DNA of 64,000 nucleotides from Candidatus Poribacteria bacterium (GCA_965215015.1 OZ244042.1:2368001-2432000), one strand, 5' to 3'; positions 1 through 64,000 are shown, counted from the stretch's first letter. Made by a program: numbers and translations. The notes: generated from the sequence alone by a model not told the origin.

Positions 1-286
1 CGATTGCACTAATTGCCCGCAACTCTGCGCCCGCCCAACCGTGCCAGCCAATTCCATGGAACATCTCTCGCCACAGTCTTTCAATCTCCAGCGGATTTTG
101 TCCAATCAGCATTGATGCGAACCTTCCACGGATAACACCGCGTTCTGCCTCACCGAGTGGATAGGTTTCACCGAGTCCTGTGATGCCTGCGTCGGTATGA
201 ATGCGGACCCAGATACACGGGACATGCTCACCCTCGATAAGTGCACCTTCCTGCGGGTAAATCATTTCAATCTTTGTAATTTTCAC
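1..286 (-). CDS. Mandelate racemase/muconate lactonizing (enolase superfamily) enzyme, N-terminal part; runs off the window
   Basis: Hand translation from GTG 286 (GGAGA RBS): MKITKIEMIYP...IWVRIHTDAGITGLGET...LIGQNPLEIERLW...AISAI. Confidence 0.85.
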   Translation of the reverse strand, partial: MKITKIEMIYPQEGALIEGEHVPCIWVRIHTDAGITGLGETYPLGEAERGVIRGRFASMLIGQNPLEIERLWREMFHGIGWHGWAGAELRAISAI

Positions 287-518
287 ACTATCTCCGGTTC
301 AAATTAGTAGGAGAACAAGGGGTGTTCCCTGAAAATATGCCTAAAGAAAATGATGGCTGTGAGTCGCTTCAAACCGTTTAACGCACAATTAGTTTGGGAA
401 TAAGTAGATATAGACTTATTTAAGCAGATTTTGAATCTCAATGTTATCGAGGACCCCCTACCCCCCTCTAAGCACCCCCTCACTCTCCCCGCAAGCGGGG
501 GTATTCAGAGAACAGCCT

Positions 519-1814
519 CTATCTACTCACTGCGATTAGTTTTTCGATCCGGTTGTCCAGTGCCTGCTGATCGCTTTCAAACGATGCCAGTCCGGCAAGG
601 TTCAAAAGCGTGTCGATGGCGAGTTCACCCGATTTTATCCGATCTCCCCAGATTTCATGCTTGGGTATTTTACCATCATCTGCGATTTGTGCGAGTTCCT
701 CCTCGGAGAGTTTGGGGAACAAATCGCCGGCACCCATATCGTGCGCCCGATCCACAATCTCTTCCGCTGTTTGAGGAACAGCCGTTACTAAGCTGTCAGT
801 CAGTCGACGGTCAGACTCCGAAATCTCCCAGAGCGTATCTATCCGAAGGTCTAATCCGTTGATACCGTCGTTGAGGTGAACCGTATATTCATTTTCGATG
901 CTCGACTCCCATTCTCCCGAAAGTTCCTGCTTGGCAGCGGCAGCAACATTCACAGGCATGGTGAAGACATCAATTCCAGCCAAATACGGTAGCTGCCCCG
1001 CTGCCCTTAAACTCGCGGCGATTTGGAGCGTCGGTTCCCGATTGTTTTGAGAGAGGTTTTTCACCACACGCTGGCTCGAAAGGACTGCCTTTTCACCTAC
1101 CAGTTTACCGTCGCCCAATTGGTGGTCGGCGATGTAAGAGTTGAGCCTCCCAAGAAACACATTGACATAGGAGGGGGCACCAAAAGCGGTTGCGACGAAG
1201 TTATGCCGTGCACTGAATCCTAACGTGAAATTGACTGGTATTCCATCTTCCCGCAAGCGGCGCATAGCAATCAAGCCGGAGGGCGTCAAAGGTACTTTAA
1301 TAATAAAGTGTTCGGGACAAATCTCATAGTAGCGTTGACCGTAGGATACACTCCGCTCGATATCGTGTGCCAGAATTGTATGAAGTTCCACACTCACCCG
1401 ACCGCCAAAACGTTGCGCTAAACGAAGTCCATGACGGGCATTTAAGATAAACGCAATCTCAATAATCTGCGTTTGAATATCCAGTCCGGTGAGCATGCTG
1501 GCCGCTTTCTGGATTAAGTCATCGTAAATTCCTTTCTGTACTTCGGTGTTGAGCAGCGTGTTATTGGTTGTCAGGGCGGTAAATTCAGCGGCCCATAACG
1601 CTGTGGCGGCTTCAATATCACCGGTATCCAACCAAAGTTCAGAACCAGCCAGACGTAACGCTTTCCAAAACGGATCCGATTCCGTCTCAATACGCTCGCG
1701 CTGTAAATCAATTCCTTCCTGCACAAAATTGTGAATCAGGTCAATGCGATTTGATGGCAAACCCATACACAAACTCCTTCCAACGAAATATAATTCTCGT
1801 AGTTCCTTTGACAT
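519..1814 (-). CDS. Transaldolase family protein (long form)
   Basis: LWLDTGD, TTNNTL, GRVSVEL, IIKVP (Schiff-base Lys), VNFTLGFS, VFLGRL, AASLR. Confidence 0.85.
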   Translation of the reverse strand: MSKELRELYFVGRSLCMGLPSNRIDLIHNFVQEGIDLQRERIETESDPFWKALRLAGSELWLDTGDIEAATALWAAEFTALTTNNTLLNTEVQKGIYDDLIQKAASMLTGLDIQTQIIEIAFILNARHGLRLAQRFGGRVSVELHTILAHDIERSVSYGQRYYEICPEHFIIKVPLTPSGLIAMRRLREDGIPVNFTLGFSARHNFVATAFGAPSYVNVFLGRLNSYIADHQLGDGKLVGEKAVLSSQRVVKNLSQNNREPTLQIAASLRAAGQLPYLAGIDVFTMPVNVAAAAKQELSGEWESSIENEYTVHLNDGINGLDLRIDTLWEISESDRRLTDSLVTAVPQTAEEIVDRAHDMGAGDLFPKLSEEELAQIADDGKIPKHEIWGDRIKSGELAIDTLLNLAGLASFESDQQALDNRIEKLIAVSR

Positions 1815-2183
1815 ACAAGGCTTTTAAGGTCACATCCCCTGTGGAGGCAACAAACTTTAGGCGTGTCCAGAGCTAGGGGAGACGCTTCCGAAACGCGGGT
1901 AACTCTTCACGGAGTGTTTTAGAGATGACCCCTTTGATTTTACCAAATGGTGGTTCCCATGGCTTGCGTGGGGGATGCTCGCCAGAAAAGGAATGAGTTC
2001 AGGCATATATTCAATAGCACAGACAATATATCCATGATGCGCTTGATTCTCTGCGACAATCACTTGGATGCGGTCTTGCATCTCCGGTGAAAGTACAGAA
2101 CGTCAATACTTTTCTGTATTGTACAGAGGGCCTATATCACAATTTTAGTAGTATCTCAAGATGTTTTCATTGATTGCCGTTTG

Positions 2184-2225
2184 CCAATCTGTATCTCCAC
2201 CTTAAAGGATGGAGATACAGATTGG
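2184..2225. terminator. Perfect 16-bp stem hairpin, probable terminator downstream of the Gfo gene
   Basis: CCAATCTGTATCTCCA-10nt-TGGAGATACAGATTGG. Confidence 0.5.
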
Positions 2226-2332
2226 AAGATTTTGATAATCTACAGCAACGATTGTTCTAGCAATCTGGCTTGCAAACGCCTTAATCAATAAGGATTGCGT
2301 AGGGACGCAGATTTGTGTTCTCTACTATCCGT

Positions 2333-3466
2333 CTAAAATCTAGGAATCTGCAGGCTGCCGCTGCTCAATGCTTCAAACAGTTCGTCATACTCCTCTCGAC
2401 TTACCGGCAAGTCAATCGTCTTTTTTTGCATCGCCGAAAGCACGATGGCGTTGATTAGCTCGACCGCGGGCCGCGCGCTCACACCGTTGACCAGTGGCTC
2501 ACCGCCATTGAGAATGGCATTGATAAAGCTGTCCATCAGTATATCGTGTCCGCCGGGTTCATCCCGCAGCTTGACAGGCTGCCATGAAATCTCCGGTTGT
2601 CCAGCGATGCCGCTCGTCCGCCCCACGAGGTCTGTCAACGAATCCTCATAAGTGCCGAGTAGGATGTGGTCTTCCCGATCACTCGCTAGACTCCGCACAT
2701 CCGGAATCGCTATGGTCCCTTTGTCGCCGGCAATCTGACGGATGCTATAACCCCTCGGTTGGTTAATTGTGAGTTGAATCGAGCCGAAGGAGCCGTTTGC
2801 AAACAGCACATTTGCACAGACCACATCTTCCACCTCAATCTGATGGAATTGATTGCCAATCATCGCAGAGACTTGAACCGGTTCGCCAACCAACCAGCAG
2901 ATTAGATCCAGATCATGGCTCGTTTGATTCATCAACACCCCACCGCCGGCATGTCGCCATGTCTGACGCCAGATATCACGGGCATAGTAACTTTCTGGTC
3001 GAAACTCAATCCATGTCCAGAGCACGCGCATGATGTTTCCAATTGCTTCGGTATCAATCAGATGCTTCATCGTCTGAGGGGTTCGATAGGTTCGGTATTG
3101 GTGTCCAACGCAGAGTTTCAAATCGCGGGCTTTCGCCATCTCGATCATCGCGTCTGCGTCCGATACACGGTTGGCAAGCGGTTTCTCGGTGAAAACGTGC
3201 ACCCCCGCGTTCAGGCACTCTAAGCCGATGATAGCGTGCAGATGGTGTGGCGTCGCAATTGATACCCCATCAACAATCCCCGCATCCAGCAGCTCACGAT
3301 AATCGGTGAAGGCACGTACACCGAGCTCTTGCGATTGCGTCTTGACGGAGGTTTCGTCGAGGTCCACCAACGCTGTCAGCTCTACATTTTCATGCTCCTG
3401 AGCCATGCTTACATGCTTGCCGCCGACACCTTTAATCCCAATGACTCCATAGCGTACGCTGTCCAT
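2333..3466 (-). CDS. Gfo/Idh/MocA family oxidoreductase
   Basis: GVIGIKGVG Rossmann, ATPHHLH, HVFTEKP, GGGVLMNQTSHDLD. Confidence 0.92.
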   Translation of the reverse strand: MDSVRYGVIGIKGVGGKHVSMAQEHENVELTALVDLDETSVKTQSQELGVRAFTDYRELLDAGIVDGVSIATPHHLHAIIGLECLNAGVHVFTEKPLANRVSDADAMIEMAKARDLKLCVGHQYRTYRTPQTMKHLIDTEAIGNIMRVLWTWIEFRPESYYARDIWRQTWRHAGGGVLMNQTSHDLDLICWLVGEPVQVSAMIGNQFHQIEVEDVVCANVLFANGSFGSIQLTINQPRGYSIRQIAGDKGTIAIPDVRSLASDREDHILLGTYEDSLTDLVGRTSGIAGQPEISWQPVKLRDEPGGHDILMDSFINAILNGGEPLVNGVSARPAVELINAIVLSAMQKKTIDLPVSREEYDELFEALSSGSLQIPRF

Positions 3467-3709
3467 TATCCCCTCCCAAAAACAGGCAAATCTATAACAC
3501 GAATCAGCCGAGCCGAACTCATCTCACTGCATTATAGCAAAGCCGAGGGCACTTGTCAATTTTGTTTCTAATGAAATCATAGAAATTCGCTGTACACAAA
3601 CAATTCGCAAGATACTTATTGACGAATTTAGGGGCATTTAGTTCTCTTGTAGGAGGGATTTCCAAATCCCGACGCACCGCTCAGACAGTGGGAAAACCGA
3701 AAACTAAAT

Positions 3710-3940
3710 GAGGGGTGCTCATAATAATTGTCTGAATCGCGGATTCAGCAGATGGCACAGAAACACAGATACAGATATGGGTCGCCGTAGATAGGGCAAG
3801 ATGCCCCACCGACGGGGTTGGAGTTGCTTTCAAGTTATAGTTGGGAGTTTAATGACAGTTGGGTGTTAGCGAAGCAATATGTCGTAATGATTGTGTGGTT
3901 TACGGCACGCGGATCGCGCCTACTACTTTATGCCCCCCTC
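3710..3940. mobile_element. MITE, GAGGGGTGCTCATAA-type TIR, 8-bp target duplication
   Basis: GAGGGGTGCTCATAA ... TTATGCCCCCCTC flanked on both sides by AACTAAAT; homologous to 10024-10263 and 11842-12083. Confidence 0.75.
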
Positions 3941-4118
3941 AACTAAATAACTCTATGACGAATTATTTAGAAATTGACAGAAATTTATCATCCGTGATAA
4001 GATGTACTCATTCAGTGTTCAATCGTTCGATAAACCACCGGCTGTGCCGATTCAAATCGAAGCGGAGGGCTCAGCCGGTGGCAAAGAATCTACGACGCAC
4101 AATTATACGGAGGTTATA

Positions 4119-5234
4119 ATGGCTACAGATACAAGTAATGTGTATACAAGATTAGGTGTACGTCCGCTAATCAATGCTGCGGGGAACCAAACCGTGCGCG
4201 GTGGCTCTACTCCTTCCGCAGCGGTAAGGGAAGCAATGGATGGCGCAGACGTCAATTTCGTGGACATGGAGACGTTTCTCAAGAAGTCCGGAGATTTTAT
4301 TGCTTCATTTTTAGACGTCGAAGCCGCTTACGTCACAGCGGGCTGCTATGCTGCGATGGTGCTGAGTTCTGCGGCAGCCATGACCTATCAGCACCCGGAA
4401 AGAAGGGATCAACTCCCGGATACCACAGGACTGAAAGACGAACTGGTATTCCAGAAGAGTCAGCGGTACGGTTATGATAGGGCTTACAGCGTGCCCGGAA
4501 GCAAGCTAGTACTTGTAGGAGACGAAGCAGGATGTACATCAGAGGAGTTTGAGAACGCTATCGGTCCCAATACCGCCGCAATTATCTACCTCGTTCAGGC
4601 TGAAGCGAACAGCGGTGTGTCTCTTGAGGAAGCGATCGAGATAGCGCGCCGGAACAATGTGCTTGCTATCGCGGATAGCGCAGCGCAAATCTATCCGCTT
4701 GACTACTTCCGACGAAATGCCCGATGCGCCGATCTCGTCTGCTTCGGTGGTAAATACTTCAATGCACCGCACTCCACCGGGTTCGTGTGTGGTAGGAAGG
4801 ATTTAATCGAAGAAGTGATAGCCCACGGCTTTATTGCGCCGCGCCCGCTTGGTCGAGGAATGAAGGTAGATCGGCAGGAGATTGTTGGGCTTTTAACGGC
4901 AATCGAGAATTGGTTCTCAATGGACCACGAGCAACGCTCAAAAGACCAAGACGCTCGATACGCCGAAATTTCGCAGGCACTTGAGGATATCCCCGGCGTA
5001 TCAACAGAAATCATCTATGCCGAGAAAAGCCACACATTGTCCAATCTCCATGTCACTGTTGACGAAGCAACCGTCGGTCAGAACGCAGAGCAGGTGAATG
5101 ATGCGCTAGATGCCGGCACACCTCGCATTAGGGCGTCCACCGGTGGTGATGATGTGGTTATTAATGCTTACACTCTCCGTGAAGGCGAGGAGCGTATTGT
5201 TGCTAATCGTTTGAGGGAGGTGCTCGCCGGATAG
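4119..5234 (+). CDS. SelA-like PLP-dependent enzyme (DgaE/D-glucosaminate-6-P ammonia-lyase-like)
   Basis: GGAGG RBS before ATG 4119; LGVRPLINAAGNQTVRGGS, DLVCFGGKY (PLP Lys), GRGMKV. Confidence 0.8.
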   Translation: MATDTSNVYTRLGVRPLINAAGNQTVRGGSTPSAAVREAMDGADVNFVDMETFLKKSGDFIASFLDVEAAYVTAGCYAAMVLSSAAAMTYQHPERRDQLPDTTGLKDELVFQKSQRYGYDRAYSVPGSKLVLVGDEAGCTSEEFENAIGPNTAAIIYLVQAEANSGVSLEEAIEIARRNNVLAIADSAAQIYPLDYFRRNARCADLVCFGGKYFNAPHSTGFVCGRKDLIEEVIAHGFIAPRPLGRGMKVDRQEIVGLLTAIENWFSMDHEQRSKDQDARYAEISQALEDIPGVSTEIIYAEKSHTLSNLHVTVDEATVGQNAEQVNDALDAGTPRIRASTGGDDVVINAYTLREGEERIVANRLREVLAG

Positions 5235-5694
5235 CGGCTTTAAAAGGACATGAGGAAAGTTCTCATTCTGCGCGTCGCCGTGTTGGGTAGGGAACACGCC
5301 GACAAGAATGAAAAAGGTGGACGAGCATAAAGCCCCGCTCCGACAAAGGATAGGAGTTACGCACTTGAGTTTGTCATAACGCAATTCAACCCGCGTCACC
5401 ATAGACGATAAATCCCCGACAGTAGTAGGTATACTCCGTATGCCGTTCCCCCCACTAAATACCCGGCGGGTTGTCCGTCAATTCCTGGCTCATTGAGCTT
5501 GTTTCCCCTCGCTTGCGGGGGCTAGGGGCGGCTGATACCGTGTGGGTATTCGGAATTAGAGGGGGGGATGGCACGCGGAGCGTGCCGACTACCGTCGGGG
5601 ATTTATTGTCGCCGCCCGATTCATCGGGCGTTGAGAGGCATGTTCACCGGCGATGGATCACCGATGTTATACGTCGCTCTTTGCGGTTACCGGT

Positions 5695-6012
5695 TCACTT
5701 TTCTAATAACCACTGAAGTTGCCTGCGTTCTTCGGGACTAAGGCGGGATGTGATTTCATCAACACTAAAGCGAGACAGAATTTCATCACCGATGTCCTCA
5801 ATGATGATATCTAAGGCTTCTTTGGATAGATCGCTTTTGAAAGGCATATCAACCTCCCGTATAATCTCAGATCTGAGATTATACGCGAAGGTTATGACCG
5901 GATTATAATCGCTATCATTTCGGTCAATCGCGTCGCGTAAGAATTCCTCAAACTTCTGCTTTGATTGGGTAAATCGAAGGGCCATTATCCGCTTGAAGAT
6001 GAAATCCGGCAT
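5695..6012 (-). CDS. Hypothetical protein, probably a C-terminal gene fragment
   Basis: 105 aa protein-like ORF ending in acidic helical ...LSRFSVDEITSRLSPEERRQL; no clear RBS. Confidence 0.4.
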   Translation of the reverse strand: MPDFIFKRIMALRFTQSKQKFEEFLRDAIDRNDSDYNPVITFAYNLRSEIIREVDMPFKSDLSKEALDIIIEDIGDEILSRFSVDEITSRLSPEERRQLQWLLEK

Positions 6013-6185
6013 ATAACGTTGTATATCATTGTTTGGGGACCAGCCACAGAGTTTACCTCAAGAATAGCGCAGGGACTATATGCTACTCATATTCTGCTAT
6101 TGTGTCAAGTCGTAATTGTGCGTAAATCAGGTCATTTCGTTTTCGCTGGTACTCGCTCGGGTAAATAGGCCGAACGCTGTAATCT

Positions 6186-7313
6186 TTACAGGACAGCCGC
6201 TTCATCTACACTGAACCGGTCTTGCTGTGAATCAAGGGACGCTTGAATACCGATGGGAAGCGTCAGTTGAGGTGCTGTATGACCAAAATCTACCCCTGTC
6301 AAGATGGGGAATTGGGAGCCTGCTGTGTATTCAAGGATCAACGATTCAAAGAGCCTTTCCTCCTCCTCAGAAAGTTCATTAACCTTACCGATAACTAAGC
6401 CTACAATCTGATCGAACAGTCCCATCTGTTGACACTGGGCGAGCGATTCGTCAATTTTGCTCAGTAGTAGGCCATCGCCGAAGTTGACCTGCTCAAGGCA
6501 TAAGAGCGCGCCCCGCAACGGAGCCCAATATGGCGTACCGACCAGAGTCAACATCGCATCTAAATGGCCTCCGATTAATTGACCGCTTGCTTTGCCCTTT
6601 CTTAACCAATGCCAGCCCGGATTCGTTTGCATTGTGCGTGGCTGTTCCTCGCTCGGATAGGCGTCCGTCCATTGTGCGGGCGGTTTAAGTATACCTACCG
6701 GTTCTGCCCTGAACAACATCTGTTCGACACCCTGCCATGTATAAGGGAAGGGCCGCGGATATTCGCTGAAACCGTTGAGAATCATCGGCCCGTGAAACGC
6801 AACCAGACCTACCTTTGCGTATAGACCAATCAACAGGGCAGTAATCGCACTATAACCCATCACAACTTTGGGGGACTGCTCAATCTGTTCCCAATCCAGC
6901 AGCGGTAAAACCGCATTGACGCCCGAACCACCGGATAAACAGAAAATAGCTTTTATCTTTGGGTCAGCGAACATCTGATTTAAATCTTCGGCTCGATGTT
7001 GAGCCGGTGGGTTCAGGTGTTGCCGTTGGTCAAGCGCGTGTGGTGCGACCTGAACGTGTAACCCTGCCTTCTCTAAGTATGAAACTCCCCGTTGAAAAGC
7101 AGGCTCGTTAATTGTGAAAAATGCCGAGGCCGGCGATACAATGCCTACAGTGTCTTGGGGTGCCAGTTTTGGTGGTTTAATTGGTTTATGCATCTCGTTG
7201 ATTGAAGTTGAGCCATCAGCGCGTTTCGCCATTGATGGACGGTTCATGGAGATGCCAGCTCCCGCAAGGAGTAGGGGGACCTTCAGGGCCTCACGTCTAT
7301 TGATTTTATTCAC
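6186..7313 (-). CDS. LD-carboxypeptidase / MccF-like S66 peptidase with probable Tat signal
   Basis: NRREALK twin-Arg; PPKLAPQDTVGIVSPAS, RAEDLN, GYSA (Ser), HGP, FGH (His). GTG 7313 chosen as start (ORF extends to 7361). Confidence 0.85.
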   Translation of the reverse strand: MNKINRREALKVPLLLAGAGISMNRPSMAKRADGSTSINEMHKPIKPPKLAPQDTVGIVSPASAFFTINEPAFQRGVSYLEKAGLHVQVAPHALDQRQHLNPPAQHRAEDLNQMFADPKIKAIFCLSGGSGVNAVLPLLDWEQIEQSPKVVMGYSAITALLIGLYAKVGLVAFHGPMILNGFSEYPRPFPYTWQGVEQMLFRAEPVGILKPPAQWTDAYPSEEQPRTMQTNPGWHWLRKGKASGQLIGGHLDAMLTLVGTPYWAPLRGALLCLEQVNFGDGLLLSKIDESLAQCQQMGLFDQIVGLVIGKVNELSEEEERLFESLILEYTAGSQFPILTGVDFGHTAPQLTLPIGIQASLDSQQDRFSVDEAAVL

Positions 7314-7413
7314 AATTATGTTCCTTGTAGGGTATCGACCTGATTCATGCTTAACTGGCAAGGCAGCAATGGGAAATGGAATCTAGAAATTCGCATTTGT
7401 TGATTCGCCAATC

Positions 7414-9873
7414 TCACTGATTCCGTTTCCCCGGCGTCCCGCCTAATGATTTAAAGTCGCCGGTGCCATTGGGCACTCGACCGAACGCGATGTCTTCCTG
7501 CTGTGCCCTAAATTTGATCACGTCAAGTACCTGATTCCCCCGTTGGTCAATGTCGATGAGCATGACCATCTCCCCATTCTTAGAGAGCTTGAAGTTAGCA
7601 TGGAGTCCCGACTCGGCCTTGCCATCTTCGTCTGCCCAAACAATCAGATAACCGCCGGGGGCAATCTGGGTGTCGTCGGGAAACTGCCACTTGCGCGGAT
7701 TGTTCTGGCTATCGCTGAGATACATCCCTGAAAGATTAACCGCATAATCACTCACGTTGTGGAGTTCGATCCAATCGTCGTTTTCGCCTTCAGGGTCGAC
7801 GTGACTTTTCGTATTACTCGCCATCAACTCATTAATAACGACCGGAGAACTATCGGCGATAGATGCAGTGACGTGGTAAGTCAACGGCGTAAATTCGGTT
7901 TGGGCTGGGAAAAACGTCGTTGCGCCGCCCGATCCAGCAGAGCGAGCTTCGACATAGTAATGGATTTTCTTTCCAGCAGGAAAAGCAGGAATCTCACCCA
8001 CGTAGACCGCGCCATCTTTTGACATCGGGATGCTCAGGAAGGGTGCCAATCGTCCAGACGCGTAATACAAGATGACCGCATCGACTCTGACATCTCCACC
8101 AATCTCGGTTGTGATCCGTACAGGCTGGTTCGCTGTCGGTGCTTTGGGCTGCTTGGAGACAGAGGCAATGGTTGGTATTGACTTGTTGATTTCGGGATGC
8201 TTGAGCAGATATTCTGCGCGCTCCTCGACAAAACGTTTGAAACTCGGTGTGGCTCTCCGTCCCCTGCCCCCCCGCCTATCACCCCGACCTCCCTCACCGC
8301 CTTGGTCCTTGATGTGACTGGTCGCGAATGCCTCATAAGCATAAAGTTTCTTATCGTCCGCCTTCACTTCAGTGTCAACAAGTGATTGATATTCTGTGAT
8401 AACTGGATGGAGCAAATCCCAATCGAGCCATTCGTTGACAATAGTGCGGATGTGAGCCAAATACCGGGCGCGTAGATGTGGAATGGCAAGTAGACGCCTG
8501 ATGACGGGGCGCATCATATCGTCTTCCTGCGAAACAGGGGATAGCATCTGCCCATCGATCTGCCAAGAGTTCGGACCACCGCCACCGGCAAATCGAAATG
8601 TCTCGTTACTGTCATGTGGCAGCAGATGGAAGCGACCCATCGGGTCCTGATAGAGAGCGTAATCGCTGGCGCGACTGATATAGCCGTCGTTATCTATGAA
8701 TACATTTTCCAGTGCGAGGAACCAAAGTGCCCGATCAATGTTGAAAACCGTAGAAAGCGCAGATTCGAGTTGGTCATCGGGCGTTCTTTCAAAAACTTTG
8801 CACAGGTTAATCAGATCCTGCCAAGCGTTTGGTGCCTCCTCCACTCTCGTTTTGAGTTGGTAGAATTGTTGATAGGCAGAGGGTTGGTCTCCATTATAAA
8901 CTAAGCCGCTGTTGCGTCCGGGTGGTACCTTCCAGCGAACCCCGTCTTTGGTGCCAAACCATTCGTCGAGGAAATCTTTGTTGAATTGTTGGCTGTTGAC
9001 GTAAATCCCCCAGCTTTCCCCGTTGATGACCAGTTTAACGAAGTTCGCTTTCGGGGCAGGGATGTAGTTGGTAGCAATTTTTGAATAGAGAATTTCGCGG
9101 AGGAAGGAGGGATCGGAATGACCGTTTAGCAGATTTAGTGTTTTGTAACCGTAGAGCCGTTGTTTCTCATCTCCGTAGTCAATAGCGATATTGAACGACT
9201 TTTTCTCGTTCTGAACTGTAAAATAGGATGAACTGCCGCGGAATCTGACACCTACGGATCGATAGACCGCTCCATCGACAATTAAATCTGCCGGCACATT
9301 GACATCGGTTCGATAGAAGTCGCCGAGCTGTTCGTACCAGTCCGCATCGTGGAATCGAAGGTAGAGGGTACGGAGGGTGTTTGCCTCGTAGAGGTTGGGG
9401 GTGCCGTTAGTCTGGGTGGCGCGGCTCGCTTCCAAATCATCTTCGTGCATTGTATGAGGCGATGTGCTTCCAGATGGGCGTGACGCACCGGTCACGCCTC
9501 GGTTTTCGTGGATGTAGTTGCGAGCGGCTTCCCGCTCTACATCGTTTAACCTACCATCCTTGTCTGTATCAAAACGGTTGACAATCTTCTCCGCCCGGCG
9601 CGGTCCACGTCCACTACCGAAACGACCTCGCTCGCTGCCACCGTGTTCTTCCCGGATTTCCTGTTCGGTGAATTGTACTCCTGTGAAGACTTCGAGAGCG
9701 ATTATTTCAATCATAATTGCTTTTTCGGCTTCACTCAATTGACCGTTGCTATTTAGATCAAATCGCTTCTCTTCTTTTAAAAGCGTATCTTGTGCTGAGG
9801 TGCTTACGGCAATTGACATCAAAAAGGTAAGCAATATTCCCAAAAGATTGGTGATGATATATTTACGTCTCAT
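7414..9873 (-). CDS. Secreted CotH kinase-family protein with EF-hands and C-terminal lamin-tail domain
   Basis: Signal peptide; DLNSNGQLS and DTDKDGRLN EF-hands; VGVRFRGSSS, KKSFNI, LREILY, PHDSNETF; VVINELMASN...DWIELHN. Confidence 0.88.
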   Translation of the reverse strand: MRRKYIITNLLGILLTFLMSIAVSTSAQDTLLKEEKRFDLNSNGQLSEAEKAIMIEIIALEVFTGVQFTEQEIREEHGGSERGRFGSGRGPRRAEKIVNRFDTDKDGRLNDVEREAARNYIHENRGVTGASRPSGSTSPHTMHEDDLEASRATQTNGTPNLYEANTLRTLYLRFHDADWYEQLGDFYRTDVNVPADLIVDGAVYRSVGVRFRGSSSYFTVQNEKKSFNIAIDYGDEKQRLYGYKTLNLLNGHSDPSFLREILYSKIATNYIPAPKANFVKLVINGESWGIYVNSQQFNKDFLDEWFGTKDGVRWKVPPGRNSGLVYNGDQPSAYQQFYQLKTRVEEAPNAWQDLINLCKVFERTPDDQLESALSTVFNIDRALWFLALENVFIDNDGYISRASDYALYQDPMGRFHLLPHDSNETFRFAGGGGPNSWQIDGQMLSPVSQEDDMMRPVIRRLLAIPHLRARYLAHIRTIVNEWLDWDLLHPVITEYQSLVDTEVKADDKKLYAYEAFATSHIKDQGGEGGRGDRRGGRGRRATPSFKRFVEERAEYLLKHPEINKSIPTIASVSKQPKAPTANQPVRITTEIGGDVRVDAVILYYASGRLAPFLSIPMSKDGAVYVGEIPAFPAGKKIHYYVEARSAGSGGATTFFPAQTEFTPLTYHVTASIADSSPVVINELMASNTKSHVDPEGENDDWIELHNVSDYAVNLSGMYLSDSQNNPRKWQFPDDTQIAPGGYLIVWADEDGKAESGLHANFKLSKNGEMVMLIDIDQRGNQVLDVIKFRAQQEDIAFGRVPNGTGDFKSLGGTPGKRNQ

Positions 9874-10023
9874 GTTTTCCTCCTCGCGGGACGTTTTCAG
9901 TTTAAGTTTTCACAATATGTGCTTCTACCGGTATTAGGCAGGCAGCAGTAGCATTTGTTCGGAAAAATAACTTTTTGGAAGAACTAGACTGAAAATTTTA
10001 CTGCTTGCACCTTTGAATTATTT

Positions 10024-10263
10024 GAGGGGTGCTCATAATAATTGTCTGAATCACGGCTGCAGCAGATACAGCAAATTACACGGATACAGAGAGGGGCCTC
10101 AGACCGGAGATGAAGCAAAATGCCCTACCTACGAGGGTGGGGACATTTTGTTTTTTCCAATGAGGGGTGGGGGAATGGCAGTTGGGTGTTAGCGAAACCA
10201 TATGCCGTAACGGTTGTGTGGTTTACGGCAAGCGGAGCGTGCCTACTACTTTATGAGCCCCTC
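10024..10263. mobile_element. MITE (GAGGGGTGCTCATAA family)
   Basis: Same TIRs and interior as 3710-3940; flanks TGAATTATTT / TGAATTAATT. Confidence 0.7.
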
Positions 10264-10277
10264 TGAATTAATTAAAA

Positions 10278-10316
10278 TGCCCCTATATCAATTCAAATCG
10301 AATCGATATAGGGGCA
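10278..10316 (-). terminator. Intrinsic terminator after ECF sigma gene
   Basis: TGCCCCTATATC...GATATAGGGGCA stem, with a T-run on the minus strand. Confidence 0.55.
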
Positions 10317-10376
10317 GGCACCAATCTTCGCAATGAACATAACCTTCCCTGATTTCCTATCAGAGTCTAGAGGCAA

Positions 10377-10997
10377 CTATCCATCTTGAGAAATTTTGGT
10401 GCTTTCTGGTTGAGAATCTAAGTGCTTGTGTAACCGCTTTTGGAGCTGCCGGACAGCTGCATTCTTCCGGGAAGCAACAGTACCAACAGGGCACCGAGCT
10501 ATCTCAGCAACTTCTTGGTATGATAACCCTTGTAATTCTGTTAAGACAAAGACTAACCGATGCTCTTCGGACAGGTCGCCAATCGCCGATTGGATGGCTT
10601 CATCTGCCTCTCTAGCAATGGCCGTTTCCTCCGGCAAATATCGGTTATCTGCAATCTCTTCTGATAAGTTATAATCACTGCTGCTATCATTAGCAATGGG
10701 AGCCTCCAGCGAAGAGGTGTAGGGGGTTCGTTGATCTTTAGCAATCTGCTTCAAACAGACATTCTTTGCAATGTGATAAAGGAAAGTGGTAAACTTGGCA
10801 AGCGGTTGATAGGTCGGTGCGCTGCGCCAAAGGCGCAAAAACGTTTCTTGACACAAATCCTCCGCAAGCGTACGATTGTTCACGAAACGATAAATAAAGT
10901 TCAATGTGTTGGTATAGTGACGTTTGGTTAATATTTCAAATGCTGCGCTATTTCCTTCTTTGACGGATAACATTAGATTTTCATCGGATCGTCTCAC
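10377..10997 (-). CDS. ECF sigma-70 factor
   Basis: SDENLM, AFEIL, AEDLCQETFLRLW, FTTFLYHIAKN, GLSYQEVAEIARCPVGTVASR; AAGGAG before GTG 10997 (ORF open to 11189). Confidence 0.9.
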   Translation of the reverse strand: MRRSDENLMLSVKEGNSAAFEILTKRHYTNTLNFIYRFVNNRTLAEDLCQETFLRLWRSAPTYQPLAKFTTFLYHIAKNVCLKQIAKDQRTPYTSSLEAPIANDSSSDYNLSEEIADNRYLPEETAIAREADEAIQSAIGDLSEEHRLVFVLTELQGLSYQEVAEIARCPVGTVASRKNAAVRQLQKRLHKHLDSQPESTKISQDG

Positions 10998-11841
10998 GCT
11001 CGTCTCCTTTGGATTTCTCCTCGTTGCACGGCAGGTAGAACCCAGCGAAGCGTCCAATCTGATTAAGCCAATATAATCAGATCTCTGTGCTCCGGAGTCA
11101 CCTGCCAATTCAGCCGGAATCTTGTCGTAGCCTGTGCCTTTCTCGTAATCGTGCTCTGGCCCAAAATCGAATGTTGAAGTACCTGCCACCTGCTGTCTCC
11201 TTTGGCGATAAAAACGTTGTTTCGGGAATCAATGGGGGAATCTTGTATGCCTTCCTGAACCCCCAATCTGTATCTCTATGAGCGACTGAGAGTTGAGCTA
11301 AACTAAATCCCTTTGATAGGTCAAGGATAGTCCTGCAACCTGAAGGATTATGTGATATCTCCTTCTGTTCCTCAGATCCGGTGGTTGTGTGATGGCGCGC
11401 AGTGTCTTGCGCGGAGGATTTGAAGGAGTTTCCCGGTGTTGCCTCGGGTGCTCTCTCTATCAGCGGATTCAACGCTCGGGTGCGTTTTGGTCCTGTATGG
11501 TTAAACATCTCTCATGTACCTCCTTTTTGGTTTATCAGTTAATAAGTTGAGAGTAAGAATCTGGAGAAAAATTATAGTGCTATCGGTTCCTGCATCTCAG
11601 GACTTCATCATTAACAACTATAGTATAACTCCAATGTTGCTAAAAACTTCATGAAAAAATTAAGATAATTTATTTAATGGATGTGCATAATTCGAGACAC
11701 ATTATAGCGGAATTCAAGCGAGGGTGCCTGCGTCAATCGTAGGGGCTTGGTTGCCAAGCTGGGACCCCACCCCCTACGCATTGAGAGGTGTTGAGAAGTA
11801 TACGTATCAAAACCTATTTATGAGCCCCCTCGGTTATTTAA

Positions 11842-12083
11842 GAGGGGCTCATAAAGTAGTAGGCACACTCGACGTGCCGTAAACCCCATAACCATTATGG
11901 CATATGGCTTGGCTAACGCTTAACTTTCATTAAACTCACACCCCTCATTGGGAAAAAGCAAAATATCCCCCTCCGTCGGTGGGGGATATTGCCTCATCTC
12001 CCGCCTGAGGCCCCTATCTGTATTCGTGTTTTCTGTGTCATCTGCTGCAGCCGCGATTCAGACAATAATTATGAGCACCCCTC
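11842..12083. mobile_element. MITE (GAGGGG family), inverted relative to 10024-10263; marks the left edge of the island
   Basis: GAGGGGCTCATAAA ... ATTATGAGCACCCCTC; reverse-complement similarity to 10024-10263. Confidence 0.7.
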
Positions 12084-12127
12084 ATTTATTTTATGCTAAC
12101 TCATTTACCTACATCTATTATTCTAAA

Positions 12128-12279
12128 TGTCTGAATTAGGATTTTCAGGATTAACCGCTTGAACCCCCTGCACCTTCTGGTTCTGAAAGGATCTAGGGGG
12201 TTCATTTGAACCCCTGCACATTCATGTTCTTAGCATGAATGTTGTAAGATCTTAACCGCTTTGAATGTTGACAAATCCC
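12128..12279. repeat. Hairpin mosaic A upstream of recombinase
   Basis: TGTCTGAATTAGGAT, AACCGCTTGAACCCC, AGGATCTAGGGGGTTCATTTGAACCCC, CACATTCATG..CATGAATGTTGTAAGATCT. Confidence 0.8.
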
Positions 12280-12292
12280 AAAGGAGACCATC

Positions 12293-13294
12293 ATGAATCC
12301 ATTAGCAGTCAAGCATATACCGCTTGAACCCCTCGTCTGCCGCCACGAGGACACACTGGATGAAAAGGGGCGCCTCAAAGATCTACAACCTTCTGGTTTG
12401 AAGCCAGAAGGCTTGAGGATCCTCCGTATCGCTGTGGCGTGGGATGCGTTATCGGAAAACACCAAGACGGCTTATCAGAAGGCGTATAAACGGCTTTCTC
12501 GCCGTAGCGTGGTTGTTGAAGATCTAACGGATGAATCACTCGCCTTGTGTATCTCGCAACTGGACGCCGATGGTCTATCGCCAGCCACGCTCTCACTTAC
12601 TGTCGCTTCGGTCAAGTGGTATTTCAAACATATCATGCGCTCTCCAGCCAGATGGACAACCACCGATAAGCGCCTGCTCACCATCAAGCGTGATACTGAG
12701 AACAGGGGCAATGGGCAAGTCGACGGTCTTTCGTGGGCGGATGTGTATTTCGTGTGCAGGTTCGCTGAATCTGAACAAAGCATCAAGGGCTATCGGGATT
12801 CTGCATTGATACGGCTCATGAGTGATTGCCTGTTGCGAATCTCTGAAGCGGTGGCAGTCAACCTTGAGGATATCCAAGAAAATGCCTTAATCGTCCAGTC
12901 GAGTAAGACGGATCAACAAGGCGAGGGTGTGGCGTTGTATATCGGGGATCGGACAATGCAGATGATACGCGGATACTGCACCGAAGCAAACATAACCACA
13001 GGGGCGTTGTTCAGGCGTATCGTGCGGGGCGATCATATCCAATCCACGAGGCTCACGGTCAATGGAGCTCGCTACGCTATCAAAGAATGGGCTTCTGTCG
13101 CTGGCATTGATGGCTTTATCTCTGGGCATTCGCTTCGTGTGGGGGCTGCGGTGTCTTTATCTCAAGCGGGGGCGTCGGTCGTGGAGATGCAACAAGCGGG
13201 CAGATGGAAATCACTACAGATGCCAGCGCATTATGCACGGGTAAAGGAAGCGGAAAAGGTGGCTGTGGCTCGGTATCGGTATAAAAAGGGGTAG
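12293..13294 (+). CDS. Tyrosine recombinase, Cre-like
   Basis: AAGGAG RBS; RDSALIRLMSDCLLRISE (Arg), SKTDQ (Lys), GHSLRVG (HxxR), GRW, MPAHY (Tyr); N-terminal SENTKTAY helix. Confidence 0.92.
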   Translation: MNPLAVKHIPLEPLVCRHEDTLDEKGRLKDLQPSGLKPEGLRILRIAVAWDALSENTKTAYQKAYKRLSRRSVVVEDLTDESLALCISQLDADGLSPATLSLTVASVKWYFKHIMRSPARWTTTDKRLLTIKRDTENRGNGQVDGLSWADVYFVCRFAESEQSIKGYRDSALIRLMSDCLLRISEAVAVNLEDIQENALIVQSSKTDQQGEGVALYIGDRTMQMIRGYCTEANITTGALFRRIVRGDHIQSTRLTVNGARYAIKEWASVAGIDGFISGHSLRVGAAVSLSQAGASVVEMQQAGRWKSLQMPAHYARVKEAEKVAVARYRYKKG

Positions 13295-13395
13295 AAAGGA
13301 TCTATCACATTCGGACTTGTTAGGGCTCGCCCTAACAAGCTGTTTTTAACATGAATGTTGAAGATCTAGGATTGTTAGGCTGGAATCTAACAATC
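13295..13395. repeat. Hairpin mosaic B, starting immediately after the recombinase stop
   Basis: Reverse complement of the 16869-16915 unit, interrupted at 13313-13340 by CTTGTTAGGGC-TC-GCCCTAACAAG; followed by GATTGTTAGG..TCTAACAATC. Confidence 0.85.
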
Positions 13396-13531
13396 TTCTG
13401 TTATTTTACCCTTTTTCGCCATTCGTTTCTACCTAAAACAAAAGGGCTGCGCGATTCAGGATTACCGATGATGCAGCCCTTTTTCTGTTTTTAGATTCTG
13501 TTTTGGGCGGAACGATGGCAATAAGGAGAAG

Positions 13532-13807
13532 ATGATGTTTTCAACAAAAAGACGGTTGATGGCTATGGTCCTAATCGTTGGGTTCTTGGTAGCTAGTTTT
13601 GGGCTGTTCCCACCGCCGGCTTACAGCGATGATTGTTCAACAGCCACAAACAACTGTTGTGCTGCTATCGCTTTAGCAGCCTATTATTGTAACCTATATG
13701 GTAGTGGCAGTGGGGTGTGTGATGCATGGCAAAGGTACGCCGGGCAGAAGTGTTCAACCGCGGCTGAGATATGTGGCTATTCTGCCTATCATCTGTGCTA
13801 TAATTAG
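13532..13807 (+). CDS. Small secreted cysteine-rich peptide (8 Cys)
   Basis: AAGGAG RBS; basic plus hydrophobic signal peptide ending AYS; mature part C-x6-CC-x9-C-x9-C-x10-C-x6-C-x7-C. Confidence 0.75.
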   Translation: MMFSTKRRLMAMVLIVGFLVASFGLFPPPAYSDDCSTATNNCCAAIALAAYYCNLYGSGSGVCDAWQRYAGQKCSTAAEICGYSAYHLCYN

Positions 13808-13858
13808 CCCTCACTGTTTTCTCCCGCTGTAGCAGAGATTTTTTCCCTTACCTTTCCA

Positions 13859-13982
13859 AAAGATCTTAGGGGTTCAAGAGGTTCCGCGGTTTTAAAACCG
13901 CTTGAACCCCTTCCTCTTAACCCCTGCACATTCATGTTTTAAACCGCTAACAATCCCTCACCTAACAACCGCACCTAACAGG
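13859..13982. repeat. Hairpin mosaic C
   Basis: AGATCT-AGGGGTTCAAG..GCGGTTTTAAAACCGC-TTGAACCCCT, CACATTCATGTT, three CTAACA units. Confidence 0.8.
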
Positions 13983-14023
13983 CGTGGTTATAAATCTTAT
14001 TGAAACATAAAGGGAGATCGCCG

Positions 14024-15163
14024 ATGAAAACCAAGTTGATACCGAATCTTTCAATGAAGTTGAAAAAATCAATCTATGTGTCCGGTGCCCTGTTGGCAGG
14101 AATCGTCGTTTGTATGTCTGTATTTTTTGGGCTTCGGGAGCATAAGGAGAGGGAACTTCAGGGGAAAAGTAACTTCACTCTCCAAAACAATGGGATCGCC
14201 GCCGCGCCCCTAACAATGCCGCGTGGGAATTCAGAGGAAGAGTTACAGACGCCCGCAGAAAGAATTGTGCAGCACACAAAAAATAATTTTGTGTCTCTGT
14301 ATAGCGAAGATGAACTTGCAACGCAAGAGAGACAAAAAATGCTTGAGGTTATGAATTCGCCGGAGTACCTTAAATACATGAAAAACGCGCTGGAAAAAGG
14401 TTATAGGTTCCGTCATTCTGCTGAATTTTGGGAATCACACGGGTTTCCGTTAGAGAGGGATATGTTTAAGGATGCCTTCCGAAAAGAGTTTCCGACTGGG
14501 GTGCCTGAGATGCGTCTGAAAATGGCGAATCTATTTCTTTCCCAAGAACCGGTAGACCTGACTAACCCAAGCGCAGCGGCTTTGCAACGTCAAGAGGTGT
14601 TCCTTAAGTTTATCAAAGAAGAAGGTCGAAATATAGGCTGGCTGGGGGGACAGTTCGGGATCGATCTTGATGGTGCTATGCTAGCAGGGTGGGAAGAAGG
14701 ATCTGAGAGCACCCCTGCTTTTGTCTGGATAACTGATGTTCAAAGACATGCGGCGAGTATTGTCGCAGCCGCAGAAACGACCGGAGTCGATACACCTGAA
14801 GCACAGGTATCAGCTCCTTCATGGGATATGTCCTCCGTCATGGAAAGCCCCTCTGCATCTGATAGCGAAATGTCAGTGCCCCTCCCCCCGCTTGATACAT
14901 CAACTGACGCCGAGATTGAGGCAGCCACGAGACCTCAACCGCTCGATATGCCCCAAAATCACCGCCCTGATATGCCGGGCGAGATTCAAAGTAATCTTGA
15001 AGCATCCCTGAAATCGCAGTTTTCACCAGAGCAGTTCGATCGGGCGATGTCTACTTTAGAGCAGTATGGACCCGAAGAAGGGCTCCGCCGTCTACGTCAA
15101 AGCGATCCAGACTTTGCCAAGCAAGTAGAACAACATCGTAACCGAGAGGAGGTTTCCAAATGA
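14024..15163 (+). CDS. Membrane-anchored hypothetical protein with C-terminal FDRAMSTLEQYGPEEGLRRLR motif
   Basis: GGGAG RBS at ATG 14024; one N-terminal TM; Pro/Ser/acidic linker; helical C-terminal module. Confidence 0.8.
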   Translation: MKTKLIPNLSMKLKKSIYVSGALLAGIVVCMSVFFGLREHKERELQGKSNFTLQNNGIAAAPLTMPRGNSEEELQTPAERIVQHTKNNFVSLYSEDELATQERQKMLEVMNSPEYLKYMKNALEKGYRFRHSAEFWESHGFPLERDMFKDAFRKEFPTGVPEMRLKMANLFLSQEPVDLTNPSAAALQRQEVFLKFIKEEGRNIGWLGGQFGIDLDGAMLAGWEEGSESTPAFVWITDVQRHAASIVAAAETTGVDTPEAQVSAPSWDMSSVMESPSASDSEMSVPLPPLDTSTDAEIEAATRPQPLDMPQNHRPDMPGEIQSNLEASLKSQFSPEQFDRAMSTLEQYGPEEGLRRLRQSDPDFAKQVEQHRNREEVSK

Positions 15164-15393
15164 AAGTGTTTATGATAGCGTGGGTAGTGTTTTGTTTCTT
15201 GGTAATTGCGGGGTTGTTCATTGCCTATGCAACAGACAACTTTCCCGGTGTCCCCGCTCCCCAACAAGTTGATATGGAAACAGAGGAAGAGTGTTCACCA
15301 TGTGAGAAGAATCTGAAACGTCTCAAAGAGGCGAGGGAACGGTGGGAGCGTGAGCGTAAAGCCCAAGCCGTTGACCGTGGAGATGCGGAATGA
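15160..15393 (+). CDS. Small membrane-anchored protein with CxxC
   Basis: GGAGG RBS, ATGA overlap with upstream gene; TM followed by EEECSPC and a coiled coil. Confidence 0.75.
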   Translation: MKVFMIAWVVFCFLVIAGLFIAYATDNFPGVPAPQQVDMETEEECSPCEKNLKRLKEARERWERERKAQAVDRGDAE

Positions 15394-15908
15394 ATCACAA
15401 GCAGAAGTATTTCTACGCCTCATTGGGCGCGGTGATTATGCTAGTTGGGATTTTGGTTGGTTCTATCGTTTCACCCCCTCTGATCGCACAGCGGAAGGAC
15501 ATGCCTGGGGATATAAAGTGTACCTCACTAATAGTGGTTGATAAGTCAGGTGAGCCTGCGATTGTCTTACGCACCGATGAGGCTTTGGGTAACGGTGTCG
15601 TCCTTCACAATCCTGTGGGTACTCCTGCGGTGCTCTTGGTCGCTGATGAAACGGGAAACAGTATCGCTGTTGCCGATAAGTCAGGAGAGGCTGCAGTGCT
15701 GTTACGTACGAGTGAATTAGCGAATCGTGTTATCGTCCGCAGTCCTTTAGGCAAAGATGGGGTTCGTCTTTCTGCGGGTAAAGTTGCCAATCGGGTAACG
15801 GTATCCAATCCTGAGGAGGCAAATGCTGTGCAGTTATACGCCGATGAAGTGGCCAATCGTGTTACCGTTCACAATCGGGTAGGTATCATCAGGTGGCAAG
15901 CACCGTAA
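15390..15908 (+). CDS. Membrane-anchored hypothetical with ~22-aa beta-strand repeats
   Basis: ATGA overlap; TM; repeats DKSGEPAIVLRT / DKSGEAAVLLRT / ANRV x3; ends WQAP. Confidence 0.75.
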   Translation: MNHKQKYFYASLGAVIMLVGILVGSIVSPPLIAQRKDMPGDIKCTSLIVVDKSGEPAIVLRTDEALGNGVVLHNPVGTPAVLLVADETGNSIAVADKSGEAAVLLRTSELANRVIVRSPLGKDGVRLSAGKVANRVTVSNPEEANAVQLYADEVANRVTVHNRVGIIRWQAP

Positions 15909-15925
15909 CCGTCAATCCTGATAAT

Positions 15926-16132
15926 TTGTCTGAATCAGGATGGCTTGTTAGGCTTTGCCTAACAAGCGTCAGGATTAAAGGATTTTCAGGAGATTGTTAG
16001 GATCTTGTAGGCTGCCTATCAGACGCGCTAACAGGATTGTTAGGTATCACCTAACAATCTGCTAACAGACGGTTCTTAACCGCCTGAAGGATTTACCACA
16101 TTCATGTTTCAAACATGAATGTTGACAAATCC
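15926..16132. repeat. Hairpin mosaic D
   Basis: TTGTCTGAATCAGGAT unit split at 15942-15968 by GCTTGTTAGGC-TTT-GCCTAACAAGC; GATTGTTAGGT-ATC-ACCTAACAATC; ACATTCATGTTT-C-AAACATGAATGT. Confidence 0.85.
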
Positions 16133-16157
16133 CATAAGTTTGGGGGAAGATTTAACC

Positions 16158-17011
16158 ATGAAATTAAAAAGCGAAAAATTACTTCTGCTTCTACCAATCG
16201 TTGTTATTGCAAATTCGATGGCACTATATCTTTGGATAAAACTTGGGTGGACTGTACCGACTCTCATTGCCACATTATTTGGGATTGGTACGATATTATC
16301 CTTCGTTTTGATTAATCGATTCTATGAATACCTACAAGACAATAGGTATTTCATAATTGGAAGTGCGATTTTTGTATTTATGGTAGGGATGTATCTCTGG
16401 AGAGGTAAAGGAATTCCCTATATCGGTATATCATTTGCCTTGCTTGGTATGTGTCTTTTATTTATGGTGGTCTTGAAGGGGCTGTGGCGGAATATTTGCT
16501 GTATCGCTGCTCTGGTTCTCTGTGGAATCGTTTTCATCTTTGGAGATAAAGAGGTTAACCAGGCCCCCACTCCTGCCATAGAGGAAGTCGGGGTGATAAA
16601 GCCGGGGAGTGCCGCCGCCGTTTCACGCGACATGGCCGATATGATGCACCGGATATTCCCCTCTGAACAACTTGAGGACCCAGCGGTTCAGGAAATAATA
16701 GAGGTTATAGCCTCCGATTCATTTCAGAAAAAGTTGAAACAACACAATCCGAAGACAATGGATGAATACATCCATTTCATTGTGTCCCACGGATTTACTG
16801 ATCTTTCAGAGGCAGATTTTCACAAAGTCCTTGATGCTGGGTACCAAGTTGCCGAAGCGGATTACAAAAAAGATCTTCAACATTCATGTTAAAAACATGA
16901 ATGTGATAGATCCTTGCCAAAAACTCTGGTAAAACCCCTGAGACTGAAGACGATGTGATGAAACACCGATTGGTTACAGCGATGGAGGAGTTCGGGTTGC
17001 TGGGGGCATAG
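16158..17011 (+). pseudogene. Multi-TM protein, distantly similar to the 14024 gene in its soluble part; broken by a 47-bp hairpin insert
   Basis: ORF stops inside the insert at 16892; removing 16869-16915 restores YK-AKNSGKTPETEDDVMKHRL; EQLEDPAVQEIIEVIAS resembles DELATQERQKMLEVMNS. Confidence 0.7.
16869..16915. repeat. 47-bp AGATCT-ended hairpin unit inserted in a CDS
   Basis: AAAGATCTTCAACATTCATGTTAAAAACATGAATGTGATAGATCCTT. Confidence 0.85.
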
Positions 17012-17262
17012 AGGATTTTATGAAGGATCGTAATAATGTTACGCATTTAATAGTTTTAGACTTAACAATCTATTGTTTTTGCTATTGTTTTTTTTGATAT
17101 TCTATGAGTGAACTTGCCAATCGTTGTGAATAATTGATGTCGATTCTAAGTCGCCTTACCTATAGGAGCCATTTGATGTCTAACCTGTTGCACAACACAG
17201 TTTCGCTGTGCATGGCGAAATTTCTGACTCACCATCTACATGGCAAAAGGAGGTGAGCCTTT

Positions 17263-17448
17263 ATGCCACGCATACAACGCGTTAAGTCTGACTCGCGTAA
17301 AAATGGCACACTCGTCAGAACTCATTTACGGACGGACCCTGACGGAAATCGGTATAATCATCTCAAACCACCCACCCAAAAGCACATTCAAGATTATTTT
17401 GACAGGAAACTGGGAATACGCAGCCCTCGCCCCCGACGGCGCAGATAA
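17263..17448 (+). CDS. Small basic passenger protein (RKNGT-x-V-x2-H-x-RT-x-PDGN motif)
   Basis: AAGGAGGTG RBS; second intact copy at 21836-22018. Confidence 0.7.
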   Translation: MPRIQRVKSDSRKNGTLVRTHLRTDPDGNRYNHLKPPTQKHIQDYFDRKLGIRSPRPRRRR

Positions 17449-17463
17449 TTCTATCCGGGGATG

Positions 17464-18348
17464 CTACACAAAACACTCCCTGATAAACCTCTCAAACCCC
17501 TTGGGGCGGCCCCGATTGTTCCACTTAAAACAGGCTTCGGCCAGGTAAAGTGGTGTCCATTTCTTACTGTAATGATGATGCGTTCCGTGAAATGCTCGCT
17601 TGAGCATTGACCCAAACCCCTCAATCGTGTTCGTATGAGCGATGCCTTTGACATACTCTTTCTCACCGTGCTTCACCGTCAAATGAGGCATTAATTCCGA
17701 AGCACCTTCGTAACTCTGGAACTCATCTGTCATGAGAACCGATTGCTGGGGGTTAACAACATCTTTGATAAACCCAATAACACCCTGACGGGTTAAATCT
17801 GTGGCGATACGGGCAATAACCTTACCCGTTCGTTCTATTGCACCGATAACCGCTGTCTTTGCTGTCCCTCTACCCCGTTTCGGTGCAGGAGGCAGGTTGT
17901 CGTCATCATCTTTTCTTCTGCGAGGTTTGCCCCCCAAGTAAGTTTCATCACATTCGATAATGCCTTTCAAGAAAGTGGTGCCCCGGCATTCCATCTCTTT
18001 CCTTATTCGTTGCATCATATACCAGGTAGACATCTGATTCAGCCCAAGATGCCGGGCAAGTTGACAACTGGACAGGCTTTTCTTGGCATCTACCATCAAG
18101 GCGATCCCAACAAACCACTTAGTAAGTGAAATCTTAGTCCCTTGAAACAGCGTGCCAGGCAAAACATTGAAACTCGACTTGCATAGGTGGCAATTCCATC
18201 GTCCAATTTTACCATTTTCACGTTTTCTTGCCACTCTATCACTCCCACAATGGGGACACTCCGGAGCATCTCCCCATCGCACTTGTTCGAGATGCTTAAT
18301 ACAATTTTCATGAGTCGAAAATCGCTCGACAATCTCAAGTAAATTCAT
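17464..18348 (-). CDS. IS1595 (ISXO2-like) transposase
   Basis: Zn ribbon CPHC..CHLC; IIECDETYLGG, LMTDE, HTNTIEG, YLAEACFKWN. Confidence 0.93.
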   Translation of the reverse strand: MNLLEIVERFSTHENCIKHLEQVRWGDAPECPHCGSDRVARKRENGKIGRWNCHLCKSSFNVLPGTLFQGTKISLTKWFVGIALMVDAKKSLSSCQLARHLGLNQMSTWYMMQRIRKEMECRGTTFLKGIIECDETYLGGKPRRRKDDDDNLPPAPKRGRGTAKTAVIGAIERTGKVIARIATDLTRQGVIGFIKDVVNPQQSVLMTDEFQSYEGASELMPHLTVKHGEKEYVKGIAHTNTIEGFGSMLKRAFHGTHHHYSKKWTPLYLAEACFKWNNRGRPKGFERFIRECFV

Positions 18349-18471
18349 ACTTGACTCCTTTATTCATGCGGGTTGAGACGATATGATTATCTCAAAAATA
18401 TGATTATCTCAAGAATACGCCAAAAAGTCAAGCCTTTATCTGTTAAGTGCGTAATTATTTTTGTTCTATGT

Positions 18472-18684
18472 TCATTTTTTAGGGCAGGTGGGTTTCCCAC
18501 TTGCCCTTCTTCTCTTTAGGCAGTCGGTCATCTTTTCGACGGACTGCCGTTTTCGTCCGCTACGAGTAACCATCTTTGGCAAAGGGATGGTGTCAGGTAG
18601 CATACGAATCAGTTGCCCGACAAATCCTAACACCATGATGGCAACCAGAACTGTGTGGGATGGGCTCCATGCAGAAAAGTCCAT
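18472..18684 (-). CDS. Small membrane protein, possibly truncated
   Basis: AAGGAG RBS; N-terminal hydrophobic helix; ends next to the IS end. Confidence 0.5.
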   Translation of the reverse strand: MDFSAWSPSHTVLVAIMVLGFVGQLIRMLPDTIPLPKMVTRSGRKRQSVEKMTDCLKRRRASGKPTCPKK

Positions 18685-18715
18685 AAGTGTCTCCTTTTTG
18701 TGGATCTCAATTGCT

Positions 18716-19163
18716 TGCAGAGGTTGTAAACCTAGTTGTCTGAATCAGGATTTTCAAACGCCTGTTAGCTCTCTGTTAGCGGAACGCTACCAGACGCGCT
18801 ACCAGACGGGATTATGAGATTTTCAGGATGAGGAGCTTGGGGGATTATACTTCATTCGGTTATTAACAGAAGCCTAACAACCCCTCTGTTAGCGAAAGCG
18901 CTAATAGCTTGTGAGGCTTTGAAGGTGCAGGGGTTCAAGCGGTTTTCAGGGGTTCCGCGGTTTTAAAACCGCTTGAACCCCTACCGCGGAACCCCCTAGA
19001 TCTTCTGACAAGAGGCTAACAAGCGGTTCTAAACCTGGTCCCCCTCCTGAGAATCCTTTAATCCTGAGAATCCTGATTCAGACAATTACCAGGATTGTGA
19101 GGTGTTCACTGCCTGTTAGCGCGTCTGATAGGCTTTGCCTAACAGAGAGGCTAACAGACGGTT
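18716..19163. repeat. Hairpin mosaic E (largest, all unit families)
   Basis: TTGTCTGAATCAGG unit split at 18757-18808 by doubly nested TGTTAGC hairpins; interleaved GGGGTTCAAGCGG/GGGGTTCCGCGG with CCGCTTGAACCCC/CCGCGGAACCCC; inverted CCTGATTCAGACAA. Confidence 0.85.
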
Positions 19164-19165
19164 GG

Positions 19166-19885
19166 CTACGCTTCTTTCACGATTTTTGTGACTTTTCCGA
19201 TGATGGTCATTTCTTCGGTGACGATGATGTGGTTGTAGTTCGGGTTGGTCGGGGCAAGCAGCGCGTGTCCGTTGCGGAGGTAGAGCTTCTTGCACGTCAC
19301 TTCGCCTTCGACGTAGGCTATGACGGTCGTGCCGTTGTTCCAGTTGTTGCCGGGTTGAATCAGTAGGAGGTCGCCGTCTTCGATGCGCGGTGCCATCGAC
19401 ATGCCTCTGGCGCGGAGGAAGAATTCGCCCGGACCGAGGGTGTCTTTGTGCATGTATTCATACCCGACGACATCGCCGGGGTCCACCTGATCGAGGGTGC
19501 CGCACGGGATGTCGCCGAGAATGGGGACCGCAACGAAGTCGTCATCATCGACGGGGACAGCGTGTTCGAGGCGCATGGTCTCGCCTTGGGCTAAAGGGTC
19601 CTGTTTGCGGGGCGGTGTGGGTTGTCGGTCCGGGGGAATTTGACCGGGGGTCGAGTCTTCTCCGTAGAATAGATCACTAATAGTGAAATTTTGATGGCTC
19701 ACTTTGGTTAGGTATTTCGCGATTGCAAACAGTATTTGGGGATCAATCGCTTTGGCTTGATTGTTTACAATTTTGGAGATGTAGGATTGGGGCACGTTGG
19801 CAGCTTTTGCCATTTCGGTCTGTTTGGCTTTGATGCCTCGGTTTTTTAGAGCTGTGATTATTTCTTTGATGCGGTATTTTAACAA
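19166..19885 (-). CDS. LexA/CI-like repressor (XRE HTH plus S24 peptidase)
   Basis: QTEMAKAANVPQSYISKI HTH; IPCG cleavage site; GMSMAP (Ser); VTCKKL (Lys); TTG start with AGGAG. Confidence 0.92.
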   Translation of the reverse strand: MLKYRIKEIITALKNRGIKAKQTEMAKAANVPQSYISKIVNNQAKAIDPQILFAIAKYLTKVSHQNFTISDLFYGEDSTPGQIPPDRQPTPPRKQDPLAQGETMRLEHAVPVDDDDFVAVPILGDIPCGTLDQVDPGDVVGYEYMHKDTLGPGEFFLRARGMSMAPRIEDGDLLLIQPGNNWNNGTTVIAYVEGEVTCKKLYLRNGHALLAPTNPNYNHIIVTEEMTIIGKVTKIVKEA

Positions 19886-20111
19886 GATGTTTCACTCCTA
19901 TCTTGCTTCCGCCGTTATCACCATCGGATAATTTGCCGTGTTAGGTGAATTTTGTTGGCAGTCTGGTATCCATTGGCTATAATATACCCCTGATGGAAGT
20001 GTGTAGTAGGCTTTACGAAAAACAATAATAATGGTTTCACTAACTCTTATTATGACACACTTCCGCTGATTTTTCAAGGGGTATCTGGTAATGGGGGTTG
20101 ACGCTTAGATT

Positions 20112-20339
20112 ATGAAATTGACCATTGAGACGCTTATTAATGAGTCGGGGTTCCGTAGGAATTATATCTCGGAGCTATTGGGTGTCTCGGAGCAGGCATT
20201 GTCCTATAAGGTGAAAGGGCGACGCCGGTTTACGGAACTGGAGTTGAGGCAGCTGGCTATGGTGCTGGAGGTGCACCTGCGGATTGTGCGGCGGGCGGCG
20301 GGTGCCTCCCACTCGCGCTCTTCCCCGAACGACGAATGA
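20112..20339 (+). CDS. Cro-like HTH protein, divergent from the repressor
   Basis: YISELLGVSEQALSYKVKGRRRFTELE. Confidence 0.8.
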   Translation: MKLTIETLINESGFRRNYISELLGVSEQALSYKVKGRRRFTELELRQLAMVLEVHLRIVRRAAGASHSRSSPNDE

Positions 20340-20348
20340 GGTTGGCAG

Positions 20349-20654
20349 TTGTCTGAATCAGGATTCTCAGGATTTGAGGATTTTCAGGAGAAGATCTATA
20401 ACCTTCAGGTTTACAACCAGAAGGTTAGAAGATCTTGGGGATTTAACTTTCAACGGTTTTTAACCGTCTGTTAGCGCGTCTGATAGGCTTTGCCTAACAG
20501 AGGGCTAACAGACGCAGGATCTAGGGGGTTCATTTGAACCCCCTAGATCCTTAGACGCGAACAAGTTAAAACCAGAAGGCTTGAAGATCTTGGAGGTATA
20601 AATCCTCAAAATCCTTTAATCCTGAGAATCCTGATTCAGACAAGATTGTTAGGC
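20349..20654. repeat. Hairpin mosaic F, compound palindrome
   Basis: Outer inverted TTGTCTGAATCAGGATTCTCAGGATT pair enclosing an AGATCT unit (20391-20436), a nested TGTTAG unit (20465-20514) and a perfect 17-bp IR (20516-20551). Confidence 0.88.
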
Positions 20655-20671
20655 GGAAGGAAAAGGGGCTG

Positions 20672-20950
20672 ATGGAATTATCATATTTGAAGGCAATCGG
20701 GGTTGGGATTCCGAGCGGGTATACGATAGCCAATGGGGCAATGACCGCTGATAGCGAGCATGTCTACTTTGCAGCGGCGCATGGGAGCGCGCCGAAGTTG
20801 TTAATCTTCAACATGACGGGCAAGCGGATAGAGACAGCGGAATTCAGTATCCACGCCTTGCCGTCGAGTCGGTCGTTTGATGCCGTTGCGATTGATGCCG
20901 AAAATCTGTATCTGCTATCAAACAGCGAGGCGTTGGGGGTACTGGCAGAC
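20672..20950 (+). pseudogene. 5' fragment of a hypothetical (beta-propeller-like) gene
   Basis: Purine-rich RBS and ATG; protein-like to ~GVLADV, then reads into the antisense of the opposing gene; junction approximate. Confidence 0.45.
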
Positions 20951-21779
20951 GTTTTCCCATATTCATTGTTGGAATCGAGTGCTATCACTTTATCGAAGTC
21001 CTCAATGGCTTTGTCATATTCACCTTTGCCGAGGGATTCTAGCGCACTTCTTTCAATCTCCTTTTCATCGGGGCGTTGCTGCATATCTACAAACATCAGA
21101 ACTGGGAGTACGACACAACAGAGGAATATGATAAAAAGGAATAGGCAATAACCTGATAAGGTTACAATCCTCTTGGTATCTCGAAGTTCTGCAAGTGCCC
21201 CAAAATAGAGACGGTAAATAAAGAATAATAAACAGAAACTGAGGGAAGAAATAATTACCAAAAAAACAACCCACCAAATAAACCCTTCTATAGAATTTAG
21301 AAGGCTAAGCATACCACGAAAATCGAAAGACGGTAATTTGGATAAAAGGAGGAAGAAATATATCCCGAAACCGATGAGTCGGAGCCTGTTGTGCCTAAGT
21401 CTTTTTGAAATAGGTAATTTCTCATCTCTTTGGGCTATCTTCTTGTGTCCTTTTACCCCCAATTTGCACTCGCACCTGAAAATCCTTTAATCCTGAGAAT
21501 CCTGATATTGTTTCAAGATGCCAGTGGACGACTTGTGCGACACGACTCACGTTGAATATCCATATCAGGGATATTATCACACACCCAGACCAGACTAAGT
21601 AATGTAAAGTCTCGGCGTTTTGAAATTCCACCCCCAAAAACTTCTTAACCTCGCCATATAAGACCAATAAGCCAATAACAAGAGGGGGTAGCATCAGGCG
21701 GCTGGTTGCATAGACCTCCGAAATAGATTGGCGCACCGCATTTCCCACCTCTTTGTATAGTTCTAACGACAATTTATTT
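20945..21779 (-). pseudogene. Membrane protein with TPR, frameshifted and truncated at both ends
   Basis: ORFs 21422-21784 and 20764-21462 fuse if 21475-21505 is removed; TPR GEYDKAIEDFDKVIALD; 5' end abuts the MITE. Confidence 0.6.
21475..21505 (-). repeat. 31-bp TCAGGATT unit inserted in a CDS
   Basis: TCAGGATTCTCAGGATTAAAGGATTTTCAGG, matching the units at ~19046-19078 and ~15969-15990. Confidence 0.8.
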
Positions 21780-22240
21780 CGCACTTAACAGATAAAGGCT
21801 TGATTTTTGCCGTATTTTTGAGATAATCATATCGTCTAAACCCGCATGAATAGAGGTCTGCGTATTCCCAATTTCCTGTCAAAATAATCTTGAATGTGCT
21901 TTTGGGTGGGTGGTTTGAGATGATTATACGGATTTCCGTCAGGTTTCGTCCGTAAATGAGGTCTGACGAGTGTGCCATTTTTACGCGAGTCAGACTTAAG
22001 GCGTTGTATGCGTGGCATAAAGGCTCACCTCCTTTTGCCATGTAGATGGTGAGTCAGAAATTTCGCCATGCACAGCGAAACTGTGTTGTGCAACAGGTTA
22101 GACATCAAATGGCTCCTATAGGTAAGGCGACTGAGAATCGACATCAATTATTCACAACGATTGGCAAGTTCACTCATAGAATATCAAAAAAAACAATAGC
22201 AAAAACAATAGATTGTTAAGTCTAAAACTATTAAATGCGT
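21780..22240 (-). mobile_element. Non-autonomous deletion derivative of the IS1595 element (transposase removed)
   Basis: Reverse complement equals ~17041-17428 joined to ~18361-18451. Confidence 0.88.
21836..22018 (-). CDS. Second copy of the small basic passenger protein
   Basis: Near-identical to 17263-17448; C-terminus altered at the deletion junction. Confidence 0.65.
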   Translation of the reverse strand: MPRIQRLKSDSRKNGTLVRPHLRTKPDGNPYNHLKPPTQKHIQDYFDRKLGIRRPLFMRV

Positions 22241-22721
22241 TTTAGAAAACCGTCAGTTAGTCCTAATATACAAGAGGAGTATTTTCTGTGATCGATTAGC
22301 CGTTGCTTTTCCACCTCGGTCAGAAGTCTAGCTGTCAGATATGCAGCACCACCCGTTAGATTTGCAATCCCCAGTTTTATCTCTCATAGGGGAATTGCAT
22401 CTGTTATAGGAATTAGGCAGTTGAGCAATCAGGGGGACAATCTGTGTCGGAAATAGGAGATGATTTTCGCAATCGAAGTGCGTAAGTCCTACACAATATC
22501 TACATGCAATTACCTTTTTATCTCTAATAGCCCTGAACTGATCGATAGAGATTGTTGTTGACGGAAAAATAAGGACAGAGTAAAATGACTTATTATATAG
22601 AGACAATAGTGGGCAATTAGGTTTAATAATTGTCAAAAGATACCCGCTAGCCCCAGTGGTATAGGAACTTAGAAGATCCACGGGGAGATTCGAGAGAGAA
22701 ACGGTAGAGTTGGAGCAGCAG

Positions 22722-23891
22722 ATGATAACGAAATTTGACTACTTCTACGGAGGGCATGTGGAAATGGATAACATGGGTTTCCAGGGCCTCCGTGTTGACG
22801 ATAGGATAGAGACGGACGAGCATCTAGCCTCTGTATTCGATGAAGCACGGGCGATTGCTCAGTTAATGGACAAATTGAATTTTGATACCCTGTGGCTCGC
22901 CGAGCACCACTTTCAACGCGAAGGATACGGCGGCATCCCAAATATACCGATGCTTAGCCTCTATCTCGCAGAGAATACCGAGCAGCTCAAGTTCGGAGGC
23001 TTTTTTAATACCATTCCCGCATGGCACCCGATCCGATTGGCTGAAGACTTTGCCATGGTGGACATCCTTACAAAGGGACGTGTCAGATTCGGCATCGGTA
23101 GGGGTTACATCCCACGGGAGGTAGAAACGCTGGGATCGCCGCTTGAGGATGACGCCGCAAACCGTGAGTTATTCGAGGAGCAGGTCGAGATTATTTTCAA
23201 GGCGTGGAATGAGCAGGCTTTCTCCCATCGCGGGATACACTACGACCTACCAGCGAGAGTTTTCAACCGGGGACAGGAGTTGGAGGAGATAACGCTTGTG
23301 CCGCGTCCCTTCAACCTGCCTGTGGAATGCTGGCAACCCATCTTCAGTGCGAGCCCGCGAGGTATAGACTTTATGGTCAAACACGGTATCAAGGGTGTCG
23401 TCCCCGGAGGCCCCCGAGTTAATGAGATTGCTGCGAGGTGGAGAGAAACGCACTTACGCGCCGGACGCGACACTGAACTCGGTGAGGACTTGGCTCTGGT
23501 GTTACAAGTACATATCGCTGATACCGAAGAGAAAGCGATTCAAGAGGCATCCGTCTGGTTTGAAGAACAACTCAAAGTGCTAGCACCGTTGGGAAGGATG
23601 CCCACGCTCACCCAAGAACAGATTCAAGCGACGTTCGATCCAGAAAAAGCACCACTGGCTGGGTTGCCAACCGTTCACGATTTGGTTAATGGTGGTGGCT
23701 GGATATGTGGACCACCGGCGCACGTTTTTGAAAAGATTTCAGCGATCCAGGAAAGATTGCCCGGACTGGAGCGTGTGACAATAGGAGCAGGTGCTTTGGC
23801 AATCCCGCCTAGCGCAATCCGACGAGATATCGAGCGGTTCGGCAGGGAAGTCTTGCCAAAATTTCCGGAAGCGATTGCCACTTGTTCTTGA
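22722..23891 (+). CDS. LLM-class flavin-dependent oxidoreductase
   Basis: WLAEHHF, HPIRLAEDFAMVDILTKGRVRFGIGRGY. Confidence 0.92.
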   Translation: MITKFDYFYGGHVEMDNMGFQGLRVDDRIETDEHLASVFDEARAIAQLMDKLNFDTLWLAEHHFQREGYGGIPNIPMLSLYLAENTEQLKFGGFFNTIPAWHPIRLAEDFAMVDILTKGRVRFGIGRGYIPREVETLGSPLEDDAANRELFEEQVEIIFKAWNEQAFSHRGIHYDLPARVFNRGQELEEITLVPRPFNLPVECWQPIFSASPRGIDFMVKHGIKGVVPGGPRVNEIAARWRETHLRAGRDTELGEDLALVLQVHIADTEEKAIQEASVWFEEQLKVLAPLGRMPTLTQEQIQATFDPEKAPLAGLPTVHDLVNGGGWICGPPAHVFEKISAIQERLPGLERVTIGAGALAIPPSAIRRDIERFGREVLPKFPEAIATCS

Positions 23892-24043
23892 ACCGACATC
23901 GTACTCAGCGCGGAACCTCTCCCCGGTGATACTTAAAAGTAGTAGGCATACTCTCCGTATGTCGTAGCTATTGTGCATACTACGGCACGATGGAGGGGAC
24001 TTACTACTGTTGAGGCCGCAACCATTAGAAACAGGAAATCTAG

Positions 24044-24853
24044 ATGATAAATCAATATAAAGTTAATCATACAAAGGCCGCACTTCTCAGGGGTGAAATT
24101 ATCACCGTTCCAGAGATTAATCGGGTATCCAACCCAATCGTTGTGGAGGTACTGGCTCTGGCGGGATATACCTGCGTGTGGATAGATATGGAACATAGCC
24201 ATCTTAATTTAGATGGACTCTCCAATATGATTTTGGCTGCACGAACTGTCGATCTTGATGTCATTGTTCGTATTCCCCACGGCCCCTACAACCAGGTCAT
24301 GAAAACGTTGGAACTGGGCGCCGATGGTCTGATTTGGCCCCACTGCAAAAGTGCTGATGAGGCGCGTCAATTTGTCCGTATGGCAAAATTTCGACCCCTC
24401 GGGCTGCGCGGTATGGGTGGGGGTAGGGACTCTCTATTCGGCCGGATGGAACGCAAAGATTTCTTGGATCAAGCCAACGAAAACACACTACTTGGCGTGA
24501 TGATCGAAGACAAGGAAGGGGTGGACGATGTTGAAGCCATCGCCGCAGTTGAGGGGATTGATCTGTTGTTTGTAGGGCCCGGAGATCTCGCGCACAGCTA
24601 CGGCATGGAACGCGAAGTGGGACACCCGATTACTCAAAAGGTTGTTCTTGAAGCCTTCGACAGAGTAGGTAAGGCTTGTCGCACTCATGGGATTGCAATG
24701 GGCACGGCGGTCGATCCGGGCGAATCGATGCGCGTTGTCGTCGAGAAAGGTACTCGCTGGCTTAACTGTTGTCACGATGTCACTGCCCTTATCAACGGCT
24801 ATAGCCATGCCCGAAATGCTACCAATGAAATAGCGGAGGCATTAAAAAAATAA
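24044..24853 (+). CDS. HpcH/HpaI aldolase family
   Basis: WIDMEH, GVMIED, GIDLLFVGPGDL. Confidence 0.92.
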   Translation: MINQYKVNHTKAALLRGEIITVPEINRVSNPIVVEVLALAGYTCVWIDMEHSHLNLDGLSNMILAARTVDLDVIVRIPHGPYNQVMKTLELGADGLIWPHCKSADEARQFVRMAKFRPLGLRGMGGGRDSLFGRMERKDFLDQANENTLLGVMIEDKEGVDDVEAIAAVEGIDLLFVGPGDLAHSYGMEREVGHPITQKVVLEAFDRVGKACRTHGIAMGTAVDPGESMRVVVEKGTRWLNCCHDVTALINGYSHARNATNEIAEALKK

Positions 24854-24950
24854 AGATTCATATTAAAAAAAATGAAACGTGAAAGCTATTTGCTCATTAG
24901 TTCATTGGTGCAGTCGGACTAGGAAGCCTGACCTACGGGAATGATATAAA

Positions 24951-25138
24951 TAGGACTTACGCAGTTGAAGGTTCAACGCCTCCGTTGAGAGCGTCTTTGA
25001 CCTGTTGTAGTTCGGCGATTCATCGCCGCACCTGACAACTCTCACTGTCTGATTCATCGGGCAACTCCAGTAGATGTACTATTAAGTATCCGTAGGGAAC
25101 AATGATTGTTGCTCTCTACTTGAAGTACGTAAGTCCTA
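24951..25138. mobile_element. MITE with TAGGACTTACG TIRs
   Basis: TAGGACTTACGC ... CGTAAGTCCTA; homologous copy at 34448-34632. Confidence 0.7.
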
Positions 25139-25277
25139 AAAAAATAAGTGTGTGAAACGTGATGTGTGAAAACCATTAGTTGATTAGCAAGTACGGGCGG
25201 ATTGCCCCTACTTCGACGGTTTCTGTTGCACGGTTGCTTAATATCAGCCAAGATAAAGTGAGAGGAAGGTTATAAAA

Positions 25278-26393
25278 ATGAAGATTGAGAAGATTACGCC
25301 GTTTCTGGTAGATAGATTCCTGCTAGTTCGGGTCTACACCGATGAAGGGATTGTCGGCAACGGTGAAGCTGGCTTGTGGGCACATCAGAAAACAGTGTAT
25401 GAAGCCATACTCGAACTGAGCGAATACTATATGGGCAAAGACCCCGGTCGTATCGAGCATCACTATCAGGTGGTTTCGAGGGATTCTCACTTCATGGGAG
25501 CTGCTATCAGCGCGGCGATGAGTGCCATCGATGTTGCACTGTGGGACATCTTAGGGAAGTCGGTCAATCTGCCGGTATACCAATTGCTCGGCGGGAAGTG
25601 TCGGGACAAGGTCAAGGTATTTAACAATGTGTCAGGAGACACATTGGCTGAACGGGCGGAGAGCGCAATCCAAAACGTTGAGGCGGGGTACATCTCACTC
25701 CGAACAACCCCATTTTTCTCTGATTGGGAGAAGGGTACTTCAACCCAAACGATTACAGCGGCGGTGGAGATTGTCCGAACCATCCGTGAAGCAATCGGTA
25801 ATGATATCGATCTGGGGCTTGAGATTCATCGAAACCTGACACCGGATGAGGCAATCATTCTCGCCGGCGAGCTTGCACCTTTCCGAATCCTGTACTATGA
25901 GGACCCAATCGCGCCGCAGAGCATCGAAGCATTGGAGTACGTTGCACAGCACGTTCACATTCCGATAGCGACCGGTGAACGTTTCTATAACATTCAGCAG
26001 TTCAAAGAGCTCATTGATAAAAAAACGGTCAGCCTCATCCGACCCGATGTTTCACTGGCAGGCGGCATCACACACTGTAAAAAAATTGCGGCACTCGCCG
26101 AAGCCTCCTTTGTGGGTATTTTCCCACACTTGATGGGAAGTCCGGTCAACCTTGCTGCATTTGTTCAACTCGATGCGGCCATCCCCAACTTTGTTGTGCA
26201 TGAGACTCACACCGGTGCTGACGCATTTAATGAGATTGTCGATCATCCCCTTGAGCGAGATGGCGGGTATGTTATCGTACCGAATCGACCGGGTATTGGA
26301 TTGGAAATCAACGAAGCGAAACTAGAAAAGTTCCCCTATCAATCGAGACAGATTACCGGCAGCTTCCATGCCGATGGTTCTGTGGCTCACTGA
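25278..26393 (+). CDS. Enolase-superfamily acid-sugar dehydratase (galactonate dehydratase-like)
   Basis: AIDVALWDILGK, YEDP, ATGER, RPDV, PGIGLE. Confidence 0.9.
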   Translation: MKIEKITPFLVDRFLLVRVYTDEGIVGNGEAGLWAHQKTVYEAILELSEYYMGKDPGRIEHHYQVVSRDSHFMGAAISAAMSAIDVALWDILGKSVNLPVYQLLGGKCRDKVKVFNNVSGDTLAERAESAIQNVEAGYISLRTTPFFSDWEKGTSTQTITAAVEIVRTIREAIGNDIDLGLEIHRNLTPDEAIILAGELAPFRILYYEDPIAPQSIEALEYVAQHVHIPIATGERFYNIQQFKELIDKKTVSLIRPDVSLAGGITHCKKIAALAEASFVGIFPHLMGSPVNLAAFVQLDAAIPNFVVHETHTGADAFNEIVDHPLERDGGYVIVPNRPGIGLEINEAKLEKFPYQSRQITGSFHADGSVAH

Positions 26394-26421
26394 GACGGCC
26401 TAGCATAGGGCTAGCAACAAA

Positions 26422-27048
26422 GAGGCTTCAGCCTGTATTCCTAGATCGATAAATCCTAATTGCTTTAACCCGAATTGTGTGCTTCCTTACGGCTTGATAA
26501 CAGAACATGTGCGTCAGGGGATGAATGATTTCATTGATTTCTTGGGTTTCATCAATCAACAACTTCATACAAGAGAGATACCCCGTCTTGAAAATTTTCT
26601 CATGACAGCGAATTTCAGCAGTATCGTTGGTAAGTTTGCGAACATCAGTATCCCAAAGTGCTGCTCCAGTTTAGTGAAGAATCAGTAGCACAACGGACAT
26701 CCGGATTTAGTTCCATCTGGAATGTTTCCCAACAATGCAATTCAACATTCGAGCGAAAGCATTGAAATCAAAGCATCCCGTCATGCGAGCGGCTGGCAGG
26801 GCCATAACCCAGAGGCAATCTGGCTTATGGCCTTTCACTTTGACAGCAATACTGTCAGGGACGGGCAAAAGGATATTGATCCAAAATCATTTCGGTTCAA
26901 AGGGGTGTACGCTGCTAGACTAGAAAAAGAGGATTGGAATTTTTCAGGTAGATCGGCGGTGAGCCGACGGACAATTACTGCAAGCGTAAACCGAAACGGT
27001 ACACAGAAAATGAGGGCGAACTGGGTATACGAGGACTTAGATGAATGA
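26422..27048 (+). pseudogene. Probable type II restriction endonuclease, inactivated
   Basis: One frame interrupted by TAG at 26686 in KNQ*HNGHPDL..IEIKAS (PD..ExK); no ATG start; convergent and overlapping with the MTase. Confidence 0.65.
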
Positions 27049-27978
27049 CAGGCTTAATTGGGCTTCTCTTGTTGGTAATTGGGTTAATTTGGGGATTGCT
27101 TGCTGGCTCATCATATAATATTCTTCGTAACGTTCAAGACCAATACAAGAATAACCAATCGCTTCGGCAGCCGCAACTGTGGAACCTGATCCCATAAATG
27201 GATCTACGATAATACCTTCACCAAGCGGCAGGGAGGCATAAACAATTTGACGGAGGAAAGACTGCGGCTTCAGACTCGGATGATTGGCAATTTTCCGTTC
27301 GTTTTGTGGAGTGCGTTCACTTGCGATAACATCTTCAGGGGGATTCCCATTTGGTTTACGACGCAGCCCGCCCGTTTGGAATACTTTCAGACAATCGCTG
27401 ACTTTCATGCTGTTGGGAATGGGTTTGCGAAAAATCCCCCACGGTTCATAGCAGCCTCTCGGCAGCGTACAAACGTCAGGAAATTCTTTCTCCGCGTTCT
27501 TTGGTCTATCACCGCCCCGTAATGTTTTAACTAACCGGACAATCTGACCGCGAAATTCAAAGCCAGTGTTGATGATTGATGTGAAGACAATTTGAGCGAG
27601 GAAAGCATTTGAAGCCAGAAAGACATGTCCTCCGGGGCGTAATATTCTTAAAGCGAGTTTAGCCCATTGGCAAAAGTAGTGCTGCATACGACTGCGTTCC
27701 GCGTAGTTCAAGACAGTAAATCGGGGCAAGGGCGAACGTTGATGTCCATCAAAAGCGGGCGGAATACGCCAAATACCGCCATTCCCATTCGTCCGTTTTT
27801 CAAGTTGATCGAAATCATATTCTTTTACCCCATACGGCGGATCTGTTACGATAGCATGTAAACTTACTTCCGGGAGATGTTCCATCCACTTAAAGCAGTC
27901 TGCATGAATAATCACGGACTCCTTGAAGAAATGGTGCCCATATTCAAAGACATATCCGGATAGATCTTTAGCACTCAT
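27037..27978 (-). CDS. N4-C/N6-A DNA methyltransferase (beta class)
   Basis: TDPPY precedes HPSLKP and DPFMGSGS. Confidence 0.92.
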   Translation of the reverse strand: MSAKDLSGYVFEYGHHFFKESVIIHADCFKWMEHLPEVSLHAIVTDPPYGVKEYDFDQLEKRTNGNGGIWRIPPAFDGHQRSPLPRFTVLNYAERSRMQHYFCQWAKLALRILRPGGHVFLASNAFLAQIVFTSIINTGFEFRGQIVRLVKTLRGGDRPKNAEKEFPDVCTLPRGCYEPWGIFRKPIPNSMKVSDCLKVFQTGGLRRKPNGNPPEDVIASERTPQNERKIANHPSLKPQSFLRQIVYASLPLGEGIIVDPFMGSGSTVAAAEAIGYSCIGLERYEEYYMMSQQAIPKLTQLPTREAQLSLSFI

Positions 27979-28113
27979 AGTGCACCTCTGAATTATTTTA
28001 GACTTCTGTAGCGTTCGTTTCTTTTTGATTGTAATTTTCTGTTGGCTAATTTGGATAATATGGTAACGTGTGAATCTATGTTTGTCAAAGTATTTACATC
28101 ATGAAGGAGAACT

Positions 28114-29298
28114 ATGAAAATCACCGAACTTGAAATTCTGCGGGTGCCACCGAGCTGGGTTTGGTTGCGGATACATACCGACACCGAACTGATCGGGCTG
28201 GGTGAACCCCATCTTGAGGGACATTCGGAAACTGTTATCACCGAAGTCAAGCGGCTTGAGCCACTGCTAATTGGAAAAGATCCGTGTCGTGTCGAAGAAC
28301 TATGGCATCTGATGTATGGCGAAGGCTATGTGGGCGGCCCCGTCAAAATGAGCGCAATCAGTGGGATTGACATTGCGCTGTGGGACTTGGCGGGCAAAGC
28401 GGCTGGGCTGCCTATCTACAAGATGCTTGGTGGTGCCTGCCACGACCGAATTCGTATGTATCATGCGACGGGTGGGGGGCTACCTTGGTGCGTGGAGCCG
28501 GGACAACCCTACCGCGCCGGAAGACCGCCGGAAAGCTCGCTGACACCCGATGCGCCAGAAACCTATAGGGAGGCAGCGCGAGTGCTGACCGAAGAATGGG
28601 GCTTTCGATGCCTGAAAGTCCACTTCGGCCCGGGGGCTGACTTGCCAATTACTTCACAGGTAGAGGCGTTTGGAGAAAAATTCGCCGCCGTGTGTGAAGG
28701 AGCAGGGCCAGACGCTGATGTGGCTGTGGACATCCATAACCCACACCCGGCAATCGCCAAACAACTCATTGAGGTGCTTACTCCGCACCGACCGCTTTTT
28801 GTCGAAGAACCTATGCCTGTTGAGCGGGTGGATGTGCTCGCCCAAATTGTACAAAACGCCAGCGTCCCAATTGCCGCAGGTGAACGCTGGATGGGCAAAT
28901 GGATCTTTTTCGATGCACTTTCCCGCGGCGCGTTGTCTGTATTACAACCAGACATCTGCCACGCGGGGGGCATTACGGAATGCCGTAAAATTGCGGTGAT
29001 GGGCGAAGCTGCCTACGCCAAGTTAGCGTTGCACTGTCCACTCAGTCCGCTTGCTCTGGCAGCCTCAATTCAACTTGATGCCTGCACGCCTAACTTCTTG
29101 GTACAGGAACACAACGAAGTGAATGACACGCGCGATGGCTCCCGCACGTTAATCGGTAAAGGGTATTTCAAAGAGCCTTTCGTGCTTGACCATGAAGGTT
29201 GTGTGCCAGTTCCGGACGGACCGGGGCTGGGGATTTCGTTGGATGAAGAGGGTATGGAACGAATCATGGCCAAGCCGTGGAGTCTCCAGCGAGGATAA
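28114..29298 (+). CDS. Galactonate dehydratase-like enolase-superfamily enzyme
   Basis: GLGEP, SAISGIDIALWD, FVEEP, AAGER, QPDICHAGGITE, HCP, NFLVQE. Confidence 0.9.
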   Translation: MKITELEILRVPPSWVWLRIHTDTELIGLGEPHLEGHSETVITEVKRLEPLLIGKDPCRVEELWHLMYGEGYVGGPVKMSAISGIDIALWDLAGKAAGLPIYKMLGGACHDRIRMYHATGGGLPWCVEPGQPYRAGRPPESSLTPDAPETYREAARVLTEEWGFRCLKVHFGPGADLPITSQVEAFGEKFAAVCEGAGPDADVAVDIHNPHPAIAKQLIEVLTPHRPLFVEEPMPVERVDVLAQIVQNASVPIAAGERWMGKWIFFDALSRGALSVLQPDICHAGGITECRKIAVMGEAAYAKLALHCPLSPLALAASIQLDACTPNFLVQEHNEVNDTRDGSRTLIGKGYFKEPFVLDHEGCVPVPDGPGLGISLDEEGMERIMAKPWSLQRG

Positions 29299-29423
29299 TG
29301 TAGTGTAAACCGCTTTTCTACTTGACGATGTGGTGGAACTATGTCACGATAAAGTGGGAGTGTATTCTAGGGGGTTGTATAGCTATAAATGACTAACATT
29401 GTGATTCAACGGAAGGGGTTGGC

Positions 29424-31088
29424 ATGAAAACGATAGATGCAATTGCAAAAACGTTGAAAGCGGAAGGAATCGAATACTTGAGTTGTTTTCCTACGACCTC
29501 GATGATCGAAGCCGCGGCCCAGGCAGGTATCCGCCCGATTATCTGCCGGCAGGAACGGGTTGGGGTGCATATTGCAGACGGGTATTCGAGGGTCACAAAC
29601 GGAGCCAAACCCGGGGTTTTCGCTATGCAATACGGTCCGGGGACCGAAAATAGTTTCGCAGGTATAGCCACCGCTTTCTCCGATTCGGTTCCGATGCTTT
29701 TGTTGCCACTTGGACACCCCGTCGATCGTCACGGGGTTTCACCCCTGTTTCGGTCAGAGGTTAGCTACGCTGCCATCACCAAGCGGGTGGAAGTGGTGAC
29801 ATCTACGGAGCGTGTGCACGGTGTAATGCGTCGGTCTCTAGCGGCGTTGCGGCAGGGTAGACCGGGACCCGTGATGGTTGAAATTCCGGCGGACGTGGCG
29901 ATACAGGAGATGAGTGATTTCAATGGAGATACCTCTCATGTGAAGCCCGTCAAATCCCAAGGCGATCCGAAGGATATTGAAGCCGCTGCCAAAGCCTTAT
30001 GTAGTGCCCAAGGTCCTGTCATTTATGCTGGGCAGGGGGTCTTGTACGCAGAAGCGACAGAGGAACTGCGGGAACTTTCTGAATTCTTAGCTGTGCCGGT
30101 GCTGACAACGTTAATGGGAAAAAGTGCTTTTCCTGAGGCGCATCCGCTCGCGTTGGGGTGTGGGACAGGTTCAATGCCCAAGGTGCTTCACCATTTCTTG
30201 CACGCAGCGGATCTGATATGTGGGATTGGCTGCAGCTTTACCGACCACGTCATGGCGATGCGACTGCCAGCAGGAAAGACAATTATCCACGCTACAAATG
30301 ATCCCGTTGACGTTCAGAAAGACCTGGACGTGGATTACCCTATCGTCGGAGATGCCAAGCTGGTCCTTCGTCAACTGTTAGAGGCATGCAAAGATATTAC
30401 AGGGAATCAGGTTCGGTCAACCAACGACGTGGCTTCACAAATCGCAGCCATCAACGCAGAGTGGCTTAGGGACTGGATGCCCAAACTCACAAGCGACGAG
30501 ATCCCCATTACTCCCTTTCGTGTGATTTGGGACTTGATGCGAGCCATTCCCCCTGAGGATGCAATTGTGACACATGACGCCGGCAGTCCGCGTGAACGGA
30601 TGATTAGCTTCTATCGGTCTGCCGGACCGCGTAGCTTCATCGGTTGGGGCAAATCCCACGCGCTGGGCACAGGCTTGGGACTCATCATCGGAGCCAAGCT
30701 GGCGAAGCCGGAAAAAGTCTGCACCTACGTTACAGGAGATACAGCGTTTGGCATGGTTGGGCTTGACTTTGAAACCGCTGTACGGCAAGGGATTCCTATT
30801 ATTACGGTGTTGTTTAACAACGGTGGTATGGCAGGAGAAGCGACGGGCGTTGCTGAAGCGGAGTATCAAATCAGCAATCTCGGCAGCGATTACGCAGACC
30901 TTGCGCGGGCGATGGGCGGTCATGGAGAGCGGATTGAAAACCCTGCGGAAATTGTTCCGGCGTTCCAGCGTGCCCGCCGTGTTACTGAAGATGACGGGCT
31001 TCCGGTATTGCTTGAGTTTATGACAACGCGCGAGAGAGGCTCATCTGGGCCCGGCAACGATTTTAAGCCTGTAGGGTTACCTAGTTGA
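29424..31088 (+). CDS. Thiamine pyrophosphate-dependent enzyme (acetolactate synthase-like fold)
   Basis: RQERVGVHIADGY, GPG, GRPGPV, GDTAF...NN. Confidence 0.9.
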   Translation: MKTIDAIAKTLKAEGIEYLSCFPTTSMIEAAAQAGIRPIICRQERVGVHIADGYSRVTNGAKPGVFAMQYGPGTENSFAGIATAFSDSVPMLLLPLGHPVDRHGVSPLFRSEVSYAAITKRVEVVTSTERVHGVMRRSLAALRQGRPGPVMVEIPADVAIQEMSDFNGDTSHVKPVKSQGDPKDIEAAAKALCSAQGPVIYAGQGVLYAEATEELRELSEFLAVPVLTTLMGKSAFPEAHPLALGCGTGSMPKVLHHFLHAADLICGIGCSFTDHVMAMRLPAGKTIIHATNDPVDVQKDLDVDYPIVGDAKLVLRQLLEACKDITGNQVRSTNDVASQIAAINAEWLRDWMPKLTSDEIPITPFRVIWDLMRAIPPEDAIVTHDAGSPRERMISFYRSAGPRSFIGWGKSHALGTGLGLIIGAKLAKPEKVCTYVTGDTAFGMVGLDFETAVRQGIPIITVLFNNGGMAGEATGVAEAEYQISNLGSDYADLARAMGGHGERIENPAEIVPAFQRARRVTEDDGLPVLLEFMTTRERGSSGPGNDFKPVGLPS

Positions 31089-31244
31089 ACGTTTGAAGCT
31101 TTGTAGTTCGGTGATTCATCGCCGCTGGATACCGTTGCCAACGTCCGATTAATCGGGCAACCCCAGCAGAGACTTCATAAGGGGGCCTAGGGAACAGCGA
31201 TAGTTGTTCCCTACTGAAGCGCGTAACTCCTAGCTTATATAACT

Positions 31245-31677
31245 GAGGGGTGCTCATAAATCCAATTCGTGAAATCGTGTCCTCGGAGGGGTGCCATTTC
31301 TCAGGAGTTGGCAGCCTTAGAACGTCTCTGTATCGCAGATTCATACCGATTCTTGGATGGCACCGAGGGTGCCCAATCTGTGTTTTCGGGGTCATCTGTG
31401 TAATCCGTGATTCAGACAATAAGGAGACCCCTTCCTCAGGCCTATCTCGGCGTTTAGATGTGAACGTGACTCATCTCATCCTGTGAATCCTTGAATTCTG
31501 AAAAGTCTGATTCAGATCGCTTTGAATCCCGAGGACACCAACACCATTGCGCTAGAGTTCTAGGCTCAATGAGCCCGGCGTGTAACGCAACATATAGGGT
31601 ATTTTCGGGGCAAGAATCCGTGCAACCCGCTTCATCAGTTGAATCCGCGATTCAGACAATAATTATGAGCACCCCTC
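31245..31677. mobile_element. MITE (GAGGGGTGCTCATAA family) with a different interior, 8-bp TSD
   Basis: Perfect TIRs; ATATAACT on both sides. Confidence 0.8.
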
Positions 31678-31748
31678 ATATAACTTGACTACGGTTAATC
31701 GGATGAGAGGACAGAGACAAGTAGAAAACAAAAACAGGGAGAACCACC

Positions 31749-32453
31749 ATGGCACTCACACCTCAAGAGATACAACTTTTTCGGCATAACGGCTTCATCA
31801 AATTACCGACACGGTTGACTGATGACCTTGTAGATGGACTGAAAGCAGCGGCATTAAAAAATATTCGGGAGGCGGTTGAACCGGTTGCACGTAATAAAGA
31901 CGGACGGGTGATTCGCATTTCCAATCTGTGGGGGCGCGGCGGCATCTTTCGGGAGACAATCGTGTGCGACGAAATCCTTAACCCCTTGGAGTCGTTATTG
32001 GGACCCAATATTGAGTTTGTTCGCAATCGACACAACCACGTCTATCTTCGTGATCGTGATTCAACCGCCTCGTTGGAACTCCACCGCGATGTGAGACATT
32101 GGTCACGGACCATCGTAACGGTGTTGGCCTACCTTGAGGATACCAATTTAGAAAACGGCTGCACCCATGTGGTGCCGGGATCACACATATTGCCGGACTT
32201 CGTGAATCTAAACCACGGTAATCCCTTGCATCAAATTGCTTTGGACCAAGTCATCCCCGTCCCCATGAAAGCCGGTGGACTGCTGGCCATTGACAGTATG
32301 ATAATTCATTCCGCTGGTAAAAACCGGACAGATGGTACACGTATGAGTATGACATTAGGGTATCATACCCTTGATGAGCTTTCTCTTGATAATCCGAAGC
32401 GGATTCTGGTGCGTGGTGAGCGGATTTATAAAGGGAATGACACCAAACTATAA
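31749..32453 (+). CDS. Phytanoyl-CoA dioxygenase (PhyH) family
   Basis: FRHNGF, LHRD, ENGCTHVVPGSH, IHSAGKN..R. Confidence 0.9.
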   Translation: MALTPQEIQLFRHNGFIKLPTRLTDDLVDGLKAAALKNIREAVEPVARNKDGRVIRISNLWGRGGIFRETIVCDEILNPLESLLGPNIEFVRNRHNHVYLRDRDSTASLELHRDVRHWSRTIVTVLAYLEDTNLENGCTHVVPGSHILPDFVNLNHGNPLHQIALDQVIPVPMKAGGLLAIDSMIIHSAGKNRTDGTRMSMTLGYHTLDELSLDNPKRILVRGERIYKGNDTKL

Positions 32454-32502
32454 CTCGAAATGTGTAACAAGTGACCAAACAATCTGAGGGCAACAACCAT
32501 AG

Positions 32503-33234
32503 ATGAGAAAACTGGTTTTATTTGATATTGATGGGACCATACTAAGCACAGGGGGGATTGGCGGTCGATCGCTCTACCAAGCAATCGAGGAGGTCTGCCA
32601 CGAAAAGCAGATGTTCGGCGACAATCCAACACCCGAACTTGGACGGGTACGGATGTCGGGGGGGATGGACACGCAGATTGTACATGACATCTTGGAAGGT
32701 GTGCTTCCCGAAAGCACCGTCCAGCAACTACTGCCTGATATTTTTGACCGTATCGCTAAACTGTTGAGAGAAGGCTGCAAAGCGGAAGGTGCAAATGTGA
32801 GGTTGTTGGACGGTGTACAAGAATTGATTTTAGCGGTGATGGACCATGAGGCGTGCTTGCCTGGCCTTTTGACTGGTAATAATAAGGGCGGTGCGGCTGC
32901 GAAGTTGGACGTTTTTAATTTAAACCCCTTTTTCCAGCTGGGTGCATTTGGCGACGACGCACGATCCCGTAATGCGCTGCCGGCTATCGCCGCGTGTCGT
33001 GCTTTTGAACAGACGGGCGAAAGGTTCACCGGAAAAGGCATCGTGATTATTGGAGATACACCCCGTGATATTGAGTGCGCTCGCTACGCGGGAGCCTATG
33101 CCATCGCTGTGGCTACAGGTCAATATTCTCGTGAAGAGCTAACACCATATCAACCGGATGCCCTCTTTGACGATTTGAGCGATACCCAAAGCGTGATGCA
33201 GGTGATTTTGTCGGCGAATGACGTTCAGGCGTAA
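32503..33234 (+). CDS. HAD-family hydrolase
   Basis: LFDIDGT, LLTGN, IGDTPRD. Confidence 0.9.
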   Translation: MRKLVLFDIDGTILSTGGIGGRSLYQAIEEVCHEKQMFGDNPTPELGRVRMSGGMDTQIVHDILEGVLPESTVQQLLPDIFDRIAKLLREGCKAEGANVRLLDGVQELILAVMDHEACLPGLLTGNNKGGAAAKLDVFNLNPFFQLGAFGDDARSRNALPAIAACRAFEQTGERFTGKGIVIIGDTPRDIECARYAGAYAIAVATGQYSREELTPYQPDALFDDLSDTQSVMQVILSANDVQA

Positions 33235-33950
33235 TCTTCAGCGTTGTCCTCAGGGGCATAGCCTATCTCTTTTCGGGCATTCTCAATATTCCAGTAGGCG
33301 CGTGTATTATTCGAGATACCGTAGTAGATACCAAACTTCACCGACACTGCCTCAATGCTCCGTTTGGTCAACTGCACCATATCTCGGTGGCTTAACCAGG
33401 TGGACAGGATCCGATCGCTTGTCCGGTTCTGCACCGACTCCACCGGTTGAAATGTGCCAATCCGTAAGCAGTGCACCGACAGCCCGAATTCATCGACATA
33501 GTATCTGCCCAATGCTTCACCGTAGGCTTTGCTAGCACCGTAGTGGCTATCAGGTCGTACCGGCATTTCGGGCGTTGTATAAACGCCCTCTATTTCATAG
33601 AATCCGGTTACATGGTTGGTGCTGGCAAAAATCACTTGAGGTGTGCCGGTTCGATGGGAGGCTTCGTAGATGCAATAGGTACCTAGGATGTTGTTTTCGT
33701 AGACCGATTCAAACGATGCGCCGACTTCCGGATCCCCAGCCATGTGAACGACCGAATCCACGCCCTCTACAACCTCCACCATTTTGTCGAGATCCTTGAT
33801 GCTTGCCACATAGACCTCTTCTCCCGCCGCTGCCGGAAAAACAGTCCTGTGATAGAGGAGTCGCAAATCATAATCATCTTTCAGTCCATCTCGCAGCACC
33901 CGTCCGATTTTGCCCGCCGCGCCCGTGATAAGTACCTTCTTCCGTTTCAT
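33225..33950 (-). CDS. NAD-dependent epimerase/dehydratase (uronate dehydrogenase-like)
   Basis: TGAAGKIG, RPDSHYGASK, LRIG, TWLS. Confidence 0.88.
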   Translation of the reverse strand: MKRKKVLITGAAGKIGRVLRDGLKDDYDLRLLYHRTVFPAAAGEEVYVASIKDLDKMVEVVEGVDSVVHMAGDPEVGASFESVYENNILGTYCIYEASHRTGTPQVIFASTNHVTGFYEIEGVYTTPEMPVRPDSHYGASKAYGEALGRYYVDEFGLSVHCLRIGTFQPVESVQNRTSDRILSTWLSHRDMVQLTKRSIEAVSVKFGIYYGISNNTRAYWNIENARKEIGYAPEDNAEDYA

Positions 33951-34447
33951 CTCTGTGCCCCTTTCTAATCTCTCATTGAATTAAGAATAGATTTAGTACG
34001 CACTATCTATTTTGCCATCTATTTTGCCATCTATTCGGTGTAAAGTCAAGTGTATATCCATTGAGGTTATGTCTGCCTATTCTCCGGTAATATCGGATTT
34101 GATAAGTGCCGCGTATGAAGTCTTTCCTGCCTTTCTGAATTTCTGCTACCAACTGTTTTTCGTTGACATTTCCGTGTAAGTCGATATAATGTCAAACTAG
34201 GGGAATTGCATCTGTTATAGAAATTAGGTAATTGAGTAATCATAAGCTTGGGTGAACCCCCGTCATGGCGCAGGTTTGCTAACCCCGATTTCATCGTGGG
34301 CAGGCTCTGTGGGCAACCCCAGGGTCCATTTGTCATTATATCCTATTGCGTTAAAATATCTTGGCTCATGTTAAGAAATCGTGCAGCAGCCCCGAGTTTT
34401 TGGCAAAAGCTCAGGGGCTCTTAGCATCTTGCACTTTCTTTTAGTAT

Positions 34448-34632
34448 TAGGACTTACGCAGTTGAAGGTTCAACGCCTCCGTTGAGAGAGTCTTTGACCT
34501 ATAGTTCGACGGTTTATCGCCGCTAGACACCGTTCCCAACGCCCGATGAATCGGGCAACTCCAGTGGGTGTACTATTAAGTATCCGTAGGAAACAGCGAT
34601 AGTTGTTCCCTACTGAAGTGGGTAACTCCTAA
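34448..34632. mobile_element. MITE with TAGGACTTACG TIRs
   Basis: Homologous to 24951-25138. Confidence 0.65.
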
Positions 34633-34763
34633 GTATAATCGGGCACCAATGAACTAATGAACCCATGAACAAATGGTTTTCACGTTTCACGCTTTTTGCG
34701 TTTTGTACTTTCTTTTAACATGAGCCAATATCTGTACGGACTTATCAACGGAGGTAACAAACT

Positions 34764-35621
34764 ATGGCACTTCTTGATATAGAAACGCAAATCTCTGTTT
34801 TGATTGGTGGTTTTACGGGAGGGTTGGACCACCCTGAATGTATCAGCTGGGGCTGCGATGGCTTTGCGTATGCCGGCGGTGAATTGGGCCAGGTGTACCG
34901 AATCAACGTGGAGCAGCGAGAGTTTGAAGAGTTTGCCAATACCGGCGGATTCGTAGGAGGAATCGCCCAAGACGCGAAGCAACACCTTTATGTATGTAGT
35001 GGGGGTGTTAAACGGGTTGAACCGGACGGAACGGTGAGCGTCTACTGCGATGGTACGGACGAGCAGTCCTTCAGCGGAGCAAATTACCCCGTATTCGATC
35101 GCCACGGCAATCTTTATGTGTCCCACTCAGGTGGGTGGAAAAAGGATAACGGTTGCATCTTTCGGATTGCTCCGGGCGGGCAAGGCGAGGTCTGGTGTTG
35201 CAGTCTGACCCAATTTCCGAACGGTTTAGCAATGGACGCAGCAGGTGCATACCTCTATGTCGCTATGAGTCTCAATCCACCGTGTGTTGACCGTGTTGAA
35301 ATCAAAGCAGATGGGAGTGCCGGCGATGTCGAGACGCTAGTTCACTTACCGGGGACCGTGCCAGACGGATTGGCGTTTGACACCGAAGGAAACCTGTATA
35401 TCTCCTGCTACCGTCCCGATCGAATCTACCGGCTGACACCGGACAGACAGCTCGACGTGCTGGCAGAAGATTACGAAGGCACAGTGATTGCTGCCCCGAC
35501 GAATATCGCCTTCTGCGGTCAGAGCCTCGATCTCTTTCTCAGTGCGAACTTGGGACGCTGGCACATCACGCACTACGACTTAGGAAAGACGGGAATGCCG
35601 TTGAACTACCCGGATATCTAA
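34764..35621 (+). CDS. SMP-30/gluconolactonase family
   Basis: HPEC, FPNGLA, VPDGLAFDTEGNLY, PTNIAF. Confidence 0.9.
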   Translation: MALLDIETQISVLIGGFTGGLDHPECISWGCDGFAYAGGELGQVYRINVEQREFEEFANTGGFVGGIAQDAKQHLYVCSGGVKRVEPDGTVSVYCDGTDEQSFSGANYPVFDRHGNLYVSHSGGWKKDNGCIFRIAPGGQGEVWCCSLTQFPNGLAMDAAGAYLYVAMSLNPPCVDRVEIKADGSAGDVETLVHLPGTVPDGLAFDTEGNLYISCYRPDRIYRLTPDRQLDVLAEDYEGTVIAAPTNIAFCGQSLDLFLSANLGRWHITHYDLGKTGMPLNYPDI

Positions 35622-35777
35622 AAAACTGTGGCGGTCCCGCTCAACCCTGGCTATAACTTTGACGGCCTTAGGGCCTTTTTGAAAAGCCCTCCCCGATAGG
35701 ATTGGGATTCAGAGCAACATGACATATCGGGGTGGGACAAGATGCCCCACCTACGGGAACGATGGAAAATTATCAAG

Positions 35778-36542
35778 ATGAAAACTAACTGGGTCCGAGA
35801 AAAAATCCTCTCCGGTCAACCGACCATCGGTTGCTTCATGGGCTTGGGCAGCCCAAACCTTGCTGAACTCTTGGCACATGCTGGGTATGATTGGTTGGTT
35901 ATTGAAACAGAACACAACGCGCTCGATTCTGCCCAGATTGAGCACATGCTCATGGCGATAAATGGGGCCGAAGCCATTCCCATTGTCCGCATCCCTTCTG
36001 CCAATCCGGTCTTCATCCAAAGAGCATTAGACATAGGTGGCATGGGCATTCTTGTGCCGATGGTAAAGACAGCCGATGAAGCGCAGGCTATCGTTGATGC
36101 CACGCGCTATCCGCCGCAAGGTACGCGCGGCTGGGGACCATTGCGTGCCTCGCAATACACGGTTGACAATGAGGATTATTTCTACCGGGCGAATGACAAT
36201 ATACTTGTCTTTTTGCTCATCGAGACCAAAGAGGCTGTGGAAAACTTGGAGGCAATCGGGGCTGCCCCTGGAGTTGATGTGTTGTACATCGGTATGTGGG
36301 ATCTGTGCCTGTCGATCGGATTAAACCCGCTGCACATGCCATTTCCAGAAACTGACGCTGTCATTGAACGCGCCCTAGAGGTTGGTCGGAAGGTCGGCGT
36401 TGCCATCGGGTTCGGGGAGAGTACGCCAGAGGGATTGCAGAGGCGACAAGCACAAGGTTTCACTGTGTTGGGCTATGGCCCTGATTACTACCTGCTTTTA
36501 CAAGCAGCCCGTGCAGGTTTGGAGGTATTCAAGCGATCATAG
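35778..36542 (+). CDS. HpcH/HpaI aldolase family
   Basis: WLVIETEH, RYPPQGTRG, LIET, YIGMWDL. Confidence 0.9.
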   Translation: MKTNWVREKILSGQPTIGCFMGLGSPNLAELLAHAGYDWLVIETEHNALDSAQIEHMLMAINGAEAIPIVRIPSANPVFIQRALDIGGMGILVPMVKTADEAQAIVDATRYPPQGTRGWGPLRASQYTVDNEDYFYRANDNILVFLLIETKEAVENLEAIGAAPGVDVLYIGMWDLCLSIGLNPLHMPFPETDAVIERALEVGRKVGVAIGFGESTPEGLQRRQAQGFTVLGYGPDYYLLLQAARAGLEVFKRS

Positions 36543-36812
36543 AGGTAGCGGTATTTCACCTGCACGATGCACCGGGGTTAAGCAAGATATTAACCTTTGG
36601 TACGAGTCGGTGAGACTGTCGTTTCCACATCGTTCAAGAGTGGGTTGGTTCATTAAAGAGGAGCTCTGTTGTTCAAGAGTTCATTAATGTACCAATAAGT
36701 TTCACTCTCCGCCTTCGATCGAAGAGTGTATCAGCAGTTGCAAACTAGCACCATTGATTTATAGCAGCCCGGAGACCAATACAACCAAGCCAACGTAGAA
36801 ACGTATCTGCAA

Positions 36813-38084
36813 TCAATGCCTCAAGTGTAGACCATTGTGGGGGTGACAATCAAAGTGCCCGCCGTAATGGACTTCATAGATGTACTCATAAACTGCTTCC
36901 GAAACGCGCCGTAGCGTATCAGATCGGCGTCGCACCCATACTGAAAAGGCTTGGGAGCGGTTGCGACGATCGGTTTTGGTCTGGTCCTCAATCATGCCGG
37001 TAAAGATGTAAGCCCGCTGTTTACCCTGTGGACCAATGATTGCCAAGACCCCACTGTCGGCGACCAAGCCATAGACGGTTCCGGTCTTGTGGTACACACG
37101 GACATTTGACGGAATACAGGTTTTATCGTGGATCCGATCGCCGTTGGGAAGTCCTAGATAGTATTTCATCTTGTCTGAATATGGCAGGTTCCTAAGCCAC
37201 AACTGGTTATAGAATTTATTCAGTTCGTGTGCTGAAGTTGTGTTTCGATAAGTTCTACCACCAATGGGAATATATTCAACGATGCGAGTCTGCTTAAAAT
37301 AGGGATAGTTCTGTTTTAAGATTCGATCCACGCTGCGAGGTCCACCGAGCAATCTTATGAAATAATTGGTTGATGTGTTCGCACTTTTCTGAATCATCTG
37401 ACGAAGATGGCTGCGATTCTGAGAGGTATGCTCGAGGCGTTTGTGTTTCACCTCATGAAAGTAAGCGAGCATAATAAAATTCTTGATTAACGAGGCCGCC
37501 ATCATTGTTCGGTCTTCGTTGATTGAAACCACTTTTTTTTGCTTGGTCACATCATAGATAACAAAGCTGGTTCGGTCGGTGTTTGCAAGTCTACCCCTGT
37601 GTCGCAGTCCCTTGATGTATCGATCAATGTTCGCCTCAAGGTTGGAATCCAAGGTAGTATCGAATCGCTGCGGCTTAGATCTGTGCTTGATTGGTATAGA
37701 GGGGTAATGCCGATTAGGAATTGGGCAGGCAGCTTCATTCCCTACCTCTTTTGTTACACCTGCTTGATGAAGCAACTTTGCCTGATACCCTGCCACCCGG
37801 CGGATCATCTCATAATTGCCATCGCGATCATAGATGACGCCGTACTGACCTTTTTGGTTCTGTACCACCTTAATCTGCTTTGCGATATTCGGACCTAACG
37901 CCTGCTTAACTTTGCTGGCATATGCTTTAGCAGTATCTTGCTTCGTCGACCAGAAATAACTCACATCATAAGTTCTAACTGCGAATGACACAGACACGAG
38001 TAATAGGAAATTGATTAAACTGCAAATGAACAAATACGTGTATATTCTCGTCATAGATAAAAAGATTACGTGGAAAGCAAGCAC
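36813..38084 (-). CDS. Secreted serine hydrolase, class A beta-lactamase-like fold
   Basis: Signal peptide; ASLIK (SxxK), SAN, HKTG; true start may be ATG 38054. Confidence 0.85.
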   Translation of the reverse strand: MLAFHVIFLSMTRIYTYLFICSLINFLLLVSVSFAVRTYDVSYFWSTKQDTAKAYASKVKQALGPNIAKQIKVVQNQKGQYGVIYDRDGNYEMIRRVAGYQAKLLHQAGVTKEVGNEAACPIPNRHYPSIPIKHRSKPQRFDTTLDSNLEANIDRYIKGLRHRGRLANTDRTSFVIYDVTKQKKVVSINEDRTMMAASLIKNFIMLAYFHEVKHKRLEHTSQNRSHLRQMIQKSANTSTNYFIRLLGGPRSVDRILKQNYPYFKQTRIVEYIPIGGRTYRNTTSAHELNKFYNQLWLRNLPYSDKMKYYLGLPNGDRIHDKTCIPSNVRVYHKTGTVYGLVADSGVLAIIGPQGKQRAYIFTGMIEDQTKTDRRNRSQAFSVWVRRRSDTLRRVSEAVYEYIYEVHYGGHFDCHPHNGLHLRH

Positions 38085-38104
38085 ATCAACGTTTCATCAT
38101 TTCG

Positions 38105-38133
38105 TTGACAGGTTCGCCATTTTTGGTTATGCT
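38105..38133 (+). promoter_or_regulatory. sigma70-type promoter
   Basis: TTGACA-17bp-TATGCT. Confidence 0.55.
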
Positions 38134-38735
38134 ATCATCTGAAAATGGTTTGAAACGCCACCGGAGTGTCTCCGTTGTACGAGTCTCACGCACAACGGAG
38201 GGTTGGTGATAGAGGCGAGATGATGTCTCGCTCATTTCACCTTGACTCAATTGAAGGGGACATTTCCCGCAATTCTGTTAGATCTGCGTGGCCAATTGTA
38301 CTATGATAGTCTAAAGACGTGCCAAACTTTCAAAGGTTTAACCAATGAGAGGCATCGTGGGACGTGAAAACCATAGATTTTTTTGACTGATACGAAATCC
38401 AGACAGGCAAGCCTGCCTGTTATCAACACAGCTTTCTCTTTTCAACAGCGGGCGACACTTCAGCGTTCTCCTTAGGAAAGAAATCAGAAAATTGGCTGAC
38501 CCCGACGATGTTCAGAAGTAGATGGGTGCCAACAGGAATATCTGTGGGGTTTGAATAAAGCAAAAGCACACCTCTTATTAATTAAATCAACGGGTCAAAC
38601 CACGGTTAGGTTTCTAAGTAAATTAATGGGGCCGTGCAGATTCTCGTGAATCTGCATTATTCCCAGCAGTTTTTGCAGCCACAACCGTGCCAGAAATAGT
38701 TTTCCCAACGGAAAGGGGAACCTTGAATTGATGTC

Positions 38736-40094
38736 ATGAAACAACAATTCAAACCAAACATATTAATCATCGACGATGAAGCCAGCATCTGCGAATCCCT
38801 ACAAGGTGTTTTAGAAGACGAGGGGTACAACGCCGTAACGGCTTCCAGTGGCGAAATGGGGATTCACTCCCTTGCGAGTGAGTCGATTGACTTGGTGTTT
38901 CTGGATATTTTGATGCCCGGTGGTCTTGACGGGCTTGAAACACTACGCCGAATTAAGCAAATATCCCCCGATACAGAAGTCATCATGATCACCGGCCACG
39001 GTACTTTTGAGCTTGCATTGGAGGCAGGGAGCATGGGGGCACTTGACTTCTTGGGAAAGCCCCTTTCGCTCGATATTATACTGGATAAAGTGAAAGAAGT
39101 TGTCCAGAAAATTGAACGCAGGCGGACACAACCAGCACAGGACAACAGTGATTTTGAACGTCCGATTATCGGTACTAGCCAACCGATGCAAGAAATCTTG
39201 ACAAAAATCCGACAAATTGCGCCGACCAATGGACGCGTCCTCATCACCGGCGAGAGTGGTACCGGCAAGGAATTGATTGCTTACGCGATTCATAACCTTA
39301 GTTTAAGGCATAAATCTGCTTTTGTCAAAGTAAATTGTGCGGCTATCCCGGCGGATCTCATTGAATCCGAGCTTTTTGGACATGAACGCGGTGCTTTCAC
39401 CGGCGCATCAAGCCGGCGCATCGGGAAATTTGAGCAGGCTGATGGGGGCACAATTTTTCTCGACGAAATTGCCGATATGAGTCCATCAACACAAGCAAAG
39501 GTGCTCCGTATCCTTGGGGAACAAGAATTTGAGCGGGTTGGTGGTGGACAAACCGTTCATGTTGATGTCCGTGTCATTTCTGCGACGAACAAAAACTTGC
39601 AGGAGGAGATTCAGAACCACAACTTTCGTGAGGATCTCTACTACCGATTGAATGTTGTGCCTCTCCACATCTTGCCTTTGCGCGAGCGAGTTACAGATCT
39701 CCCTTTACTCATTGATTATTTTTTGTCTCGATTCTGTCGAGAAAATCAGAAGCCGAAAATGACGATGCACAAAAATGTGCAGGAGGTTCTGAGCAGATAT
39801 AGCTGGCCCGGCAATGTCCGAGAACTTCGCAATATGATAGAGCGGCTTGTCATCCTGTGTCCGCGTGAAACCATTGAGGTTGACGACTTACCTGTGGAAC
39901 TCAATCGCCGCGACAATCTGTCTCAGATCAGCACCGAGATACCACTCAGAGAGGCGAAAAACAAATTTGAGCACCATTTTATCCGAAACTGTCTTCAGAC
40001 AAACGACTGGAATGTTACTGAAACTGCTAGGCAGCTTGGTATTGAGCGCACGAATTTGCATCGCAAAATGCGGCAATATAATATAAAGCGTTGA
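38736..40094 (+). CDS. sigma54-dependent response regulator (NtrC/NtrX family)
   Basis: Receiver LDILMP; GESGTGKE; GAFTGA; FLDEI; C-terminal HTH. Confidence 0.95.
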   Translation: MKQQFKPNILIIDDEASICESLQGVLEDEGYNAVTASSGEMGIHSLASESIDLVFLDILMPGGLDGLETLRRIKQISPDTEVIMITGHGTFELALEAGSMGALDFLGKPLSLDIILDKVKEVVQKIERRRTQPAQDNSDFERPIIGTSQPMQEILTKIRQIAPTNGRVLITGESGTGKELIAYAIHNLSLRHKSAFVKVNCAAIPADLIESELFGHERGAFTGASSRRIGKFEQADGGTIFLDEIADMSPSTQAKVLRILGEQEFERVGGGQTVHVDVRVISATNKNLQEEIQNHNFREDLYYRLNVVPLHILPLRERVTDLPLLIDYFLSRFCRENQKPKMTMHKNVQEVLSRYSWPGNVRELRNMIERLVILCPRETIEVDDLPVELNRRDNLSQISTEIPLREAKNKFEHHFIRNCLQTNDWNVTETARQLGIERTNLHRKMRQYNIKR

Positions 40095-40156
40095 TGTAAT
40101 GAGATGCTGTGAGCAGCGACAGCTTACTCAGCTGCACAATGAAAGGAGAAAGAAGT

Positions 40157-40351
40157 ATGGAAATAAAAGTTTACAATAACAACGTCGAGAAAGCACTGAG
40201 GGATTTGAAACGGAAGCTCCAGAGAGACGGTTTTATCACAGAGCTCAGAAACAGGCGTTTCTATGAAAAGCCTTCCGAAAAAAGGAATCGAAAACAGAAA
40301 GAAGCAAAAAGAAAAAGGGCAAAGGCTCGAAACTTTGAACGTTTGGGGTAA
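40157..40351 (+). CDS. rpsU: 30S ribosomal protein S21
   Basis: AAGGAG RBS; [11 protein letters not shown]...[11 protein letters not shown]. Confidence 0.92.
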
Positions 40352-40424
40352 GTAATCGTACAATAAGTAATCGTACAAATGGAACACTTCACACTACTCC
40401 CTATGCGTTAAAGGAGGCATTTCC

Positions 40425-41462
40425 ATGAATACAATGAAAGCCGCGATTTACACAGGTATTGAGCAGATTAGCATCCAAGAGGTCGAATACACTTCCCCAG
40501 CACCGGGGTACGTCGGAATTGATACAAAGCAGACCGGCATCTGCGGGAGTGATTTGCACAACTATTTTGGGCACTGGGATCAATCCCATACCCACGCCGC
40601 CGGGCACGAGACCTGCGGCACTGTCATCGAACTGGGTGAAGGTGTCACAGGGCTTCAACCGGGTGATAAGGTTGCCATCGAATTTTTTTCCCACTGTGGA
40701 GGCTGCCTCTACTGCCGAAAAGGCTATTACAATCACTGTCTGGAACGTAAATGGATATCACACAATGCCCACGGGGGCTTCGCGGAATACACCAATGCCC
40801 ACATTTCAGGACTCTTTAAGCTGCCAGAAAGTATGAGTTTTGAGGAAGGGGCTTTGGTTGAGCCACTTGCAGTCTCCTACCGTGCCGTGGGGCAAGCCAA
40901 CGCAACCTATCAGGACCGAGTTGCAATCATTGGCGGCGGAACCATCGGGCAATTCGCCCTCGCAGCAGCGGTAGCGGCAGGTGTCAAGGAGACTTTAATC
41001 ACCGTCAAGTATGATCAGCAAACTCAGCTGGCAAAAGAGTTGGGGGCTGACCATGTGGTTCACATTGGCGAAACGGACCTCAAAGAGTATGTCAATGACT
41101 TGACGAGTGGTTTAGGAATGGACGCTGTGATTGAAACTGTTGGTGGGGGAGACAACTTTGATGCTGCAATGGGCATCGTCCGACGACATGGCACAGTTGT
41201 GCTCGTTGCAGGGTATTTCGAGCCGCTAGAAGTAGATTTGAGCCGTATCGTCTGGTCGGAGGCGATTGTCACCGGCTCCAATTGTTACGGCTACACCGGC
41301 ATGGACACCGATTTCGATGCGGCTATTGAACTCATCTCGTCGGGTAAGGTTGATGCGACCAAATTGGTGACCCACCGCTATCCGCTGGAGGACGTTGTTG
41401 AAGCGTTCAGAGTCTCTGCTGACAAGTGCTCCGGCGCAATCAAAGTGCATTTGTGTCAGTAA
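40425..41462 (+). CDS. Zn-dependent alcohol dehydrogenase (MDR)
   Basis: GICGSD, GHE, CxxCxxCx7C, GGGTIG. Confidence 0.93.
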   Translation: MNTMKAAIYTGIEQISIQEVEYTSPAPGYVGIDTKQTGICGSDLHNYFGHWDQSHTHAAGHETCGTVIELGEGVTGLQPGDKVAIEFFSHCGGCLYCRKGYYNHCLERKWISHNAHGGFAEYTNAHISGLFKLPESMSFEEGALVEPLAVSYRAVGQANATYQDRVAIIGGGTIGQFALAAAVAAGVKETLITVKYDQQTQLAKELGADHVVHIGETDLKEYVNDLTSGLGMDAVIETVGGGDNFDAAMGIVRRHGTVVLVAGYFEPLEVDLSRIVWSEAIVTGSNCYGYTGMDTDFDAAIELISSGKVDATKLVTHRYPLEDVVEAFRVSADKCSGAIKVHLCQ

Positions 41463-41520
41463 ATTTTTAACAGCATAGCTCTGCCCATCACTAGGCGTTA
41501 ATCACTTTTCCTCTAAATTA

Positions 41521-42117
41521 TTATGCCCTTAACGCCTCTCGCAACTCATGGGTTGATTCCGCAAGTGTTCCACGTAAGTAACGCACCGAGTGTTCCGCGC
41601 TTCGATTCGGTGGCGGTTCATTGGCAAGGGCAAGCTTGAGGTTAATGAGGGTGGGTCCTGCCTCCGCCAAAATTGACGGTAGCAAAGCATCTAGTGAATC
41701 CGGGGCGTCGAATTCATAAAATTTCTCAAATCCAGCACCGCGTGCAATGGTTGTAAAACTGAAATTCTGCCCGCCCGGGATAGGTTGATTTCCCGTTACC
41801 TCATACGAGCCATTTTCGCACACAAAAAGGTAGTAGTTGTGTGCAGGTTTATTTAGCGCGGTTACGGTTGCTAGTGTCCCCAAACACATTAACATGCTGC
41901 CATCCCCGTTGAGGACAAGTACTTTTTTATCTGGTCTCGCTAGTGCAATTCCTAACCCGAAGTCCGCTGCGTGTCCCATCGCACTGCCGACGGAGGCATA
42001 GTCGAGCGGATGCTCTGAAATCAGCCCCCAGGGTACGGTGACCCCCATCGTTGCAATGACAACCTCGTCCGTGCGGTGCTTCGCAATGACTTTCAGGCAT
42101 TCCTCCTTATTGAACAT
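41521..42117 (-). CDS. TPP-binding beta subunit, sulfopyruvate/phosphonopyruvate decarboxylase-like
   Basis: AMGH, GDGSMLM, ENGSYEVTGNQP. Confidence 0.8.
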   Translation of the reverse strand: MFNKEECLKVIAKHRTDEVVIATMGVTVPWGLISEHPLDYASVGSAMGHAADFGLGIALARPDKKVLVLNGDGSMLMCLGTLATVTALNKPAHNYYLFVCENGSYEVTGNQPIPGGQNFSFTTIARGAGFEKFYEFDAPDSLDALLPSILAEAGPTLINLKLALANEPPPNRSAEHSVRYLRGTLAESTHELREALRA

Positions 42118-42136
42118 AATTTAACTCCTTTCAGCC

Positions 42137-43393
42137 TTACTCTTTTGATTCTTGTGGGGTAAACTGGATCACTGGTAGGGTTCGGATCTCCGTTGCCATT
42201 GCCTGAACGTATTGCTCAAACGCCTCCGGCGTCGCTATTTCAGCTGGTTCTTCCCCCAAAGCAGAAACAATTCGGTAGAAAACTTCATCGTGGTGATCAA
42301 GCTGCATTAATATAGTCTGTCCCACCTCTGAATTTAAAAATGTGTCAAACCTCTCTACCGGATAAATAACCCCAAAGCCGCTTTCAGGGGTGTTTGGCGT
42401 TTCTGCCTCCCAGTTCCATACCCAACCATCTTTCTTATTTCTGACCGGGGTGTTCCCGCGGTTCGGCAGACGGATTGCAACGCGGTATCTGTCTCCTAAC
42501 CCTTGAGCATTGATACGGTGTTCTCCCCACTGGTGCCCAGCATAGATTGAAAAAGTGGACGTGAAAGAAATCTCTAGGTCTGACGACAAAGCCCAATCAG
42601 GTATAATTCGCTGTACGATTGATCTTACGGGTCCATCAGCCAAAATGCGCACATAATCCCTTTGATTTTCAAAAGGGATTAGTGTTTGCGCGTCCATATC
42701 CCAAAGCCCGTATCCACTTCCGCCCCTAACTCCCGCTGTCGTAAGAAGTGGTGTCAGAATTTCCTCATCTGAATCTGATGGCTTTGTCGTCTGGCGAACA
42801 AACTGGTCAAGAAACAATCCCTTTGTTTTCTTTCCGTAGGCGTCAATTGAACCGTTAGAATGAAGGAGGTAGGCAATCCATTCTGATTCTAATGCGGCAA
42901 ATCCCTCTAACTCCGGGAATATCCCCGCCCGCGTCTGCCGGGTAAACCCAAGTGTGACCGACATCTGGTTATCGGGAGCATAGCGAATCGTGATACCCTT
43001 TGTTTCCTGCGACTCAAGGTCTACAAGAAAGACCAGCTCGTCTTTCTGACCGTCGTAGTTTGTGTCGTCTGCTTGGCTTGGAATCTCGATCTGAGCCGGT
43101 GGTTGCCCTGAAACGACTAGATAGGCATCAAATGAAAAGTCGGAGGCAACCTGCCTCAGTTCAGCAAGCGACAGCACAATCGGCACATTGACGCGCTTGA
43201 CCGGTAGGGTATTCTGTATGGTCAGTTGAATCTGTGGGATGTCACGGTTTTGACCGCCGGGGAAATTACAGCCAGCAATCCACAGCAATAGCAAGCCAAA
43301 ACCTAAATAATGGAAAGCCCTCTTTAGATGATAAAGATGGGGTCTTTTGCAGAGTTTCCGCTCTTTTTCTGAATTGGTGAACAAACCGGTCAA
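42137..43393 (-). CDS. Lipoprotein, DUF4861-like
   Basis: Lipobox IAGC; PSQADD..DGQKDELVF; IDAYGK; ADGPVRS. Confidence 0.7.
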   Translation of the reverse strand: MTGLFTNSEKERKLCKRPHLYHLKRAFHYLGFGLLLLWIAGCNFPGGQNRDIPQIQLTIQNTLPVKRVNVPIVLSLAELRQVASDFSFDAYLVVSGQPPAQIEIPSQADDTNYDGQKDELVFLVDLESQETKGITIRYAPDNQMSVTLGFTRQTRAGIFPELEGFAALESEWIAYLLHSNGSIDAYGKKTKGLFLDQFVRQTTKPSDSDEEILTPLLTTAGVRGGSGYGLWDMDAQTLIPFENQRDYVRILADGPVRSIVQRIIPDWALSSDLEISFTSTFSIYAGHQWGEHRINAQGLGDRYRVAIRLPNRGNTPVRNKKDGWVWNWEAETPNTPESGFGVIYPVERFDTFLNSEVGQTILMQLDHHDEVFYRIVSALGEEPAEIATPEAFEQYVQAMATEIRTLPVIQFTPQESKE

Positions 43394-43482
43394 GATGCTT
43401 CCTCCCTGCTAAACAAAATAACCGATCTGCAAAGAAAAGTCAAGACTCATCTGATGATAAAACTCGCGTGGCTTGGTATAAC

Positions 43483-43759
43483 TAGGGCATGTTGACATTT
43501 CACTAGCACCAATTCGGCAAACGTTGTTACCGTCGGGCAAGCCGACATCAACGGAACTCGTCGGTCGAGATTCATATCTCAACAGAATACTGTCCCACTA
43601 CAATCTTGGTTCAATCCGCCTGGACTCTCGCTCTAGAGTCTAGGTCTTGTCGATTTTGGAAAATCGACCGACAACAGGGCGACCACGAGGGGTGCCCCTA
43701 CAACAATGGTCTCAAATAGGTCGAGATGGATTCAGTTTGTCAAATGTCAACAGAACCTA
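43483..43759. mobile_element. MITE with TAGG..TGTTGACATTT TIRs
   Basis: TAGGGCATGTTGACATTT ... AAATGTCAACAGAACCTA; related copy at 62313-62611. Confidence 0.6.
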
Positions 43760-43842
43760 AGAACCTGTTTTGACAATAGGTGGCAAAGCCATTTTAGATC
43801 ATTTGAAGAATTTGCCCCAAAATGGACCTGCTCAAAAACGGA

Positions 43843-44568
43843 TTTGAAATGTTTGACGGATTCTTAACCATCATGATTTTGCCAATCGATTTCATCAAGT
43901 GTCTCTGCAGTCAGCACTTTCTCAAAGAGCGAATCCAAACAGGAGAGACTCCGTATCAAGCTAATCTGACTGGTTACAGATTCAGGAACGGAATCAAATC
44001 GGAACCGCAGCAGCTTGAGGAGTGCCGCCTGTTTCGCTTGGGCCTCACCCTGTTCAATGCCTTGTTCAATGCCTTGGGCTTTGCCCCGTTCAATGAGATG
44101 CTCTGCCATTGTCTGCGCCATGAATCCTACCTCCTCTCTATCTGAAGGCTCTTGAATATGTTGGTCTACAAGTCTGCTTAACTCTTCTTTGAAATGTTTG
44201 ACGGATTCTTAACCATCATGATTTTGCCAATCGATTTCATCAAGTGTCTCTGCGGTCAGCACTTTCTCAAAAAGCGAATCCAAACGCGACAGACTCCGTA
44301 TCAAGCTAATCTGACTGGTTACAGATTCAGGAACGGAATCAAATCGGAACCGCAGCAGCTTGAGGAGTGCCGCCTGTTTCGCCTGGGCCTCACCCTGTTC
44401 AATGCCTTGTTCAATACCTTGTTCAATACCTTGGGCTTTGCCCTGTTCAATGCCTTGGGCTTTGCCCCGTTCAATGAGATGCTCTGCCATTGTCTGCGCC
44501 ATGAATCCTACCTCCTCTCTATCTGAAGATTCTTGAATATGTTGGTCTACAAGTCTGCTTAACTCTTC
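43843..44568. repeat. Tandem duplication of the rpn 3' end (43843-44187 and 44188-44568)
   Basis: Near-identical copies differing by 36 bp in the GIEQ/GKAQ repeat tract. Confidence 0.92.
43864..44121 (-). CDS. Stand-alone copy of the Rpn C-terminal domain (RpnS-like)
   Basis: GAGGAGG RBS and ATG; near-identical to the Rpn C-terminus. Confidence 0.7.
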   Translation of the reverse strand: MAQTMAEHLIERGKAQGIEQGIEQGEAQAKQAALLKLLRFRFDSVPESVTSQISLIRSLSCLDSLFEKVLTAETLDEIDWQNHDG

Positions 44569-45327
44569 GTGCTCCGCCACAGGACGACGATGTAATATCA
44601 GCAAAAGCAGATAGGATATCGCCCGACGACGCTGCCGCGCTTGCGTTTCACCAAGAGTATTGATGTGCAACATCGCTTCGATTAACGCACCCCTTATCAC
44701 TTCCTTGGACCCATCTTCCTTTTGCAAAACCGTTAACAACCACCCAAGCGGATGGTCAGTCCGCGTCAGGATCGCCTCATCTGTCTCCTTCACACTGAGA
44801 AACAGGGTGTCGAACTTCGGGACAAACCGAGAAAACACATCGGAAGTGTCCATGACTGCATCGAGGGTCAATGGGGTGCTCCATCTCTGTTCGCCGGTGT
44901 AAAATACAATCGGGAGAATCGGACGGAAACGCCACTGACTTTTGGGAACATTGTTGGATTCCCACTCCCTGCGTTGGGCATCCCAAATCTGGGTCATGTA
45001 GAACAGCACCCGAAATCCCATTATCGCATCGACGGTGGATTGGTGTTCGATGAGGATATAGATTAGCAGTTCGTCGGTTTCGGATTCGCTATGCAGTGGC
45101 ACGCTAAATACGAGGTCCGATTCCTGCTGTCGGAGGTTGTCGGTTATAAAACTCCTGTTCATCTGTGCGAGTTGGGTAAAATCGATGAGTTCTACCAGTT
45201 CGGTTGCGAGGATTTCTAACAATCCTCGGACGTTGTGTTTATCTTGGAACAACCATCGGGCACTCCGGTCGGGGAAGTGTTCAATGTGTATGTCGAAAAA
45301 ATTGAGTATTTCTGTTGCTTCTACCAT
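44209..45327 (-). CDS. Rpn family recombination-promoting nuclease / putative transposase
   Basis: SFITDNLRQQESDLVF, YILIEHQST, PILPIVFYTG, GIEQG repeats. Confidence 0.92.
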   Translation of the reverse strand: MVEATEILNFFDIHIEHFPDRSARWLFQDKHNVRGLLEILATELVELIDFTQLAQMNRSFITDNLRQQESDLVFSVPLHSESETDELLIYILIEHQSTVDAIMGFRVLFYMTQIWDAQRREWESNNVPKSQWRFRPILPIVFYTGEQRWSTPLTLDAVMDTSDVFSRFVPKFDTLFLSVKETDEAILTRTDHPLGWLLTVLQKEDGSKEVIRGALIEAMLHINTLGETQARQRRRAISYLLLLILHRRPVAEHEELSRLVDQHIQESSDREEVGFMAQTMAEHLIERGKAQGIEQGKAQGIEQGIEQGIEQGEAQAKQAALLKLLRFRFDSVPESVTSQISLIRSLSRLDSLFEKVLTAETLDEIDWQNHDG

Positions 45328-45372
45328 AGCTCCTTAGGTTTTCAAACAGGTTCTAAACAATCAGCCAAATTA

Positions 45373-45576
45373 TAGGGGAATTGCATCTTTTATAGAAATT
45401 AGGCAGTTGAGAAATCAGAAAGTGGAGCTAACCCCTGTCGTGGCGCAGAGACTGGCCTCGATGAAATCAGGGTATCCTTAGCTGTAGGGGCACAGGTTAG
45501 ACAACCTATGGCTACGAATAGATTGCCACTGTCGTATATCAAGGGTCTACACAATAGTTTACATGCGATTGCCCTA
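45373..45576. mobile_element. MITE with ISAs1-like ends
   Basis: TAGGGGAATTGCATC ... ATGCGATTGCCCTA; same left end at 22387 and 34198. Confidence 0.55.
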
Positions 45577-45580
45577 GATG

Positions 45581-46198
45581 TCACCTCAGATCGTCTGACT
45601 CTAATTTCTGATCAATCTGTGATTTTACCTCATCTAGCAGGGGTTGGGCAACATCTGAATCTAACGCCTCATTTGGCTGAATTTCCTCGTCCGGTTCTTC
45701 CGTTTTCAAGAGTTCTGCGAAATCGTACGCGTCCAAATCGATTGCGTCGTACCACTCGGTTTCGGGAAAAAGATCGGTCACAGGGTCTTCTGGCTCGGTG
45801 ATTTCCTGCAAAAGTTGAAGTTTCCTCGACGCTGCTTCCTCTGTTGGAGAAGTTTGCGGGGCATTACTAAAATCTGTTCTTGAAAAATCCCACATTGAAT
45901 CTACCTCATTTCCCTGTTTTTCCGATTGGACACCCTCTGTGTTGTACTGTGAGGGTGTTGATTCTTTTACATAGCTAGGGAAATAAGTGTGCACCTCATC
46001 AGCGTTGAGGAGCTCTGGTTCCCCTCTCAGGATAATCGTGTTCGGTGAATATGCTGCCAATACCCAATCCACCATTTGACGGACCGATACGGCAATGGAA
46101 TGGAAAATTGGGTTCAAGTTGCCGATTGCATCAATCTGAAGCAATCCCAATATTAACAGTAGGGCTAATAGGAAAATGCCGATAAATTTTATCTTCAT
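45581..46198 (-). CDS. Hypothetical membrane-anchored acidic protein
   Basis: GAGGGG RBS; N-terminal TM; acidic low-complexity tail. Confidence 0.7.
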   Translation of the reverse strand: MKIKFIGIFLLALLLILGLLQIDAIGNLNPIFHSIAVSVRQMVDWVLAAYSPNTIILRGEPELLNADEVHTYFPSYVKESTPSQYNTEGVQSEKQGNEVDSMWDFSRTDFSNAPQTSPTEEAASRKLQLLQEITEPEDPVTDLFPETEWYDAIDLDAYDFAELLKTEEPDEEIQPNEALDSDVAQPLLDEVKSQIDQKLESDDLR

Positions 46199-46371
46199 CC
46201 ATGTCCCCTCCTCAATTTTGAAGCGAAAGCCTTTCGACGCAATGCCTACCAGCTTTGAATTCCGTGCATAGTTTTTTTACCTTAACGGATAACGTCCATA
46301 ATTCCTTTAACTTATCATAACATACAATTGTTAAAAAAGTATTAAAATAATGTGAATTCTGAATGAACTAT

Positions 46372-46996
46372 TGACGTACTCCCAAAGCGGAAGCATTGGG
46401 AGTCTTATATGCTATGCTAGCCATGTTTACATAGATGCCAGTGAAACCGGACACCTATCGGGGACGCCATCACCCTAACTACAGGACTCAACAAGCCTCC
46501 TGATACTTTGTTCATACTTTGTTCCAAAGGTTGATTGCACCCACGACGTAATAGATTTTCCCCTTGTCCATAAATAGGGGAGTCTGCTTTTCAGATGGGG
46601 AAATGCCTCTCTGAGCATTCGTGAAGTATAGCCTTTGATTCGTGTAATTGTAGAAGTAATTGCCTTTTGAGGCGGCAAACCGGCTACAAGGTGAACATGA
46701 TCAGGCATAACCTTTATTTCATGACAATATAGCCATAGTTGCTTTGTTGTTCATGAATCAAAGTGTTGAGTCGTAATGCTATATCATGGCTCAAAACAGG
46801 TCTACGGTACTTAGTACACCAGTCGCATCTATACACTGCTGACCTTTGTGGTTATATTGAGTATCTGCATAAAATAAACCTTGCCTTTCTATTAATTATA
46901 TGCAAATATTATAACATAAAAAAATACTATAAAATTAAAAAAATGCGAAAGCACTAAAGCACTATTGTATCCCAAACCTAAAGCATTAGGATTTAG
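46372..46996 (-). pseudogene. tnpA: IS200/IS605 remnant with broken TnpA
   Basis: WCTKYRRPVL, MPDHVHL (HUH), IKGYTSR, LWTRG across frameshifts; subterminal hairpins CTCCCAA..TTGGGAG and ATCC..GGAT; no tnpB. Confidence 0.78.
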
Positions 46997-47052
46997 CACT
47001 AAAATGATTTTTTTTCGTTAAACGCTTGATATGCTTGAATTTGACCGGATAC

Positions 47053-47952
47053 TTATTCAATTGCTTCAATCTGTGCAATGAGCTCCGGCGGTAGATAGTG
47101 CCCGTCAGCCACCGAAGCCGACATTTCCAACTCTTCAATAGATGCCACCCCTGACAGCAAGATAGACACACGCGAATCCGATAGAAGATAACGCAGGGCG
47201 ATATGAGTGATGTCTTCGGGTTGACCTGCCAGTAGGGATTCTACCTGTTCCAACCTATCGTAAAGGTTGGCGAAGCGTCCGCTTTGCATCCACAATTCCC
47301 GTTTTGATCCCAAAAGTCCGGCATGGAGCGGTGAGGCGGTAATTACGGCGACATCGCGCGCCGCCGCGGTGGGGACCAAAATTTCCTGGGCCTCCTGTGT
47401 GAGCAGGTCATACTTGCAAAAAGTGATTATCGAAACAAAGGCATCCGACTCTGTCAAAACATCTCGCATCAACCCAAGATCTGAACCGGTCAAACCGATA
47501 TGCTGGGTCAGTCCTTGCTCCCGGATTTCCAAGAGAGCTTCCAGCGTCCTGCCAGTCCCAAAGATCCCTGCTCTGCCTGCCTGCTCTGCTTCGTGGATTT
47601 GCAGCAAGTCAACCTTATCCCGTTGTAGACGCTTTAGGCTTGATTCAAATCCGCGCCAAACTGTGTCTCGCGTGTAGTCAAACGGCTCCGGGTAGTAGCC
47701 CACTTTGGTCGCTAGGTAGTACGGCTCGGTCACACCTTTCAGGGCAGCCCCCAACACCTCCTCGCTACGTCCCTGACCATAGAGGGGGGCTGTATCAAAA
47801 TAATTAATTCCGAGCTCCAACGCTCGCTCGACAATACGGGCGCCGTAGGAAAACGGCTTTAGCCCGAATTCCGGGCGTCCATAAAACCACGAGCCACCCA
47901 AGCCAATCTCACTGACCTGCCAATCTGTTTTACCAAATCGTCGGTACTGCAT
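47053..47952 (-). CDS. Aldo/keto reductase
   Basis: FDTAPLYG, ATKVG, SLKRLQRDKVDLLQIH. Confidence 0.93.
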   Translation of the reverse strand: MQYRRFGKTDWQVSEIGLGGSWFYGRPEFGLKPFSYGARIVERALELGINYFDTAPLYGQGRSEEVLGAALKGVTEPYYLATKVGYYPEPFDYTRDTVWRGFESSLKRLQRDKVDLLQIHEAEQAGRAGIFGTGRTLEALLEIREQGLTQHIGLTGSDLGLMRDVLTESDAFVSIITFCKYDLLTQEAQEILVPTAAARDVAVITASPLHAGLLGSKRELWMQSGRFANLYDRLEQVESLLAGQPEDITHIALRYLLSDSRVSILLSGVASIEELEMSASVADGHYLPPELIAQIEAIE

Positions 47953-47960
47953 CTTTCCTC

Positions 47961-48974
47961 CTAAAACCCAACTGCTTTCAGCAATCCCTTCAGATAGCCA
48001 ACTGCGTAGACAAAGCCTTGCCCGCCAATTTCGTTTTCGTAAAGCGTGTGGGGACAGTGCCCGGGAAGTAACACACTGTCAAACCCGACCTCTTTGAAGA
48101 CTTGAAGTACAGCAAGAAAATCGCAATCCGCTTCATCTAAGAAGCATTCTTGGAATTTCGGTACTGTTCCTTGAACACCTTGAGCGTGTCCGTAGACGAT
48201 TTGCTCCCGTTCTCCAAAATGACGGATTGCCGCGAGAATATCAGTCCCCATCGCTGTCCAATTTCCAAGACAGAAGTTGAGACCACTCCCCCGGCTGTTA
48301 TTGGCAATGTCCATTGCGCGATGGAATCCATCGAAATCGTGGAATAGCCGCGGGATGCCGCCCAGTTTCTCTAGCGGTGGATCATCTGGATGAAGTGCGA
48401 GCCGGACCCCAGCTGCTTCCGCCTCTGGAAGGACTGCCTTAATGAAATATTCATAATTCTCCCACATCTCATCATCTGTGTATTCCCGGTCACGAAACAG
48501 AGGCGAGTGCTTTGCGATGTCCAAATCAAAACTGCTGACATGCGAACCACCCCGCCCAAGGGTTGTCAGCGAGGTGCGCCAAGAATTCCGCGTCACGCCC
48601 GGTTGGTTGACCATCCAGTGGTAGCCGTAGACCGGAATACTCGCTCTACCCATGTTGCGGATGGTGATAATCACATTCTCAATTTGCTGATCACGTCTCG
48701 GCAGCCCTAGCATCGCTCGATCGTAACAGCACGCCGGAAGCGGATTTTCGATCCCAATGACCCTTAATCCAGCATCCTCGCAACGCTTTCGGACCATTAC
48801 GAGGTCGAGAAAATCCCAATGTGCACCGGGTTTATCAGCGTTCTCAATTGAGAATCGCTGTGCAGCGTCGGGATGAGAAGCGGAACTGAGTACCACGTCG
48901 TCAACACCATACTGTTTTAGAAAATGTAGGTAATCATCCCGTGCATCCAGCCGCGCGTAGGAACAAATCCTCAT
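47961..48974 (-). CDS. Mannonate dehydratase (UxuA)-like
   Basis: MWENYEYFIKAVLPEAE, LALHPDDPP, FCLG. Confidence 0.85.
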   Translation of the reverse strand: MRICSYARLDARDDYLHFLKQYGVDDVVLSSASHPDAAQRFSIENADKPGAHWDFLDLVMVRKRCEDAGLRVIGIENPLPACCYDRAMLGLPRRDQQIENVIITIRNMGRASIPVYGYHWMVNQPGVTRNSWRTSLTTLGRGGSHVSSFDLDIAKHSPLFRDREYTDDEMWENYEYFIKAVLPEAEAAGVRLALHPDDPPLEKLGGIPRLFHDFDGFHRAMDIANNSRGSGLNFCLGNWTAMGTDILAAIRHFGEREQIVYGHAQGVQGTVPKFQECFLDEADCDFLAVLQVFKEVGFDSVLLPGHCPHTLYENEIGGQGFVYAVGYLKGLLKAVGF

Positions 48975-49225
48975 GTCTACCTCCTATGTTGATTAGATAC
49001 AAATTATTATAACCTATCTTTGGGCTGTTTTTGAATCTAAACTTGTAGGATATACCGACTTTTGTGTCGATTTTCGGACTTTGATGTTGACCCCATGCTA
49101 ACTTTCTGCTAAAATGTACCAAAAGTGTAGGTAGATCATTAAGATGGCTTTTTTAATCCTTCGCGCGGAATTGCAATGGTTGAATCATAATCTTTCCTCG
49201 TCAAATAGGGGTAAGGCAAGCAGAG

Positions 49226-50410
49226 ATGAAAATCAGAGGCCTCAAAACCTACAAATTCAACGTACCTATGGGTAAACCAGTTCGAGATCCACATACCGGC
49301 GAACTGTTAAGCAGCCTTTCCAAGCCTTGGCTATTTCTAAAAATTGAAACTGATGCTGGCATTGACGGTTGGGGTGAAGGCAGTGGTGAATGGCTGACGC
49401 TACCGGTCGAAGCGACCCTGCACGAATGGTCAAGCCTCCTAATCGATCAGAATCCACTGTTGATTGTAGCACTGACTGAGGACATTACGAACCGCCTACC
49501 GTGGAAGGGCGGTCCCGTATTCGGCACAGCCATCGCGGCAATTAACGCCGCCCTGTACGACATCGCGGGTAAAGCGTGGGGCGTACCGGTACACACCATC
49601 CTCGGTGGTAGGCGGCGGGACCGGATTCGCGTCTACTGCGGTGGGAATCTGTTTTCTACCCCAGAGGAGGCGGCAGACGCAGCACAAGAGGTGAAGGCGC
49701 AAGGATATGCTGGGGTCAAGAGCAACCCACTAGAAAGCCGCACCTGGCAGATGGATGAAGAAGCGGTTGAACACTCAACGGCGTGTGTGGGGGCGGCGCG
49801 TGAGGCGGTGGGACCGAATTTTGACATCCTGCTGGATGCACACGGGAGCCCGACGCCAGAGTTGAGTGTTAAATTTGCTCGGTGTGTTGCCCCATTCAAA
49901 CCATTGTTTCTGGAGGAACCGGTCAAGGTGGGTTCAATTGAAGCATTGATGGAGGTCACGCGGAAAAGCACAGTGCCGATTGCGACCGGCGAAAAGTTGT
50001 TCACGATTCGTGACTTTAAGCCGTTAATTGACAATCGAGCGTGTGCTGTCCTGCAGCCGGATGTCACACACTGTTTTGGGATTACTACGCTGGTCGATAT
50101 TGCCAAATTAGCGGCATCGGAACAAATGCTCATGGCACCACACAACGCCGGTGGTCCGCTCTGTTTTGCTGCAACGCTTCACGCCGATGCGGTCATGAAT
50201 AACTTTCTCATTCAGGAGACAAGCAGCCGGCTGTCACTATTCGATCGCTGCGTTGAACATGATTGGACGATAAAGGATGGGCACGTCAACCTCTCAGACG
50301 CACCGGGGCTAGGGATTTCAGTGAAGGAATCCGATCTTGGTGCTTTGCCTTATGAATCGTTGCCCTATCGGCAGTACCGACATGCGGATGGCAGTTGGAA
50401 GGGTTGGTGA
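49226..50410 (+). CDS. Enolase-superfamily (mandelate racemase-like) enzyme
   Basis: GWGE, LDAHG, FLEEP, ATGEK, QPD, APHN. Confidence 0.9.
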   Translation: MKIRGLKTYKFNVPMGKPVRDPHTGELLSSLSKPWLFLKIETDAGIDGWGEGSGEWLTLPVEATLHEWSSLLIDQNPLLIVALTEDITNRLPWKGGPVFGTAIAAINAALYDIAGKAWGVPVHTILGGRRRDRIRVYCGGNLFSTPEEAADAAQEVKAQGYAGVKSNPLESRTWQMDEEAVEHSTACVGAAREAVGPNFDILLDAHGSPTPELSVKFARCVAPFKPLFLEEPVKVGSIEALMEVTRKSTVPIATGEKLFTIRDFKPLIDNRACAVLQPDVTHCFGITTLVDIAKLAASEQMLMAPHNAGGPLCFAATLHADAVMNNFLIQETSSRLSLFDRCVEHDWTIKDGHVNLSDAPGLGISVKESDLGALPYESLPYRQYRHADGSWKGW

Positions 50411-50511
50411 GCGATGCATTAAGAAATACAGTCTGCCGGTGAATAACAAGCGCGTAGGTTCTCGGTTTACCTGCGGAGATTAGCAGGTGTTAAAAGAAAG
50501 GAACTGCCACA

Positions 50512-51330
50512 ATGATTAAGCTCGGAATAATGGCGCGTGCTACGGATGAGGCCGTATTTCAAAACCACGTCCAATTCGCGCACGAATTGGGATTGGATGT
50601 CATTGATTTCCATCTATCGGGTTTACCGAGAGCCCCCGATTTTCTGCGCCGAATAAAGATCTTATGTATGCAGCACGGTTTACCCATCGGCTATCTGGGA
50701 GCCGGTAGTTTTGTGGGACCCGAGGAAGAGATGCAGCATGTAGTGGCGCGAGGCAAGGCAGATGTTGACCTGGCAGCGTTTCTATCAGCACAAATGATTC
50801 GCGTGTTTGCAAGATACAAATGGCCAGATACCGTTGAGGAACAAGAAGCCTTGTGGGGGCCGATGATCGCTCGTTTCCAAGAACTATCTGACTATGCAGC
50901 GGAGAAAGGTGTCTTCTTAGGGCTGCAGAATCATAACAACGGCAGTTTTGCGATGACAGCGGATCAGGTTTTGCACATCCTGCGGGAGACGGACCGTGAA
51001 AACTTTACCTTTATTATGGATACCGGTCAATGGTTGAATGCCATTGGATCGCATCCCCGCGGCGAGTTTGATCCAAACGTAAATCTCTACAAAGACTACC
51101 TGGAGCCGACCGTCCCATACGCGACCTACGTCCGTGCCAAAATTTACAAAATTGACAGCGGACGGGAAGAATGGCTTGATTACAGACGGATTCTAAAAAT
51201 TTTGAAGGCGGTGGGCTTTAATGGCAATATGTCCATCGTATTTGAAGGTGGTGACCGCAATAGATACGATACGGACGCGTGCCTTAGACTTGCCGTCACG
51301 CATCTACGCGAGTTGCTCGCTGACTACTAG
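50512..51330 (+). CDS. Sugar phosphate isomerase/epimerase (xylose isomerase-like TIM barrel)
   Basis: LGLQNH, MDTGQW, LDYRRIL..GFNG..IVFEG. Confidence 0.85.
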   Translation: MIKLGIMARATDEAVFQNHVQFAHELGLDVIDFHLSGLPRAPDFLRRIKILCMQHGLPIGYLGAGSFVGPEEEMQHVVARGKADVDLAAFLSAQMIRVFARYKWPDTVEEQEALWGPMIARFQELSDYAAEKGVFLGLQNHNNGSFAMTADQVLHILRETDRENFTFIMDTGQWLNAIGSHPRGEFDPNVNLYKDYLEPTVPYATYVRAKIYKIDSGREEWLDYRRILKILKAVGFNGNMSIVFEGGDRNRYDTDACLRLAVTHLRELLADY

Positions 51331-51374
51331 CTTATTTCAGTTGTCCGAGGATGTTCTGTTTTAGGGAGGAATGG

Positions 51375-52199
51375 ATGATTATTGATACACATTTACACGT
51401 TTGGAGTGAGGACTTCTCTCGTTATCCATTTACCGATGGGAGACAAACGGATGAAGGCGCACCGGTTGAGTTGCTAAACGAGGTGATGGCTGAGACAGGG
51501 GTGGATAGAGCCGTTATCGTTCAGCCAATCTATTATCTCTATGACAACCGATATGTAGCGGAATGTCTTCGACGCTTCCCGGGGAAATTTGCGGCAATCG
51601 GGTTGGTGAATCGTCTCGCCCCTGATGCGCCGGACCAACTTGAACGTTTAGTCATGGAAGATGGATTCGGGGGGCTGCGGATACATTTGGCACGGGTCGA
51701 CGACCCCGCGGAATGGGCGGCACCCGACCAGGACCCAATATGGCGACGTGCTGAGGATTTGGGAGTCTGTTTCATTGTGTACGGTCCAGCGACCCATTTG
51801 CCCGCTGTCGAGCCCATCATCGCCCGTTTTCCAAATGTCCCCGTTGTGCTAGATCATATCGGTGGAGCACCGACGGACGAAGACCCACCGTATCCACTTC
51901 TCAGCAACGTGCTAAACCTAGCGCGGTATCCACAGGTCTATGTGAAATTCACCCCCCAATCCCATAAGTCGAAGCTGCCATATCCGCACGAGGATACATT
52001 TCCTACGTTTCGCCGTCTATACGATGCCTTCGGACCGGAACGGTTGATGTGGGGGACAAACTTTCCGGGCGTACTCAGAGGAGTTGGGTATCTGCCTGCA
52101 TTGGAGATGTTCAGAACGCATCTGGACTTTCTCACGGATTCAGACAAAGAGTGGTTGTTCTGCAAGGCAGCGTTGAAGGTGTGGAAGTTTAGGGATTGA
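51375..52199 (+). CDS. Amidohydrolase family 2 (sugar lactonase-like)
   Basis: IDTHLH, VLDHIG, RLMWGTNFP. Confidence 0.88.
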   Translation: MIIDTHLHVWSEDFSRYPFTDGRQTDEGAPVELLNEVMAETGVDRAVIVQPIYYLYDNRYVAECLRRFPGKFAAIGLVNRLAPDAPDQLERLVMEDGFGGLRIHLARVDDPAEWAAPDQDPIWRRAEDLGVCFIVYGPATHLPAVEPIIARFPNVPVVLDHIGGAPTDEDPPYPLLSNVLNLARYPQVYVKFTPQSHKSKLPYPHEDTFPTFRRLYDAFGPERLMWGTNFPGVLRGVGYLPALEMFRTHLDFLTDSDKEWLFCKAALKVWKFRD

Positions 52200-52486
52200 T
52201 GAACAATCCCTAAAGAAGGGGGACGATGCCTTGCTAGGTTCTGTTGGCGTTAGCGGGCGGGTGCGTATCAGTCCAGAATCGAGCGGTGCATTGCGACGGT
52301 CGCAACGCTTTGGACGAGCACATTGTAGCTGGCGTCTGTTTCTATTATAGCTGTCTTAAAGTAGTAGGCATACTCTGTATGCCGTGCCCGTTGTGCAAAT
52401 GATGGCACGACGGATTGTGCCTACTACTATATGCTACTGTTGGTGCATTACGCGTCACACTTCACACAATCTTGCGAGGTGTTAAG

Positions 52487-53548
52487 ATGAATTTTGAACC
52501 GACCGATCAAGATATTGTCGTTAATGCTGATGGATTAAAGGAGTTTGCTAGTCAATTGTATCAAAAAGCAGGCGTCCCACGATCGGATGCCGATGCTGTT
52601 GCACATCTGCAAGTTGAGACGGATCTGCACGGCATCCATTCCCACGGAACTCGGGCGCTGGCTGGCTACGTCCGAAGCATTCTAGCCGGAAGAATCAATC
52701 CTACTCCGAATCTCACGATTACCCGTGAGGGACCCGCATTTGCACGTGTCAACGGCGATCGTGCGTTGGGACATGTGGTTGGTAAGTTCTCAATGGAGTT
52801 AGCAATCGAAAAGGCGAAGAGTGCCGGTATCGGTGCCGTGGGTGCATATGCCACCAATCACTTCGGTGCTGCGAGTGCCACCGCGATGCTTGCCCTTAAA
52901 CATGGCATGATTGGGTTTAGCACATCAACTAGTGGTCCAGGAGTTGCGCCCTTTGGGGGCAAGACGGGCGTTGTCGGAAACAATCCGTTTTCTTATGCTA
53001 TTCCCGCGAAGACGGAGCCGCCCATTCTCCTTGATATGGCGTGTGGCGTTTCGGCGTGGGGTAGGGTTGGCACGAGGCGGTTATACGGAGAGAGGTTGAC
53101 CTCCGGCTGGGTGTTGGATGAAGAGGGCAAGGAGACGGACGACCCCAGCAAAGCACATGTCCTGTTGCCGATGGGTGGTGCAAAAGGGTACGCCCTTGCA
53201 TTGGTGGTGGACGCACTGGCAGGTCCCTTGACAGGCATGATTGCAACTGTCAATCAGACAGGCGATGTTCCGCTTGACAAACAGGGATCAGGGCTGTTCT
53301 ACTACGCAATTAATATTGATAGCTTTGTGCCGCTTGACGAGTTCACCGAGGAGATTGATCGGGAGATTCGTGTACTTCGGTCAAGTCCCCCTGCCGAGGG
53401 GTTTGATCGGGTCTATTTTCCCGGCGAGTTGGAGGCGATGAAACATGCCCAGTGGACCAAGAACGGGCTCCCGTTACATCGGGATCATTTGCAGGGATTG
53501 GCGGATTTGGCAGATGAACTAGGTGTCCCCATATTCTGGAAAGCGTAA
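52487..53548 (+). CDS. Ldh_2 family oxidoreductase (malate / L-sulfolactate dehydrogenase-like)
   Basis: GIHSHG, NHFG, GNNP, LDMA, GGAKGYAL, YFPGE. Confidence 0.9.
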   Translation: MNFEPTDQDIVVNADGLKEFASQLYQKAGVPRSDADAVAHLQVETDLHGIHSHGTRALAGYVRSILAGRINPTPNLTITREGPAFARVNGDRALGHVVGKFSMELAIEKAKSAGIGAVGAYATNHFGAASATAMLALKHGMIGFSTSTSGPGVAPFGGKTGVVGNNPFSYAIPAKTEPPILLDMACGVSAWGRVGTRRLYGERLTSGWVLDEEGKETDDPSKAHVLLPMGGAKGYALALVVDALAGPLTGMIATVNQTGDVPLDKQGSGLFYYAINIDSFVPLDEFTEEIDREIRVLRSSPPAEGFDRVYFPGELEAMKHAQWTKNGLPLHRDHLQGLADLADELGVPIFWKA

Positions 53549-54168
53549 GGTATATCATACTCTAAGTTGTTAGGTTCTGTTGAGATTTGACAGTAGGTTG
53601 GGTTAAACGGTTAAAAGCAAATCCATATCAACTACAATAGCGATTCTGCTTTTCAACAACGGTTTCTTATTATTTAAGACTTCGCTGTTGACCCCTCAAA
53701 GCCTCGTAGTTGGGTGATTCGTCACCCCATAACACGACTCACAAGGTCCGATGAATCGGGCAACTCCAGTGTAGCCGACAGGAGTCGGCACGCTCCCGTG
53801 CCGACTCCCCTCGAATCCCGAATACCCACACGGTATCAGCCCCCTAAAAACCCCACCCCCCCAAGCGAGGGAAAATCGGCTCAATGAACCTGTTTCCCCT
53901 GCTTGCGGGGGGACACCCCACCGGGTTTTAGCGGGGAAGAGGGGACGGCATACAGCGTATGCCTACTCCCTTAAGGACGCGCAATGAATTGTGCGACTGC
54001 AAACGGAAGTACATAATTCCTAACAGTAAGCCCCAACTGTATAATGGCTTGTGTAGGTTGATTTTCCAAAATCGACGTTTCGGTGTTGAAATATGAATCT
54101 TGAATAGCGAATTGGGATAAGTAGTAACTTGCCTTACAATAAACATATTTAGGAGGAAATCGAAGAGA

Positions 54169-55179
54169 ATGAAATCAAGGTTATTATTATTAATCGTCTG
54201 CTTGCTCTTTTTTACGCTAATGGTGATACCGCTCGAATCTAACGGACACAGTGTGGAAATATACAGTGTACAAATGAGTGATGAGGATCCCATCGTCCGC
54301 CGCGCCGCTGCCGAACAATTGGTTCGGGTGAGTAAAAACCACGCGGAAACCGTGCTACCATTACTAGTAAAGGCATTAAAGGACGAAGATAAACATGTTC
54401 GTCGCTACACGGCGATGGCACTTGGTACAATGGGTAAACCTGCCATAGATGCTATTCCTGCATTAATCGAAGCACTAAAGGCTGAAGAAGATGTGACAGT
54501 CCGTTCCAAAATTGCTGAATTATTGGGGCGGTTTGGCAAGAATCACACGCAAGATGTCGTTCCGGCACTGATAACAGCCTTAAAAGATAAAGATCCATGG
54601 GTGCGTTCCAAGGTTGCGACGGCATTAGGTAAGCTTGGTGAACCAGCACACGAGGCTATCCCTGCATTGATAGCAGCATTACAGGACGAGGATGAAGGGG
54701 TACGCCGCAGGACTGCTGAAGCACTTGGAGGGATTGGTGAACCAGCACACGAGGCTATCCCTGCATTGATAGCAGCATTGCAGGACGAGGATAAGGGAGT
54801 GGGCCGCTACGCTGCCGCCGCGTTGGGACGGATAGGTAAAACAGCACAAGCAGCTGTGGCGGCATTAACGCAAGCACTGAAGGAGGAAGATGAAAAGATT
54901 GCTCTTGCCGCTGCCATTGCTCTAGGGCGAATCGGTGAGCCTGTTGAAGAGGCCATCTCAATGTTGATAGATGCTTTACAGACGAAAGAGTGGCATATTC
55001 GTGAAGAAGCGGTTACGGCCCTGGGTGGTGTGGCGGATTCTGCTCAAGGTATCGTGCCTGTGTTGATAGGGGCATTGGAGGATGAGCATAAAGGTGTTCG
55101 TTACCATGCTCTCGAAGCATTAATAGAGATAGACACGCCAGAAGCAACAAAAGCGGTCGAAGAATTTAGAAAAAAATAG
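54169..55179 (+). CDS. Secreted HEAT-repeat protein
   Basis: Signal peptide; ~33-aa repeats AIPALIAALQDED..VR..AA.ALG. Confidence 0.9.
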   Translation: MKSRLLLLIVCLLFFTLMVIPLESNGHSVEIYSVQMSDEDPIVRRAAAEQLVRVSKNHAETVLPLLVKALKDEDKHVRRYTAMALGTMGKPAIDAIPALIEALKAEEDVTVRSKIAELLGRFGKNHTQDVVPALITALKDKDPWVRSKVATALGKLGEPAHEAIPALIAALQDEDEGVRRRTAEALGGIGEPAHEAIPALIAALQDEDKGVGRYAAAALGRIGKTAQAAVAALTQALKEEDEKIALAAAIALGRIGEPVEEAISMLIDALQTKEWHIREEAVTALGGVADSAQGIVPVLIGALEDEHKGVRYHALEALIEIDTPEATKAVEEFRKK

Positions 55180-55189
55180 TGAAAAGAAA

Positions 55190-55710
55190 TATAGTGAATC
55201 CTACAATTAATGATACATATTGATAATATCCTCAAGGTGTCTATCAGCATTGTATGAACGGTGCCTCTGGAGATTGGCAGAATCGTGTTCAACGGGATTA
55301 TAATCAGGCGAATAAGGTGGCAAGTATACCAACGCCGCGCACACCCTTCTATCAATGCCCGAGTCTCAACCGTCCTGTGAATACGCGCATTATCCATTAT
55401 CACCACACTCTTGGCGTCCAAAAGTGGACATAACTCCTCATCAAGCCATGTGTTGAAACTTTTGGTATGACAACCCCCGATACTCACCTCAGGGCAGTCA
55501 ACTGATTGTTCGGCCGCGCCGCTATCAAAGTCATCGGCCGCGTTTTCTGACTGGATAGCAAGCCATGGACGGATTCGCCCCGGGGGCATAACCATAATTT
55601 CTGAAAGTTTCATCTTGGAAACTGGTCTCGTCAATGTAAACTATGGTTTTGTCAGAGGTCTCTGCGGCTGCGAGTTGCTGCCGATAGGCTGCCCGTTTTT
55701 TTGAACATTA
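55190..55710 (-). pseudogene. IS630-family transposase remnant
   Basis: IVYIDET, VVIMDNARIH and frameshifted YLPPYSPDYNPVEH; TA-flanked end near 55190. Confidence 0.78.
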
Positions 55711-56464
55711 CTCCTTACCGGCCGATTCTATTAAACCTCAACAAAAAGATCCTATAAAATAGAATAAAAACAAATTACTATTAATTGAACCAGGAATAGG
55801 GGTATTCAATATACGAATAAGTAATAAGAAAGCTAATGTGTTAAAGCTCTATTCTATGCTCTATTCTATAACGAACCTTTCATGAATCAAGGGGATCTCT
55901 TAGGATATATGATCCCAAATATAGGGGTGTTTGGAGTCAGCTTTGATGCTGAAAGCTTTGTAGACAGTATTCTAATTATGGATCCTAACGAAGCAAAAAC
56001 GGCAGACGGAAATGGTATTGGTTCTACAGTTTAAAAAATAGGGTTACGCACTTGAGTTTGTCGTAACGCCCTTTAACCCCCATCACGATAGACGCTAAAT
56101 CGCTAACTGTCACCACCTGATTCATCGGGCGTCAAGAGGCATGTTCACCTAATCTGTAATCGTTGCACAGGGCCTGCCCTCGCTGAAATCGGGGTTGCCT
56201 AAACTGCCAAATGCACCCACATAGGCCTTCTGCCTGTCAATTTTCCACAATCGAGACTATAGACATTTGGGGGTCGAAATATGAATCTTGACCTATTTAT
56301 GCAAATTACGGTACCCACCAATATTTGCGTTGAAAACAAAAACAGGCTCAACTCTGCGGTGAACAGAGCGAGCCTGCGATAAACTTTACAAAATACAGGT
56401 CAGGTCAATCGGGATAACAAGCAGTGTGTGACGGCGACCATGCAGTGCCCCTACCCCGCCGAGA

Positions 56465-58672
<2,208 letters not shown>

Positions 58673-58944
58673 CTATGTAGTTAGGGTAGTTTGATTAAAC
58701 AATCAAGGTTAATGTTAAACAATCGTGCAACAGAGTCCGAGTTTTTCCGAAAAAAAACTCAGACTCAAATACCAATCGTGTTGGACTCTGGTTTTTGATC
58801 TGTTGAAAATACTTCGTATGTTGCGCTATGGCATACCCGACACCGTTATGCACGTTGCGCGAGATTCCGGGTATTTTTGCACTTTCTTTTTACATGACCC
58901 ACCTGTTTTTGAAACCTACTTTGAGGGTTCATTGGTTCAAAAAT

Positions 58945-59523
58945 TCATCTAATATACCAATGAACCCAGGCAAGCAGATCCGGGAGCGATGCCCACCATG
59001 CCTCCGTTGCACTGACGTGCAACAGGTGGGTATTGCCCGGCACATCGTTCGCCCCCAAGCCGCGCTCAATAATCTGCGTATGTGGGTCTTCCTCTAGCTG
59101 CTTGGCGAGTCTATCTTCCAATCGCTTACGTGAGCGAATTGCGACGAGCCCCACAAGCTCCACCGATGGCAAATCTAAGAGGAAATCAACGTTCCAGTGC
59201 AAGGTTTTGCCCCGTTGTGGCAATAGATTCCCGTTTCCCAAACCGCGTTCAGCAAATCGACGGAGCATCGTCTCGCGGATAGGATGTGGGTGTTGATCAC
59301 CGCTCCGCGTTGCGTGTCGAATGAGCCGCCGCGCCAAGGTGGTCGGTCCCTTCTCTGCGAGTGCGGAGCCGACATAAGCGTATTCACCAGCGGGCAGTGC
59401 AATCAACTTCCCTTTCTTGAACCGTCCGAATCGTAAGATAGCACCCTTTTTGAGGTGAATCCGCAGGATATAGGTTCCGGCCCGTGATTCATCGCCGATT
59501 ATAAGGATGCTTGGAGTTTCCAT
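58945..59523 (-). CDS. GIY-YIG nuclease-like protein (DUF123)
   Basis: GTYIL..G.YAYVGSA, RLIRH, LHWNVDFL. Confidence 0.8.
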   Translation of the reverse strand: METPSILIIGDESRAGTYILRIHLKKGAILRFGRFKKGKLIALPAGEYAYVGSALAEKGPTTLARRLIRHATRSGDQHPHPIRETMLRRFAERGLGNGNLLPQRGKTLHWNVDFLLDLPSVELVGLVAIRSRKRLEDRLAKQLEEDPHTQIIERGLGANDVPGNTHLLHVSATEAWWASLPDLLAWVHWYIR

Positions 59524-59588
59524 TAAATCACCGAGTGTATCATCGGTTTACGTCGTCCTGTTCTCTTTGAGTCAATCAATTAACCAGT

Positions 59589-60020
59589 CTATTCAGGTTG
59601 TCTTTTCATCTGAAAGTGTGTAGAGTTTTCATCCATGATTGTGAATCCTAGTCTTTGGTAGAAGGCGGTAGCACGGGTGTTAATCTTCAGCACCTGAAGC
59701 GTCACAGGTTTTTGTTCAAAAATAATACGGGTCATACACGCCGACCCGATTCCCCTTCCTTGGTACTCAGGCAGGATATAGAGCTGATTGACCTTGAGGG
59801 TGTCGGGAGTGGCAGATGTTGACAAGAAACCGACGTCGGTTCCGTGAAACTGGATGATGCGAAGATCCTGTGAAGCGAATCGCCCATTGTGCAAATCCCT
59901 TTGATAGGCCTCATCCCACCCCCAGATTTGCTCCACATATTCTCGGAATGCCGCCTTCTTTACGGCAAAAACAAATTCGCTGTCGGTTGCCTGGGCCTTG
60001 CGTACCTTCAACGCTTCCAC
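59589..60020 (-). CDS. GNAT N-acetyltransferase
   Basis: ILPEYQGRGIG, N..ATAFYQRLGF. Confidence 0.9.
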   Translation of the reverse strand: MEALKVRKAQATDSEFVFAVKKAAFREYVEQIWGWDEAYQRDLHNGRFASQDLRIIQFHGTDVGFLSTSATPDTLKVNQLYILPEYQGRGIGSACMTRIIFEQKPVTLQVLKINTRATAFYQRLGFTIMDENSTHFQMKRQPE

Positions 60021-60166
60021 TCAAGATCTCCATGTCCGTGTGATTGCAGATAACCCAGATTAGAAAATCCGCGCCCACGACTCGAAGCCCTATCCACCCG
60101 ATGGCCTTGACCTAATAGCATCGGTTCTAATCCGGTATAGAACTGTTTCCAAAGACTGGATTTAAG

Positions 60167-60595
60167 TCAACTTCGATTGATTGCACATGTTGGACATAAG
60201 CCGTATAGCTCTAGTTTGTATCCTTGAACTTCAAACCCTCTGGCTTTGAACTGATGCGTATTAAGCGGTTCAGAGAGCGGTGCGTCAACATCGAGTAACT
60301 GATCGCAATCAGTACAGATCAGGTGGTAATGCTCTGCGAGGTTTGCGTCAAAGCGGGCATATTCACCGTGCTCGACCTTGAGGATTAAACCGAGCTCGAC
60401 CAAAACGCCGAGGCTCCGATAGACAGTGCCCAAGCTGATATTTGGCAGACGGACCTTCACCGCATCATAAACCTCTTTCGCGCTTGGGTGATATTGCTGC
60501 CGTCGCACTTCTTCGAGAATAATCCGGCGTTGACGGGTAAATCGATAGCCTTCCTGCCTGAGCCCTTCACTTAATTCTTTCACATTAGCACGCAT
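60167..60595 (-). CDS. Fur-family regulator, PerR-like
   Basis: TRQRRII, HPSA, SLGTVYRSL, HYHLICTDC, GLCPTC; near katG. Confidence 0.92.
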   Translation of the reverse strand: MRANVKELSEGLRQEGYRFTRQRRIILEEVRRQQYHPSAKEVYDAVKVRLPNISLGTVYRSLGVLVELGLILKVEHGEYARFDANLAEHYHLICTDCDQLLDVDAPLSEPLNTHQFKARGFEVQGYKLELYGLCPTCAINRS

Positions 60596-60945
60596 AATAG
60601 GTTTTATTTATAGGACTTACGCAGTTGAACGCTCAACCCCAACACCAGACAAGGGCGCGCAATGCTTATCGTTGGTTGCAAACCCCCGGACTCTCGCGCA
60701 ATGTTCCGGGTGGATTGAGCCAATCGTGGGGCGCAACAGTGTCAGGTATTCTATTGCGCTAGAGTCAGGTATCCTCGGTGATTCATTGCCAGAGATAACA
60801 ACTCCTGACGCCCGATAAATCGGGCAACTACAGCAAGGACTCCATCAATGGACGCGTGGGAACGCAAATCTGCCTTCCCTACACCAGTTGACGCCTACCA
60901 ACTTCAAAGGAATAAATACTAACTGAGGGGTGTGCATAATGCCAT

Positions 60946-61006
60946 ATTAGTAATAATTCCTATTACTAATAGATGTAATTATATCAGAAAAAAATTAACA
61001 GGTCAA
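60946..61006 (-). promoter_or_regulatory. sigma70 promoter plus palindromic operator for the fur/perR-like gene
   Basis: Minus strand TTGACC-17bp-TATAAT (61006-60978); ATTAGTAATA-attcc-TATTACTAAT at 60946-60970. Confidence 0.7.
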
Positions 61007-61038
61007 GCCAAAAATGAGGTTTTTCCACGAAAAGGATA

Positions 61039-62103
61039 TTAAGCAAGCGCATTCACCACAGCGTTGCCGACCTGTGAGGTTGTGGCTTGACCGCCGAGGT
61101 CCGGCGGGAGGGTTTTGCCCTTCTCGACCACCTTTAGTACGGCTGCGTCTATGGTGTCCGCTGCCTCCACCTCACCGACGAAGCGCAGCATCATTGAACC
61201 GGACGTAATTGCCGCCAGTGGGTTGGCGATACCTTGCCCCATAATATCCGGTGCACTGCCGTGAACCGGCTCGAACATTGACGGGAATCGGCGTTGTGGG
61301 TCGATATTGCCGCTCGGGGCCAATCCCATGCTGCCGGTGATAATCGCGCCGATGTCCGTGAGGATATCCCCAAACAGGTTGCTAGCAACTACCACATCGA
61401 AGCCCTCTGGTCTCCGGACGAAATCCATACATGCTGCGTCCACAAGCAACGATTCCGTCTCAATGTCGGGATACTTTGTCGCCACTCGCTCGAAGGCGGT
61501 ATCCCATACAATCATGCCGTAGCCTTGCGCGTTCGACTTGGTGACCGAAGTAACTTTGCGCTTCTTATTTCGCGCCCGCGCTTGCTCAAAGGCGTAGGTA
61601 ATAACGCGCTCGCTGCCGTGGCGGGTGAATACACCGACCTGCACACCAATCTCTTCGGGGAACCCTTGATACTGAAATCCACCGACGTTGGCATACTCGC
61701 CCTCTGTGTTTTCCCGTATCACTAGCAGATCAATGTCCCACGCCCCTTTGCCTTTCAGCGGTGCATTGATGCCGGGATAGAGAACACTTGGTCGCTCGCA
61801 GACGTACTGATCGAATCTGCGCCGAATAGGCAGCAAAAGCCCGTTGAGTGTTAGATGGTCTTGGATGTCGGGGTGCCCGACCGCGCCAAGATAGATCTGG
61901 TCAAACTCTGCCAACGTATCGAGGGCATCGGTTGGCATCATGTGCCCATGCTTGAAGTAGTAGTCTGAACCCCAAGGAAACTCGACAAAGTCCCATTCGA
62001 TGTCATACCTGTCGGCGATGGCGTTGAGTATCTTGAGCCCCTCTTCCATCACCTCGATCCCAATCCCGTCTCCTCGAATAACTGCAATTTTGTATTGAGT
62101 CAT
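61039..62103 (-). CDS. Tartrate dehydrogenase/decarboxylase-like (isocitrate/isopropylmalate dehydrogenase family)
   Basis: GDGIGIEV, RENTEGEY, TKSN, NLFGDILTD, FEPVHGSAPDI. Confidence 0.9.
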   Translation of the reverse strand: MTQYKIAVIRGDGIGIEVMEEGLKILNAIADRYDIEWDFVEFPWGSDYYFKHGHMMPTDALDTLAEFDQIYLGAVGHPDIQDHLTLNGLLLPIRRRFDQYVCERPSVLYPGINAPLKGKGAWDIDLLVIRENTEGEYANVGGFQYQGFPEEIGVQVGVFTRHGSERVITYAFEQARARNKKRKVTSVTKSNAQGYGMIVWDTAFERVATKYPDIETESLLVDAACMDFVRRPEGFDVVVASNLFGDILTDIGAIITGSMGLAPSGNIDPQRRFPSMFEPVHGSAPDIMGQGIANPLAAITSGSMMLRFVGEVEAADTIDAAVLKVVEKGKTLPPDLGGQATTSQVGNAVVNALA

Positions 62104-62134
62104 GTTTTGCCTTTCTGGTATTCCTAACTTAGGT

Positions 62135-62301
62135 AAGGAGTGCTCATAAAGAGGTTTTGATGTGTTTATTTTTTTACACCTCTCCATGCGTAGGGAGTGG
62201 GTTTCTCAACCCGTCTGGCTTGGAAACCAAGCCCCTACGATTGACCCAGGTGCCCTCGCCTAAATTCAGCTATAATCCGTTTCCAATTATGCACACCCTT
62301 C
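62135..62301. mobile_element. MITE (GAGGGG family, degenerate), 8-bp TSD
   Basis: ACTTAGGT on both sides; interior matches the reverse complement of ~11740-11831. Confidence 0.7.
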
Positions 62302-62312
62302 ACTTAGGTTGC

Positions 62313-62611
62313 TAGGGCGTGTTGACATTTTGCTGTCGCCAGTTCCACAAATGCTGTAAGTCGGTCTAGATTCATATCTCGACAAAACCCCCGGACTCTG
62401 GCGCAATGTGCCGGGCGGATTGAACCAATCGTGGGGCACAACAGTGTTGAGTATTCTGGTGCCCCATAGTCTCTGGTATTTTATCGCGCAAATATTCTCA
62501 GTATTTTCGATTTTGCAGAATCTACCCAATGTAGGGGCGGGTCCTGTGCCTGCCCATCGAAGATTCTCGGAGCGGAGATGAATTCAATTCGTCAAATGTT
62601 AACAGAACCTA
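62313..62611. mobile_element. MITE with TAGG..TGTTGACA TIRs
   Basis: Ends match those of 43483-43759. Confidence 0.6.
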
Positions 62612-62677
62612 CCTATTAGTCAGAGAAACAGAGTCTTGCAAAAAAACTCTGTTTCTGCCAAGATGTAAGATCTATTA

Positions 62678-62900
62678 TAGGACTTAGCAAGTTGTATCTG
62701 AATAGCAGGTGATTTCAATTGGTGTCTCAAGTATTGGGAGAATAAACTGTGTTTGACTTGATAAATGGTTTGGTCTGTCTGATAGACAACTTGCTTGAGT
62801 CGCACCCAAACCAACATCCCATAACCGATAGGGTTGCGAACAATCCGTGCCAAGCGACATTGACACCTTTCAAGAACGGCTCAATCTTCCACCGCCAGTT
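62678..62900 (-). pseudogene. 3' remnant of an IS701-like DDE transposase with its terminal repeat
   Basis: RWKIE..CQCRLARIVRN..MLVWVRLKQ..TIYQVKH ending at TAGGACTTAGCA. Confidence 0.6.
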
Positions 62901-63075
62901 ACACCAGGGGTGCTCATAATTCCGCCAAGAGCCTGTGCAAACATAGACGCCTATGGAGGGCAAATCGTAGCAAGAAAGCCACTCCCACAGAGAGCCCCCC
63001 TCATATACATTGCACTCCTCTAGAGAGGGTATTTCTGTTGTGCTGTTGGGGTTTTTGTGTATTTGGGTTGCCGTG

Positions 63076-64000
63076 TCAAGAGGTGCTGAAACCGTTCAGT
63101 AGCTGTAACGCTGCGTCGACCATCTGCCCTCCGGCGTCGAGTGCGAGATAGCTGCTCCGCGCTAACCATGTTTCATAGCCACCATGTTCATGTCCAATTG
63201 GGGTTGGGACATAGCCGGTGTAGTCGTTGGCAAGCTCGATGATAAAGGTCGGGTTGAACGGTGAGGCAGCCTTGAGATCGATGCCGAATTGACAGAAGAT
63301 TTCCCCCGTCAACGCAACCACCCCACAATCTCCGATACGGAAGGCTTGAATCGGTGTTGTGCGAGTATCTTCCCAGTCGTTGACTAGAATGCGCTCGCGG
63401 GCGTAGAGTTCATCGACAGTCGGATCATCGCTTGCGTTTGCCCATTTTGCTTCATACTTGGCAAGCTCTGCACTGGTCGGTTTCCGTATACCGCACGTAA
63501 TTTCCATCTGCGCCGCTGAAAGCCCCGCGTCATCGCGCATCGGTGCCAGTTGCCACGTCCGCCACACTTCTGCCGCCACTATCCGAGCAACCTTCCGTGT
63601 TTGGGCAAAGGGGCGTCGATCCGTCGGTGGATGATGGACATCGATGTTATTGATGTCGCCGGAACAACCGTTGGAGAGCATCGCAACAAATTCCGCGCCT
63701 GCTGTCCGCTGAAGTTCTTCGGCAAACAGTCCGAAATAGTCTGCCGAGATCATGTGCCCCGGCGCACCGACATAGTGCAGGGCGTAGTTGGCGAGGACGG
63801 CTATTGGTTGACCATCAACTGACTCAACGAAAAGCGCGGCGATGTCCGGATCAGTAGGGCCAACGGGTTCAACGATATCGGGGTTGTTATACCCCGGATT
63901 CATCTTCACCGTGCCATCCTTCATGCGAAACCGCCGATTGAACACACAGCGCGGTTCTGTCCCGACGCCGTAACCGAGTCTCGCTGGCTGCGCTCGTCCT
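63076..64000 (-). CDS. Neutral/alkaline ceramidase-like hypothetical protein, C-terminal part
   Basis: FNRR, GPTDP, NYALH, ISADY, GCSGD, GEIF, LANDYTGYVP, GGYE; 5' end outside the window. Confidence 0.75.
   Translation of the reverse strand, partial: GRAQPARLGYGVGTEPRCVFNRRFRMKDGTVKMNPGYNNPDIVEPVGPTDPDIAALFVESVDGQPIAVLANYALHYVGAPGHMISADYFGLFAEELQRTAGAEFVAMLSNGCSGDINNIDVHHPPTDRRPFAQTRKVARIVAAEVWRTWQLAPMRDDAGLSAAQMEITCGIRKPTSAELAKYEAKWANASDDPTVDELYARERILVNDWEDTRTTPIQAFRIGDCGVVALTGEIFCQFGIDLKAASPFNPTFIIELANDYTGYVPTPIGHEHGGYETWLARSSYLALDAGGQMVDAALQLLNGFSTS

What the first reader, a model, noticed from the sequence alone, without database searches (positions are those of the whole stretch)
12128..21505. 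Island spacers built from nested miniature hairpin units: candidate undescribed micro-mobile-element system linked to a Cre-like recombinase
Seen: six intergenic tracts (12128-12279, 13295-13395, 13859-13982, 15926-16132, 18716-19163, 20349-20654) are mosaics of five hairpin families. P1 is ~47 bp, RGATCT..AC(A/C)TTC..GAA(T/G)GT..AGATCY. P2 is GGGGTTCA/TGAACCCC. P3 is TGTTAG/CTAACA. P4 is TTGTCTGAATCAGGATT(C/T)TCAGGATT. P5 is GCGGTT/AACCGC. Units are nested: P3 splits P1 at 13313-13340 (the flanks rejoin to the reverse complement of 16869-16915, bar one base), P3 splits P4 at 15942-15968 and 18757-18808, and P3 lies within P3. P1 and P2 share RGATCT/AGATCY termini. I see P1, P2, P3 and P5 only inside the island, while the host flanks use different GTAG-type REPs and MITEs. 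Inference: these are 15-50 bp units that insert individually and prefer each other as targets. They have no TIR/TSD architecture, and no RAYT/HUH enzyme lies in the island. The Cre-like recombinase, flanked by them on both sides, is the obvious candidate enzyme, but this is unproven.
Basis: partly seen in the sequence, partly recalled or inferred. Interest (0 to 1): 0.88.

Follow-up and report, generated by a model that had tools for sequence, protein, structure and literature searches.

The report
Nested mini-hairpin repeats around a recombinase
The spacers between the genes of this island are built from tiny hairpin-forming repeats that have inserted into one another and even into genes; this rare kind of micro mobile DNA clusters around copies of one recombinase gene, but the enzyme that moves it is still unproven.

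Summary
The six tracts are mosaics of small palindromic units, fold far better than shuffles (z -3.3 to -16.8) and stand in contigs of two independent studies.

The five families are of different kinds. P4 is the terminal repeat of an old MITE superfamily: 346 copies here, and present across the order. P3 is a 19-28 nt hairpin with an invariant 6-bp core and covarying flanks. It has 61-73 copies at 48 loci, is expanded in this genome, and occurs at low copy in 12 of 150 other genomes of the phylum. P1 and P2 (P5 is only a nested part of P2) were found in this genome only.

Paralogue comparisons give clean filled/empty pairs. Units enter hairpin tips, other units and ORFs, replace 0-2 nt and leave no target duplication. 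One 48-nt P1 sits in frame in the intact recombinase.

"Only inside the island" is wrong genome-wide. But units cluster strongly around one genome-specific Cre-like recombinase subfamily: 12 of 66 non-island P3 lie within 2.5 kb of a copy (0.43 expected), and none lies near ten distant paralogues.

No intact RAYT and no integron integrase was found. The closest known kinds are the cyanobacterial SDR micro-elements and REP/BIME mosaics. Whether the recombinase is the enzyme remains open (about 0.3).

The parts
12128..12152 (+). P4 arm (MITE terminal repeat) at the start of the recombinase 5' leader
   Evidence: the repeat finder family D9. The same arm heads the leader in paralogous copies B and E.
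12153..12167 (+). Right half of the P2/P5 composite
   Evidence: Family D4. The 15-mer occurs 5 times in the genome, 4 of them in the island.
12169..12279 (+). P1-like leader hairpin (arms 12169-12188 and 12259-12279). Its tip holds an inserted P2 (12188-12214) plus P1a (12215-12253).
   Evidence: Copies B and E have the two arms joined by about 8 nt. The island copy has about 70 nt there instead. Repeat families D20, D2 and D13.
12293..13294 (+). Cre-like tyrosine recombinase gene, 333 aa
   Evidence: PF00589 at 1.4e-16. The best solved relatives are Cre by sequence and by fold. The catalytic columns are conserved.
12319..12332 (+). Patch inside the ORF identical to the P2/P5 right half. It replaces the sequence that copy B has at this place.
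   Evidence: Family D4 and the A/B alignment.
12377..12422 (+). P1b unit inserted in frame in the recombinase ORF (a gap of about 48 nt in copy B; 16 extra residues)
   Evidence: Family D1 and DNA alignment A1. The insertion is present in 1 of 20 aligned family members.
13298..13367 (+). P1a split by a 28-nt P3 (13313-13340). The P1 halves are 13298-13312 and 13341-13367.
   Evidence: Read. I9 is 100% complementary to 16871-16897. The fold shows the nested hairpins.
13369..13395 (+). Solo P3 hairpin
   Evidence: It is row 2 of alignment A3.
13861..13910 (+). P2 with the left terminus of the P1/P2 type, carrying P5 (13886-13901) in its tip
   Evidence: Family D8, and the fold.
13921..13980 (+). 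P1a left half (13921-13939) followed by three P3 half-sites (13947-13952, 13962-13967, 13975-13980)
   Evidence: Families D13 and D14, and read.
15926..15992 (+). P4 arm split by a 27-nt P3 (15942-15968)
   Evidence: I15. Empty P4 copies with the same flanks are listed. The same composite stands in copy B.
15993..16083 (+). Block of nested P3 units (including 16014-16035 and 16035-16059) and a P5-like hairpin (16069-16083)
   Evidence: I22 and D6, and the fold.
16087..16132 (+). P1a with the variant pair of termini, directly upstream of ORF 16119-16892
   Evidence: Family D1 and I4.
16869..16915 (+). Complete uninterrupted P1a. The stop codon of ORF 16119-16892 (16890-16892) lies in its loop.
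   Evidence: Fold z-score -6.56.
18736..18830 (+). P4 arm split by nested P3 units (18761-18809)
   Evidence: I2, I7 and D9. A simpler paralogue is shown.
18930..19004 (+). Interleaved P2/P5 block ending in the shared terminus
   Evidence: Family D8 and I19.
19044..19091 (-). P4 arm, inverted partner both of 18736 onward and of 20343-20390
   Evidence: I1, I16 and D3.
19112..19161 (+). P3 nested in P3
   Evidence: Families D11, I5 and I22.
20349..20643 (+). 295-nt MITE bounded by 41-nt P4 terminal inverted repeats. Inside it lie P1b (20391-20437), P5b (20453-20467), P3 in P3 (20467-20514), a complete P2 (20516-20552) and a P1b right half (about 20571-20592).
   Evidence: I3 is 93% complementary. 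Fold energy -92.8 kcal/mol, z-score -16.81.
21474..21506 (-). P4 arm fragment
   Evidence: D3 and I6.

Best explanation
The tracts are mosaics of miniature palindromic repeats. They resemble REP/BIME mosaics in layout and the 'very small dispersed repeats' (SDRs) of Nostocaceae in behaviour. The genome is probably that of a Poribacteria-like sponge symbiont.

The families are of different kinds:
- P4 is the terminal inverted repeat of an old MITE superfamily that occurs across the order.
- P3 is a 19-28 nt hairpin with an invariant 6-bp core between covarying inner and outer stem parts. It exists at low copy in relatives and is expanded here.
- P1 and P2 (with P5 as a nested part of P2) are 35-47 nt palindromes with common termini. 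They were found only in this genome. They centre on copies of one Cre-like recombinase gene, whose own 5' leader is built of P4, P2 and a P1-like hairpin.

Shown: the units are, or recently were, individually mobile. They land in the tips of existing hairpins, in each other and occasionally in ORFs. They replace 0-2 nt and leave no target duplication.

Inferred: insertion happens when the target palindrome is extruded as a single-stranded hairpin, and the activity is concentrated in or near the recombinase-bearing islands.

The enzyme is not identified. The island's recombinase subfamily is the best single candidate (about 0.3). It could instead be a favoured neighbour or target.
For: Structure and non-randomness.

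Mobility, from filled/empty pairs among paralogues:
- In two copies of a MITE family, P3 (about 27 nt) replaces the 2-nt loop that three other copies keep. There are also clean 24-nt and roughly 30-nt insertions at two further loci. P3 is present in the P4 of leader copy B but absent in copies E and D.
- About 70 nt of P2 plus P1 sit in the tip of the leader hairpin of the island copy only. A 51-nt P2-like unit lies inside recombinase copy D. A P1 sits at the truncation point of copy C.
- A roughly 168-nt composite P1 lies inside a segment that is uninterrupted in locus B.
- A 48-nt in-frame P1b is found in 1 of 20 recombinase family members.
- There are 40 distinct inner sequences among 61 P3, with subfamilies of up to 5 copies at unrelated loci.

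Lineage:
- The P3 pattern gives 55 hits here, against 0-18 in 30 relatives.
- The P3 model gives 42 matches here. It hits 12 of the 150 other genomes searched in the phylum: 20 matches in G018 and 1-7 in the other eleven.
- 10 of 11 fetched copies in G018 lie in one carrier repeat.
- P1 occurs 7 times here and in 0 of 30 relatives.
- P4 occurs in 28 of 30 relatives.

Link to the recombinase:
- Copies at 70% identity or more occur only in this genome among the 31 searched.
- 12 of 66 non-island P3 lie within 2.5 kb of such copies, where 0.43 is expected. This covers 6 of 7 loci, against 0 of 10 loci of distant paralogues.
- Among P4 copies, P3 interruption is found in 3 of 7 independent copies near the recombinase, against 1 of 332 elsewhere. 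Fisher p = 2e-5.

No intact Y1/RAYT was found. No integron integrase was found.
Against: - No read-level or between-sample presence/absence polymorphism was seen. Contigs of two studies are identical over 13266-13909, but contigs hide rare variants.
- Orthologous comparison with other species failed, because intergenic DNA does not align at 83-89% identity.
- All filled/empty evidence therefore comes from paralogues. It could in principle reflect deletions or gene conversion rather than insertion.
- Some 'empty' copies keep a half core. That fits either excision footprints or de novo inverted duplication.
- The inner parts of P3 are very diverse, which is unusual for copy-and-paste from a few masters.

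Against the recombinase as the agent:
- 54 of 66 non-island P3 are more than 5 kb from any copy.
- G002 and G003 have P3-like hairpins (5 and 6 matches) but no recombinase relative at E <= 1e-20.
- The units break recombinase copies C and D.
- By general knowledge, tyrosine-recombinase chemistry does not by itself explain the insertion of a 25-nt palindrome without a resident site.
Confidence: 0.7

Rival explanations
1. The Cre-like recombinase itself mobilises the units. It recognises them as folded single-stranded hairpins, as the integron integrase does with attC, or as lox-like duplex sites. P1 and P2 are then its recombination sites, left at cassette junctions of an integron-like platform.
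For: - The spatial and lineage association is specific to this subfamily.
- The recombinase leader itself consists of P4, P2 and a P1-like hairpin in 4 copies.
- P1 has two inverted arms around a short centre.
- Five ORFs downstream run on the same strand and are separated by the tracts.
- In locus B a small ORF lies between two P1 units.
- No other recombination enzyme recurs in P3-rich loci.
- The fold is closest to Cre, and the integron integrase 2a3v is also a hit.
Against: - P1 and P2 also occur as simple insertions inside ORFs that have no resident site.
- The tracts are heterogeneous mosaics, not one site per junction.
- No P1/P2/P3/P5 match was found next to recombinase relatives in 48 loci (470,652 bases) of other genomes.
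- The protein does not reach the integron-integrase model.
- Most P3 copies are far from any recombinase copy.
- Relatives with P3-like hairpins lack the recombinase.
Confidence: 0.3
2. These are ordinary REP/BIME elements spread by a RAYT (Y1 HUH transposase) encoded elsewhere. The link to the island is incidental.
For: - The units are small intergenic palindromes arranged in mosaics, with no target duplication.
- The genome holds two PF01797 matches and other hairpin families of REP type.
Against: - Both PF01797 matches are remnants. One is a 77-aa frame in the window, and the other is a 74-aa frame in a match that carries an internal stop.
- The units are not evenly spread. They cluster around one recombinase subfamily.
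- P3 loops show no replichore bias, although the power is low.
Confidence: 0.07
3. The units are not mobile. They would be products of local mutational processes at palindromes (template switching, inverted duplication, gene conversion between hairpins), or conserved regulatory or RNA hairpins, multiplied only together with their carrier repeats.
For: - Arms stay complementary while the sequence varies.
- Some empty sites keep a half core.
- A same-length patch replacement occurs in the ORF.
- Hitch-hiking is demonstrated in G018.
- No polymorphism was seen in contigs.
Against: - Identical 25-28 nt units with the same inner sequence occur in unrelated carriers: P4, P1, host MITEs and solo sites.
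- The boundaries are discrete against multiple empty paralogues.
- No Rfam family matched.
Confidence: 0.12
4. The tracts are artefacts of assembling repeats.
For: The region is repeat-rich, and short-read contigs break and form chimeric joints at the units (table 5).
Against: Contigs from four runs of two studies reproduce the tracts with 0-3 differences over 13266-13909 and 15962-17069.
Confidence: 0.01

Closest known systems
Small dispersed repeats (SDR) of Nostocaceae, 'very small mobile repeated elements' (Elhai et al. 2008, Genome Res 18:1484). I could not read the paper. I saw it only as cited in PMC3116915 and in one passage of PMC5861425. Its details here are recalled.
   Same: Dispersed hairpin-forming units of about 20-28 nt. 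They are found inside other repeats, are apparently mobile on their own, have no known enzyme, and are expanded in particular lineages.
   Different: [quoted passage not shown] P3 has an invariant core with variable inner and outer stem parts. There is a strong spatial link to one tyrosine-recombinase subfamily. Sequence relatedness could not be tested.
REP / BIME / REPIN elements with RAYT (abstracts seen in the listing for PMC2817692 and PMC3333891; listing and passages for PMC3116915)
   Same: Intergenic palindromes clustered into mosaics with other motifs. No target duplication. A single-strand hairpin is the presumed active form.
   Different: No intact Y1/RAYT gene was found. Copy numbers are lower. 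The units nest inside one another and enter ORFs. They cluster around a tyrosine recombinase of the Cre/Xer type.
Integron attC sites and the integron integrase IntI (abstracts seen in the listing, PMC2727003 and PMC6393395)
   Same: A tyrosine recombinase lies next to an array of same-strand ORFs separated by imperfect palindromes. Those palindromes are conserved at their ends and variable inside. The folded single strand is a plausible substrate.
   Different: The protein is not IntI. The tracts hold several nested units rather than one site per cassette. The units insert alone, without cargo.
Cre/loxP of phage P1
   Same: Cre is the closest solved relative by sequence and by fold. The protein has Trp in the column where, as recalled, Cre has Trp and most relatives have His. 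P1 is a dyad with a short centre next to the gene.
   Different: Identity is only 17-19%. No single site pair defines an excisable element. There are many degenerate, interrupted and half sites.
MITEs and insertion sequences that target REP loops (abstracts seen in the listing, PMC1525189 and PMC12288879)
   Same: P4-bounded units of 100-300 nt behave as MITEs: 41 inverted pairs lie 100-200 bp apart. The tip of a palindrome as an insertion target is known for some insertion sequences.
   Different: Here the inserting element is itself only a 20-47 nt palindrome with no coding partner. No transposase lies between P4 pairs.

Membership tests
REP/BIME with RAYT | Short imperfect palindromes, mostly intergenic, in many copies and clustered in mosaics | tested here: met
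   P3 has 61-73 copies at 48 loci. The tracts are mosaics.
REP/BIME with RAYT | A cognate Y1 HUH transposase (RAYT) gene in the genome | tested here: not met
   PF01797 gives 2 matches. Both are remnants: 77-aa and 74-aa frames, and one match carries an internal stop.
REP/BIME with RAYT | A conserved tetranucleotide at the foot of the hairpin, used as the cleavage site | not tested
   Only noted by eye that the outer stem of P3 varies. No cleavage motif was defined.
SDR micro-elements (Nostocaceae) | Dispersed units of about 21-27 nt, found nested in other repeats, with evidence of independent insertion | tested here: met
   P3 hairpin lengths are mostly 19-25 nt. Nesting and filled/empty pairs are shown.
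SDR micro-elements (Nostocaceae) | Sequence relatedness to the described SDR families | not testable with these tools
   The paper is not held, and I used no sequence from memory.
Integron | An integron integrase (IntI) that reaches its curated model | tested here: not met
   TIGR02249 is not among the hits of this protein. The best match in the genome lies elsewhere, at 49.9 bits against a cut-off of 265.
Integron | One attC-type site per cassette, with paired end boxes and extrahelical bases | tested here: inconclusive
   The tracts hold several nested units of different families. No attC model was run.
Cre-like simple tyrosine recombinase | A catalytic set of residues, including Trp at the position of the second His, and the two-domain fold | tested here: met
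   Invariant columns R182, K205, H279, R282, W305 and Y314 (their assignment to catalytic roles is recalled). The top fold and sequence hits are Cre. The model has a mean pLDDT of 71.8.
Cre-like simple tyrosine recombinase | A defined lox-type site recombined by the enzyme | not testable with these tools
   P1 is a candidate by its position and dyad shape only.
MITE | Terminal inverted repeats, small size, many copies | tested here: met
   For P4: 41-nt terminal inverted repeats, 93% complementary, at 20349-20643. There are 346 copies and 41 inverted pairs at 100-200 bp.
MITE | Target-site duplication and an autonomous partner that encodes a transposase | tested here: not met
   No duplication is evident at 20349/20643 by reading, nor at the P3 or P1 junctions. 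No transposase ORF lies between P4 pairs, apart from an unrelated IS1595.

The most novel reading that the evidence does not exclude
A Cre-like tyrosine recombinase subfamily of a sponge symbiont mobilises 20-50 nt hairpin units by recombination on folded single strands. This would be a 'site-only' micro-cassette system. It would be the first enzyme assigned to SDR-like micro-elements, and a minimal relative of integron attC recombination. Its products remodel intergenic spacers and even add in-frame peptide segments to genes.
Probability: 0.2. Interest if true: 0.85.

Novelty: new variant of a known kind. Interest (0 to 1): 0.6.

Why it matters
Mobile units of only 20-50 nt are known from very few lineages, and how they move has never been solved. 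This genome offers several things together:
- clean filled/empty pairs;
- several unit families of different ages in one place;
- insertions into ORFs that keep the reading frame;
- a specific, statistically strong association with one recombinase subfamily that can be expressed and tested.

If the association is causal, it would extend hairpin-directed tyrosine recombination beyond integrons and give the first handle on the mechanism of such micro-elements. If it is not causal, the locus still documents how such units build and reshape intergenic spacers and mobile-element leaders in repeat-rich symbiont genomes.

Tried and rejected
- Orthologous empty sites in other species. A 1.2-kb stretch around a solo P3 matched all 19 other genomes of the genus, but only in the coding parts (83-89% identity). 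The intergenic part did not align, so no base-level comparison was possible.
- Close relatives of the recombinase with flanks. The genome and metagenome contig scans gave only relatives of 74% identity or less, and full-length ones of 44% or less. The protein search found 72-82% identical proteins, but the tool that fetches their contigs is closed.
- Hairpins next to distant relatives. No consistent palindromes were found in 9 loci. No P1/P2/P3/P5 match was found in 48 loci; only P4 matched, in L032.
- Read-level polymorphism. Only contigs were available. They break at the units, and their joints look like paralogous loci. No indel was seen at the tracts. This is no evidence of absence.
- Replichore bias of P3 loop orientation: none (p = 0.49, n = 38). 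The power is low and the origin was inferred only from GC skew.
- A recurrent second enzyme in P3-rich loci: none. The recurrent ORFs were dehydrogenases or unannotated.
- Rfam: nothing above chance.
- Phage and plasmid DNA collections: no match.
- PHROGs: only the integrase and repressor-type hits.
- An autonomous element with P4 ends: none found.
- A loose pattern for P1 termini was dominated by coding-sequence noise and was dropped.
- Papers. Searches found no description of nested micro-hairpin elements tied to a tyrosine recombinase, and none in Poribacteria. Supplements are closed and were not seen.

Full report
**What is there.**
The stretch 12128-21505 holds the following genes:
- a 333-aa tyrosine recombinase (12293-13294);
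- five same-strand ORFs without family matches (13532-16892);
- an IS1595 copy (transposase at 17464-18348);
- a CI/LexA-like repressor (19166-19885);
- a small Cro-like HTH gene (20112-20339).

Reading them and running repeat finder confirms the five unit types and every nesting claim. A 28-nt P3 at 13313-13340 splits a P1 whose halves match the uninterrupted P1 at 16869-16915. P3 splits P4 at 15942-15968 and within 18757-18809. P3 sits in P3 at 19112-19161 and 20467-20514. The complete P2 (20516-20552) and P1 (20391-20437) share their termini.

As single DNA strands the tracts fold far better than dinucleotide shuffles. The z-scores are -3.29, -6.59, -4.17, -6.56, -9.58 and -16.81, and no shuffle did as well. 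Contigs of four runs from two studies reproduce 13266-13909, 13882-15239, 15344-15956 and 15962-17069 with 0-3 differences. The tracts are therefore not assembly artefacts.

**The families are not of one kind.**
The whole genome is one contig of 5.94 Mb.

*P4.* It occurs 346 times with up to 2 mismatches. It forms 41 inverted pairs 100-200 bp apart, with no transposase between them. It is present in 28 of 30 relatives of the order, with 16-61 copies in each genome of the genus and up to 234 in another family. P4 is thus the terminal repeat of an old MITE superfamily. The tract 20349-20643 is one such MITE, with 41-nt ends and an interior filled with the other units.

*P3.* It is a true hairpin family.
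- The strict pattern gives 61 hits and the relaxed one 73, against 0 and 21 for two control palindromes.
- 38 of 73 have perfect stems of 9 bp or more, where about 1.1 is expected.
- In an alignment of 27 copies, the 6-bp core never varies apart from one mismatch. The two inner and three outer stem pairs change on both sides far more than in 500 shuffles or in slid controls: 38 cells against 17 ± 3, and a covariation score of 0.327 against 0.115.
- It lies at 48 loci and has 40 distinct inner sequences among 61 copies, with subfamilies of up to five.

*P1 and P2.* These are rare. There are 7 uninterrupted P1 and 4 strict P2, all four P2 being in the island.

*P5.* It is not an independent family. 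Its pattern gives 10 hits against 3 for a control, and the exact 16-mer occurs twice, both times inside P2.

A generic hairpin census ranks the P3 type third among perfect hairpins with stems of 10 bp or more. The two families above it are unrelated.

**Evidence that single units move.**
Other species of the genus are too diverged in intergenic DNA to show empty orthologous sites. The genome, however, is so repeat-rich that paralogous copies serve instead.

A search for flanks that are adjacent elsewhere gave these cases:
- In two copies of a host MITE family, a roughly 27-nt P3 stands where three other copies have a 2-nt hairpin loop.
- At two further loci there is a 24-nt and a roughly 30-nt clean insertion.
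- In one MITE family, three copies carry P3 with three different inner sequences. Two 'empty' copies keep a half core and one keeps none.
- P3 lies in the P4 of recombinase-leader copy B, where copies E and D have 2 nt.

Comparing the recombinase paralogues shows a common 5' leader made of a P4 arm, a P2 hairpin, the inverse P4 arm and a P1-like hairpin, followed by the ribosome-binding site. The copies differ by whole units:
- The island copy has about 70 nt (P2 plus P1) in the tip of the P1-like hairpin.
- Copy C has a P1, with P3 in P3, at the point where its gene is truncated.
- Copy D has a 51-nt P2-like palindrome inside the ORF.

At another locus, a roughly 168-nt composite P1 interrupts a segment that is continuous in locus B.

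The intact island recombinase carries a P1 unit in frame (12377-12422). This appears as a 48-column gap in copy B and as 16 extra residues found in 1 of 20 aligned family members. An adjacent same-length patch in the ORF equals the P2/P5 half motif.

In none of these junctions is there a target duplication. The units replace 0-2 nt, and most targets are tips of existing palindromes.

**Where the units are, and the link to the recombinase.**
'Only in the island' is not true genome-wide, but the distribution is far from even.

The recombinase has 24 tblastn matches in its own genome. Copies or fragments at 70-100% identity form a subfamily that was seen only in this genome among the 31 searched. 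Relatives there and in 26 genome loci reach 44-62% over long matches.

- Of 66 P3 outside the island, 12 lie within 2.5 kb of a subfamily copy, where 0.43 is expected. This covers 6 of 7 loci. None lies near the ten loci of distant paralogues.
- The result holds when target availability is controlled for. Among P4 copies outside the island, P3 follows within 75 nt in 3 of 7 independent copies near a subfamily gene, against 1 of 332 elsewhere. Fisher p = 2e-5 (one P3 had been counted twice).
- These nearby P3 sit at different positions and have different inner sequences. They are therefore separate events, not one inherited insertion.

Lineage counts point the same way:
- The P3 pattern gives 55 hits here and 0-18 in 30 relatives.
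- The P3 model gives 42 matches here, although at most 50 candidates are scored per genome. It hits 12 of the 150 other genomes searched in the phylum: 20 matches in G018 and 1-7 in the other eleven.
- In G018, 10 of 11 fetched copies lie in one carrier repeat, which is hitch-hiking.
- P1 gives 7 hits here and 0 in 30 relatives.

**What speaks against the recombinase as agent.**
- 54 of 66 non-island P3 are more than 5 kb from any copy.
- G002 and G003 have a few P3-like hairpins but no recombinase relative at E <= 1e-20.
- The units damage recombinase copies C and D.
- Forty-eight loci around more distant relatives in other genomes and metagenomes (470,652 bases) hold no P1/P2/P3/P5.
- The known chemistry of tyrosine recombinases needs a resident partner site, and the ORF insertions do not show one.
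- No other recombination enzyme recurs in P3-rich loci.
- The two Y1/HUH matches of the genome are remnants of 77 and 74 residues.
- No integron integrase reaches its model.

**The recombinase.**
It belongs to a large family: 2187 proteins at E <= 1e-10. Where named, sources call them tyrosine recombinase or XerD of Candidatus Poribacteria. Relatives also occur in MAGs of several other phyla typical of sponges.

By sequence, the only solved relatives at E <= 0.001 are Cre and its variants, matching the C-terminal 50 residues. An AlphaFold model (mean pLDDT 71.8) finds Cre first (E = 2.7e-10, about 304 columns, 17-19% identity). XerA, the integron integrase and XerD follow. The alignment keeps the Arg, Lys, His, Arg, Trp and Tyr columns. 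Assigning these to the catalytic set, and noting that Trp is the Cre-like feature, rests on recalled knowledge. 'Cre-like' is fair, but the protein is a distant relative.

**Most likely explanation.**
The tracts are SDR/BIME-like mosaics of miniature palindromic elements of different ages.
- Shown: their hairpin nature, their nesting, discrete presence/absence among paralogues, lineage-specific expansion, and clustering around one recombinase subfamily.
- Inferred: they insert into palindromes extruded as single strands, and the activity is local to the recombinase-bearing islands.

I put about 0.7 on 'individually mobile micro-elements' and about 0.3 on 'this recombinase is the enzyme'. The main rivals are local palindrome mutagenesis or gene conversion without true transposition (0.12) and ordinary REPs of a lost or distant RAYT (0.07).

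**Comparison with what is known.**
The behaviour is closest to the small dispersed repeats of Nostocaceae. I could not read that paper. [quoted passage not shown] The layout is that of REP/BIME mosaics (abstracts seen in the listing), but the RAYT feature is not met. Integron attC recombination (abstracts seen in the listing) is the nearest mechanistic analogue for a tyrosine recombinase acting on hairpins, but the integron-integrase feature is not met.

My searches found no report of such units in Poribacteria or tied to a Cre-like enzyme. Supplements were not available.

**Verdict.**
The feature is real and unusual: a new variant of a known but rare kind. Its confinement claim is wrong. Its enzyme proposal is strengthened statistically but remains unproven.

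Noticed in passing
window 19044-20390: Two P4 arms in inverted orientation (48 nt, 90% complementary, 1251 nt apart) bracket the CI-like repressor and the Cro-like gene. It looks as if a MITE-type element carried this regulator pair as cargo (I1).
   Followed up: no
window 17040-18452 and 21780-22243: An IS1595 copy and a second, inverted partial copy share 30-nt ends (I10). At least five further copies lie elsewhere in the genome.
   Followed up: partly
window 11666-12092: Two other MITE-like repeat families abut the island on its left. Each has dozens of copies at 70-90% identity across the genome.
   Followed up: no
window 46475-46708: A 77-aa remnant of an IS200/RAYT-type Y1 transposase. 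The only other match in the genome, at G000 1533127-1533438, is also broken.
   Followed up: yes
G000 1699440-1701419, 4109252-4110143, 730850-733408 and others: Long tandem arrays of units of about 110-150 nt. Each unit begins with a P4-type arm, and in some arrays the orientation alternates with a period of about 143 nt, in more than 25 copies. Their nature is unexplained.
   Followed up: no
relatives G011, G015, G026, G029: The reversed control pattern of the P3 search is itself strongly expanded in these genomes (38-65 hits, against 1-23 in most others). Other species of the group therefore seem to hold their own small palindrome families.
   Followed up: no
window 16869-16915: The stop codon of ORF 16119-16892 lies in the loop of a complete P1 unit. 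The unit therefore supplies the last residues and the stop of that ORF.
   Followed up: partly
loci L002-L027: Relatives of the recombinase (28-48% identity over long matches) occur in MAGs labelled Poribacteria, Latescibacterota, Acidobacteriota, Binatia, Dehalococcoidia, Trueperaceae and Gammaproteobacteria. This suggests exchange within one habitat.
   Followed up: no
G000 2226300-2229300, 5241800-5245200 and 1397000-1400400: The ORFs at window 13532-15908 have paralogous sets elsewhere at 65-83% DNA identity. The set at 2226300-2229300 has plain intergenic spacers without the units. The set at 5241800-5245200 has P3/P5 units and a recombinase remnant.
   Followed up: partly
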